Below are positions 1 to 57,432 of a DNA stretch of 57,432 nt, in pieces. The stretch spans positions 1-57,432 of the forward strand of contig JALDZX010000087.1 in assembly GCA_022813865.1 (NCBI GenBank). Direction: 5' to 3'. The position numbers and the translations under genes are program-made. The stretch comes from Xylographa opegraphella (taxonomy: Eukaryota). Positions within the stretch are counted from its first letter, which is position 1; each line of letters begins with the position of its first letter. Under the pieces are notes generated by a model. That model worked only from the letters and a program-made list of their open reading frames with translations, made no database searches and was not told where the DNA came from.

Positions 1-126
1 AAATTCAAAAATTCAAAAATTCAAAAATTCAAAAATTCAAAAATTCAAAAATTCAAAAATTCAATAATTCAATAATTCAATAATTCAATAATTCAATAAT
101 TCAATAATTCAATAATTCAATAATTA
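1..126. repeat. 8-bp tandem repeat array: (AAAAATTC)x~7 followed by (AATAATTC)x~7-8
   Basis: Read directly: AAAAATTC units at 7-62 and AATAATTC units at 63-118, with a degenerate last copy to 126. The array is cut by the window start. Confidence 0.95.
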
Positions 127-700
127 AAAAATTACAGTTACGAAATCTATCGATCGTAATTCAATAATAAAAAATTAATTAAAAAATTATATATAAAACT
201 ATTTATAGTATATTTATACAAAATACGTACGAAAAGAAATATATTTACATTTAAATTTAAATTAAAATAAAATTTTCGTTTTTATTTTATATATTTAAAA
301 TTTTAAAAAATTACAATTATAATAAAATACTCAAGTAAACCTTTATATATATTTAGTCAAATCGAATAAAACGCGTTGATTAAGTAAAATTAATTAAAAA
401 ATTTATATTAATTGCGTTCACATAATTAATATAATATATTAATTCAAAAATAAGTACGATTTTTTTATATAAATATTTTTCAAGATACAAAAGCAAAGAA
501 ATACTGCAAAAATAATTTAATTAATTTTTAATATATTTACTATACTATTAATTAATTTTTATATTATACAATATAATATAATCGATTTACTCATTATTTT
601 TAATTATTTAATAATAAATTTCTAATTATTTCGCGGCTATTTTATATTTACGTACGAAATATTTTCAAAAACGTCTTTTAAAATCTGTTACGTATTTACT
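1..700. mobile_element. Extremely AT-rich block, probable RIP-degraded transposon or heterochromatic relic
   Basis: No ORFs, abundant TA dinucleotides, few G/C, and a sharp switch to normal GC near 690-720. This is typical of repeat-induced point mutation in Pezizomycotina. The element family cannot be recognised. Confidence 0.6.
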
Positions 701-1016
701 GCCTCTGCCCTATAAAACGCCCCCAGACTCCCTGGCGGGACGGTGTAATTACTAAGGTTTTGGCCTTTAATCCTGTACTAGCAGGCCTCGTCCCAGCTAG
801 GGGGTCTGGGCATCCGAGGCAATCTAGATGAAGCTTGAGCATTCAGCGGAACAACAGCTATTTTGTTCTACGCCACGAACTTCAGGCAATAATAATCCCA
901 GTCTTCTAAGCATAGCGAAATTGTTTTGTTGCCCAGATTGGGATCAACCGAGTTCTTCAAAAACAGCATTCCAAGACCGCCTCGAGAACAACCGGGGTGT
1001 TCAGGAGTCCATCAGA

Positions 1017-2817
1017 ATGGCAGGCAACAACATGAATAACCTCACAACACTAATAAAGCGGTAAGCCCTCATCAATCGTCTGATGCGATTCCTAAAAGCT
1101 ATTCGTTGTTGAAAACTCTTGCTGATAATAACGGTACGCAGACTTGAAGCCGCAACATCACGATTGGAAGATATAGCTTCATCTACGTCCGATCCCACTG
1201 CCTCCATCAATGGAACCTCTACGGCTAGTACTGCAGCTATCACCACAGGGTACTCTGAGCCACAAACGAGCAGTAACCCTACACCTAGACATCTCCTCGA
1301 GCCCCTACATCCTGCGATCGAAGGCTTTGATATACTTATGAACGGAGTAGTTGGGGCATTCGTCAATATGAGCGAAGGACTAGGGGGGCTTACTGCAGAG
1401 CAGGTAGGTGGTAGTAAACGAGCTCCTGTAGGCGCTTCAGTTGATACTTGATAAATAGTCTGCCTCTGTTCTACGGGCGTTTGCCGCAGAAAGGAAGTTC
1501 TTGATCGTTACCACAAAAGCGAAAAAGCCTGACATCCAATCTCCGGTCTACATGGAGATACTGAAAGAGCTGCAATCAACGATAGGGATAGTGAACGATA
1601 TTCGCGTTGCAAATCGTGGATCATCCTACTTTAACCATCTCACAATGGTTTCCGAGGGAATCGCTATGCTTGGATGGATTACTATTGATCCCAAACCAGC
1701 AGAGTTCGTAAATGAAACCCTAAGTAGTGCGCAATTCTATGGGAACCGTGTGCTCAAGGAATACAAAGACAAGTGGGCTCGACTCTGATCTCTCCCATAA
1801 ACTTCCACTAACACGAAATCCAGGGATCACTCACATGTCGAATGGGTCCAAGGATTCTATCGTATCTTCAAATCTCTTGCAGAATATATCAAGAATCATT
1901 ACCCGTCAGGCGTCACTTGGAACAACAAAGATGGTATCGATCCGCAGGAAGCTCTACGTCAAGTACAATCGGGAGAAACACATGCTATGAGTGCAGCTCC
2001 CACTTCCGCATCATCCTCAGGCCCGCCGCCACCTCCTCCACCGCCAATGCCTACTCTGGATGGGCCTCCACCGCCCCCGCTAATGCCTCCGAACGGCGTT
2101 AGCTCATCTCGAGCTCCCACATCCGACATGGGCGCTGTCTTCGACCAACTGTCCAGAGGCGAGGCCGTTACCGCTGGCCTTCGCAAAGTCGACCCCTCTC
2201 AACAAACGCATAAAAATCCTTCACTTCGCGCCGGTGCCGCTGTTCCACCAACGCGTTCCGGTTCGCAGTCCAGCAACGGCAAATCCCCGGGCCCCGGCAA
2301 GCGGCCCAAGCCCGAAAGCATGCGCACGAAGAAGCCGCCACGGATGGAGCTGGACGGCAACAAGTGGATCATCGAGAATTACGACAACCCGCCTGAGAAA
2401 ATGCTCGAGATCGATGCGCAAATCAGCCACTCCATCCTTATTTCGCGCTGCACGAAAACTGCCATCCGGGTACTCAACAAAGCGAATGCCATCTCCATCG
2501 ATTCGTCTTCCCAGATCTCCCTCGTCATCGACTCCCTCGTATCATCTGTAGATGTGATCAAGACGCCGCGATTCGAGATGCAAGTCCTCGGTACGCTGCC
2601 AACGATCATGCTCGACCAGGTAGATGGTGCATCGATCTACCTGTCGACCGAGAGCATGAATACCGAAGTATTCACGAGCAAGTGCACAGCTGTCAACATC
2701 AACGTCCCCGGCCCGACCGAGGAAGACGACTACAAGGAGTGTCCACTACCGGAGCAGATCAAGAGCGTGATCCGCAACGGAGCGGTGGTGAGCGAGATTG
2801 TGGAACATGCAGGCTGA
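1017..2817 (+). CDS. SRV2: Adenylyl cyclase-associated protein (CAP/Srv2), 4 exons
   Basis: Exons 1017-1060, 1142-1403, 1459-1772, 1824-2817 with GT-AG introns. N-terminal LIKRLEAATSRLEDIA motif, polyproline tract, WH2-like LRKV, and C-terminal CARP region ending EIVEHAG. Confidence 0.95.
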
Positions 2818-3560
2818 GCAGCGCTTTGGGGCGATCGGGCGCTGCGATCCGGTGGGGGACTTTCGAATGTGCCGACTACGTTATAGCCTTTTTGGGGGCA
2901 GATCAGGGCCGGGATTGTAATACGATAATTCAGATTGGAAATGTATACTACCAATTCAGGGGAGTTGTGTACGAGCGGCATCGGCAGTGTCTGTGAGTAT
3001 ACTGTATTAGTAGCATCTGATCGCCACCTTTTAGTGCTAGTTCCTTGGATGCAGGCCGGGAGAACCGCTTGGCTGGCGGAATCTAGAGCTCCTGAGGTAA
3101 ACCTTTCTAGTTTAATCACTTTTTCCGTCTCATAGATGGAAAAATTGCATTGTAGCGGTTGGGCATTGTTAGACAGTACGCTTGCTATGAGATACCGCCG
3201 ACGGAACGGCCAGGAAAGCACCCTGGATTCCGCCACCACAACCACAGATCAGGGGCTATTGAGCTCCCATCGAGGCTGGCGCTGCCTTGCTCAGAGGGCC
3301 GGGAAATAGGGCTGAAAGTCACGAACGCACACGAACACCATCCATGGGTATCGAATCGTTAATCTATGCTACACTAGTCCATGCTTTCGTAACCATACAA
3401 TGTGCCCATGAGGGCTACCAGGGAGCTGTGCTCGACCTTTTTCTACAAACGCCATAGGCAGAAAACCAACAACCAAAGATAGTATAAAAAGAACAGGAGG
3501 AAAGGGGAACAAGAGAAACGAACGACAGAGACCACGAACCACAAAGCCGCCAGAACGCCC

Positions 3561-6500
3561 TTACAGGGCGGCCCCCCGCGAGGCCAGGAAGTATGCTAGC
3601 AGATTCTTGTCTGCCGGGGCCGCATTGCCCATGCAGGCCCAAAATGCCTCATGGGAAGCCGCCATCTGGTGGAGCTCCACCAGACACTCCATGGCGCTCT
3701 GACGAACGCCGGTGTTTGCATGCGTCATGAGGGCCTGAACGGCACTACCGAGACGGAATTGCTGACCTTCAGTCAGCAGGACACCCCGATGCAGAAGGTC
3801 GCCCAATGTTTCCAGGGACATGGCGATGGTGAGCAGGCCATGGTCTTCCGTATCCTCGAGTATGAGGATGATCGACAATATGAGGTCGAGAGGATCCTCC
3901 ATCATCGTCACCATGTCCCGTGAGATGTCCTCGAGTTCGTCAGCGAGATGGGTGTGGATGCGGTAATTGGGGCGAACTAATAAAAACGTGTGCACTGCAT
4001 GTGATAAGATAGCCTGAGCCATGGAAGGCTGAGAAGTGAGCATAAGGCGGATGGTCTTCAGGACTGACGCAGTTGACTTATGGTCCACTGGTGCCTTGAG
4101 ATTTTTAAGAAGAGCGCGAAATAGGTCGTCGTACTGATAAAATTGCCAACGGTCGGTACGAGTGGTGATGAGAGATTGCAATTTGCGGTACCCATGTGCA
4201 TCAAGAGTCATCGCTTGAACACGAGCGATACCGCTGTCGACAAGTTTCTGTTCGCTGGATGGAGTACGTGGTACTTGCGACATAGGATTGACAGAAGTAG
4301 TGACTTGCTTCCTGATAACTGTAGTAGCAGTGGAGTTTCTAGAGCCAGTATCTTGCGCAACGCGTGGATCGGCAGAGTTGGCAAGGCTAGAGGCTCTTCT
4401 AACAGCGCCCTCGTGATTGAGTGGCAGCTCTCCCAAAATAGCACGACCGGTTTCGAACCCATTCGGACCGAGAGTCATCGAGAGAGTCATCGGACGTGTT
4501 GGGGAATCAACGGTAGTGACGTTGGGGAGCACAAGCGTCAGTTCTTCTGCACCTTTACTGGGACTGGACTGCGGTTGCTGGTATTCTTCGGACTTCTTCA
4601 CGTATTGTGACTCGCTGTGGACTCGTCGAAGGATTGTATCAGGAGATTTGTGTATATATTTTGGCAAAGCACTAGCTGGTGAAGACTGGATCTGCGATAA
4701 TTTGATGCTCATTTTGTCGCTGTTCTCAGTACTCGCGATTTTGTATGATGGACGAACAGCAGCATTAGCATTGCTGATTGATCTTCCAGTATTCGCTTCG
4801 TGATGATCGCTGGTATATTCATCATGAATCTTAACTTCTGAAGAGAGCTGCTCCCTAAGCTCAATATCTTCATCATGATGAATGTTCGGAGTTACAAGAC
4901 TGGGCTTGACTGGTGCAGCAGGATCGATCGTAACAGAGACCGGCTTCGTGACACTGTGTTTAGTGAGCGGAATGTCCCCGCCAAGGTTATTGATGGACTC
5001 GATCGAGCATTTCGTTCCTAGCGCCTTGATCGAACCACCTTTCCGAATGGAATCATTCCCGCCTCGTGGAATGAGAGACTCGAACGAGAGTCTTTTTGCT
5101 GGGGATTTGATGGACTCGAATGAGGTTTTCTTTGATGGAGTTTTGAGCGGGCTCTGTTTACGAGGGCAGTCGCTCTCAGTACGGTCATTGGCGGTTTCAA
5201 ATGAAAGCCTCTTTGCCGGGGATCGCAGGGATTCCAAAGAGCTTCTTTTCGACGGAGTTTTGAGTAGACTTGGTTTGTTAGGTACATCATTCTCATTGTG
5301 ATGCGTATTTGACTTCAAAGGACTAGTATCGCGTCGTTCAAGGTGCATGGCACTGAAATCTGGCAGTGGTGCCTTGTTCTTCGCCTTCTTCGGACTAGTG
5401 GAAGGACTGTTGTTGACCTTTGGTGCGGGTAACTTGGTTTTGTTGGGTCTCAATGGCGCAGAAGATAAAGAACCCATAGCCATCGATGTCTGCGGTCTCG
5501 GAGGCATGACTCGAGTAGGTGACACAGATGATTGTGCTGATCCAGGACGCTGTGCCAACTTCGCACGCTTTTGTGCTGCAATGGTTTCCTTGAGAGAAGG
5601 TCGTGTTGTGGCAGCTTTGGCTACGCGACCCACGGTGGGAGCGGTCGTATCGGTACTGGCTATCGAAACTGCCATAGTCTTAACCAGATCAAGGTTCCCG
5701 GGGTCCTTGTTCATATGAGAAACTTGAGGATTTGAAGGGTCTTTGAGTAACCTAGCCTGCTGCTTTGCGTCCAAGGAATTCAAGATGCTACCGTGAATTA
5801 GCACAAGGCGACTTTTTAGGTCGATACAACTCACGATTCTGATCGATCAGGCCAGAAACGCCAGTAGGACCAATAAGTATTACGGGTACTTTCTCTTACT
5901 TCTGGGTTAGCATCCGCAAGACCGTGCTTGATACATTTTTCGATCAAATCAAGTCCATTCGAATGTTCTAAGGTACTTCTGTGGTGACCGTGTTTGTCAA
6001 TAATAGTCTTCAGCCACACGGTAGCATAGCTCCTGGGACGGACATTTTTGTCCTGCGAAGCACTCCAGATGTGTTGCAGGATACGCAGGTTGTACGTTAC
6101 ATTTGCGAAGATAGTATCGATGGTTTTGTTCGCTGTCTCGGCTGCAATAGTCTTCGTGGCTCCACAGAGCTTGAGCAACGGCTGCAAGATAATCTCAACC
6201 ATTGAGTCCATACCGGGTCCGCAGGTGCGGGCGATGTCTTGCACTAGGTGGCAGCCGTTGCTAGAAACAGTTGTACGTAGAGAAGTGACGGCCTTTAGAA
6301 TGCCGTCAAGTAATCCCTTGATAGACACAAGATAAGTCGTAGTATAGTCCTTCGGGGCATTGCCCTTTGTGATCCTGCGAAGTTTGATGATATTGTCCTC
6401 ACGTGGGTTCCAATTGAACTCGGTTTCCCTTCCTTCGAAGTGGGGGTGTATATCACGGAAAAGCTCCTCAAGCTCGCGATTAGAATAAACAACGATTGCG

Positions 6501-7549
6501 TCCAGCTTTTTCGCTTCTGTCTCGGACGTGGAAAGTACTGGGAGCGAAGGAGCCGTAACGCTAGGAAGAGTGCCACTGATGATCCGATCCTTAGTTGGAG
6601 GTCCAGTACCAACGGTACTACCATTGAAGACTTTGTCCTTGGATGGCGCAACAGCGGAAAGCGACGAAGTAGAAAGGGTCGATGCACTAGGGACACTGCT
6701 ACCAAAACCTTTCTCGTTGGCTGGTGTTACTCTTCCTTGCGCGTAGCTAGTGGTAACAAGTGCGAAGTCCGATGCTTCTGAAATGCCAAGCTGGGTAAAA
6801 ATGTGCACAACGATCGATTTCTGGATGTTGCGCTGCAGAATTTGCTTCTTGAGGTCGTTCTTTGCTCCGTCATTCAGGTTTCTAGATACTATGTTGGCAG
6901 AAGTCAAAGAATGCCTGTAGAACAAGCTTACCTGAAAAGTTCGATGATGGTTGATTTGGCCGTGTCTCTGACCACCCCCTCGTGATCTTCAAGACAGTCA
7001 AGTATCTTTGGTACGAAACCTTTAATCTGAAGTGAAATCTCGCGTGTCTGGAAGGTGTTAGTAGTCTTCACCATACCATGAGCAAAGGAAATAAGATACC
7101 TTCACAATCCATTGCATTGCAGCTTCCTTGGCTCTGGGGTTCCTGCCGCTTAATGCAATGTCACGAATAACCTGTTCGACGTCTGTGTGAGATGCTTTCC
7201 AAAATTCCGTGAGTGCTTGAATGGCCCACGACCGAGTGCGATCTTTTGCATCTCCAAGGCGTTCAAGTATATATGAGTATGTTTTCTTTCCCTCGGCCGC
7301 AATGATGGATGACTGGTCCTGGAGTTCGAGGCGTTTGGTAAGATGAAATAGAATGGAGAAGCCGGCATCGAGGAGCTGTACATTGGATATGGCAGTACGG
7401 ACGACTTCGAAGACTGGATTGATGGCTACTTCAGGGACTTGTTGATGCTTGATTTGGGTTTTGAGCTTGGTGAGAAGGTCGATCTTGGTGTCGACCGTCA
7501 CATTGCTATTCTTCAGAACAGCAAGAAGATGCGTCGCCTGTTGCTCCAT
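3561..7549 (-). CDS. STU1: CLASP-family microtubule-associated protein Stu1, 4 exons
   Basis: Starts MEQQATHLLAVLKNS at 7549. HEAT/TOG-like exons (ERLGDAKDR; CLASP_N-type FEGRETEFNW...SLRTTVSSNGC), a basic S/T-rich linker and a C-terminal helical domain. Canonical introns near 7048-7099, 6882-6931 and 5789-5835. Confidence 0.9.
4970..5300 (-). repeat. Three degenerate 117-bp (39-aa) coding repeats in the Stu1 linker
   Basis: GGAGTTTTGAG ends at 5147 and 5264; TGATGGACTCGA starts at 4991 and 5108 (both offsets 117). Protein copies: KTPSKRSSLESLRSPAKRLSFE / KTPSKKTSFESIKSPAKRLSFE / KALGTKCSIESINN. Confidence 0.85.
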
Positions 7550-8067
7550 GCTGAGCACGTTGAAGAGGAGGTTATGCTGTTCGAGCAATGAATGTGCTTC
7601 CACAGCGGCGACGGCCTCCAGAGTCTCTTCGGCTTTGTTCACGTTTTCTTCTTGCTGGTTAGTGTAGCAAACCTTTGTCACGATACAGAGGAGTGTATCT
7701 ACGGTGATGGAGGCTACCGAAAGGTAGATGCGAGGCACTGCAAGTACCGCACGTTTGATGCCGTATCTACAGCGGAGAGCTGCCATGATGGTTCTTAGTA
7801 CACGTTTCACATGGAATATGGAATGTTATGAGAAGCAGTGGTATTCTTGGCTATGAAGCTTCACCGTAACAGTTCTATGGATTCAGAAAAAGATGCTGAG
7901 TGCGTGGAGGGGCAGAGGCCCCTCTTGTAGTCGCGGACGCTGTGGAGAACAGGAAGCGGGACAACAACAATGAAAAGCTTACTTACTTCTGAGTGTAGTG
8001 ATATGGTTATCCTACCGCCGGTGGAGCCAACGATATCGTGGGCGAGTCCAGTGGCATCGTGGTGGAG

Positions 8068-8448
8068 ACGCGAAGGTTTTGGAGGTTTGGATGGTACAAT
8101 GTCAACTTTCGCGATTGCGCGATGAGGTTGGCTTTAGGCTAGCGCGATACCAGCTTAGCGCCTCTGCGACCAACGGATTCGCGATTCTTTGTCTTGAACA
8201 AACATTTAATCGGTCTCCACGAGGCAACACGTGAAAGAGTAAACAGACCGGACGTGATGACGTTTTGGAGAACTCTCGAACCATTCTGGAGCCTTCTGTG
8301 TTTACTTCGATTGGTCGAGCTTTGTAGTTCTTCATTCATTATTGAGTTCTCGCAGCCCACTTGTCAACAAGGTCCAGATGAGGTTACGGTATTATGATTT
8401 TTCTTAGAGCGATGTATTGAGTATACATGATTTCTTTATTCGACGCGT
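8068..8448. promoter_or_regulatory. Cluster of CGCG-core (MCB/SCB-like) motifs upstream of STU1
   Basis: ACGCGAA at 8068, TTTCGCG at 8107 (CGCGAAA on the minus strand), GCGCGA at 8117 and 8142, TTCGCGA at 8178, ACGCGT at 8443. Function is inferred only. Confidence 0.35.
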
Positions 8449-8566
8449 TTTCTTCTTCATCATGATGAGGTTATGGTGCTGTACTGCGTTCTCAGTCTTA
8501 CTAGCAGGGTATTGCGCGAGAGATACTAATAGCAGCAGTACATGCGATGCACACCGTCCCGGAGGG

Positions 8567-9454
8567 TTACACAAATCCTGACGGAGCACGCTCCACTGCT
8601 CGCTTCTCTGTCTCCGATTTCTTCTTCTCCTTTCTCGTACCATCAACGGTCATATCCTTCTCAACTAGAACGCATTCCTCCGAGTCGTCCGCGTCAAATG
8701 TTCTCGAATATTCACTCCAGAGATCCTGCACGCTCTTGCCAAACAGCTGTCTCCAGAAGCTTTTCTCGTCGTACCTCCTATCTCTGAGAGCTTCGTTGAC
8801 GCGCATGACATTCCCTTCTCCAAATCTCGCATCCATCCACTCCAAGAAGTAGGCGGTGTGCTGATACCCGGCATCCCAATCGCCTCCGCTTTCCTTCTTC
8901 CAATGCGGAGGACCGAGGGCGTCGCGGAGTCGCACAAAGTCAGCTATGCCTTCGATTAGCCCCCCTGGCGCGGTTCCCAAAGCATTCCACTGCCAGCAGT
9001 GAACCATCTCATGCACGATTACTCCCTCTATCTCTTGTCGCTGTCTTTGTGGGGAAGCGGAAGTGTTCTTGATGCCAGCTATATAGTCGAGGGAGAAGTG
9101 GATCTCTTTATGGTCGTCATCTAGATCGATGCCAGTTGTGTATGCCACACCAGGCATTGAGCGAAGGATCAGGGTTATCGATCGCGTTGGCGGAATAGCA
9201 GCATTACCTTCGAAGGGTATGTATAGGGTTTGCAGTACCACGGTGACGGCGTCGGAAAGAATGGTGGCCGGGTTGGTGGTGCTGAAGAAAACGAGGGCAC
9301 CAGGATGAGTGAGATCTTTGCATTCAAATCTCAACTTTGGCGTTGGGATGCCGGGTTTTGGGTGTGGGCGCGAATTAGTTGCACTTTCTGCTGTTGCTTT
9401 GGCGGGACGCAGCGGCATGGGCGAGGCCGTCGCTTCAGGTGGAATGCTTGACAT
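8567..9454 (-). CDS. BSP/PBSP (basic secretory protein) family zinc metallopeptidase-like protein
   Basis: Single exon. HEMVHCWQWN zinc motif followed by PGGLIEGIADFVRL and WDAGYQHTAYFLEW. The start could alternatively be further upstream in the same ORF (to 9529). Confidence 0.85.
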   Translation of the reverse strand: MSSIPPEATASPMPLRPAKATAESATNSRPHPKPGIPTPKLRFECKDLTHPGALVFFSTTNPATILSDAVTVVLQTLYIPFEGNAAIPPTRSITLILRSMPGVAYTTGIDLDDDHKEIHFSLDYIAGIKNTSASPQRQRQEIEGVIVHEMVHCWQWNALGTAPGGLIEGIADFVRLRDALGPPHWKKESGGDWDAGYQHTAYFLEWMDARFGEGNVMRVNEALRDRRYDEKSFWRQLFGKSVQDLWSEYSRTFDADDSEECVLVEKDMTVDGTRKEKKKSETEKRAVERAPSGFV

Positions 9455-9811
9455 TGCTAGCGGTGGAGCGAATGGCTTGCGGGACTGTCCAGGCTGCAGA
9501 TACCGAGTCATTAGAAGGTCTATATACAAAATCGGTCACAATGGGAATGTACAAGGTATGCAAGGAGGTGCGGAGTACGGTACAGAGTACATAGTAGTAG
9601 AATAACCCCAGTCCGTACTCGGTTAGTAGTTGATAGCTTCCCCAGATTCTAGCGAGGCAGATGACGTCGGTACCCGTCGAACTGCCAGGATCAAAATATT
9701 GACAAACGGGCACGAGTTGGGAATTCTTAGGATCCGCCTGTACAGTATCTACTGGCCCATCCATGAAACAACAATCAACATGTATTTACAGTTGTGACTT
9801 TTCACAAGCAA

Positions 9812-11618
9812 ATGGTATGACAACCTTGCTCACACAGTCGTGCTTGGCTTTCTAATAGTCAATTAGGCTTCGATTCTCCGCTCAATTGTTGCTGGTCCAC
9901 GGTTGCGAAATGCTGAGGCGGGGCTTGATCTTTGCTACGTTACAGACAATAGTACGTCGGGAATCCCAGTTCTCTCGTAAGAAGCACTAACACGTCTTAT
10001 CCTAGTAATTGTGACCTCGGGTCCTTCCTCGACCTACCCTCAACGGGCATATAGGAATCCGACAGATGCGCTTGTCAAATTCCTCGACGAGAAGCATGGG
10101 GAGAAGTGGGCAATATGGGAGTTCCGCGCCGAAGGTACTGGCTATCCAGATACAGAAGTTCATGGACGCATTAAGCACTATCCGTGGCCGGACCACCATC
10201 CTCCACCTTTCGCGCTTATACCAAACATCATGGCCAGCATGCGGAACTGGCTGAAGGACCCAAACACGAAGCAGGACGGAGCAGTGGTCGTAGTCCATTG
10301 CAAAGCTGGAAAGGGTAGAAGTGGAACGGTAGCATGCAGCTATCTTATCAGTGAAGAACAGTGGAGTAAAGATGATGCTCTGGCTAGATTTACTGCGCGA
10401 CGAATGCGAGCAGGGTTTGGCGCAGGTGTCAGTATACCAAGTCAACTACGCTGGGTAGGCTATGTGGAACGATGGAGCAAGACCGGTAAGGTGTACGTCG
10501 AGAGACCGATCGAAATCTTGGAACTCCATGTGTGGGGTCTTCGGGACGGAGTTAAGGTTGCAGTCGAAGGATTTGTTGACGAGGGAAGAAGAATAGAAAA
10601 CTTTCATGTCTTCAAAAAGCACGAAAGACTCGTAGTCGATGGCACAGCCCAGAACAACAGCATATTCGCCAACCTTGCAGGTCTGAACAATACGAGCGGT
10701 ACTACGAAAGCGCGCTCCAAAACGGTCGCTACCTCTAAATTCGACACCAAACAGTCGTCTTCTCTCATCGACGCAACGCAAGCACCTTCACCAGCAGTCC
10801 CAGCCGATCCTTCAGACCACGAAACAGGCGGGGGAGCCGTCATTTTCCGGCCGTCCACCCGCATCATCCTTCCGACATCCGACATATGTATAGACTTCGA
10901 ACGGCGAAATAAAGCTACGTATGGCTGGACTATGGTCACTGCCGTGGCGCATGTCTGGTTCAACGCATATTTCGAAGGACTTGGTCCGGAGAATAACGCG
11001 AAACCATCTCCGAACGGGATATTTGAGATTGAATGGGATGCCATGGATGGGATCAAGGGCAGTAGTCGCAAGGGGACAAGAGCACTAGATCGTTTAGCAG
11101 TCGTATGGAAAGCGCTCGATGATGAAAAAGTTACCCTACCACAGATCATAACAGAGCCAGCGATTGGGGAACCAGTCCCAGAGACGGGTCCGGCTGATTG
11201 GCGGACAGGCAACGTGGAAAGTCCTGGCGGCGGCAAAGACTTGGGGATGAGGAACGAGAGTCCTGGGCCTCAGAGCACGAATATGAGCAAGGCCAGCAGC
11301 ATCAAGAGTTCGAAGTCTGGACCAGGTCAGGTAACCATGGAAGATGGTGATGCAGACTCGGTGGATGGAGTAAAGGTACATGGGCCGGATGGAGAGAGCC
11401 ATATCCAGCATCACGGAGTTGAGCCAGCGGTCGCTTGGGAGAGCGAACATAAACACAATCTTGCAGAAGTGATTTGCGATATCGAGCATGCCCAAACAGG
11501 ATTTTTACCAAGCGACGTAAAGAGGGAGAAACGAACGAAAGGCTCAAAGTGGACAAATCTCAAGCAGCCACCAGAGCTCAGCTTGGTACCATACCATCTC
11601 ACAGGAGCTTGCGACTAA
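9812..11618 (+). CDS. TEP1: PTEN-like phosphoinositide 3-phosphatase / dual-specificity phosphatase
   Basis: Exons ATG 9812-9814, 9867-9951 (ASILRSIVAGPR...GLDLCYVTDN), 10006-11618. WPDHHPP acid loop and HCKAGKGRSG P-loop. The 3' end may be spliced to 11677. Confidence 0.9.
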
Positions 11619-12385
11619 CGGTCAACTATAAGGCAAATGGCAGTGAATCCACCTGCCATTTGCAAACTTCGTCATAAGATTCACGGGTTCAATATGGACA
11701 ATAACGTTCTCGCAAAATCGTTTCAGACACTGGATTCAAGTACACCCCGAAGTGACCCACGCGAAACACGCATCTCCTATTCGAGAGCTTTCGCAAACTG
11801 TAGCCCAGACGGGGTGTTGATAGATGAAATTAGAAAGAGGGCGCCGGCAGGAGCATGCGAAAACCTATCCTCGTTCCGGAGCAGCCGAGAACGTGAAATC
11901 GAAGCAACGGCTGAGGATCAAGGACTCGTGAACATGGTTCATTGATACCCATGCTGGATTGATCAACATGCATGTATCTAACCAGCTCTGTTGTGTGCGT
12001 TAGGCATATAGATAGTTCGTGAGGAGCACCAGCTCTTCGCTTCCGCCATAATCCATTGTTGTGCGAGATATGCATTCAGCATGTATGGGGTAATGAGAGC
12101 GTCCACATAGTATAATGAATTCTCGTCGTACCGCAAATGACCTGAAATGGGCACTTTTCCAATACCGCAGGCCCGTGTGCACGTATACAGAGCCTGCTCT
12201 ATATATGCTGTAAGAAAACATCGTGCAAGCCTGAGGTGCAATACTTTTAGATCGCCATACCCGGCACCCCTTTATAAGTAAAGCCCAGCCACTTTACGAA
12301 AAGCCATTGCCTCCATTCGTATATCCACGTTCAACTCGTTAAGCTCGTATCTCGTACAGGCACGATAACCTCCCCAGCTCCCCGT

Positions 12386-13241
12386 CTACCACTTCGCCAC
12401 CTTGGTCCCCAAGAAATCCTTCAAGATCGTCACCCGCTCCTCCAGCGCGCTCAGCCACTTCTCCATTTCACGCTTCCCCTGGACGGGGTCGTTGTCCAGC
12501 TTCGCGTAAAAGTCTTTCCGGTATGGTGTCGCCGACATGGCGGCGGCGAAGATTGGCTTGATCATGAAGCTGTGATGGGGCTTCAGGGTGTTGCCGTAGG
12601 CGTGGCGGAAGGAGACCGAAAGCTCCTCCGAGGGGTTTGATAAGTTGTGGCGGAGCCCTTGGGCGGTGAAATCCAGGCCGCTGAATGGCACTGTTAGATA
12701 TTCCACTTCTTGCTGATACATTGTTCGAGGCACGGTTTCATCAAGAGGTGAACCCTGATTGGGTGAAGAGGAGTCGGCCATAGCGATCCTTTGACTGGAA
12801 ACGTGGGAATGCGGGGTACGCACCGAGTGAGCCAGAGCAGACCTTCTGCTGCTGTGTGCTTCTTCGTTTTGAGCTCGTTGACGACGAGAGATTGAAGTAT
12901 GGATGATTCGGCGGGAGAGGCGAGCTGGCGGTCACGGAGTTTCTGCGCGGGAAGGGAAGTCAGTATCGATGAGAAGCCGAGCAGGAGAGCTGACGCACCT
13001 TGACGTTGCCAAGCATATCGTTCTTCACAGGAGTGAAGGCTACGGAGCCCATGATATCTGTGGTACCCGTCAGTATGCAGCTCATGGAAGATTGACTTAT
13101 GATTGACCTACCGAAGAGACCGCATAGGGATTCGGTAGCTTCGAGGAAGTCTGTGGTCGTGATTGCATTGTCTTTGCTGGTATCAATTGGCACGTCCGTA
13201 AAAGACTTTTTGAGGGCCTCAAAGAATGTGGGCGCTGCCAT
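12386..13241 (-). CDS. Glycolipid transfer protein (GLTP / HET-C2 family), 4 exons
   Basis: Spliced product MAAPTFFEALKKSF...FLEATESL...AFTPVKNDMLGNVKK...AAEGLLWLTRGLDF...SFRHAYGNTLKPHHSF...ATPYRKDFY. Three canonical introns. Confidence 0.93.
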
Positions 13242-13532
13242 TTCGGTGCGTTGCTTGAAACGGAAATGTGGTGGGGGATAAAAGACGTAGGTTATGGTAC
13301 TAAAGGAGAGGTTCTGCTTGAATTGGTTGGCTGCAAACAATGTAAATTTACCAACGTCATTTATGGATTCTTAGGACATTTACACAAGAATGAGATTCGC
13401 CATGTAGATAATCTACCTATTTTTAGCGCTTCCACGTCTGTCGAAGTTTGCCTCAAGCTCTATAGCGGTCAATGTCTACTATATGAGGGACCTAAGACCT
13501 CGCTGCTGCTCTAATATATCAGCTATGCTTCA

Positions 13533-16500
13533 ATGAACAACGATACCACCGTCCCGGCCGAGTCGTTCGTCGGGCAAGCTGCTCCACAGGATCACAATTT
13601 ACTGAGTTCAAGCTCCTACACTGCCCAAAGGCTGGTATGATTGTTTTGCCGGCTTAGAACTCAGCATTTCTGAAGCTGATCTTATGACAGCACCATGCAA
13701 ATCCGGAGCATCTACACATAACCACGCGTCGCTGCTTCATCGGCCCTATACCAGCAGATTGGCTCAGAAAAAAAGATCACCGTAAAGCATGGTACAAGCA
13801 CAGCTTGAACTTCTCTAGTTACTCATCGAGAGCTGCAACTTTCTATGCGGGTGACAATGTCTCAAATCGTAAACAGACTACTGGGATCGATTCTACATCT
13901 GGACCTGCAAATTGCCGCCAGAGCTTTCCACAGCCTAGGGACGTGAACAAAGACGATGCTGAAGGTCTTCAAACTACTTCTGTGGATGGCCCTTCGAGTC
14001 CTGCAAATTTGCCGGGCCGATTTAACAATGCCGCTGTTCCAAAGGGATCGCATGAAAATGTTGGAGAGCCCAGGAATAGCCCAGAGGAACAGCCAGAATC
14101 ATCAGGGCATCAATACCATTTACATGTAGGTAGCCCAGACGGAAGGGCAAGTCAATCAACCACCAAGAGTGTCCGAGCGGCATCCTTTGTTACTGCTCCC
14201 GAAAGTCGCCGTGAGGAACGAGAGAGCGCACCACAAAATGAGATGCCGGCCATTGCCGAGACGAATGAGCAGCACTCGGCTGAGCCTGGGACATCTCGGT
14301 TTTCTACAGGTAGTAGTCTTGCAGCAGTAAGCACTTTCGACGGCGAAGCTCCCTCACCTGCTGATACCCACAACTCGACCTCATCGCTATTGCATAATAT
14401 TTCTCTGGGGACAGGACTTTCGAGGGCGTCGCGTATGAAGTCTCGAAACAACTCAGCAACTATGTCCATGGGCGACGGAGAGACAATGGATTCTACCGCA
14501 AAGTTTACCGAGCTCCGCGATGCGGAGCCGGAACGACTTCTCGATACGTCGGTTAATGATCTGACCGTAACAAAGAAAGCAAATCCTATCTCCACGGGAC
14601 TGGTGCGGTTCAACTTGCCTGATGAGCTAGCTGAGGATGAGCAATGGGCCAAGACGAGGTTGACGAATACGATCGATTTAAAATCACTTAAACAGTTACG
14701 GAAATCTAAGTCGAAATCGGGAGTTTTGATAAAATCCGAGAAAATGCTAGTCCGAGTGGATTATACCATGGGCGAGCTTCCTCCAGATTACGACGAAAAC
14801 GTCAGCCTTGGGTCCGAGATTCGTACAATCGAGAAATGGAGAGAACTCGTTGTCGTATGCCGCAAGAGTACAAATGACGATGCAGAGTTCGTCATTCAGT
14901 TGTACAAGACCCGAGTCATTCCAGCGGTAGAGCAAGCTGAAGCCAAAAAGCGCCACACGTACGAAATACCATTAATCCGCAAGACCACTAAGCTCAATAT
15001 ATACTCCTCGCTCGACAAAACTATAGTTATGTGGGCACCATGGAAAAGGGGTACTAGGATTTACATTTTGCGAGCACGATCTTTAGCAAGTTCCGTCGAA
15101 TGGTACACTTTCCTGCGAAGCGCTTTGGGTTGGAAGCGTCCCTCCAGTCTCCGAGTGAACGTCCCAGACTTAAACGTGACATTGCAGCTCGAAAACCCGT
15201 TCGAAGAGTTGGAGGTTTCCCACGATACTATGAAGGTCGCAAAACGTGACGCTAACGCAATGATGAATCTAGTCGATAGCGAAAGAACTGCCGCCAGCAC
15301 GGTTATCAATAGATGTCTAAATATGTTACAAAGCTCTCCTGATTGGAGCGATGTCATAGAAACCTGGCTGAAGCGAGAAAAGATGGGTCTGGCCTGGAAG
15401 CGTTATGATCGCTTGGAATGGGTCCATGGTATTAACGAGCAGAAAATGTACGGTACGATAGCAATGGAGAGATCTCATGACCTGGAGCTTCGACCGAAGC
15501 AGCACTATCCCACCACGGCTGTTGTAGATCCCGAGAGTTCGGTCGAAGAACCACCGGCGGTGGAAGGCTTTCTAGTGCGCCTGACATCACAGAAAGGCAG
15601 GGAGAAAAGGTATGGGAAGATGTTCTCGAAGAAATCGTACTTTTCAACTCATAATCAATTCCTATGCTACTGCAAACCTGGGAAAGCGTTGGTGCCAATC
15701 CCACCTGAACTACCGAAGATTGAAGAAGGCGGGACAATTCCATCGTCGAACCAGATCGCGGACAAGATCCCTTTGATATATGGTATCAATCCTTACCCGA
15801 TCGAAAATGGGGAAATTAGTTGGCTTGCTAGTAGAAGTTCTACTAATATCACGGAGCATGATGAAAGCGCATTCGACGAGACAGAGCGCAATACAAATAT
15901 ATTAATGGAGACCGATGGCTACATCAATTTGTGTTCTGTCACGTCAGTACGAGACGTTCAAAGAGGAGACTCTGCAGCACCAAACCAGAGCGAACAGAGT
16001 AACAGTCCGGTACATATCGGGCAAGCTCAACAAGACGAAGATGCTAGTACCTTTGAACTGGTAATCAAGAACGGACTTGTTGTGAGACTAATGGCTTACA
16101 ACGAGGCAACCAAAACGGAGTGGATGACGCGCCTCACTCGAATCAGCACATACTGGAAGCTCCGCACTAGCAGAGATATGGAACAATACAAGATAGTTCG
16201 CAGAACGAACCTCGAGAATTTAGAGATAGACGAGGAGATGGAGTCATTCATAGGACAGTATGCTAGGAAGTGGGAAGTCACACGATCTATCGCATCACCA
16301 CAGCTGTTTAACATGTGCGGCATATCGTGCTGTCGAACTATAACGGTACGTCGGCAATTACTAGAATGCTGCTTTCGCTGCTACCAAGCGAAGAATACGC
16401 TTCGGTCTGATCGATATCACTGACGGGTTGTGTAGATGGCAGGTTCATTGTACCGTAAGCCTCGCATGCACTCAACCTTCAAGCGCTGCTCTGTGATTCT

Positions 16501-17030
16501 TTGCCATGGACGATTGCTTGTGTTCGAAGAGACATTACGGAAGCATACGGGCAAGGAAATTCCTCACATACTTCATGAAAGACAAGATATCCTTGAGCTT
16601 AAGAATACATATATCTATAGTGGAATGGTACGCTTTGTTCATCTTGTGGAGAACCACGTTTGACTTTCTCCAGATTACAGAAGGCGACCTATTGTATCAG
16701 AATCAGACCTTCGACAGCAATCATCCCGGGCATCATGCGCTGCCACGAGTATACCTCAACGACGGCTGGACGTCGTCGGACGAGGACACTACAACCTGCT
16801 TCGTTATTTGGCAGGGACAGAAGAAATCTCTCTTCTTGGCCAATCCGTTGACCGGAGACGGTAAGATGACGAGACGTCTTCGGTATGTATCGCGCCTCGG
16901 TGTACCTGGACGCTCAATCGTCTTTAAAGCGAGAAGCCGAGCTGAGCGGGATCAGTGGGTCATCCACATCGGCGTGGAAATTGAACGCCTGCAACAGGCG
17001 GAGGAGATTCGTGTGGTGGCCCAAAACTGA
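13533..17030 (+). CDS. SPO71: Spo71/Mug56 family PH-domain prospore membrane adaptor, 4 exons
   Basis: N-terminal YTAQRL|HHANPEHLHITTRRCFIGPIP, MGLAWKRYDRLEW, EEPPAVEGFLVRLT and C-terminal FKARSRAERDQWV. Introns 13635-13690, ~16346-16435 and ~16628-16673. Confidence 0.88.
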
Positions 17031-17218
17031 TACACGGTTACACCATATTCTGCTATTTAGCACGGCGTTGGAGGTATGCTGCCAGTACTTTTGCATACAG
17101 GTACCACGCCAGAACGTTTCTCGGCAGTTGATCGAGGCTGCTGTCCTATCATTAACAGGACCCTATTGTTAACAATCAGGTGTCCGTTCGGATAGTATGT
17201 ATAGCATCATACAGGCGG

Positions 17219-17890
17219 TTAATAGCCCTTGAACATATGTTTTGCCTTGAGCACCCTCGGATTGCCCCTGTAATCCTCCCATCTTATCAACCCGATCTTC
17301 GACCACGGCCACGCAATAGCCTTGACCTTGCCCACGATCAGGCTCTTGGAGACCGGTCCGTAGGTATTACTATCCAAGGTCATGCGATCTTCCGGGTGTT
17401 CCCCTTCCACCCACACATGCCCTATGGGCACGACCGCCCGCTCAATCGGGTAGGACTTTCGGGTCACAACTTCGTCGCCTTCCAGGGCGATAATCCTCTT
17501 GACAATTAAGTTTTCTGGGCGATAGGGTGACCTGGATCCAAAAAAAAAGTCAGCGACCATGGTTCGGCCTACACTGATGCTCTGATCGAACAATATAAAC
17601 ACAATGAATGCCGGTCCAGCTCACCAAAGCGCAACGATCATCCCCCTGTGTAATCCTTCCCATGGCTTCCACATGTCGACAACCACGACATCTTTGCGTG
17701 TAGTCGAATTATAGTCTGTATTCAGGAAAGGGTACATGGACGGTCCGGTGACCCACATCAATTGCGCGACATTGTCGTTCAAGAAGTAGACCACCGGAGC
17801 CCAAGTCGCCAGTGCGCCAAGAGTGAGGAAGGTTTTGCGGAGGGACCGAGGGAAGAGGAGAGAAGGGCGGAGGTAGGAAGGGAGAGGCAT
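17219..17890 (-). CDS. IMP2: Mitochondrial inner membrane peptidase subunit 2 (S26 family), 2 exons
   Basis: GPSMYP catalytic Ser box, VKRIIALEGD catalytic Lys box, GHVWVEG and LDSNTYGP. One intron at about 17533-17624. Confidence 0.88.
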
Positions 17891-18885
17891 TTGGAAAAAG
17901 GCGGGAGGGTTTTCGGCCGCACTGTGGTCATCACTTAAGAGGAAATATTGGGCAACGCGACATGGACGAATCAGCTACAAGTTGACATGAAGTCGGGAGT
18001 GGTTGAATCGGGACTAGTTCAGTGCATCCTAACGGCTGTATAACCGTCCCTATTCAACACACACGCGTCCGACGCTGGAGCGTACCTCAGTATGCCCTTT
18101 CAAATGCTGCAATAACTATATTCTATATTCAACTCGAGTCGTTCAGCGGTATCACACAATGAAAACGAAGATGTATTGTGAATTAAGCGCTTGCGGTTGT
18201 CCGGCATGCAGGCTGCGATGTCCAACACGCCCGACTTTGCTCAGCCTCAATCCTTCTAACACAATTCTCACTGCAGGCTTTTCTATTTGTGTGGTGACCA
18301 GGAGAATCCCTCCGAGGCTCTTATGAATATTTTGTGTTGTCTGTCTCAGCTGCTTGCTGTGCCATAACGGTGCTGTACATTCACACCGTACTCCCAACCT
18401 CGTGGGTCAACGCCACACATCTTTCGTAGCTGCGATGCATCCTGGCCAGTGATTGTGTTGAGCTCGTTGTCTAGATGAAACATGTGCGACCACAGCAGCG
18501 CATGCTCCTATGTATAAGGTCTCGAGGGGATTCTAAATGATCCCTCCCGCTCACTTTTCTTCTTGTTCCGTTCTGCCAGAACTACCTCATTTGCGGTCCT
18601 TGCGTGATTGTACTTTGATAGTGATTCGCGGTGTTATGGTCTAATTTCCCGCTACCAATTTTACTGGTCGGTGTCACCCTAAAACTGCATAGCTCCTCGA
18701 ACTGCTTCCTTGCCCTTGTCTCTTCTTATATTCTATTATCACTATTAGTAGTGGTGTTGTGTACCTTGAACGTATACTATCATCGCTCTCTTGGATACTT
18801 GAAATATCAACCCTCTTCACACACACCAAAGGCTTGCATTTGTGCGTCACTAAATACCATTATCAATCCAGCCTCGCCTCCAAAC

Positions 18886-20284
18886 ATGAAGACATTTGTG
18901 GTCGTCACTGCAGTGGCATTTCTCTCGACAAGCTTCGCAATCACCCTTCGACACGCAGACGCTGAGCCAGCTGTAATCCAAGTGGTCCTGAATAACTCTG
19001 TATGTGCTGTAACTTTCGTGGTTTATGTGTTCTGACCTGTGGCAGCCTGGATTTGGATACTACGCGAACGTTTCCGTGGGTACGCCCGCCCAGAGTGTTA
19101 CGTTACAGATCGATACTGGTAGTAGTAACCTTTGGGTCAACTCGGCCACTTCGACTTTCTGCTCCACAGCAGACCATTGTGCCTATGGTTCGTACGATGC
19201 AAACGCTTCTTCGACCTCTCAGTACGTCAATAGCAGGTTCAACGTGACTTACATCGATGCGAGTGGTGCCAGCGGCGATTTTGTTACCGATAATTTTCAA
19301 ATCGGCAACACCACCGTGAATGGCTTACAGTTTGGCATCGGGAACAATTCTACATCCGCACAGAATGTATGGGGTATTGGCTACGGCCCAACAAATGAAA
19401 ATGTACCTGCCGCATTTGTATACCCAAATACTCCTCTACAAATGGTCAAGAACGGCCTCATTAAGGCGCCAGCTTACAGTGTTTATCTCAACGATATAAA
19501 GAGCCGTACAGGATCTATCCTTTTTGGTGGTGTTGACACAGCTTGCTATCAAGGCGAGCTTCAGAGTGTACCTATCATACCTTACCGCGGGAACTACACT
19601 ATTCTGCAAGTCACTCTGGACTCTGTCAATACAACGACAAACGGCAATCTGAATACAACTTCATCGACCGACCTGCCTCAAGTTGCTGTCCTTGACACAG
19701 GAGCTTCCGGTGTGCTACTCCCAACCGACATTGCCCAACAAATTTGGACTACGTTTGGCGTTGAATACAGCAATGCTAATGGATTGGCCTCTTGTCCTTG
19801 CAGCCTTGCGAACAACGCCGGTACTGTCGATTTCGGATTCTCTGGGATCAAGATCTCTGTACCTGTTGCCGAATTTGTGAGGCCATATCCTGGCAACAAT
19901 GCTCCGTCGCCAGGAAGCTGCTTGTTCGATGTGCAGCCACTACTCTCCTATGGCTCCTTCTCCCCGATACTACTTGGGGATCCATTTCTTCGAAGCGCTT
20001 ATGTGGTGTACGATCTGGGCAACAACGAGATTTCCATTGCACAGACAGTCTACAATGCGCAATCCAGCAACATAATGGAGATCGTGAACGGTACTACCGG
20101 AGTGCCGGGTGCCAGCAATGCAACCAATATTGTCACGAGTGTTCCAACTCCGACTGGATCAATCAGCCCGACCGGAACTCCAACTGGAGGCGCTGTGAGT
20201 GCAGCTGAAGTACGACGTGTTCCAAATGCGGCAACCGTGCTGGGTGGTCTCGCAACTGTCTCTGTGCTGTTCTTCCTCCTATGA
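18886..20284 (+). CDS. Secreted, probably GPI-anchored A1 aspartic protease (yapsin/OpsB-like), 2 exons
   Basis: Signal peptide MKTFVVVTAVAFLSTSFA, intron ~19000-19045, two catalytic motifs (IDTGSS, LDTGAS), ILLGDPFLRSAYVVYDL, an S/T-rich stalk and a hydrophobic C-terminus. Confidence 0.92.
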
Positions 20285-20804
20285 GCAGAGGACCAATGGA
20301 GGCATGGGATGGCGAAGAGTGACTCGGGTCTCTTGGGTTTACCCAGCGTGTTCTTGGCGTGATACATAATGATAGCGGCTTGATGTTGAATTCCAGGATG
20401 TAAGGATGCTCATAAGTTTGCCGAAGATTGGTTGTAGTTCAGGGCACTTGTGCATGTACTAGACTACTCAGTAACTACCTGGATCCGAACTTGAAGTGAT
20501 GCATATAATATCAGGACATCTAAAGTGACCTGATTCTGGGGTGTTGAGGTTCTGCCACTGATTTTATACCTTCCTCCGTACTCAGTTCCGGCTAGCTTAT
20601 CTTAGCATGAACCTCTGCACCAGCAATTCAGGAGGGCATCACTGGGTAATCACCATTGATTTGTACAGTTCCTCGTTGGTGGCTCGAGGACTCACTCCAT
20701 CTTTCATAATTCACTACGTCCGCTTATCATTCTGAGAACATCCTGGGAATGGTTACAGCTTACGTCTAGTCTTCAACCCACCCGGCTCAACTTCACCCAC
20801 AACC

Positions 20805-21903
20805 ATGGCCCCCACCACAACCCCTCTCTCCTCCATCCCCACCCTCTCCCTTCTCTACAAGCTCAGGCACCTCCACCCTGCAGCCCCCTCTCCTTCTCTC
20901 CCCACCCCTTCCCCGGCCCTCAACAACACGATCCGCCTCGTCCGCACAGACATCACCACTCTCGCCGTCTCCGCCATCGTCAACGCCGCCAACACTTCCC
21001 GTAAGTCCCTTTCCCCTACAACCACCACGCGCACAGATTCACCCAGTCCCCAGTCCTCGGCGGTGGCGGCGTCGATGGCGCCATCCACTCCCGCGCCGGC
21101 TCCGGCCTCTACAACGAATGCCTGACCCTGCACGGCTGCGCGACCGGCGCGGCCAAAATGACCGGCGCGTACAATCTGCCCTGCGAGAAGATCATCCACG
21201 CCGTGGGGCCCGTGTACTGGCAAGCGAAAGAAGAGCGGCCCGGGCTGGAGCGCGAGCTGCTGGCCAGCTGCTACACGAAGAGCTTGGACCTCGCAGAGCA
21301 GGCCGGGTGCGCGAGTGTGGCGTTCAGCTCGCTCAGCACGGGGGTGTATGGCTACCCGAGCGGGGAGGCGGCTCAGGTGGCGTGCGAGGCGGTGAGGGGC
21401 TGGTTGGAGGCAGGCGAGAGGAAGGTGCGGAGTGTGGTGTTTTGTGTGTTTGAGCGCAAGGATGAGAAGGCGTATGAGGAGTGGTTGCCGTATGTTTCTA
21501 CGTGAGGGGGATGGGAGATGAGATAGGGTGGGGCTGACATTGTGGCAGGAAAATCTTCCCGCCTGTGGAGGAGGAGAGCAAGACGGCACATGAACATGAC
21601 GAGCTGGTTGAAGCAATGCCAGATCCACCTGCAGACGAGCCGCTTGGAGGAGGGAAGTCGGGTTCGTCGGCAGCGAAAGGTGTACCAGAGGTCGACGAGG
21701 GGTGGGAGGCTATTGAGAAGCCGGGGCAGGAGGCGGAAAATGGCTACGTGGAGGACGCCACACTCGAGAGATCGGAGATGACGGCGGAAGAGCAGATCGC
21801 GCTGGAAGAGGCGAATGAGGAGCGCCTGACAGCGCTGCAGACGACGGAGGCGGGTGGAGATCCACATCCGCCGACTGTAAATCCGTTGATGAAGGACTGG
21901 TAG
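20805..21903 (+). CDS. MacroD-type macrodomain protein (ADP-ribose / O-acetyl-ADP-ribose hydrolase) with acidic tail, 3 exons
   Basis: AIVNAANTS|LLGGGGVDGAIH assembled across intron 21001-21053, IIHAVGP, and SLSTGVYGYP. Second intron at about 21490-21548. Confidence 0.92.
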
Positions 21904-22408
21904 GGCGTGCTGCGGCTATAGGGGATATGTGGGAGCTAACATTGGCAATGTGTGTTTACTTTGGAGCCGGACAGGAAAGGCATGCTCGTGCTGCTACGAT
22001 GGTATGCAGTGTTATGACGAAACGGCAGAATCGATTCCGCTGCTACTCGTGTTCATGTCTTCGGATGGACTCTAAGATTGACTGCTCTACAAGCATTGAA
22101 TCTCTGTAAACCTCCTACGAGCCCTCGTTCCAGACCACGCACTGCATGTTGTGCTCGCCTATCCCTCCGTAGACGTATCGTTGAACAAGCCAAACCCTTA
22201 GCTCGGCCATGACGCTCTCGTGCAGCTTATCGATAAGAGCTCGCTCCGCATCTGCAGGGATCAAGGAAGCTCTTCCGCAGCCAAGAGCTCTAGCAGCATG
22301 CCCACTTCCAACTTCCTGCCGACTCGATCTTTGCATTGAACGGCGCCAGAAGTGTTGGGGTTCGAAGAGTTCGTTTTGTATCCTTACCATTATACACTCG
22401 AGATCAAG

Positions 22409-24610
22409 ATGGTGCAATGGAGCAAGCTCTTCAGCCGCAATGCCGGCGACCTGCACGACTTCCGCGACGAAGTCAGCCGGCGTAACACCCCCTCCCCCAA
22501 AAACCCCTCCTCTCAATCTATAATATAACTAATGATCGTCCCCAGTTATCCCGGTTGCGGACACCGAAGCCGTTCACTCTGCCTATCCCGCCGCCGAAGT
22601 CACGAAAGTGGCGCGGCGCCTCAAATACCAGATCGAGCAGGTGGTCCCCTGCGAGCTGGAGGAGTGGAAGATCACGAAGGCGAACTCGCCCGTCATCACG
22701 CGTAAGGTGATGCGGACGGCGAAGGAGGCGGGAGGCAAGGAATACAAGTCGTGCGTGGTGTACTGCCTGCTGGTATGCAAGCGCTGGTTTACGCGGCAGG
22801 CGGCGCTGGAGTTGTGGGACGCGGAGCTACATGAAGGGCGGGCGGTTGCGTGTGAGGTGTTGGCGAAGAAACTGTGAGAGGGGGTTTTTCTGTGCTGATG
22901 GGAGGGGACTCGGGGCTAATGAAGTGACCAGGATTGAGGACGAAGAGAGGGAGGAGTATCTCATGCAGGAGACGCTATTGAAGCGGTACTCGATCATCAT
23001 CAATGGCCAGGAAACGGAGGCAGCAAATGTTGTGGAGCGGGCGGTGGATATGCACGCCTTGCTGGTTATCGGATCCTCGGGATATCAGAAGTGTATATCG
23101 TACCTCTGGCGTGGATGGCTGGTCCAAAATGACGAGAAGCCTTCGTATTTCATCGCCTGGAAGAACAAGGCGAACCCGAATTACTGGGACCACTTCAACC
23201 CTGACCGGATGCGCGCTCCACAGTATCAGAATGCCGTCCAGGTCTTCTTCAGCGTCTTCTACCTCGTGCTGTACACCGTGGCCATCAATACCGTCAACGC
23301 GAGCGGCGATCTTGATGTTGTGGAGGGTATTGTCTACTTGATGACGGCTGGGTTCTTGTTCGATGAGATCTCGAAGATCTGGAAAGATGAGTCTTGCTGT
23401 CGCCGCTAGAGAAAGGAGTGTACTGATGGACAGGCACTGGGCACAACCTACATCGGTTTCTGGAATGTCTTCAACTCCGTGAGTCAACATCGAAGTAACT
23501 TAAGGGGCCAATATACTCACACGCGCGGAATAGACACTATATGCCTTGCTGACGGTCAGCTTCGTGACCCGCATGATCGCTCTAGGCAATCCTGCCGGCC
23601 ACGAGGAGCGAGCCCGCTTCAACGAATTGAGCTACAACTTCCTCGCCTTTAGCGCTCCCATGTTCTGGATACGACTCCTGCTGTATCTCGACACCTTCCG
23701 CTTCTTCGGCACCATGCTGGTGGTGCTGAAGGTCATGATGAAAGAGAGTCTCATCTTCTTCGCCTTGCTCGTCGTGATCTGTATCGGTTTCCTCCAGGCG
23801 TTCATTGGCATGAACCAAGTCGAAGCCTCCGGTAAGGTCACGGGATTCATCATTCAGGCGATGACGAACAGCGTCATGCAGTCTCCTGACTTCAGCGGCT
23901 TCGACAATTTCGCTCCGCCGTTTGGGATTATTTTGTACTACATTTATACTTTTGTTATAATGGTGAGGACATCAGCGACGTACCGTCCAAGTGCATCTTC
24001 GCTGACATGACTTGTAGGTCGTATTACTGAACATCTTGATTGCGTTATTCAACAGTGCATACGAGACAGTCACCGACAACTCGATCGACGAATGGATGGC
24101 ATTATTCGCCACAAAAACCATGCAGTTCGTTCGAGCACCCGACGAGTAAGTCCCATAACAGACACCATTGCCTCCGTGATATACTGACACCACCTCCCCC
24201 CCCCCAGAAACGTATTCATCCCCCCCTTCAACCTAATCGAAGTCTTCTGCCTAATCCTCCCCTTCGAATGGTGGATGGCCAGCGACACGTACGAGCGCTT
24301 GAACAACTACGTCATGGGCATCCTGTACTCCCCGCTGCTGCTGATCACAGCCTACATCGAAACGGCGCAGGCCCACACAGTGATGCGCAACCGGCAGCGT
24401 GGCGAGCAGGACGACGACACGGTGGAGGAGTGGGAGCATGAGGTCGCGGGCGAGGCACAGGACTTCGAGGCCGATGGCTGGGCCAAGGCCGTGGAGTCGA
24501 CGCGGCCGAATGTCGAGACCGATGCGGCGGTGCTAGAGATCAGGGAGCTGAAGAGGCAGTTGGCGGAGGTGAGGGAGTTGGTGGAGGGGGTGCGGAAGGC
24601 GGTTGGGTAG
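22409..24610 (+). CDS. YVC1: Vacuolar TRP cation channel Yvc1, 7 exons (one AT-AC intron)
   Basis: VPCELEE...KEAGG, VIGSSGYQKCISYLWRGW, RMRAPQYQN, multiple TM helices, FFGTMLVVLKVMMKES, LLNILIALFNSAY and APDENVFIPPFNLIE. The frame is continuous only if 23387-23437 (AT...AC) or a similar non-canonical intron is removed. Confidence 0.92.
23387..23437 (+). other. Non-canonical AT-AC spliceosomal intron (51 nt) in YVC1
   Basis: ATGAGT...TACTGAT...CAGGCAC. Removal joins TGG AAA G|TG GGC to give W-K-V-G-T-T-Y-I-G-F-W and deletes the in-frame TAG at 23407. Confidence 0.75.
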
Positions 24611-24823
24611 GAAGGGGAGGGGATGTGAGGGCTATTTTTTTTCAAGCTTAGAGTGTGTTACGTTGTTATAAATGAGTTTTATCCTTTTGGCTCGGTTGTG
24701 TGGGATCCTTTTGCACCGTAGACTATGAGTGAAAGGGCACGGGAACGACCGTCGCTGAACACGTAACATGTCCTTCCCAATATGGTTATACAATGGAAAC
24801 TGGACCCTATCTCAGCCTGTATG

Positions 24824-25195
24824 TATATTAGCGTGTGCAAAAGGCTTGCATTCTCTTGGCGCTCAAACTTTGCTCTCCCCCACCCACAAATGCACCGAAT
24901 TTCACTGAATTCACGTTTTTTAGGATTCCAGGTCCACCACTACCGTATAAATATATACATTCTAATAGACTTCTATTTATTTTAATTAAGGCTATCAATC
25001 GCGCGTATTCTTACTATCTATATGCGTAATAGATATAATATAATAATATCAAAATTTAATAATTTAATTAATACATTTAACGCATTAGGATCCATGTTAC
25101 TAAGTTATATAAGGAGGTATTCGGTGCATTTTTGGGTGGGGGAGAGCAAAGTTTGAGCGCCAAGAGAATGCAAGCCTTTTGCACATCGCAATATA
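24824..25195. mobile_element. MITE-like non-autonomous DNA transposon
   Basis: 67-bp inverted repeats at 24834-24900 and 25119-25185 with one mismatch, extendable imperfectly to flanking TA dinucleotides (24824-25, 25194-95). AT-rich non-coding interior. Confidence 0.8.
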
Positions 25196-25746
25196 ACCAT
25201 TTCCACCCATAACTTTCACCTCCACTGATCCACTCCCACTTACGATTCTCGCTTCAATATACTCCAGCACGCCTGCAGCTATCGACCGCTCAGGAACGGA
25301 ATCCCATCCCCCGTAGCTGTCCAGGCCGAACCATTTCTCGCAGTTAGCAAACTAGCGGCATCTTCGTTCCTCATCTATGCAGATCCACTCACGCTACCGA
25401 TTCTACCGGGGGGAATGGTAATCAAGCCCGCCGTGAGGAATCCCAAACGCTGTCACGAATAAATTGGAGTAGGGGTAATGAATGTGCAAGGGGTGATGAG
25501 AGCGTGAGGACGATGCGAATGGTGTGTTAAACGTTAGGTTTTGGTTAAGAATGTGAGATTATCGAGTGAGGCGGGAAGAAGTGGAACAGAAACGAGGGAG
25601 GCTGTTGGTGAGAAGATATCTCGCTTGACTTCACACTGGGGTTTTTTCAGAACTGCACCTCGTCGATAAGGGCTCGCACAGGAGATGGTGAAGTGAAGAT
25701 GTTCAGTCATATTATGAATCTTTTCTAACAGCAACCGAAATCTATA

Positions 25747-28700
25747 TTATTCCTCCATGGCTGCCAGTTCCTTCGCGCGCAGCTCTCGAGCGTTCCGATC
25801 TTCTTCCGCCTTCAGCTGATCCGGCCGTCGAATAGCGATGTCCTTCGGCCTGTAATCGCTGAACGCCCACTTAAGCACCTTCTCTATTATGTAGCATCCG
25901 ATGTAGTCCAGAACCATAACCGAAGTCATCGTCATCTTGAACGCGTCAGAAAACTTGACCAAGCGAAGCTTTTCATTGAGCTCGGGAATGAATTCCGTTG
26001 AGCATGAAAATGCAACTCCGGAGACCAATATGATGCCCCAGTACATGCCACGATTCTCTCGAATACCTTCCCGGAATGGTCGGCCTTGGTAATTGATTGC
26101 AAAGGTGGAGATCTGTTGGATGAGTTGTAGGAGATAGACAGCGCTGTTCAGAAGCGATGGCTCAAACTCTCCCTCAAGGTCAACGTCAGCTTTACGTGGC
26201 TCAACCCACTGTACATAGTTGGAGATGTAAATTAGAGTGATGATATGTATGGCAAACTGCCCAAGGATAGATCCAATAATGTAAAAGTTGAAGATATATG
26301 GCTGGGGCCGTTCTTTTGAAAGCCCTTCCACGGACTGGTGAAGATGTCAGCATGAAATGAGAGTATAGGAGAATTTCCAGCCTACCTTTGCTCTTGAGAT
26401 TGACAAGAAACACACGCTCATGAGCATGCCACTGATTGTGACTTGACCATCTCCAAACTTAATGCCCTCCAGGTAAAGTACACTTAGGCTATATGCACTA
26501 ATCAGGCAGTTAAGAGCCAAGATCTTGTACATCTGTATGGTGGCGACAAGCGTACAACGACCTTGTCGGATGATGTTTGGAATTGCAATTACATTCGACA
26601 ACTTGCTGGTGAACGGGGCAGCAACTGAGGCATCACCGAGCTTGATAGTAGGTGGCTCGTTGTCGTCCAATTCTTGCTCCATCATCGAAGAAGTAAGCTT
26701 ATCAGCAAATCCAGCTGCAGCTTTCTGAGCCTTTGCTTGCTTCTGTTGTGCCGGGGTCAAAGCAGTATTGGCGTCCAACAATGCCTGCGCTCCAGGTGAA
26801 GTAATCGTCGGGATGCCGTTTGCTTTGTCCATCGCTCCAGAATTCACAGCTACTGCTCCTGCGGCACCTTTCTTTTCGGCTTCTCGAGCCATAGCCTTAT
26901 CATAGTGAGGATTGCTAGGGCCTGGAGGATATAAATGTGCGACTTGTAAAGGCACTGGAGGCGCTGGTTGGTTGAACCTCTTCATTAGACTCGCCTGCTT
27001 CTCATATATCTCTTTCATCTTGGTATTTCTGAAATGCTCGGCTATTCTGTTCAGGTCGTCCTGGGAGCCATTGAGAAGCGCAACTCCGATATGAGCTTGT
27101 TTCAATGCACCAACGTCGTTGGTACCATCTCCACACATTAGTGTTGTGTATCCCGCATCTTTGAGACCTAGAAGAATCTCTTCTTTCTGCTTTGGCGATA
27201 CACGAGCGTACACCCAGGTGTAGCGAAGTAATTGTTTGAGAGCTGCCTCCTCTTTGTATTTTGCTAGGGCATATCCGGTAACGCAGAGGTCCTTGCTTTC
27301 CAGAATATCCTCGGCAATAGGCTTAGATGGGTCTACGGGAATATTGACCTTGTCATCGATACTGCGCCAGACAAGCTTCTTGCCACTGTTGTCATTTTCT
27401 GGTGCGTCAAGGATAAGAACCTCGCGATCGACAATCTCTACCTGGCGAGCGACATGAACAGCAGTCAAAGGATTGTCCCCTGTTATCATCACCACACGGT
27501 GGCTGCTCTCGTTGAGCATCCGTACAGCTTGCTTGGCATCAGACTTGAGTGGACACTGTAGGACCAGAAAACCTGCGAATGTAAGATCCGCTTCAACTTC
27601 TTCCCTTTTGAGGTTGTTGATCCGAGTCTGCCCTATCTCAGTATCATTTGAGAGATATTTATAAGCAAGAGCCAAAACGCGACCACCATTACGTGTAAAG
27701 AATTTGAAAGTTTCTTCATAATTTGGAGGTGTATCTTTGAGCATTGTACGAATGGTCTCCGGAGCACCCTTGACACCAATGAAGGTGCTCTTGGTCTTTC
27801 GAGAAGTCGTGCGATCTGTGGTGACGACTGTGGCAACAGAGGATTGTCTCTTCAAAGCCGACGAGAATTGAAAGCGGCGCTTTATTTGCACCATGTCACC
27901 GGCTGTCGAACCGTTCGTAGCACTTGAGGTGAATTTACTTGTGAGCATGTCGCTTTTCCCAAGAGTCCAGCCAAGAGAAGTTAAAGTTGCCTTTTCCATT
28001 GGGTCTCCCACAATGTCACCCTCATCAAGTTTGACCAAGGCGTGAGCAGTGGCGAGAACGAGAGTAGTATGAAGTTCCACTTGCGAGACTGGTGTCACGT
28101 CGCTATGAGCGCCATCTTTCTCAATGTTCTTCGTGCTGGTACCCATGGAAAGTCCTGCAATGCCGTCCACGACTAAATTTTCGCCAGTAAGAGTCCCTGT
28201 CTTATCGAAACACGCAACGTCCACTCTACCCGCATACGGTATTCTGAAGGGTTCTGTACAGAATATGGCGTATTTACTCAAGGCTGCAAGACTAGTGTTG
28301 ACGGCGAGACTCAACTCCATTGGCAGTTCCGGAGGGACGACGCTCGTGATAATAAGAACACAATCGAGCAATAGTTTTGATCGTTTTCGATCTTTGCTAA
28401 CACCCTCCTGCCAAACATACCACGAAGCGGCAATTGCGAAGACAAGGAGGAAGAGAATGAAGAACAACGCTTCTGCGTTATTTGCCGATACCCTCTCCGT
28501 TGAGTATATCATGGTACGCACCAAGCTTCCTTGACTTGTTTCGAACCCGGTCTTGACCACAATCGCCATGGCTCCCTTATCTGGTGGCGGCTCCACTCCC
28601 GAAAGAACTTTGGGAACGGTATCCGGCGAATCTTCACTGGCAATTCCATGTGTGATTTGCAGCACTTTTGTTCCACCATAAAGGAACGCAAGCTTGTCCA

Positions 28701-29810
28701 AACCCTCTGGCTCGATCGAAACTTCACCGGGCCGCAGCTGTATCGAGTCCTTAAGTAACGGGGTACTTTCGCCAGATAGCATAGCCTCGTTAACAATCGC
28801 AGTTCCTTCTACAAGCAGCATATCACAAGCCACACCAGAGTCTTCCTTTGTGCGCCCAACAGATACAAGATCTCCCGGTAACAGCTTGTCGCTAGTCATC
28901 TGTGTCCATTTTTTTTCTCTGTATACCCAAATTTCGTACGGCTTTATACTCATCCCACGAAACTCATTCAAAGTCCTCTGCCTCTGCCATACCACAGTGC
29001 TTTCGAAAACGACCAACATGAACAATGTGAATAGAGAGTAGTACCAGTATTCATCAAGAAGCCATAGTCCAACACAGAATATCTGGAAGACGAAGAAGGG
29101 AGCCACGGCATGCTCTTTGAAGAGCTCCGAAAATGTTGGTACTGGAATGTCAAAGGTGTTGTCTCCATAATGTTGATGCACCTTATCGATCTCAGCCTTG
29201 GATGTCAACCCTTGAGACTCCTGGAATGTCCTAATGAGCGGCGCAGGATCCGAGTCGAGAGCATAGGCAAGAGGCGCAAAGCTATTCTGTCCTTCATCGT
29301 ATAGGAAACGCCTCTTCTGAAACAGGAAAGATGTGTTTCTTTTGCCACTAGTCTATCTTGTGTATTAGCCAATAGACCTTGTATTGCTAGCTATCGGTAC
29401 TGACCGTATCTCTATCAATTGTACATATTTCTGCCGAACCAGCGTTCGTCACTGGTATAACCTTGATAAGCTTTGCACTTGGAACACTACGGGCCTTGAC
29501 GGTAGTAAATAGAGCATCGATCTCAACGTTCCACTTGGTTACCAGCCATGCCAACGACTGCAGAGTGATTATCGTGCCAGCCCAGACGAAGGTCCACTCG
29601 GATCCAGCAATATACTGATTGTATCGCTCCTCAGAAAGGTAGAATGCGAAGAATACTGGCCATATGAATATGAAAGGCCATACATATGCATGTGCGTAAA
29701 ATGGAAGAGGGTTGTGAAGGGACGCCGACTGAATCTGGGGGTTGTCAACAAGAGGCGGCCTGTCATGCATCATTAGTCGTAGAGGCGTCAATGTTTGATT
29801 CCACGTACAT
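25747..29810 (-). CDS. SPF1: P5A-type ATPase Spf1/Cod1 (ER transmembrane-helix dislocase), 4 exons
   Basis: LSGES A-domain motif, PPELP (P5A signature), DKTGTLT phosphorylation site, MITGDN and GDGTNDVGAL. Start codon split AT|G by intron 29760-29808. Confidence 0.96.
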
Positions 29811-30154
29811 AGTTGCTTGACAAATCCGCAAAAAGAATAGAAGGAACAAGATTTAGGGACGCGACTTCAGAAGCAGAAAACGGTCTCTCATGTTTGAAGA
29901 AGTCAAGAGGTGCATCGGACCACGGTAAGATTTCTTAATACGAATTACGGAATCGTCACTCGGTGGATCCTCGGACCGAGATAGCTCCTATCCTAGCTCC
30001 AGCCTAGATCTCTTGGATAAAGAATCGCGCTTAGAGCGGCTTGACTCACATGGCGCATAGGCGCATAGCACAAGTACAGAACAGATCGTTGACTCTTTTA
30101 CCGTGTACCTGATCCGTAAATGAGCTATTCTTGTCTGCTATAAGAATAACAAAT

Positions 30155-32183
30155 ATGGACGAAAATAAGGTTATACTACCTGAAAGACTGCTGGAGGAGA
30201 AGAAGCCTGCAAAGCCGAAGAAGCAGCCCAAAGAACCAAAAGAATCTAAGCCTACAAAGGAACCCAAACCCCCAGTGGCTAAAAAAGAGAAATTACCTAA
30301 TGATGCCCCTGTAGCCCTGGATCCAAACTCGATGTTCAAGGAAGGCTTCCTCAAAGCTGTCTATGCGGAGAAACCATCGAAGCACGTGATCACACGATTT
30401 CCCCCTGAACCCAATGGCTATCTTCATATTGGCCACAGCAAGGCAATTGCAATCAATTTTGGCTTTGCTAGATATTACGGAGGGGATTGCTATCTTCGTT
30501 ACGATGATACAAACCCGGAGAAGGAAGAAGAGAAATATTTCACCGCCATTCGGGAAATGATTGAGTGGCTGGGATTCAAGCCTTATAAGATTACTTATTC
30601 TAGCGACAACTTTCAGAAATTATACGACCTTGCCGAGGATTTGATAAAGAGAGATGGAGCGTATGTTTGCCATTGTAGTGGTAAGCTACAAAATTTATAG
30701 AGTTGTCCGAGGAAATGCTCATTACCTGCAGATACCGAAGTCAAGAAACAGCGAGGCGAGGGAAAGGGATTAGAGAGGTATAGTTGTAGTCATCGTGACC
30801 GACCAATAGAAGAGTCATTGGTAGAGTTTCGAGCCATGAGAGACGGGAAGTACAAGCCACGGGAGGCTGTCCTCCGCATGAAGCAAGATATGCAAGATGG
30901 AAATCCTCAAATGTGGGACTTGACAGCCTATCGTATCCTGGAGGCAGAACACCACCGGTCTGGCGACAAATGGAGGATATATCCGACCTACGATTATACC
31001 CACTGTCTTTGCGATAGCTTTGAGGAGATTACACATTCGTTATGTACCACTGAATTTCAACTATCAAGGGTGTCGTACGAATGGTTGTGCGATGCCGTAG
31101 AGGTTTACAAGCCTATGCAGAGAGAGTGAGTACACTTCATCGACCGCGCTTCGTTCGAAACTGACCTTCTGTAGATATGGCCGCCTCAATGTCACAGGCA
31201 CTGTCCTCTCGAAAAGGAAAATTGCGAAGCTCGTCGACGAAAAGATCGTTCGAGGCTGGGATGATCCGCGCCTTTATACTCTCGTTGCTCTCCGACGGCG
31301 AGGTGTACCCCCAGGAGCCATTCTCTCTTTCGTGAACGAGCTCGGCGTCTCCACCGCCAACACCAACATCCAGCTCTCCCGCTTCGAGCAAGTGGTTCGG
31401 CGCTACCTCGAGCAAACCGTCCCTCGCCTAATGCTCGTCCTTGACCCTATCCCAGTCGTTATAGATAACCTCCCAGGGGATTACCTCGAAGAAATCGAGC
31501 TACCTTTCTCCCCCAAAGACCCCGCCATGGGCAACCACATCGTTCCCTTTACAAAAACCGTCTACATAGACCGCAGCGACTTCCGCGAAATCGACAGCAA
31601 AGACTACTTCCGGCTCGCGCCAGGTAAAGCAGTCGGCCTCCTAAAAGTCCCTTTCCCTATCAAAGCAACATCGTTCGAGAAAGACGAAGCCACCGGCCTC
31701 GTGACCAAAGTGCACGCCACGTACGAGAAGCCAGAAGAAGGTACCGCGTTCAAGAAACCCAAGACGTACATCCAATGGGTAGCATCCTCGCCGAAGCACA
31801 ATTCTCCTATCAAAGCCGAAGTTCGAATCTTCAGCTCGCTGTTCAAGTCCGAAAACCCAGACTCCTCAGAAGGTGGCTTCATGGCCGACCTGAACTCGCA
31901 CAGCGAAGAAATATATCCCAACGCCATGATCGAGACCGGGCTCAACGAAGTCAGGGCGCGGGCGCCATGGCCGGAGAAGGAAGGCGAGAAGGCGGTGGAG
32001 GAGAAAAAGGCAGATCCACCGTCTTCCGAGGCTGGGACCACGTCAGCGGTGACCGCCCGTCCCGAAACCGTACGCTTCCAAGGGCTTCGAGTGGCTTACT
32101 TCGCCATGGACACGGATAGCGCGGACGGCAAGATAGTGCTGAACAGAATCGTCAGTTTGAAGGAGGACTCGGGGAAAGCTTAG
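30155..32183 (+). CDS. GLN4: Glutaminyl-tRNA synthetase, 3 exons
   Basis: [15 protein letters not shown] (HIGH motif), [24 protein letters not shown] (KMSKS-like), GWDDPRL and a C-terminal anticodon domain ending IVSLKED. Confidence 0.95.
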
Positions 32184-32570
32184 TTGGGAGGATCTTCTCT
32201 ATGAGGCCTTCTGTATGACTACGTTTTTGGGATGTGCATTTCGAGCGGCTGAATTACAAGGGGCTATGAGCTTAGTGTAGATTATGACATTAGAGGTCTC
32301 CATGAGGTTTGACAAGCAAGCATGATACGAGCGGTATTTAGACACTTTGATCATGTGATACGATCAGACTCAACCGGACACATCTATCGAGGGTATTCAT
32401 AATCACGTCTCAGCTTCGGAGAGCCATGACGACTTCTTGACCCAAACCATGGTACTCAATGCCAATCAGAGCCCACTCTTTTTTTTTGGGTACAAAACGC
32501 CATTCCATGTTATCCCGCCAGAAGCCTGTCATAGCACATAGCGAGATCGTGGGTCTCATTCCGAAGCTTT

Positions 32571-33680
32571 CTACATGGTCTCGGCCACCACCCCTTCATC
32601 ACTCTCACTCAAGCTCTCATCTCCACTAACCTCTTGGTTCTCCTTCTCCCGCTTCGCCATCAGCGCCTGCAGCTCCGCGTCGTCGTTCTCTGTAACCGCC
32701 TTCGGCGCCATCCTCGTGACACAGCCTCCACCGTTCGCACGAATGTTGACTTCCATTTCCTTGATCGCTCGCTCCAGCGTCTTGATACCGACATGCTTCT
32801 CCAAGCATTGCGAAGTTAAAACGTAGAGGGGTGGCGAGACAAGCCTCACCTTGACTTGTGCTTCAGGGGTATTGTGGGCTTCGGCTGCGCGGAGGGCGTT
32901 CTTGACGGCGTCGATGCCTTCGTAGCCGAAGCAGGTAACCTCGACGTCGGCACGGACTCTTGTGGGTTGGGGGGTGAGGCGCTTGGCAATGTATGATTGG
33001 AGTTCGTTCTTGACGACTTCGTCCGGGAAGTCAACTTCGTTCCAGACATCAGGATTCCTATGAGTCATATTAGCCCAGAGAAATGACCAAAGCGATTTTG
33101 TGAAACCATACGCGATAGACATCTTGAACGCGTCGAGTGCGTTACCGTACTTCTTGTTCAATGGCCAACCAATCTGCTGGTAAAGAGTCTCCATCGGTAT
33201 CTGGGTCTTCTCTGCCACGTGCCGCATGATGGAGGCCACCATTTTACCCTTGTTGAACTTCTCCTCGCATTTGACGATGTCTTCGGGGGAGACTCGTCGT
33301 TTCGACAAGTCGATATACCCTATAGCAGACAGCCATCAGTACTTGTCCACACCCACAACTGTAACTTGGCGATCCTTTACCCTTTTCCTTGTCCACCCTC
33401 AAAACCACTACCACTTCGTTCCGTCCCACTCTGATAAGCTTTTGTATACTTCTTATACGTCGTCGCGAGAGTTCTGAGAGGAGGATCATGCCGTCGATGT
33501 TGTCGTACTCCAGAAGCTTGACATATGCGCCCATTTCTGCGATCTGTTTGACATTCACCTGAAAAGCACATAGCGTCAGCTTGTTGCGCAGCTAACCATT
33601 GGCGTGCGCAAAGTTACCATCACAAAAGAATCTATCTCCGGATACTTCTCCTCATAGAAGCGGCAGTTTGTTAACGACAT
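32571..33680 (-). CDS. SUI2: Translation initiation factor eIF2 alpha, 4 exons
   Basis: [31 protein letters not shown] (Ser51 phosphosite), [11 protein letters not shown] and EGIDAVK. Confidence 0.97.
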
Positions 33681-35785
33681 GGTCGCTCCAAATATTGCGG
33701 GTTATTCAGAGCCAGAGGCTCGTTGATTTGTAGTGTGAGAGGTTCCTGTACGAGGTTGATTGGAGTCTGACCAAGAACCCTTGGCTTTTGATAAATCGCA
33801 GAAGATCACCAGGAATGCTACAAATTATATTTCGAGTCACAAACCATATATTTCAACTCAAAGAGCCACTACTGCGATAGTGGCAGCCAAGCGATTGTCA
33901 CCCAGGAACAAACACCCTGGTCAGTGATTATATATACCATGTTAATGACCAGATATTCATGGACAGAAAGTAGCACGTGACTTCCAAAGTTTTAGGGCTG
34001 CATAATGTCGCTAGCGCTTGTGTAACCGATGACTACGGTCTCACATATACTCCTAGCTGTGCAGAGCAGAGAATAGCACTATCATGAGGTTGTCTATGGG
34101 CGTACTTATCACCATCTGTCGCTGGTTATCTGACGGTAACAATATAACGCATGCTGAGGAAGTCTTGTGTGCGTAAGCACGAGAATCAATGACATACTTT
34201 TTTTTTACGGAGATATTGGTGTTTTTACGCTTCGGACTGTCCTCTTGGTTTTGATGTGTCAGCATGAAGCATGAGAAATCTGCCACTGGCTATGCATTCG
34301 GTATCAACAAACGGCTGTCAGGCAAGATACAACCCACATGCAGTAGCATATGGTACGTCTAGGATTCTTAACGGCTGCAAGTTCATGTGATGCTCGAGTG
34401 CTCGTCTCCGGTCCACTCTCGAGCGGCTTCGTCAACTATCGATTCTTGGTCCTTTTGCCCGCCAAACAATCTACCTTATGATTTCGTCCATCAGTCTGCA
34501 TCTCGTGCGGTGCATTGGTGTTAAGCTAAGTGCGGCAGGGTCTGAGAATGATGTAGAATCTGGTGAATGGGCAATCACTGCACCCAGTTCACATATATCA
34601 ACAAGCTTTACCTATGAGAAATTTGACCTGTATGTGGCCGAGGCCTTATGCGATGCAACGAGTTGTCACGCCTGTCCAGATCTCTGAAAGGCGTTGCGAA
34701 TAGCTTCAACTGTACATTGCACCTGTCCTCGGCTGAGTTACCTTTCTCGAGCTTCTTGGTGGAAGTATGAGTCTTCCCCAACGACCACAGGGCGCACTGC
34801 TGAACGACTTATGGCTTCACCGTTTCATGGTAATCCAGGACCCGTGCGGAGCGATCTCCCTCGGTATCTCCGTATTCTGTAGTTCAAGGAGGCTTGTGGG
34901 AGGGTTGACAGTGGAACTATCTCTCGAACAAACAACGTTCCGAGGACAACGCTTCGATTAACAGCGGACATAGGTCCGCCAGTGGCTGTCCCTGCTTATT
35001 GGACTGAACATCTTTGTAAACACAATTCAGACTGCAGGCTACCTTGAGGCGAGCCGTTGTACAGACTGTTTGCCAAGTCGAAATGGAAGAGGTGAGAGTA
35101 AACAGTGCTCCTGGAGGCGGAATACCCATTGTCATAGATATCCTTGCAATCCCTATTGTTCAAAGTGAGATGAGAATCAAAGACATGAATTTAGCAAATT
35201 ACGAGACCTCGCCGCGACGATGGCGGGCAATAAAGGGAATGGCTTTGGACAGCATATGAGGTAGGTATCTCAAGAAAGTTCCATAGTACATATAGCTTCT
35301 TGTATAGCCGGCGATAGTAGCTCTACCGATATATAGATTTGTTCATTGCCTGTGGCCTAGTTTTGACAGTGCATCAGAAAACCTTTGATTGAGTCAGACC
35401 CTCCTGCTCTCACGAAAGCCTTTGAGTATCAGCTTACTATACGACCGCATGATACGGTGCATGCGCTAGTCCAATCAATTCATCATATCAAAGGATCCTG
35501 ATTAGCCTGAACAAGTCCAGCTTATTGCACAATTGTGATACAATATGTACAATGACTGACGAGCAAGGAAATATCCAAAACGCCAGAACAACGCCAATGA
35601 ACAGACAAAATTCCTACGTGCGGCATCATATTACAGGGTTCACAAGAAAGACGCTGTGAAAAGAAGCAGGGCCCAGCAGCGAGCACTGCTGACACTCCAG
35701 GCACTGCTCCTCTCGAGCTTCGCAGTGATACAAACTAAAGCATACCATCAATCATCAGTGGCTGAGAGTAGCCTCCATTCACCTC

Positions 35786-36919
35786 CTATTTCTTCAATAC
35801 TGCCTCATATATGCTTGTCAAAGCGCCAATCCCGGTTCCAATCAGAATACCCTGCAGGCCACCGGGAATAGCTGCTTGTAGCAAGGCAACACTTTGATTG
35901 TTGAAAAAGCCTCCCAGCCGAACACCTTGCGCATAGACCAGCCACGAAATAAGGGCCTTCGAGATGTTGTACGTTAAGGGATCGTATTGCATGGAAGATT
36001 GCACATTCCTCCCGTGCTTAACGCTTCCATTCTTCGCCTTCAACGTCATGTTGAAGAAGTAGGAGAAGAAGAGCGGAAGCAACACGCTCGTCGCGAGCCA
36101 AATTTGAAATGTTGACCAGAATTCAGAGTTCAGTAGTTGAAAGAGATCCGGAGCTCTCAAAGGGATCTCAGGTGTTCCAAGCAGTGTAGACTCCGGGATC
36201 GCCGCAAGATGTTTCCATGGCAATATGACGCCGAATAGACCCCACAGTTCTAGGGAATTGGCGATAGATTCAATGGTGACCGTATTACTCAAAGTATCAC
36301 GAACGCTGTCGGATGTTTCAACAATGCCAGACTTGTCCCACACCTCGGCAATCCTTGCTCGAACTGCTGTTGTTTGGCGGTCAATTTCGTTCGCAACAAC
36401 CGAAGGCGAAGGGGGCAGAGGTACGCTGGACGCGAAGGAGATACTGGTCCTTGGGGAACGCGTTGCTAATGTAGTCGCACTGGTCTCGGGCTCCGATATA
36501 TCGCTGCAGAACGCGTTAATGACGTTCGTAACTCGCGCCTTTTCTTTCCAAATCAACGTCAGGTTCACTTACGTGGGTTCCAGATCCTCCTTGACAACCG
36601 TTTTCCTCCTGGACCGCGGAGTCTTTGCCTCTACACTCATGCTATCTTTCTTTACAGGTGAGCCACTGACGCGCTTGAAAAAGGCCGAAAGACTTGTGTC
36701 TTTGGACAACGTCGTTTGGTTTGCGCGCATGTGGTCATCCAAAGCAGCCTCCAGCTCAGGTTTCTTCAGATTATCGTAGCTATTGGCAGTCATCAGCCTT
36801 CAGCGCACAGGATGATGGCACAAAGGAATAGCTCACTCTTTCAAGCCAACCCTGTCCGCGATAGCAAGTAGCTCCACCTTGCGCTGGCCGTGCAGCCATG
36901 TTGTTGCCCCACCGGACAT
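35786..36919 (-). CDS. Conserved fungal membrane protein (Gtt3-like), 3 exons
   Basis: MSGGATTWLHGQRKVELLAIADRVGLKD|YDNLKKPELEAALDDHM helical N-terminus. C-terminal TM segments with FSYFFN, YDPLTYNISKAL and LTSIYEAVLKK. The family name is recalled from memory. Confidence 0.7.
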
Positions 36920-37333
36920 TATCGTGACAGCAGAAATATTGATCGCAAAAGCTATGCGATCGCAACGATATAGGTTGTAGGTTGGTTAGATGTTGTGGTG
37001 GACAGTGGTGGGTGAGAAGACTGAGGGCGTTGATCGAACAGGTGGGTTGTTTACATTAAGACAACCATGTAGGGTTCGCGCGTAGAGTAACCCGCGCTAG
37101 CAGTTTAAGACTAGTCTTGCATTGCACTTTGATTAGGTACCTACCTCTCAGCGTGTAATCTGAAATACGTTGCCAACTATGTGTATAGATTTTTTGGGTT
37201 GGACTGCAAAAGTGAATGGTGTAAAAACGAAAGCCTGCGCGCCAGATTATGCATCACAAAAAACAGAGAAACAAAGGGAGAATCAATATTGATTCAAAGT
37301 TTCTAACGTGACCATTTCTATACTTTCGAAACA

Positions 37334-38518
37334 TCAGAACTCATCTTTCTCCTTCTCCAGGCCACCTCGTCCTCGCCGCATACGTTCTCCAATATCCATA
37401 TCCCCCGCCTTCCGATGTAGCCCGTTGACAAAGTTGCCTTTCCCTCCATATTTAGCTGCTTTTGCTCGTCCCGCTTCTTCAGCTTCGCGATCAGCGGCTT
37501 CTCTCTTACTCATGGCGGCAAGTCTCATGTCCCTATCGTGATCCAATTCTGAAGCCGCCAGCTGCATAGCTAACAACTTTGCCTTACGATCATCCTCTAC
37601 CGCTGGTTGCCCCGATCGATGATCTGAAGTATAAGACTCCTTGCGCTGGGTTCCATTCCAACTCTTACTGTGCTTCAGGTAATTATCGTCCCTGTGATGC
37701 TGTCCAGGAGATCTTGATCGGCGGCGTAGGGGCGAAGGTCTTCTCGATCGATAGTAAGGAGAAGGTGACCTACGTCGATAAGGGGATGGAGATCTTGAGA
37801 AAGAAGAAGAGCTTGACCGACGTCGTTTATAGTCGTCTCTCACATGGTGGTGTCGATCCGTGCTTTGATCATCTACCCGTCGCCGTTTATGACCCCGTTC
37901 CTCATGATCTCTGTCGTCGCGGTACCGAGATCTTCGTTGTTCCTTCTCATGAGCGTGAGAGTGGCGATGCTGATGATGGCGATGTTTGTGCTCCTTCTCC
38001 TTTACAGCAACATCTCTACCTGCGGCTTTCAGTAGTAGCCTCCGCTTTACAGGATCGTTCATCATAGCCTCATAAGCGGCTTGCTCTTGCTTTTTGATCG
38101 CGAGCATAGGATCATCTCTTATTTTAGCAGCCGTATCCCTAACAGTATTGGCGTGTTGCAAAGCCATGAAAGATTCCTCGGTGGCCGCTTTCTCTAGTTT
38201 CTTATTTTCATCATTCTTAAGTAGACCATCAATCCTCCTTTTACCTAAGAGATAACCCTCCATCTCCTCAGTCGTGCCAGCTTGCCCGTCCGAAGGTCCC
38301 GAATACATCCAGTCAACTCTATTGAGACGCTTCTTGGCACCAGCAGCCTCTTGCATATCCTGAAGCTCTTGAATCTGCCTCTGCTCTTGTATTTCCTTTA
38401 CTCTCTGCTCTGTGCGCTTACGCTCCTCGAGCGCTTTCTTTTCTTCTTCCCATACTCGTCGCTGATTGCTCATGAGCACGGGGTGCCATGATTTCTTCAA
38501 GTTGAGATCTCCACCCAT
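37334..38518 (-). CDS. CWC25: Pre-mRNA splicing factor Cwc25
   Basis: [14 protein letters not shown]-terminus, [17 protein letters not shown] and an RS/His-rich tail. Single exon. Confidence 0.95.
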
Positions 38519-38844
38519 CGTCGCGACTTTCAAACAGCTTCGAAATCTACTAAGGGAAGAGATATAAGACTTCTAGCCTCTCTTAGATGAAGGCGACCTG
38601 ACAGAAAGTAGTTATGCTTGCCAATCAAGGTAAGTGGAGATGTGATTGGAGCGCACTGTTGGGACACGGGAGTGCCACTAGGATATGGCTCGCGTCTAGC
38701 TCGCTAAGCTTATCGCGTACAAAGTACAGCCTTATCGATTGCCTTAAGCACTTCAATCCCAGTTGTTCTAAAATTTTACATGCCCAGCCCTCAACTTTGC
38801 TGAAATGCTTTTAGGCATCTCGTAATTCTACATTGTCAAAAATT

Positions 38845-40685
38845 ATGTCTGACGACGATGATTTTATGCAAGATTCCGATCAGGAACAGTAAGTAGAAGC
38901 TGCTGTAGGTTGAATTGCACTTCACCTAATTGTACCCAGGTACGATTTTGAATATGAAGACGACGATGAGCAAGAGACTGGTGATGTGGACGTGGAAAAT
39001 AAATATTACAATGCGAAGCAGATGAAGGCGGATAATCCTGAAGAGGCAATAATAGAGTTCCTGGGATTACCCGCTTTGGAGCAGGAGAAGGGGGACTGGT
39101 TTGTTGATCATGAGCACGCGACTATTTTATGCTAAACACCAACCTGTAGGGGCTTCAAGGGATTGAAACAGGCAATCAAGCTCGAATTCAAACTTGGCCA
39201 GTACGACAAGGTCAGCAGATAGTCGCGTGTCCATATTCTTGGTCGCTGAACTCCATCAGGCTGTGGTGCACTACCGTGAATTACTTACTTATGTGAAATC
39301 CGCTGTAACAAGGAATTATTCAGAAAAGTCAATCAACAATATGCTGGACTTCATAGAGAAAGGTTCCGATGATCCGCGAGCCTACAAGTGCATGGAGCAG
39401 TTCTACTCGCAAACACTCGACTCTTTTCAGAGTACGAACAATGAGAGACTATGGTTAAAGACTAATATTAAGCTCGCACGGTTGTGGTTGGATCGAAGAG
39501 AGTACACACACCTTGTCAGGAAGGTTCGGGAGTTACACAAAGCTTGTCAAAAAGAAGACGGCACGGATGATCCAAGCAAAGGCACATATTCCCTGGAGGT
39601 TTATGCTCTGGAAATTCAAATGTACGCTGACACGAGGAATAACAAGCGTCTTAAGGTATGACCACTTATGTTACATCTCCCTTGACCGCGCGAGTAACCT
39701 TTCAACTCAGGCTCTGTACCAGCGAGCACTCAAGGTACGTTCGGCGGTGCCCCACCCCAAAATCATGGGAATCATACGCGAGTCTGGTGGCAAGATGCAT
39801 ATGAGTGAAGGTACGTTGTTTGCATTGTTGGTGTGCACGACATGTGACTGCCAAGATATCACGACGCATCGGCAGGGATCTTGTCGATTAGCGAGATGCC
39901 AAGCCTTACTGACTACAAGCGTAGAAAACTGGAAGTTGGCTCAAATCGACTTCTTCGAGTCGTTCAGGAATTACGATGAGGCTGGCTCTTTACAACGGAT
40001 ACAAGTCCTGAAATATCTAGTTCTGACGACTATGTTGATGGGTTCTGACATTAATCCGTTTGATTCCCAAGAGACAAAACCTTACAAGAACGATCCACGC
40101 ATCAGCGCCATGACCGACCTTGTAGACGCTTATCAACGCAATGATATCCACAGATACGAGTCGATCCTACAGAACAATAAGGACGTTCTGGAAGATCCTT
40201 TCATCGCTGAGAATATCGACGAAGTAACCCGATCGATGCGAACAAAGGCGGTCTTGAAACTGATTGCTCCGTACACCCGCTTCACGTTAGACTTCATTGC
40301 CAAACAGCTCAAAATATCTGAAGCCGAGGTGCAGGACATCGTCGGCTTCCTTATCGTCGACAAGAAACTCCGAGGCAAGATCGACCAATCCCACGGGAGC
40401 GTTGAGATCGAGAGCAACCCGGATGCAGACCGCACCCAGGCGATGCAAGAGTGGACGTCCGCGATCCGATCGCTCTGTAAAACAGTCCTGAATGAAGCAG
40501 AAGGTTTTAAGGCAGAGGACTCGTCAATCGTGCTAGGGGGCACCGCGGTTTCCGGATTTCCTTCCTCGCATATGGATCTCGAGGGCCTTAAGCAAAACGG
40601 AGGTCGAGGACCTAATGGATGGGCCAAAGGCAGGGGTGGCCAGAAGCGAAGTGGTGGACGCGCGCAGCTCGGAAGTGTGAAGTGA
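38845..40685 (+). CDS. CSN2: COP9 signalosome subunit 2, 6 exons
   Basis: MSDDDDFMQDSDQE, DVENKYYNAK, GDWGFKGLKQ, VTRNYSEKSINNMLD, NERLWLKTN, SAVPHPKIMG, INPFDSQETKPYK and a PCI domain. Confidence 0.96.
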
Positions 40686-41761
40686 GACAACATTGCGGAT
40701 GTGATGGAAAGATGCCTTGTGACTAACGGCCAAGCGTATTTGACGCCGTCCCTTACTGCGTGGCCGTGAACAAACCGTAAAATCTCTCTATGGTGTTGAG
40801 GTGATGTGGCAGTACAAAGATGGCTGACTGGGTGGAGAGAGCCTTAGTTGCAGTGACATTAAGCAACGCCATGCAGCCAGGCCGGCGGGGAACAGATGAA
40901 GGAGCTAGCGATGCTCGGTCCTTCGGTCATCGTCAATAGTTGCCATCTGCATGCATTGGCTTTTGCCCTGCTGGAGGCATGCAGGGTCTGTGTCACTGAA
41001 TATGAAAGGTACCTTAGCATGCTGCCCGCACAGATAGAGAGTGCTTTGATGTCCCAATAATCGAACGACTTGTAACGACGTCCTCTGATGTCGTATTATA
41101 GCTGTGTCGGGTGCTGTTAATTGGTGTCACTCCAGCTTCGAGGCGGAGTGGACCTCACGTTCCTATCCTGCTGTACCACTCCACCTACTTGGAGGGAATT
41201 ACTTAGTCATAGCTGGGCGCGTACACCTTAGTAGCATTCCGCACGACAACCACCGCCCTTATTCAATCCTCCAATCGTCGGTCGAGCGTGGATGGCCTGT
41301 CCACGTTGAATGGGCGTACAAATTGCAGATACCCGCGACGGCTGAACGCCGCCATCAAAAGTACGACGGCTCCCTGCACTAATTGTCAGAGAGCGTATAT
41401 AGATCTGTCAAGGCTTCCGGCACTACACGCATTGAAGTGAGCCTTGACTTCATGGACAGACTTGACGAAATCCCATCGAGGTAAGGATGGATCTCGATAT
41501 TCTTGCAACATATATCTCCCAGTACAATGCCAGTCTTCACTGATGCTCCCTCGTCCTTACTTGCGACCTTGGATTGGCAAGTGAAGTGGTGAAATGGACC
41601 AATGTGATGGCTGCCACTACTGCTCCTACCATCCTCATCCTCTTCAATATCTTGGCTTACAGTCAGACTTGTTGCTTACTACAAATTCTACTCGATTAGA
41701 TTTCCCAGTGCACCAAAATTATGAGCGGTGCCGCATTATAGATCTTCCTCTTTGTAATGAC

Positions 41762-43512
41762 ATGGATTCCGAAAATATTGCAGAGCAGTTGAGTCTTTCC
41801 GAGGGCTTCGAAGCCGGAGTCGGGGTCAGGAATGTTTTTCTGGTGCTTGACTTCATACATTGACTCCTTTCAGGGACCACTTGTCGGTCCTAAGGAGCCA
41901 ATCACCTCAGTGCTCAAAACTTTGGCAACGACCAGTGACACGGTGTATCGGATGAAACGACAGGTACGGCTCGAGATAGGGACATATATAACAGCAACAG
42001 ACTGATGATGCTAGTGGATATTGTCAAACTACTTCGTATACCGATACATAATCGGCGATGGAAATTGTGGCTGGCGAGGTTGGTTCTTTGGGATTGCTGC
42101 TACGAAATTGCTGCTATCTGTAGGGAATGCTAATCATGTTCTCCTTAGCTATCATCTTTGCTCTCTTCGAAGTTCTTCTTCGATCGGGCTCACATGCAAA
42201 TTGTCTAGACCAAATCACTCGCATGAAAGACCTGGAGACTTCACTAAAGAATGATTTCGACAACGAGGAATTCATATATGAAGACTGGCGGGACGCTACA
42301 CTGGACCTTCTTCAATGGGTAGCGGACTCTATACCATGCACTGACGATACAGTAGCGCTCACGCAAAAGTTCAACGATCCAGAAACCGCGGGCCAAGTTA
42401 TACAGTGGTTTAGGGTAGGTTCATTTTACCGTCTACCAAAGCTTTAATTTCGAAGCATGACTAAGGGCAATTGCAGATGATTGCTGGTGCATGGTTGTTA
42501 AAACATGCGGACCTATACAAAGGCTTCATGGGAGATGTGAGTGAGTATAAGAGCAGGCACATAGATCCGCACGTGGCAGAGATAGAAGAATTTGGCATCA
42601 AGATATTGTTCGATGCTGTAATAGAGCCGGCAGGAATTGATGTCGAGATCGTGTACGTCGATCGTAGTGAGACCAACGGTATCGCCAATATCCACAGGTA
42701 CGAACCGCAGCTGCCCTCTGGTGAGCCGAAGCCGGGTTATCGGGACACAATAAGACTGCTATATAGCATCCCGTAAGTTCAATCGAGAGATCTGGGAAGT
42801 ACGAGAACGATCCATCACTGACTATTATAGACAAGGCGCTCACTACGACTTGTTGTATAAAGAGCAAGATTTCCTAGAGAATCCGCGGGTTCTCCGTTCT
42901 GATGATAAAGAAAACTATATTGAAGATGAGCTTCTGCAACGAGAGCCAATGCTTGCAAAAGCGCGGTTCGGAAAGTCCCACGGGCCTGGCAATCGTCTTC
43001 AAGATCCGCAATTTTCGTTCCCAGGAAATCTTGAATACCCGACTGCTACGGCCGATTACACAGGCATCTTCGACACACATGAAGGCTTCGACGAGGACTT
43101 TCTGTTCTCCAACGAATACGTAAATATCACTAGTCCAGATGCGTTGTTGCAGCCGATGGAAACAACATTTGAGGCACCAATAGTCAGGCAATCTGAACAG
43201 ATCTGGCGTTCGAGGGTTGACCAGCGGAGTGCCGACGACCCTATCCGAACTCATATGTTGGGCTATATAGCAAGAGATTCACATGTGCCGGCTCCACCTG
43301 CTCCACAGCAGTTTTCAGGTTCATCGACTCATGCTCGGTAAGGACTGACCATTCTTTCAAGAATGGGAGAAACGCTAACTAACGACTGTAGCATACCGAA
43401 GGCAGTGGAAACTGCTATCGTCGAGCACAAATTCATTCACGAAGACCCAGGCAGGCAAGGTCGAAAAACAGCAAAGGTTGAAGTGAAACCCCCTTCAGAG
43501 GACATCTCGTGA
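41762..43512 (+). CDS. Otubain-like (OTU, peptidase C65) deubiquitinase, divergent, about 7 exons
   Basis: GPLVGPKE exon, IGDGNCGWRA catalytic Cys box, VIQWFR, EIVYVDRS and RLLYSIP|QGAHYDLLY catalytic His box. All joins are GT-AG. The start is uncertain (in-frame ATG also at 41594). Confidence 0.8.
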
Positions 43513-44034
43513 CAGGGCCTGCTGCGAAGCCGGGGAAAATTAAGACAAATTTTTCGGGCTATAGAATTGTGAAGCGTTTGCAACCCTGGCAACCCTGACA
43601 ATCCTCGACTGGGCTTTGCTTATGGCGCTCCAAGATATCTCCTGGCACTGGAGGTCTCATCTCACTGTTTCGGCATATGCTATGCTCGCATGTATAAGAC
43701 CATTTCAATATTCACTTCGTTGAGTTGTCTTGTACTTCCCCTCAAGGATCCAGCAGCCAGAGTGAGTCGTGCTCGACATGTACATGGATTCGGTATGCAA
43801 GTAGTATATTTAGGATAAGCTATTGACTGTGCACAATGACATTGCATGCAGAAGTCATACATATGGTGAGATAGATGTGTGTATTGCAAGATGCACAGCA
43901 ATAACAGTTCCGTAATTCGGCAGGGAGTTCTATACTGTACATTACAGAAGTAATGGTTCCGCAGGACCATCATACCCTGCCTCATCTGCCCATGACTTTG
44001 CACATCCAAGCCTCCGATCTCCCCAGGCCCCAAA

Positions 44035-44505
44035 CTATGAGCGCTTTTCTGTCGGCTTCTGTGTCTTTGCAGCGTGGTTCCTCGGGTCATTCCTGAACTC
44101 GGGTGCTGCGAAAATCATCCTATCAGCATCGACCATTTGTACGCATCGCAGATAAGCGGGAGCATGGCGTAGGAGTGGGAACATTGAGATATCGAGACGT
44201 ACTGTTGATCATGGAAGTCGCGATGGAATTGATACCGTACATAATGATCGCACCTATGCGTTGCGAATTGTTAGCCAGTCATTTCCATGCACAAACCGTT
44301 GTCTCGTTCTGGGAAGTGTAGGGACCATAAGTCCATTTGGATCCAGGACAGTGTTTGTGGGGGGGGGGAGCTGACCGGCTGTGTAGAATGGCCACATAGG
44401 CTCTGCTGTAAGGACGTCAGTACTGGTATTCGAACCCGATGGACAAAAGACGAATGACAGCGTACCGACCGGCGCCGGAAACTTCTTGCCTAGGAGAGAG
44501 GGCAT
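44035..44505 (-). CDS. ATP18: Mitochondrial ATP synthase subunit i/j, 4 exons
   Basis: Spliced product MPSLLGKKFPAPVAEPMWPFYTAGAIIMYGINSIATSMINTPEFRNDPRNHAAKTQKPTEKRS. Three canonical introns. Confidence 0.92.
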
Positions 44506-44764
44506 CGTGTGTATTCTCGGGGACTTATTGCGTGTTTCAATGGATGGTTTGCGAGGAATGGATTAGGTGATTGTTGGAGCTTGATTCCGACTTTGTATAT
44601 CCAGTGCCGCTTGGAGGTAAAGCTCACGCCGCTTTTGGCTACTTCGGGACTAGCCCCCTACCTCAATGTATCGGAACACATAGTAAACATTAGCCATTAT
44701 TGTGCGTCCTCACACGCGATCTCGAAAGGCTATAGGAGCCAGATAGGGTGGCGGGTCAGGCGCG

Positions 44765-45394
44765 ATGGCATCGCCACTGTCCGGCTGTGTCAATTCTCTG
44801 CAATCCAGTATCTCGCTTCTGGGCTCAAGCATCTCCATTCTCGACTCCGGCGTTAATGATTTCCCGCGGCTGGCGAAGGTGCTACAAACCACTCGGGTGA
44901 GTCTACAAATGCTATGGCCTTACTTCATTCCCGAATTTTCATTCAAAATACAAATTGTGCTCCGCTAAGACCCCCATAAGCACTTCGAGCTCCTCCCCGA
45001 ATCGCACCTCCAAGCCGCCCAGGCCTCTCTCCTCGCATCCATCACCCCAGAACTAAGCTCACTCCTGAAGCGCGTTGAAAACCATCTCGACAAGCTCGCC
45101 CGGCGCGAGCAAGCTCTGATCGCGAAGTACGAGTTGCAAGAGGGGAGGCTTTCGTCCAGTCGGAGCTCTGGCGTCGCACCACAGCATCGCGGGCGGCTTG
45201 GAAAGGGAGACGGGGAATATGGAAGCGAGGAAGATGATGGAGCAGAGGAGGAAGAATTGGAGCAAGGGCGAGAGCAGTTGCGGCTCAAGCAAATGCGGCA
45301 GAAGAAGGAGAGACTGAGTTATGCGGTCGAGAGGTTGACGCTGCAGGCACAGCAGAAAGAGAGGCAGCTGAGGATGAGTATGGCGGCGCAGTAG
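44765..45394 (+). CDS. SPC19: DASH/Dam1 complex subunit Spc19, 2 exons
   Basis: LSGCVNSLQSSISLL...DFPRLAKVLQTTR|HFELLPE...LARREQALIAKYELQ...KKERLSYAVERL. Confidence 0.93.
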
Positions 45395-46784
45395 GGGTTG
45401 GTAGGGTGTTGATTTGCTGTGGATGTGGTTGACCGATTGGCCTACAAAGTTACGACATCGGGAGCTCAATGTGGACAGGTATATGAAGGAACGTCGTCCC
45501 CTATGCGTACTATGAATAACTAGAGGTACAGTATGCAGGTTTCTGCTTACTGATGTGGGCTACAAGGGTTATGGTTGTTGGCAGGCAGGGACTGTATCGA
45601 GCTGTACATCGTGTCACGGCTTGTTGGGTGCAGGAGTCAGGTAGGGAATATACCCTATTAGTGCTATATAACTATTGACTGACAGACCTTATAGCTACTT
45701 AAGAAGTCACAATGGGAAGCTATGTTTGGGCGCTAAAATTGCGTTGTGCTAGTGTCCTGGTGTATGCTAGTCAGATTACCAGTATTCACTATTAGCAGTG
45801 TCTCAGGATACAGCAAGTTGTGACGATATTTGCTGCCTATAAAGAGAGCATCCTAAGAGGAAACCCTTTGACGGCCTGCTCACTCGCCTTCGGAAATCAA
45901 GAAGCAGCTATACCACCGTTCTTTTATTCACCGGAACTACCAAACAAGACTCCCGAAAACTTCACTTCATGAAATGTGATTGAAAGAACAGCAAGGCCGA
46001 GTGCCCACGCTCGAGGTATACAACCTCATGCGAGAGTATGCTCGAACGACAATCTACCAATAGAATCCTCACCATGCGGACAAGATCGAGAGAATCAGGA
46101 GCAAGGATTGTGATTGTCACGCCAGCACATACGCGGAGCACTAGTCACCATGGGACAGGCGTGTTGAACGGTTGCTCGGGACAGTCTAAGCCCAGTCGTT
46201 CTTCTCCTGTCATCAATAGGAAATCTGTGCGCCGAGGCCACAATGGAGAATGAGAGGGTCTCAAAATCTTGGATTGGATCAATGCGAGAAGAGGGAACGA
46301 GCGCAACAAGCCTATAGTCATGTTCGCTCCGGTTCACTCGTTCATTCAGAGAATTCTTATATCCCACTCGTGCGTCAAAATGGTATTGCAAACTATTGCT
46401 GCTACTGAGGTTTACTTCTTCCAAGCGTCTGGGTATTGTATTCCTCGAACACAGCATTCAGTTTTCCATAAATATTTATTCTGCAATTCTCCTTACTCCA
46501 TATACTTCTAAACATCCGATTCGATCGCGATGCCAGAGGCAGTATGGGGTTGATGTTTCCCTGCGCAATGACGTAGCTACAGTTATTTTCCAACACTCAA
46601 TCAACGTCGCGTGCAACTACGCAGAAATCTTTTGATATGATATTCCAGTTGGTACATGCAGCACATGACAATAGGTTTTAGAGGGCGCACTGTACTATTC
46701 CCATTTCACCTCAATTATCCACGGAAGGTACTTATATCCTCGATATATAATCACACCTGTTCTCGCTATCTCTATAGTCAAGCC

Positions 46785-47667
46785 ATGTCGACCGAGAACA
46801 ACAAAGCACTGAAGATATTGATGCTCCATGGTTGACCTCCCATCTCTTGTTTATCTTTGATATTGCCTTACCTAACCGCGTTATATACCAGGATACACAC
46901 AATCGGGTCCTCGCTTTCACGATAAAACCCGCGCACTTGAGAAGGCACTGATCAAAGCCTTTCCATCGTCTACTCTACACTACCCTACAGGGCCACTACC
47001 GCTACGGCCTGCCGATATACCAGGATTTGTCCCTTCAACACAAGGAAATGGTAACGAAGAGGAAACGGACTCGTTCGCGTGGTGGAGACGGCAAAGTGGT
47101 GACAGCCCTCTATATACAGGAATGGATAAGGGATTGGAGACAATTGCGGAGTCTATACGTCAAGAAGGGCCATTCGATGGAGCCATTGGGTTTTCGCAAG
47201 GCGGTGCGGCTACTGCCATCGTAGCCTCCCTATTGGAGCTCGGCAGGAGACAGGCCTTCGATACTGCGTATAACAAAGACCCACAGAAGTTTAAGTATCC
47301 TTCCTCCTTCGTAAATGACGATGGAGAGGCCATTCAACCGCCCTTAAAGTTTGCGATTGTTTATTCTGGCTTCGCGGCACCTTTTGAGCTTTATTCGGCC
47401 TTCTATGAGCCGAAGCTCACGACTCCGGTGCTTCATTTTCTTGGCAGTTTGGATACTCTGGTCGACGAGACGAGGGGAAGATTACTTATCGAATCCTGTG
47501 AGAATGGAGCGCAAAGAGTCGTTACACATCCTGGCGGCCATTTCCTTCCGAGCCAGAAAGTCTGGTTAGATGCTGCGATAGGCTTTGTCAAAGAGTGTGT
47601 CAACGGGGCTGCAACAAAGAAAGCAACACAAGAAGAAGGCGTCGAAGAAATGGACGTACCGTTCTAA
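46785..47667 (+). CDS. FSH1/OVCA2-family serine hydrolase, 2 exons
   Basis: LKILMLHG|YTQSG, GPFDGAIGFSQG nucleophile elbow, GSLDTLV (Asp) and HPGGHFLP (His). Confidence 0.92.
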
Positions 47668-49142
47668 TTATAATATAGGTTTGCAAGAATAGCCTCCACA
47701 CGCGACGACGATGGTGCCTCGTCAAGACTGATGGGTTGTAAAATCTGATCCAGTATATTCTAACAGTCTGTATCAGCAAAATATCCAGGCGAATCGGACG
47801 TTCGCTCTGAGCAACCGTCAGGAAGAGTTGGGGCCGCTCCGGCGTGTCACCAAAACGCTTATCTATTGGCCCGATCTCTCAATGAAGCAGGCTAGGACTA
47901 CAACCACGCTCCGAAGCACCGGCCCATTCGTTGCAGAGCCATATACTTTGCAAGCTTCTTCTCACGCGATGCTTGAAACTTAGAAGGGGCCGCCGATCTT
48001 CCTGTATGCTGTGTGTGGGCACAGGGCTCACAATGAAACTATTAATAAGGATTATTGGGGCAAGCGTATCATGATATATAATATCTTCAACAGAAACCAG
48101 CATTTGATGGAGATCGACCACTCGCCCCGAGCTTTAGGTGCTCTGTTCCTCAAAAACCCAGTAGAAATTGGTCAAGCCGAAAGCCGATCAATGACAAACC
48201 TTGCATTTTGAGGAAGACAAATAGATAAGTAGAACAAACAATGTTTTGACAACTACATAATATTACTTCCTAGATGTCAGATGTATAATAGCCAAACAAT
48301 CAGTTACAATTATCAAGAGCGATTCTGCACGGTGGTCTTGTATAGTAGTGAACCGTTCTTGGTAGCGAACAGATATTCTGCACCATGATATATAGAAGAT
48401 TGGGCTGAACACTGGGAAGCAATACGAGTGGGCTTCCTGGGGTATCTTGCTGGCTTTCGAGGTTCACAAGCCATTGCTGTGCCTTTCGAAAGGGGTTCGG
48501 TGCTTGTGTATGTCTGGTAGCCTGTTGCTGGCTTGGTGCCATGGTGTATGTTCGAGTATTGTCCGCATGCGTAAACCCCGGCAGTGTACCCAGTTTCCTA
48601 CCTTTGTTTCCTACATTTGTGTCCAACAACCCTCACCGCATTAACCCCAATTTCATCTGATCTGCTATTCCTACTACTATTGGCCCGAATCTGAACAAGC
48701 AATTGTTGCCAGATTGATAGTCAGCTCTGAATACTCTACACGTTTGCAAGCGTTTGAAACAGTTCCCATTGCACTGTTTATACTTCCTCCCACAATGGCA
48801 GTTCCGTACCGGGCATTACCTCCGAATTGACTATTACTGGCTACGACGACAGATTTACTATTTCTCAGAAATGTTCCGTCGCATTTATCAACTAGCTCAA
48901 TCATGTACTTGATGACAGAAAAGGCTTATGCGAGCTGAGGCATGCTATGGAGACTGCTGAACGGAGAGCGTGATTCTGATAGCGGATCCTATGCAAATCA
49001 ACACGATGAATGTCACTAAACAGGCTAATTTTAGTCCTTAAAGAAAGAATATTAGACGGAATCGTTTTTGAACATCGGAACGTGCATACAAATGGTAAAT
49101 GACTGGCTGTTCCAGTGACCAGCCGCGTCAATGATTGTCAAC

Positions 49143-49221
49143 ACCAATATTATAGGCCCATCGCTGCAATGACCGCAATACCAAAAATTATAGGTCCATC
49201 ACTGCACTGGCCGCAAAACCA
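49143..49221. repeat. Degenerate 37-38-bp tandem duplication (2 copies)
   Basis: ACCAATATTATAGGCCCATCGCTGCAATGACCGCAAT followed by ACCAAAAATTATAGGTCCATCACTGCACTGGCCGCAAA. Confidence 0.8.
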
Positions 49222-50294
49222 GGGTGCGTGTATCGCGACATGCTCATCGCTCTCGACGGTCGCAGTCGTTATCTCCGTGGTTCTGTCTTTCGTCAGACCA
49301 GAGGTCCAGAGCACACCAAACACTCACTGCCAATTCCACACTCTAATCACTATGCTTCGTGGTGGTGATTACGACAACGGGGTGCCATAATCTAACAGCG
49401 CCAATAAGGTCGGGGAAATGGATACAGATGTGACACTTCTCCAATATTCCTCATATCATGATTAGCCCTGTCAGAACGGGCGAGCGAGGGAGCCTGTAAG
49501 CTAAGCACTAAAGTCATAGCTACTAGTCAACCGAAGGTACTGACAGCTCCATAGCAGAGTGGCTGGGGCTTCCGAAAAGCAGAGTGTGGCTGCATAAGAT
49601 GATGTGGTTAATGGTGTGAGTAGTAAAGAATGATCTGCAGACGAAAGCGGGAAAATGGAGTTGATCCGCATATCTTGGCTTACACGACGTACTTAGGCTG
49701 CATATGTGGCGCCACGTGCTTGATCATGCGAAATAAAGCGAGTCGAGGATCGCAAGATTGTGATGATGAAGGCCAGACAATGTAGCTATGCTGGGCGTGA
49801 CAGGTGAGACGGCAAAGCTGCGGATTGCACTTGCATGGCTGGATGGTGTCATGGGACCTAGATTTCTGATCAATGGGTTTATGCAGAAACGAAGCAAAGA
49901 GATGGTCCTTTGTTGCTAACGTATATCCGTGGTATTGTCACAGGAGGCCTGCTGGTGCCGAGCTTAAGGTAGGGTTCGACTTGACTATTGTGGCCGTGGT
50001 AATTCTTTCAACAACAGCATGGGCTGCAAGTCTGCAGGAGTATTGCCATTTGCGTCCATTACTATTCCAGAAAAAACTGGCGGTAAGACGAATGTCTGGT
50101 TTCTTTGTTCACTAATTTTGCGGTTGTTTATTCGCAACCCGAGAGCTTTATAAAGGTGACGTCTCCTTCCCATCGTAAGCGCAATCCCATTTCACTTAAC
50201 GAAACAGAGGTTAGTAGCCAGCAACTCCACGGCCTAGAATATATGTTAACCTCAAAACACCACAATAGAAACCGTACTTGGCAGAACAATATCG

Positions 50295-50528
50295 ATGTCC
50301 ACCGCGGATTATGATGCCGACATCCGGAGACTGAAGGTATACTGGGACGCACGCATTCCGCACCTACGTGCCATGGGTTATTCCTACCGGGAGGCTCTCG
50401 CAACGATAAATGCCGTGAGCGAGAATGCAGCTGTAAGGAGTCCGAACGTCCCGCCCGTACCGCCCCTGTTCTTCGAAGCGGCTATTCAAATGCTGAAAGA
50501 TCACGGCTACCCCGGAGCCCCAGCCTAG
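50295..50528 (+). CDS. Candidate orphan small protein (77 aa)
   Basis: ATG-initiated ORF with protein-like composition. TATAAA at 50149 and a plausible 5'UTR intron at 50210-50268 (GTTAGT...GTTAAC...TAG). No recognisable family. Confidence 0.4.
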   Translation: MSTADYDADIRRLKVYWDARIPHLRAMGYSYREALATINAVSENAAVRSPNVPPVPPLFFEAAIQMLKDHGYPGAPA

Positions 50529-51838
50529 TATCGGCAGGAGAGCATGGAAGTCGTGCAGCTTATATATCAGGATAGGATAAGGGGTTTTGTTAAAGCGTTC
50601 CTGTTGAATTCAATCAGTGGCTACGTTGCAATGCCCCGCTGAAAACTTACTGGCGATCGTCAATGAAATATTTTGTGCGTTCAAGGCTTCGTCTGTGTTA
50701 AGTCCTTCCGTGCCAGCTCTGTTTTATCATGAGTTGTACCAGTGCGGGTGTATACAATGTGAAGCACTACAAATAATCTGGAGATCGGCCAACCGATGTG
50801 GCGAGCCCTACATCTATATTCCTGGGTTACGATAGTCACAAGAACCCCTTAATTCGACTCCACAACTGACTCAGTGCGGACCATATAAAGACGCGCGATG
50901 TCCACTTTGAGTTTTGCTTCCCTTGCCACTTCATCCTTCGTAAATCATGACCTAAATCTAATGGACGACCGGATGCAACGATGTGTGAAGTGTTGTGTAG
51001 TCAGCTCACGCGGAAATCGAGCATCATATTAATTCCAATTAGAATGACAGGGCGTGTCAGATTGAGAAGCTCGCACGAATAACATTAGCATCAATGAGCA
51101 AGTACAAATTATTCTGTCGAATGTTATCAGCAGTACAGATCAAATCGTTCAATGTAACGTAGGGGTACAATATGTGAAGAAGTAGAGAGAAGACCTGAAA
51201 TATACGAATCTCGAAATGGAGAAGCTAACTAACTATACTGCACCTCGGCGGGAGATAGGTGACCCACATAGAGAAGCTGAACGTATCATTCACAGCCATT
51301 TGGCATAGAAGAAACATGATCGATGATAAAATGACGAGCTTGTAGTATTGGGGTTCAAATATTCAGATTCAGATGGATCTGAACCAGTGTCGGGATGCTG
51401 CGACCACCCTCTCGTGCTGCATACAAAGGACGAAAAGCGCTTCACGTAGCTGGTACGAGCGAAGTAGGTCTCCATCCCAGCCGATGACAGCCTAGGAGGC
51501 ACTTCACGGCCAGAAAAGCAAATTGATGTTCAAAGAAGCAGATACAAAGTATCGAAAGATCTGGTCTAACGAGATTGTATGAATGAGTGAAGAAGATAAT
51601 GATTGAATGCAAGGGTTCGATGTGTGTCAGTACAGAAAGTACGCGAAGTGCGAATCACTCATCCCAAGAAGCAGCGACTGAGGGCACGCGTGATCTTGAG
51701 TACTCCACGGAATATATCAGCACGGCTTCTCGTTCCGACTAGAATAGTGATAACTTCGTAGAAGAACTCAAAGAATATTATTCAAGGACAGTATTTCCCT
51801 CGTCCTCATCCTCTATCGCTATCTTACAATCCGACAAC

Positions 51839-53118
51839 ATGAAGGCCTCTCGCTTCCGCTGCCTTCATGCTCCTGCAGTCGTTCAACGTACCTCGCACGT
51901 TTCCTTGCCTTCGTCCCACTCGTTCGCCACTGCAGCAGGTGAACCATCAATAACAGAACACAAATCTTCCCGACCGCGCACTACTTTTCAAGATCGCTTG
52001 AGCAATGGTCCTGCACTATCCTCCTTCATACCTACCCCGTCAAAAAGCCTGCCCGTTTCTGAAGCTCTCGAGCTTCGGACCGCCCTCGTAGGTCTCGCGG
52101 GCAGAAAGAAAGAGATCACACGCCTCCCGGAGTGGCTGAAAACTCCTATACCTGATAACTCAAATTACAAAAAAATAAAAGCCGATTTGCGTGGTCTCAA
52201 CTTGCATACCGTTTGCGAGGAGGCAAGATGCCCCAATATATCAGACTGCTGGGGAGGAAACGACAAAGCGGCTGCGACAGCTACGATTATGCTCATGGGA
52301 GATACGTGTACACGAGGATGTCGATTCTGCTCTGTGAAAACGTCACGAGCGCCGCCACCATTGGATCCACATGAGCCAGAACACACCGCTGAAGCGTTGT
52401 CTCGATGGGGTTTAGGATATGTCGTCCTTACTTCGGTAGATCGTGACGATCTGGCTGATGGCGGGGCTTCTCATTTCGCGGAGACCATAATGAAAATCAA
52501 GCAAAAAGCGCCTAACATGCTCGTCGAGGCATTAACTGGTGACTATGCTGGCGATCTACAAATGGTTGAGAGGGTGGCTCGAAGTGGACTGGACGTATAT
52601 GCACACAATGTGGAGACCGTGGAAGAGTTGACACCTATGGTTCGAGACCGAAGGGCAGGGTTTAGGCAAAGCTTGAGCGTACTTGACCGGGCGAAGAAGG
52701 TCAGTGAAGGGAGGCTGATCACTAAGACAAGCATCATGCTGGGCTTAGGTGAGACTGAGGATCAGCTCTGGGAGACATTGAGAGGTGAGTCTAGCATCGT
52801 TCTTGGGCTATTCTCGTGTACTTACAGTCTCCAGAACTACGGAAGATCGATGTCGACGTCGTGACCTTTGGACAGTATATGCGACCCACCAAGCGCCATA
52901 TGAAGGTGTATGAGTATGTCACTCCTGCCACCTTTGAGCTCTGGCGGCAAAGGGCTCTTGACATGGGATTTCTCTACTGCGCCAGCGGTCCGCTTGTACG
53001 GAGTTCTTACAAAGCTGGCGAAGCATTCATTGAAAACGTACTTAAGAAACGAGCTATTCGGAGTGGTACGGCTCCTCCCAATGCACGTATGGATGTGGCG
53101 GATAGTATGGGCATGTAA
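51839..53118 (+). CDS. LIP5: Mitochondrial lipoyl synthase (radical SAM), 2 exons
   Basis: Arg-rich presequence, [12 protein letters not shown] auxiliary cluster motif, CTRGCRFC radical-SAM motif and [10 protein letters not shown]. Confidence 0.96.
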
Positions 53119-53747
53119 GGAGCGTAGCAGTTGGATTGGAATGGCGTTAGTGTCGCTACTATGATGCATCATGTGGTTATGGCGTTGGCGAAGTTGATAG
53201 ATATGGTCAGACTACAACTGGCGCTCCTCCAACGGATCCGTCATTTCTTGATGGACCGTGAGATGCGGCAGAAGACAAGCTGGTCATGGTGACGACACTC
53301 GGATGGGAAGCCTTTCAACAAGATGGATGACTCAAGCAGTTAGCAGGTTGTCAATATCAAGGCGCTGTGACCAAATCTGATTAGCGCTCTCCATCGCCAT
53401 AGCGTCGTTCTCGGAAAGCGTAATCGTGAGCTGTCTTTCGTCAACTGCTCCGCACCTCAGAGCGTCCGTGTTCAGCAGTTGACCTTGACTTTGAACCAGA
53501 CACCTTACCGGCTACCTATTCCGCAAGGTGAGCTTTGTACAAGGTAGCCACTTCGGTAATCTCTTGGCTTGATCCCGCAGGAAACGTCATCTATGTCGCG
53601 TATCTGCCCCAAAGTCCACCACACAGCAACCAGCTTAGCAGGATCCATGAAAAGGTGAGAAACCATCAAAAGACAGCTAGATAGAAGGGCATTGACCACG
53701 GTATGCTTGGCCCTAATATCCTAATCCAGCCGGACTCCTTCACGAAG

Positions 53748-56273
53748 ATGTTACCCGATTTTCTAGAGAGTAGTTACAAACGCTACAAAGCCCACACAAC
53801 TGTGTTCACCACATGGCTGGCCGAAACCGCTGCCCGATGTGGCTTTGTCTCTTCTCATCGTTCCACTAACCCCGTGCATCCTCCGAGCACACGTCTGAAA
53901 GGCAAAGCAAGGAAAGAAGCTCAGGCAGCTGCCAATTCAACTAAGGCCTCATCTTCAAAGCAGACAGCCACCCATGGTATACCATCACTTAAGTATATTG
54001 TGCCAATCGCGGACCTTACTGCTCAAGCTCAAACCATTGTCAATTCTACGCGGCCTAAGATTCAAGTTCCCCAGCATATCATAGATGCTGCCGAGCGTGC
54101 CATAGCAACTCGCAGAAGATTTACTTCGTGGTTTCGAAAAAGTGCGGACAAAGTAGGTGTCCAAGAGGCAGATAATAAGAAGCACTCACATTTCGCAAAC
54201 GTTCTTGAAGATATTCTGAAGGCTTTGGAGCCATGTTTCCCTCCAGCAACACCCCAGTCAGAAGCCCTTGCAGAATCAAAAGACGAGATCAGCTGGGCAA
54301 ATCGATTTGAGTTGCTAGCAGTAGATCAAATGCCCATCACCGAGCCATCCACAGAATGTGCGCGACCTGAGACCACCTCGGAACTGCCACATTCAGCAAA
54401 AGTCGTCTATGAAATTGATACTTCAGAGGAAGACTCAGTCGAGGAGAGGATCTTCGCTACTTACTGTTTGTTCGAAGACTTGAAACAATTACGACAGTTT
54501 TTGACAGAACTCTGGACTGATTATCACTCCGGAAAAGTAGATCTAATGACTGCTTCCGTCACCACCAATACAGCTTTCGATCTTGTTCGCCGTTCTGAGG
54601 AAGATTTCATACGGGCCTATCCGAAATTCAACCAGTATGAAGAGATAATGGAACCCTTATACATCTTTGCATGTCTCCTTCGCGGCGAAGATCCGGCATT
54701 CAAGCAGCTGCCAGGTGATGTGGCTAACTATGCTATGGCAGACGTTGCTGAGTGGATGTACCTGCCGGTCTATGTCTTGCTTAGCTCATTCTGTGATGTG
54801 ATATCCAAGGGCGCGGTACCGGTCGCGAAAAGAGGGCTCTTCGGTCTCTACAACCCACATGCAAGCCGCGCGCGAATGTCTTTCCGCGAAGCGTTCAAGG
54901 AAGACCAAATTGTTCTACTAGAGGCTCTGCCCGAGTTCTGCCTAATACAGATGTTCGGTTTAGAGCTACCAGTAGTAGACGAGCTTACCAGAGGGTTGTG
55001 TGAGATGAGTAGAACGAAGCAAATCTCGCTGTGGCTAGTCTTCGCCACGCAGATATTCTTGGATATCCATCACATAATGCGTGAAGCCGTTGATCAAGGC
55101 TTGGTTCAACTCCGTGTTATAGGCTCTGAAGCAAAATCAACCCTGCAAAGCTATTGGACAGTCCCCAAACCGGCAGTAGCTCCAGATACGTGGCCCAAAC
55201 AGAACGAGATGCCGATCAAACAGCTGAGCAGGGAGATAGACCAGTGGATTCTTAGTGATGTCTTCTTAGAGATGAAAAAGAAGTTCAAATCTCCGAGTCT
55301 ATATAACATTGCCAACCCTGAACAATCAGACGAAGCATATTATCTACTTTCTAGACATCCGCTCTTGTGTGGCACACTCGCTTTCAAGATCTGTCTTCAG
55401 ATACAGGAATTTGGCGTTATCCTAGCAAATGCCTGGGGAAGTGTGATATACACGGCACATCTCTACAATGCAGTACGACAAACAGGCCAGCTTGCCATTC
55501 CGTGGCCTGATATGGACTTCATCATCGACCTGCACACTCCCCAACGCGTCTTCGTCGGTGGCGCTCCCACCACTCCAGAGACCTTCTTCAAACAAGCATC
55601 CCTGATGCTAGGGATGTCACCCGAGACATTTGCGCAAGCTCGTACACCAGGCCGGACAGCACGGATTGTACATTCTCAGAAAGGACCACGAGGTCTCGAG
55701 GAAAATTCACCAGTGGCGCATGTCCTACGCAAGCGCTACTGCGCTGACGAACCCGTAGAACTGACCATGCACAATGTCGAGAAATTACTCAACGACAAAG
55801 CTCAACAAGAACATGGCTTATTGAGCAGACAGCTATGCCGTCAGTGGGAAAAATCGCACAGGCTCAGTCAGCTGCAGTTGTTGCAAACCTTGAGAGCTGC
55901 ACTGACGCACGAGATACCTCGGCTTCAGTTCAATTACGTCGCCTTGCACCAGCGTTGTATCGGATTACTTCGTCGGCTCCGTGAGAATCTCCACGAAGAC
56001 TTTGTGCGTTACATTTCACCAGAGTACCTTGACAATGAATCTCAATTAGCGTTCGTGGTGATTTATATTTTGCAAGTGGCCTGGGGGGCTGCTCGAACGT
56101 CAGAACAGCTAGGCATCAGAGCAAGGGTTGGTAGTGCCTTACTCGGTCGCGCAGGGAAGATCTTGGAGAGCTTGGTGGAAGAGCAAGGGGATAAAGAGAT
56201 CAAGAAATTGACGGTATTTTGTAAGTCAATCGCCGCTGAGCCGCCCACTTTGTCAGAACCAGTGGCAAATTAG
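53748..56273 (+). CDS. DUF6604-domain protein, intronless
   Basis: N-terminal MLPDFLESSYKRYKAHTTVFTTWLAETA...RLKGKARKEA...AIATRRRFTSWF...HSHFANVLE...NRFELL matches my recollection of the fungal DUF6604 family. Long uninterrupted ORF (upstream ATG at 53703). Confidence 0.8.
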   Translation: MLPDFLESSYKRYKAHTTVFTTWLAETAARCGFVSSHRSTNPVHPPSTRLKGKARKEAQAAANSTKASSSKQTATHGIPSLKYIVPIADLTAQAQTIVNSTRPKIQVPQHIIDAAERAIATRRRFTSWFRKSADKVGVQEADNKKHSHFANVLEDILKALEPCFPPATPQSEALAESKDEISWANRFELLAVDQMPITEPSTECARPETTSELPHSAKVVYEIDTSEEDSVEERIFATYCLFEDLKQLRQFLTELWTDYHSGKVDLMTASVTTNTAFDLVRRSEEDFIRAYPKFNQYEEIMEPLYIFACLLRGEDPAFKQLPGDVANYAMADVAEWMYLPVYVLLSSFCDVISKGAVPVAKRGLFGLYNPHASRARMSFREAFKEDQIVLLEALPEFCLIQMFGLELPVVDELTRGLCEMSRTKQISLWLVFATQIFLDIHHIMREAVDQGLVQLRVIGSEAKSTLQSYWTVPKPAVAPDTWPKQNEMPIKQLSREIDQWILSDVFLEMKKKFKSPSLYNIANPEQSDEAYYLLSRHPLLCGTLAFKICLQIQEFGVILANAWGSVIYTAHLYNAVRQTGQLAIPWPDMDFIIDLHTPQRVFVGGAPTTPETFFKQASLMLGMSPETFAQARTPGRTARIVHSQKGPRGLEENSPVAHVLRKRYCADEPVELTMHNVEKLLNDKAQQEHGLLSRQLCRQWEKSHRLSQLQLLQTLRAALTHEIPRLQFNYVALHQRCIGLLRRLRENLHEDFVRYISPEYLDNESQLAFVVIYILQVAWGAARTSEQLGIRARVGSALLGRAGKILESLVEEQGDKEIKKLTVFCKSIAAEPPTLSEPVAN

Positions 56274-56392
56274 CTGGTGTACTAAATGTACTACTCTTTC
56301 GTGTGGCAATTAGCAGGAAGGGGCTTCGAAGCATTCATCTTACAGGCTGCCAATAGTTACGGACCGTGACGTTAACAAATGATGCTTCCATA

Positions 56393-57432
56393 TCATAATT
56401 TGATTCCTCTAACAAGCACCACATCCCGCAACCCCATCAAGCCTAGCCAAACCGCTTCTTCCGTCCTAATCGTCCTACTGCCCTGGCTCGGACATAGATT
56501 CACCCAGTGATCGAACAGCTTCTCCGGCTGCGTCACCCCCATGCCTGCTAATTCCGGATCCGCCTTGACCGCCACTTCCAACCCCCCCACGCCGCCGAAG
56601 ACAATCAGCTTGTGCTTGAACTCCGGAACGGGCGACTCCTTCGAAGCGATTGCCGCCAGCGTCGATAGCGGGACCCCGCGCTCCGACGTCCCGAACGTGA
56701 GATCATACCCACCGTCGTAGGCGCACTCGGTAAAAACGTTCGAGAGGGAGCTAGCGGCGCGCACGGCGTAGCCCCAGTAGTAGCCTGCTTCTTCGCGGGG
56801 CGCGGACGGGGCAACCGCTTTGGCCGTAAGCGGCGCGGTCTGGAAATCCGTCGGCGGGGTGGAGGTTGGGAATTTCAGGGTAACACGCGTGTGGGGAGGG
56901 AGAGCATCTGGGATGGAGACCGGGGTCTTGAGCCCGGCGTTGACGAGCGAGGTCGTCACCTCCTCGCTCCCACTGTCTTTCCGCCTCTTCTTCTTCTTGC
57001 TGCCCTGCTCGTCCACGACCTCGTTGTCGCCGCGCTGCGGGTCCTCGATGCTCACCCCTTCTCGGTACCGACACCACTCGTTCGCGCGCAGGTGGTGCGG
57101 CATGTCCAGACTCGGCAGCGTCCCGGCCGTGCGCAGATTGGGATGCAGCGGGAACAGGTGCATGCGCAGGTGTGGGGGCGTTTCGAGGTACGCGAGCAGG
57201 TGCGTGAGGAAGTAGTTCGGGTCCGAATAGCCGCTGTATCCCGAGTCGCCTTGCCGATTCTGCTGCTGTGGCTGCTGACTGGAGCCGTGATGGGTGGGAG
57301 GGTTGCCCTGGCCGTCGTCGAAGATGACGACTTCGTCCACGCAGAAGACGGCGAGCGCGCGGGCGATTTGGCCCGCGAGGGTGGCTTTTAGGTCTTGGGA
57401 TTGAGCGCTGGGGGAGACTGTGAGCTGGGGGG
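56393..57432 (-). CDS. SPOUT-class RNA methyltransferase (DUF171 / SPOUT1-like), 5'-truncated by window end
   Basis: LAGQIARALAVFCVDEVVIFDD, YLETPPHLR, LPSLDMPHH, YREGV, GYYWGYAVR, GTSERG and QGSRTIRTEEA. The visible exon begins at 57407 after an intron acceptor. Confidence 0.9.
   Translation of the reverse strand, partial: PQLTVSPSAQSQDLKATLAGQIARALAVFCVDEVVIFDDGQGNPPTHHGSSQQPQQQNRQGDSGYSGYSDPNYFLTHLLAYLETPPHLRMHLFPLHPNLRTAGTLPSLDMPHHLRANEWCRYREGVSIEDPQRGDNEVVDEQGSKKKKRRKDSGSEEVTTSLVNAGLKTPVSIPDALPPHTRVTLKFPTSTPPTDFQTAPLTAKAVAPSAPREEAGYYWGYAVRAASSLSNVFTECAYDGGYDLTFGTSERGVPLSTLAAIASKESPVPEFKHKLIVFGGVGGLEVAVKADPELAGMGVTQPEKLFDHWVNLCPSQGSRTIRTEEAVWLGLMGLRDVVLVRGIKL

Follow-up and report, generated by a model that had tools for sequence, protein, structure and literature searches.

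The window, that is, the whole stretch of 57,432 nucleotides analysed here from a contig of Xylographa opegraphella, contains a gene for a YVC1/TRPY1-type vacuolar TRP channel. After exon 3 its coding sequence is interrupted by a short segment with AT at its start and AC at its end. The features of the gene and of the interruption are as follows.

22409..24610, + strand, YVC1/TRPY1-type vacuolar TRP channel gene of the Xylographa opegraphella contig, seven-exon model
22409-22481, 22546-22873, 22932-23386, 23438-23478, 23534-23962, 24018-24145, 24208-24610, + strand, exons of the model
22932..23386, + strand, exon 3, ending in ...FDEISKIWK plus G, the first base of a Val codon
23387..23437, + strand, predicted AT-AC intron, 51 nt, phase 1
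23387..23392, + strand, predicted 5' splice site ATGAGT, the U2-type GTGAGT with A at +1
23407..23409, + strand, in-frame TAG inside the intron
23422..23427, + strand, branch-site motif ACTGAT (CTRAY), with CTGAT at 23423-23427 and the putative branch A at 23426, 11 nt before the last intron base
23431..23433, + strand, CAG predicted to be bypassed, lying 7 nt past the branch A and in phase with no GT or GC donor
23436..23437, + strand, 3' terminal AC
23438..23478, + strand, small exon of 41 nt, in which TG completes the Val codon and is followed by G-T-T-Y-I-G-F-W-N-V-F-N-S
23479..23533, + strand, next intron, ordinary GT-AG (GTGAGT...AATAG), 55 nt

Spliced accordingly, the seven exons encode 618 amino acids with no internal stop. 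The model is 74.5% identical to orthologue P0007 over 616 aligned residues, with no gap at the junction, and 73.7%, 70.0%, 70.5% and 67.5% identical to P0031, P0055, P0099 and P0091, respectively; the 70 columns that span the junction are free of gaps in four of these five alignments. The translation of 22933-23385 (151 aa) has 1277 homologues at E <= 0.001. In P0001, the model deposited from the window itself, Pfam recognizes LHD_TRPY1 (E = 9.6e-80), YVC1_C (E = 6.2e-11) and PKD_channel (E = 2.5e-05); the same domains are found in P0007, which also matches the solved YVC1 structure 6WHG (E = 5.8e-130). By its Pfam domains, the host gene combines the TRPY1 N-terminal linker helical domain with a YVC1-like transmembrane and C-terminal region. 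Since the spliced model is stop-free and orthologue-like, the coding sequence 3' of the in-frame TAG is still under constraint.

The first-pass annotation had read the upstream frame as running through ...DEISKIWK into a stop codon, and our translation agrees: ...FDEISKIWK (tgg aaa at 23380-23385) is followed by gat gag tct tgc tgt cgc cgc and the TAG. Past the stop, the same frame opens again (...ALGTTYIGFWNVFNS). If the segment were retained, the protein would end after what we take to be the second membrane helix. The same annotation placed the next coding block after 23437; coding does resume there, but its extent had to be corrected to 23438-23478, at the end of which the next GT-AG intron begins.

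From the ...KIWK block to YIGFWN the window has 69 nt, as opposed to 18 contiguous nt in all 78 informative fungal loci (63 with exactly 18 nt from the WK codons to GGN-TTC-TGG and 15 contiguous by translation). These are metagenome loci, the best 80 of 214, two of which stop short of the site; as they were ranked by tblastn score, intron-poor genes are probably over-represented, and the sample is not an unbiased one. None of the 78 carries an intron at the homologous position. A scan of prokaryote genomes yielded only two distant fungal fragments, of which L082 stops short of the site and L081 has no match to the junction motif. At the junction point itself, 110 of the 120 homologues listed read WK[VI]G, and the WKVG pattern that the first-pass annotation gave for fungal Yvc1 is therefore genuine.

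Within this frame, we enumerated all in-frame boundary pairs with a 5' end at 23330-23407 and a 3' end at 23409-23452 (n=1144). Ends of the GT-AG, GC-AG or AT-AC kind occur in only 18 pairs, three of which preserve ...ISKIWK. The first, AT-AC 23387-23437, removes 51 nt and yields W-K-V-G...; the second, AT-AC 23387-23431, removes 45 nt, leaves two extra residues and ends 5 nt from the branch A; the third, GT-AG 23391-23411, spans 21 nt, less than an intron needs. Among the 1144, none of the GT-AG or GC-AG pairs restores the ancestral W-K-V-G at the ancestral length; of the known splice-site pairs, AT-AC 23387-23437 alone does so, as had been claimed for the removal of ATGAGT...CTGAT...CAC. The GT dinucleotides at 23391, 23399 and 23418, and also the one at 23420, are indeed out of frame with the CAG at 23431-23433. 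The termini AT and AC thus lie at boundaries set by the mature coding sequence, as given by the 78 intronless loci and the enumeration. Longer introns, from GT 23332 or GC 23347 to AG 23433, were rejected, as they would delete the conserved ...YLMTAGFLFDEISKIWK block that all homologues listed retain. A twin intron made of two nested canonical introns was set aside by length alone, 51 nt being too short for two. A blastn-short search of the whole window for copies of the 51-nt segment, of introner or repeat origin, returned only the self-match and chance matches of 8-12 nt.

The signals of the predicted intron are of the major-spliceosome (U2) type, as far as donor, branch site and spacing indicate, and not of the U12 type, in line with the first description of the site. 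From +2 to +6, the donor ATGAGT agrees with the U2-type GTRAGT. The branch-site motif ACTGAT is an ordinary fungal CTRAY at a usual distance: its A lies 11 nt from the 3' end, compared with 13, 12, 12, 20 and 14 nt in the gene's five other introns; the 14-nt spacing of the sixth intron is read from an ACTCAC motif. The ends are unlikely to be a product of chance, because the boundaries are fixed independently by intronless orthologues and it is there that AT and AC, a U2-donor match from +3 to +6 and a CTRAY branch site spaced as in the gene's other introns coincide.

Conservation of the AT...AC ends across relatives, proposed earlier as a check, could be followed in related lichen fungi. At the YVC1 site, 19 protein clusters have A at intron +1, with upstream-exon identities of 65-100%. 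Intron ends in these relatives were obtained by degenerate back-translation of protein models that read through the intron or splice it wrongly. In all 19 clusters, Asp directly follows WK and gives way to unrelated sequence or a stop; A at +1 is forced because Asp is encoded by GAY, while +2 may be T or C. Asp is followed by E, K or R in 18 clusters and by N in one, a spliced model. The corresponding codon patterns after WK are AY-GAR (7), AY-AAR (8) and AY-MGN (3), which translate to ATGAGT-, ATAAGT- and ATAGGT-like donors.

The 3' end is readable in four relatives and, on back-translation, AC-compatible in all four, although the last base may be C or T in three of them. For P0004, AC is the sole possible end, in a model that includes a predicted splice of unknown position; for P0128 and P0137, the end is limited to AC or AT; in P0002, worked by hand, CAY stands directly before TGG. 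The inferred intron lengths in relatives are 50, 50 and 50 nt, against 51 nt in the window. CTNAC at the 11-nt spacing can also be read, again by hand, in P0002, P0128 and P0137. The termini expected of a U2-type AT-AC intron thus appear conserved, as judged from protein read-throughs.

A GT intron occupies the same phase-1 site (G followed by GT...) in five clusters, P0136, P0171, P0202, P0207 and P0226. The last is the one GT cluster with a readable 3' end, at which AG or TC is allowed. Because the AT clusters with a readable end are AC-compatible and the GT cluster with a readable end is AG-compatible, the two intron ends appear to covary, A with C and G with G. The intron is presumably old: the site is intronless in most fungi, carries GT in some relatives and AT in a group of lichen fungi that includes Xylographa and Lambiella. 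Neither of our two trees decides whether the AT form has a single origin, one of them lacking resolution along its backbone, and we make no claim on this point or on the direction of change.

Two further clusters, P0140 and P0187, have donors that resemble a phase-0 GT. For P0140, which sits on a 1224-nt contig, a phase-0 GT-AG reading fits (by hand, and not securely), and a phase-1 placement gave neither an AG nor an AC end; P0187 lies on a very long branch.

Among other explanations, the one that fares best accepts the intron but places its main splice at another non-canonical pair, either GA-AG 23386-23433 (W-K-A-L-G) or AC 23387-23431 (W-K-E-A-L-G). Both preserve the frame, and the CAG at 23431-23433 resembles an ordinary acceptor. 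They would nevertheless add one or two residues where the spacing is fixed at 18 nt in 78 of 78 informative loci, and GATGAG has no T at +2. We know of no case of GA-AG as a working splice pair in fungi; annotated GA-AG sites are mentioned in PMC7072748. The nearer ends also lie only 5 nt (AC 23431) and 7 nt (CAG) from the branch A, less than the 11-20 nt seen elsewhere in the gene. In P0128 and P0137, back-translated by hand, no AG is possible in the last 9-11 intron bases, whereas the terminal AY is kept. We consider such a main splice improbable. Partial use of the AC at 23430-23431 is conceivable.

Retention of the 51 nt, which would make the gene a pseudogene or the source of a truncated protein ending at the TAG, is suggested by the in-frame stop at 23407-23409, but has very little to recommend it. 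The downstream exons are open, about 70-75% identical to distant orthologues, and hold all conserved blocks. The interruption persists in 19 clusters, at identities as low as 65%, between conserved flanking exons, and its interior varies, also in length (50 and 51 nt), in a way that the first six and last two bases do not.

An assembly or sequencing error that masks an ordinary GT-AG intron would take two separate errors, at 23387 and 23437, and is hardly credible: A at +1 recurs in independent assemblies of three other named species and in 14 further clusters, AC-compatible ends occur in four independent assemblies, and at the junction the four models deposited from related species go wrong in four different ways, which argues against an assembly error. 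Scarcely more room is left for a U12-type intron of the minor spliceosome. Animal and plant AT-AC introns are mostly of that type (PMC7072748, PMC1557818), but only the terminal dinucleotides are shared here: a U12-type donor would read /ATATCCTT, and the one present is ATGAGT (ATGAGTCT); a TCCTTAAC-like branch site is absent from the intron, whose branch region reads GTACTGATGG; and Asp-Ile after WK, as the U12 donor ATATCC would encode, occurs in none of the 19 related clusters. According to PMC10639083, no convincing minor introns or minor-spliceosome snRNAs are found in Ascomycota. The window itself gave no snRNA or other Rfam match, though 57 kb says little about a minor spliceosome.

Altogether, the segment 23387-23437 is probably a spliceosomal AT-AC intron removed by the major (U2-type) spliceosome, and the AT-AC reading of the first-pass annotation is supported by the sequence comparisons. 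We infer both the cut at 23387 and 23437 in the RNA and its execution by the major spliceosome. In the proposed mechanism, AAG/AUGAGU would be recognized by U1 and U6 much like a normal donor, and the branch would form at the A of CUGAU (23426). The second splicing step requires that the first intron base pair with the last, normally G with G. Here, the A at +1 would pair with the terminal C; the CAG four bases upstream would be bypassed for that reason, and joining would follow the AC, whose last base lies 11 nt from the branch A. The resulting mRNA, ...W-K-V-G-T-T-Y-I-G-F-W..., would have the ancestral sequence and length. We take the W-K-V-G stretch to be the loop before the third membrane helix.

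The compensation invoked here has a laboratory precedent. In 1993, Parker and Siliciano reportedly found that, in engineered introns, a G-to-C change of the last base rescues G-to-A at +1 (cited in PMC5029451 and PMC1557818). Such rescue is described for yeast and human introns, and in splicing the engineered A/C double mutants fall short of wild type (PMC1557818). Relative to GT-AG, the pair of changes in the YVC1 intron is the same, and so is the proposed reason for bypassing an AG. Contrary to these laboratory mutants with their less efficient splicing, the YVC1 intron is natural and is kept across many lineages. As A/C mutants splice less well, its presence in an apparently needed gene would imply a cost, a point against this reading.

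Introns of this kind, called type II or U2-type AT-AC, are known from animals: they occur in human SCN4A and SCN5A and in TAF2, where one is common to human and fly, and are conserved in orthologues; across five species, 24 were counted among about 610,000 introns (PMC1557818). The YVC1 intron resembles them in its AT-AC ends, an otherwise normal U2 donor, retention in orthologues and rarity. Against their donor consensus, /ATAAGT (PMC5029451), the lichen relatives include ATAAGT-like donors and the window has ATGAGT. It differs from them in belonging to a filamentous ascomycete, in its 51 nt, in occupying a site that is intronless in most fungi and in having orthologous GT versions in sister lineages; its splicing, moreover, is predicted from sequence.

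Among ascomycetes, RPL30 of S. cerevisiae, in a host devoid of the minor spliceosome, has a nested AT-AC intron spliced as a 1-2% side product (PMC5029451). The AT-AC junction in an ascomycete is shared, but the RPL30 donor is unlike either consensus and serves no needed protein, whereas the YVC1 donor is a good U2 match and its AT-AC junction would be the only way to the full channel. In Trichoderma longibrachiatum, AT-AC accounts for 69 of 14305 RNA-seq junctions, and the branch-point offset peaks at 11-14 nt (PMC4324775), compared with 11 nt in the YVC1 intron; xylanase genes were hypothesised to contain type II AT-AC introns (PMC1557818). The class of organism and the boundary pair are those of our case, but these surveys offer counts or hypotheses and no comparison of orthologues, while the YVC1 ends are traced across lineages, beside GT versions. 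The type II AT-AC intron is thus a known kind, to which the YVC1 intron adds a well-conserved case; what is new is A at +1 across 19 clusters, AC-fitting ends in four of them and GT versions in five others.

All four named deposited YVC1 models of Xylographa and Lambiella are wrong at the junction, each differently, as had been anticipated for gene predictors at this site. The wrong models lose or garble the start of what is, by our own assignment, a membrane helix. Any pipeline that accepts GT-AG and GC-AG alone will reproduce the error in each of the group's genomes.

The interaction of the first and last intron bases was originally demonstrated with yeast mutants, and a fungal AT-AC intron kept in many lineages, with GT relatives, is a natural case of the paired change. 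Its small size of 51 nt suits the question of how AC is picked over a nearer AG, and at what cost, if any, to expression. It is conceivable, though we find it rather doubtful, that the AT-AC form is selected as a slow or conditional splicing step. Since the second step is less efficient for introns with A/C ends, some transcripts would retain the intron and, through its in-frame stop, be directed to decay, which would set or adjust how much of the vacuolar calcium-release channel is made. If so, such dose control would extend to a whole group of lichen-forming fungi, and the exact 11-nt distance from branch to end in the four readable lineages (of four) would belong to a tuned device. With GT and AT forms both present at one site, the intron would also offer a natural series on the co-evolution of intron ends.

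The reading frame of ...LMTAGFLFDEISKIWK on the plus strand runs via gat gag tct tgc tgt cgc cgc to a TAG at 23407-23409. Past this stop, the same frame reopens as ...ALGTTYIGFWNVFNS; an ordinary GTGAGT donor comes next, at 23479. The features of the junction are the following:

23387-23392, plus strand, ATGAGT donor (window sequence)
23423-23427, plus strand, CTGAT branch motif (window sequence)
23431-23433, plus strand, CAG passed over (window sequence)
23436-23437, plus strand, terminal AC (window sequence)
23438-23478, plus strand, small exon of 41 nt (spliced model)
23479-23533, plus strand, next intron (spliced model)

The first-pass annotation had placed the ATGAGT, CTGAT, CAG and AC motifs correctly; its sole correction concerns the small exon, 23438-23478, and the intron that follows it, 23479-23533.

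As an intronless reference we used the best 80 of 214 fungal loci by tblastn score, from one metagenome-contig scan; this ranking probably favours intron-poor genes, and the 80 loci show the ancestral coding sequence, not intron frequency. From the WK codons to GGN-TTC-TGG there are exactly 18 nt in 63 of these 80 metagenome loci, usually GTN GGN CGN TAC TAC ATY. Contiguity was found by translation in 13 + 2 further loci, and two (L060 and L071) begin downstream of the site, so that they are uninformative. At the same position the window has 69 nt. By this comparison the 51 nt is an insertion, with its boundaries fixed by the orthologues. Removal of 23387-23437 leaves aaa G/TG GGC ... (the slash marks the junction), hence Val-Gly; this product matches WK[VI]G, present in 110 of the 120 listed homologues, in line with the WKVG pattern proposed in the first pass. 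If the 51-nt deletion is moved one base to the left or right, the codon becomes Leu or Glu and the ends fall outside known splice pairs.

We enumerated all 1144 boundary pairs that preserve the downstream frame, 18 of which have GT-AG, GC-AG or AT-AC ends. Pairs whose 5' boundary falls before 23380 were rejected because they would remove the conserved ...YLMTAGFLFDEISKIWK block. Three of the 18 retain WK: AT-AC 23387-23437, AT-AC 23387-23431 and GT-AG 23391-23411. The fallback to the first of these is a GA-AG junction, 23386-23433, which would add one residue where the length is fixed and is devoid of a T at +2. AT-AC 23387-23431 would add two residues and end 5 nt from the branch A, and GT-AG 23391-23411 would be only 21 nt long.

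The donor of the AT-AC intron 23387-23437 is the common fungal GTGAGT, but with A at +1. In its branch motif, ACTGAT, the branch A precedes the last intron base by 11 nt; this distance is 13, 12, 12 and 20 nt in four other introns of the gene and 14 nt in the sixth (ACTCAC motif). The passed-over CAG follows the branch A by only 7 nt. The intron contains nothing similar to the U12 donor ATATCCTT or to a U12 branch site. Judged by these motifs, the signals are of the major (U2) type, as the first pass had argued against a U12 assignment. According to PMC10639083, convincing minor introns or snRNAs were not found in Ascomycota, which points to the major spliceosome as the expected agent.

A protein search with the 151-aa translation of 22933-23385 gave 1277 homologues, the top match (100% identity) being P0001, the window's own deposited model, a hypothetical protein of Xylographa opegraphella. 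Both P0001 and a Lepraria orthologue, P0007, contain the Pfam families LHD_TRPY1, YVC1_C and PKD_channel, and P0007 matches the solved structure of yeast YVC1 (6WHG) with E = 5.8e-130. The gene is therefore the YVC1/TRPY1 vacuolar TRP channel, the identity already proposed for it. Once the AT-AC intron is taken out together with five ordinary ones, the spliced model has 618 aa and zero stops; the ordinary introns have the donors GTAACA, GTGAGA, GTGAGT, GTGAGG and GTAAGT, and AG at the 3' end in 5/5 cases. Over 616 aligned residues this model shares 74.5% identity with P0007, and its identity to four further orthologues is 67.5-73.7%; the junction region is gap-free in 4 of the 5 comparisons. 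Such protein-level conservation past the in-frame TAG speaks against the gene being dead. Also lineage-specific are the 41-nt exon and the GT-AG intron 23479-23533; the ...FWN.FN block is uninterrupted by an intron in metagenome loci. The window's gene has six introns in all, and matches in most other fungal loci barely exceed coding length. Fungal YVC1 fragments (56-59% identity) also occur in two assemblies labelled bacterial, an Actinomycetes MAG and a Pedobacter draft (L081, L082), where they are most likely eukaryotic contamination.

An inverted repeat (24824-24900 / 25119-25195) lies some 200 nt past the YVC1 stop codon. Its two 77-nt arms are 94% complementary and separated by 218 nt, and it could be a small element of the transposon-like or hairpin-forming kind. 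On the minus strand, 25747-29352 contains two long open frames of a large P-type ATPase, with DKTGTLT and GDGTNDV visible in translation and an apparent intron around 26347. The open frame 21005-21505 on the plus strand resembles what we take to be a macro (ADP-ribose-binding) domain protein.

The four named proteins nearest to the window, from X. opegraphella, X. bjoerkii, X. pallens and Lambiella insularis (P0001-P0004), all share WK-D..., after which each departs in its own way. P0001 omits the small exon plus a further nine residues, with 2 residues against 23 in our model (597 vs 618 aa); P0002 reads through the intron; P0003 joins a GT four bases into the intron to an AG inside exon 2, the exon directly downstream of the site; and P0004 has exon 2 translated out of frame. 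All four deposits are thus wrong at the junction, each differently, as predicted for automated gene models. The conserved YIGFWNVFN block is among the 23 residues lacking from the window's deposited model.

A second search, for short proteins only, yielded unspliced open-reading-frame fragments from assemblies. In 19 clusters in all, 65-100% identical in the upstream exon, Asp directly follows WK and precedes unrelated residues and an early stop. Since Asp is GAY and its G comes from the exon, intron position +1 must be A and +2 T or C. After the Asp comes Glu in 7 clusters (window included), Lys in 8, Arg in 3 and Asn in P0004, a spliced model; the compatible donors are ATGAGT, ATAAGT and ATAGGT, and the Ile expected from ATATCC is in none of the 19. 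Three read-throughs extend out of frame into exon 2, so their 3' ends can be back-translated. For P0004 AC alone is possible, for P0128 and P0137 only AC or AT, and P0002, worked out by hand, ends in ...CAY/TGG. The inferred intron length is 50 nt in P0002, P0128 and P0137 vs 51 nt in the window, as expected of non-coding sequence. In the same three, also by hand, a Leu-Thr pair (CTN ACN = CTNAC) gives a branch-type A whose distance to the last intron base is exactly 11 nt, the same as in the window. With ends read from degenerate codons of protein models rather than from DNA, AT...AC thus appears conserved in relatives: A at +1 in 19 clusters, and an AC-compatible 3' end in P0002, P0004, P0128 and P0137.

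Five clusters (P0136, P0171, P0202, P0207 and P0226) read WK-G plus residues fitting G/GTATG, G/GTGCN or G/GTCAR, which fits a GT donor at the identical phase-1 position; back-translation allows AG or TC as the 3' end of P0226. Four others (P0126, P0174, P0140 and P0187) read WK-V-S-H, WK-V-G-P or WK-V-C-A and look like GT donors one base earlier, in phase 0 (AAA/GTRAGT, GTAGGT, GTATGT). By hand, P0140 can be read as having a GT-AG intron in phase 0, provided that AGG is the Arg codon preceding exon 2; in its phase-1 placement neither an AG nor an AC end is possible. The phase-0 GT form, compared with the phase-1 GT/AT forms, looks like a one-base intron shift between related lineages. Loss of A from G/ATAGGT would yield /GTAGGT. 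The site therefore holds an intron in several lineages; where the 3' end is readable, GT goes with an AG-fitting end and AT with an AC-fitting end.

Trees of the upstream exon (FastTree, 193 rows; IQ-TREE quick search, 65 rows) both gather the AT-type rows into a few compact groups, one consisting of Xylographa, Lambiella and P0005. The AT label clusters beyond any of 500 shuffles. The backbone is without resolution, and a single origin of the AT form is neither supported nor contradicted. Intronless P0078, P0099, P0111, P0150 and P0180 are placed among AT rows in one group, which would imply later intron loss, should that grouping hold.

The first and last intron bases interact during the second catalytic step of splicing. 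Most likely, ATGAGT would be recognised like a normal donor and the branch formed at 23426; A at +1 would then disfavour the nearby CAG and favour AC at the usual distance, with removal by the major spliceosome. In PMC1557818 and PMC5029451, the latter citing Parker and Siliciano 1993 on end-base rescue, a +1 G-to-A change is rescued by last-base G-to-C in yeast and human introns at lower efficiency, and natural U2-type AT-AC introns exist and are kept in orthologues. PMC1557818 counts 24 type II AT-AC introns among ~610,000 introns of five species, and mentions that such introns have been hypothesised for xylanase genes of filamentous fungi. Two further papers give AT-AC in 69/14305 RNA-seq junctions of Trichoderma, with a branch offset peak at 11-14 nt (PMC4324775), and as rare in fungal annotations (PMC7072748). 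Within a limited paper collection on AT-AC introns and on Lecanoromycetes and filamentous fungi, we found no earlier description of this YVC1 intron. Its kind, the U2-type AT-AC intron, is already known, and it is a new instance of that class, notable for its conservation and for its GT counterparts at the same site.
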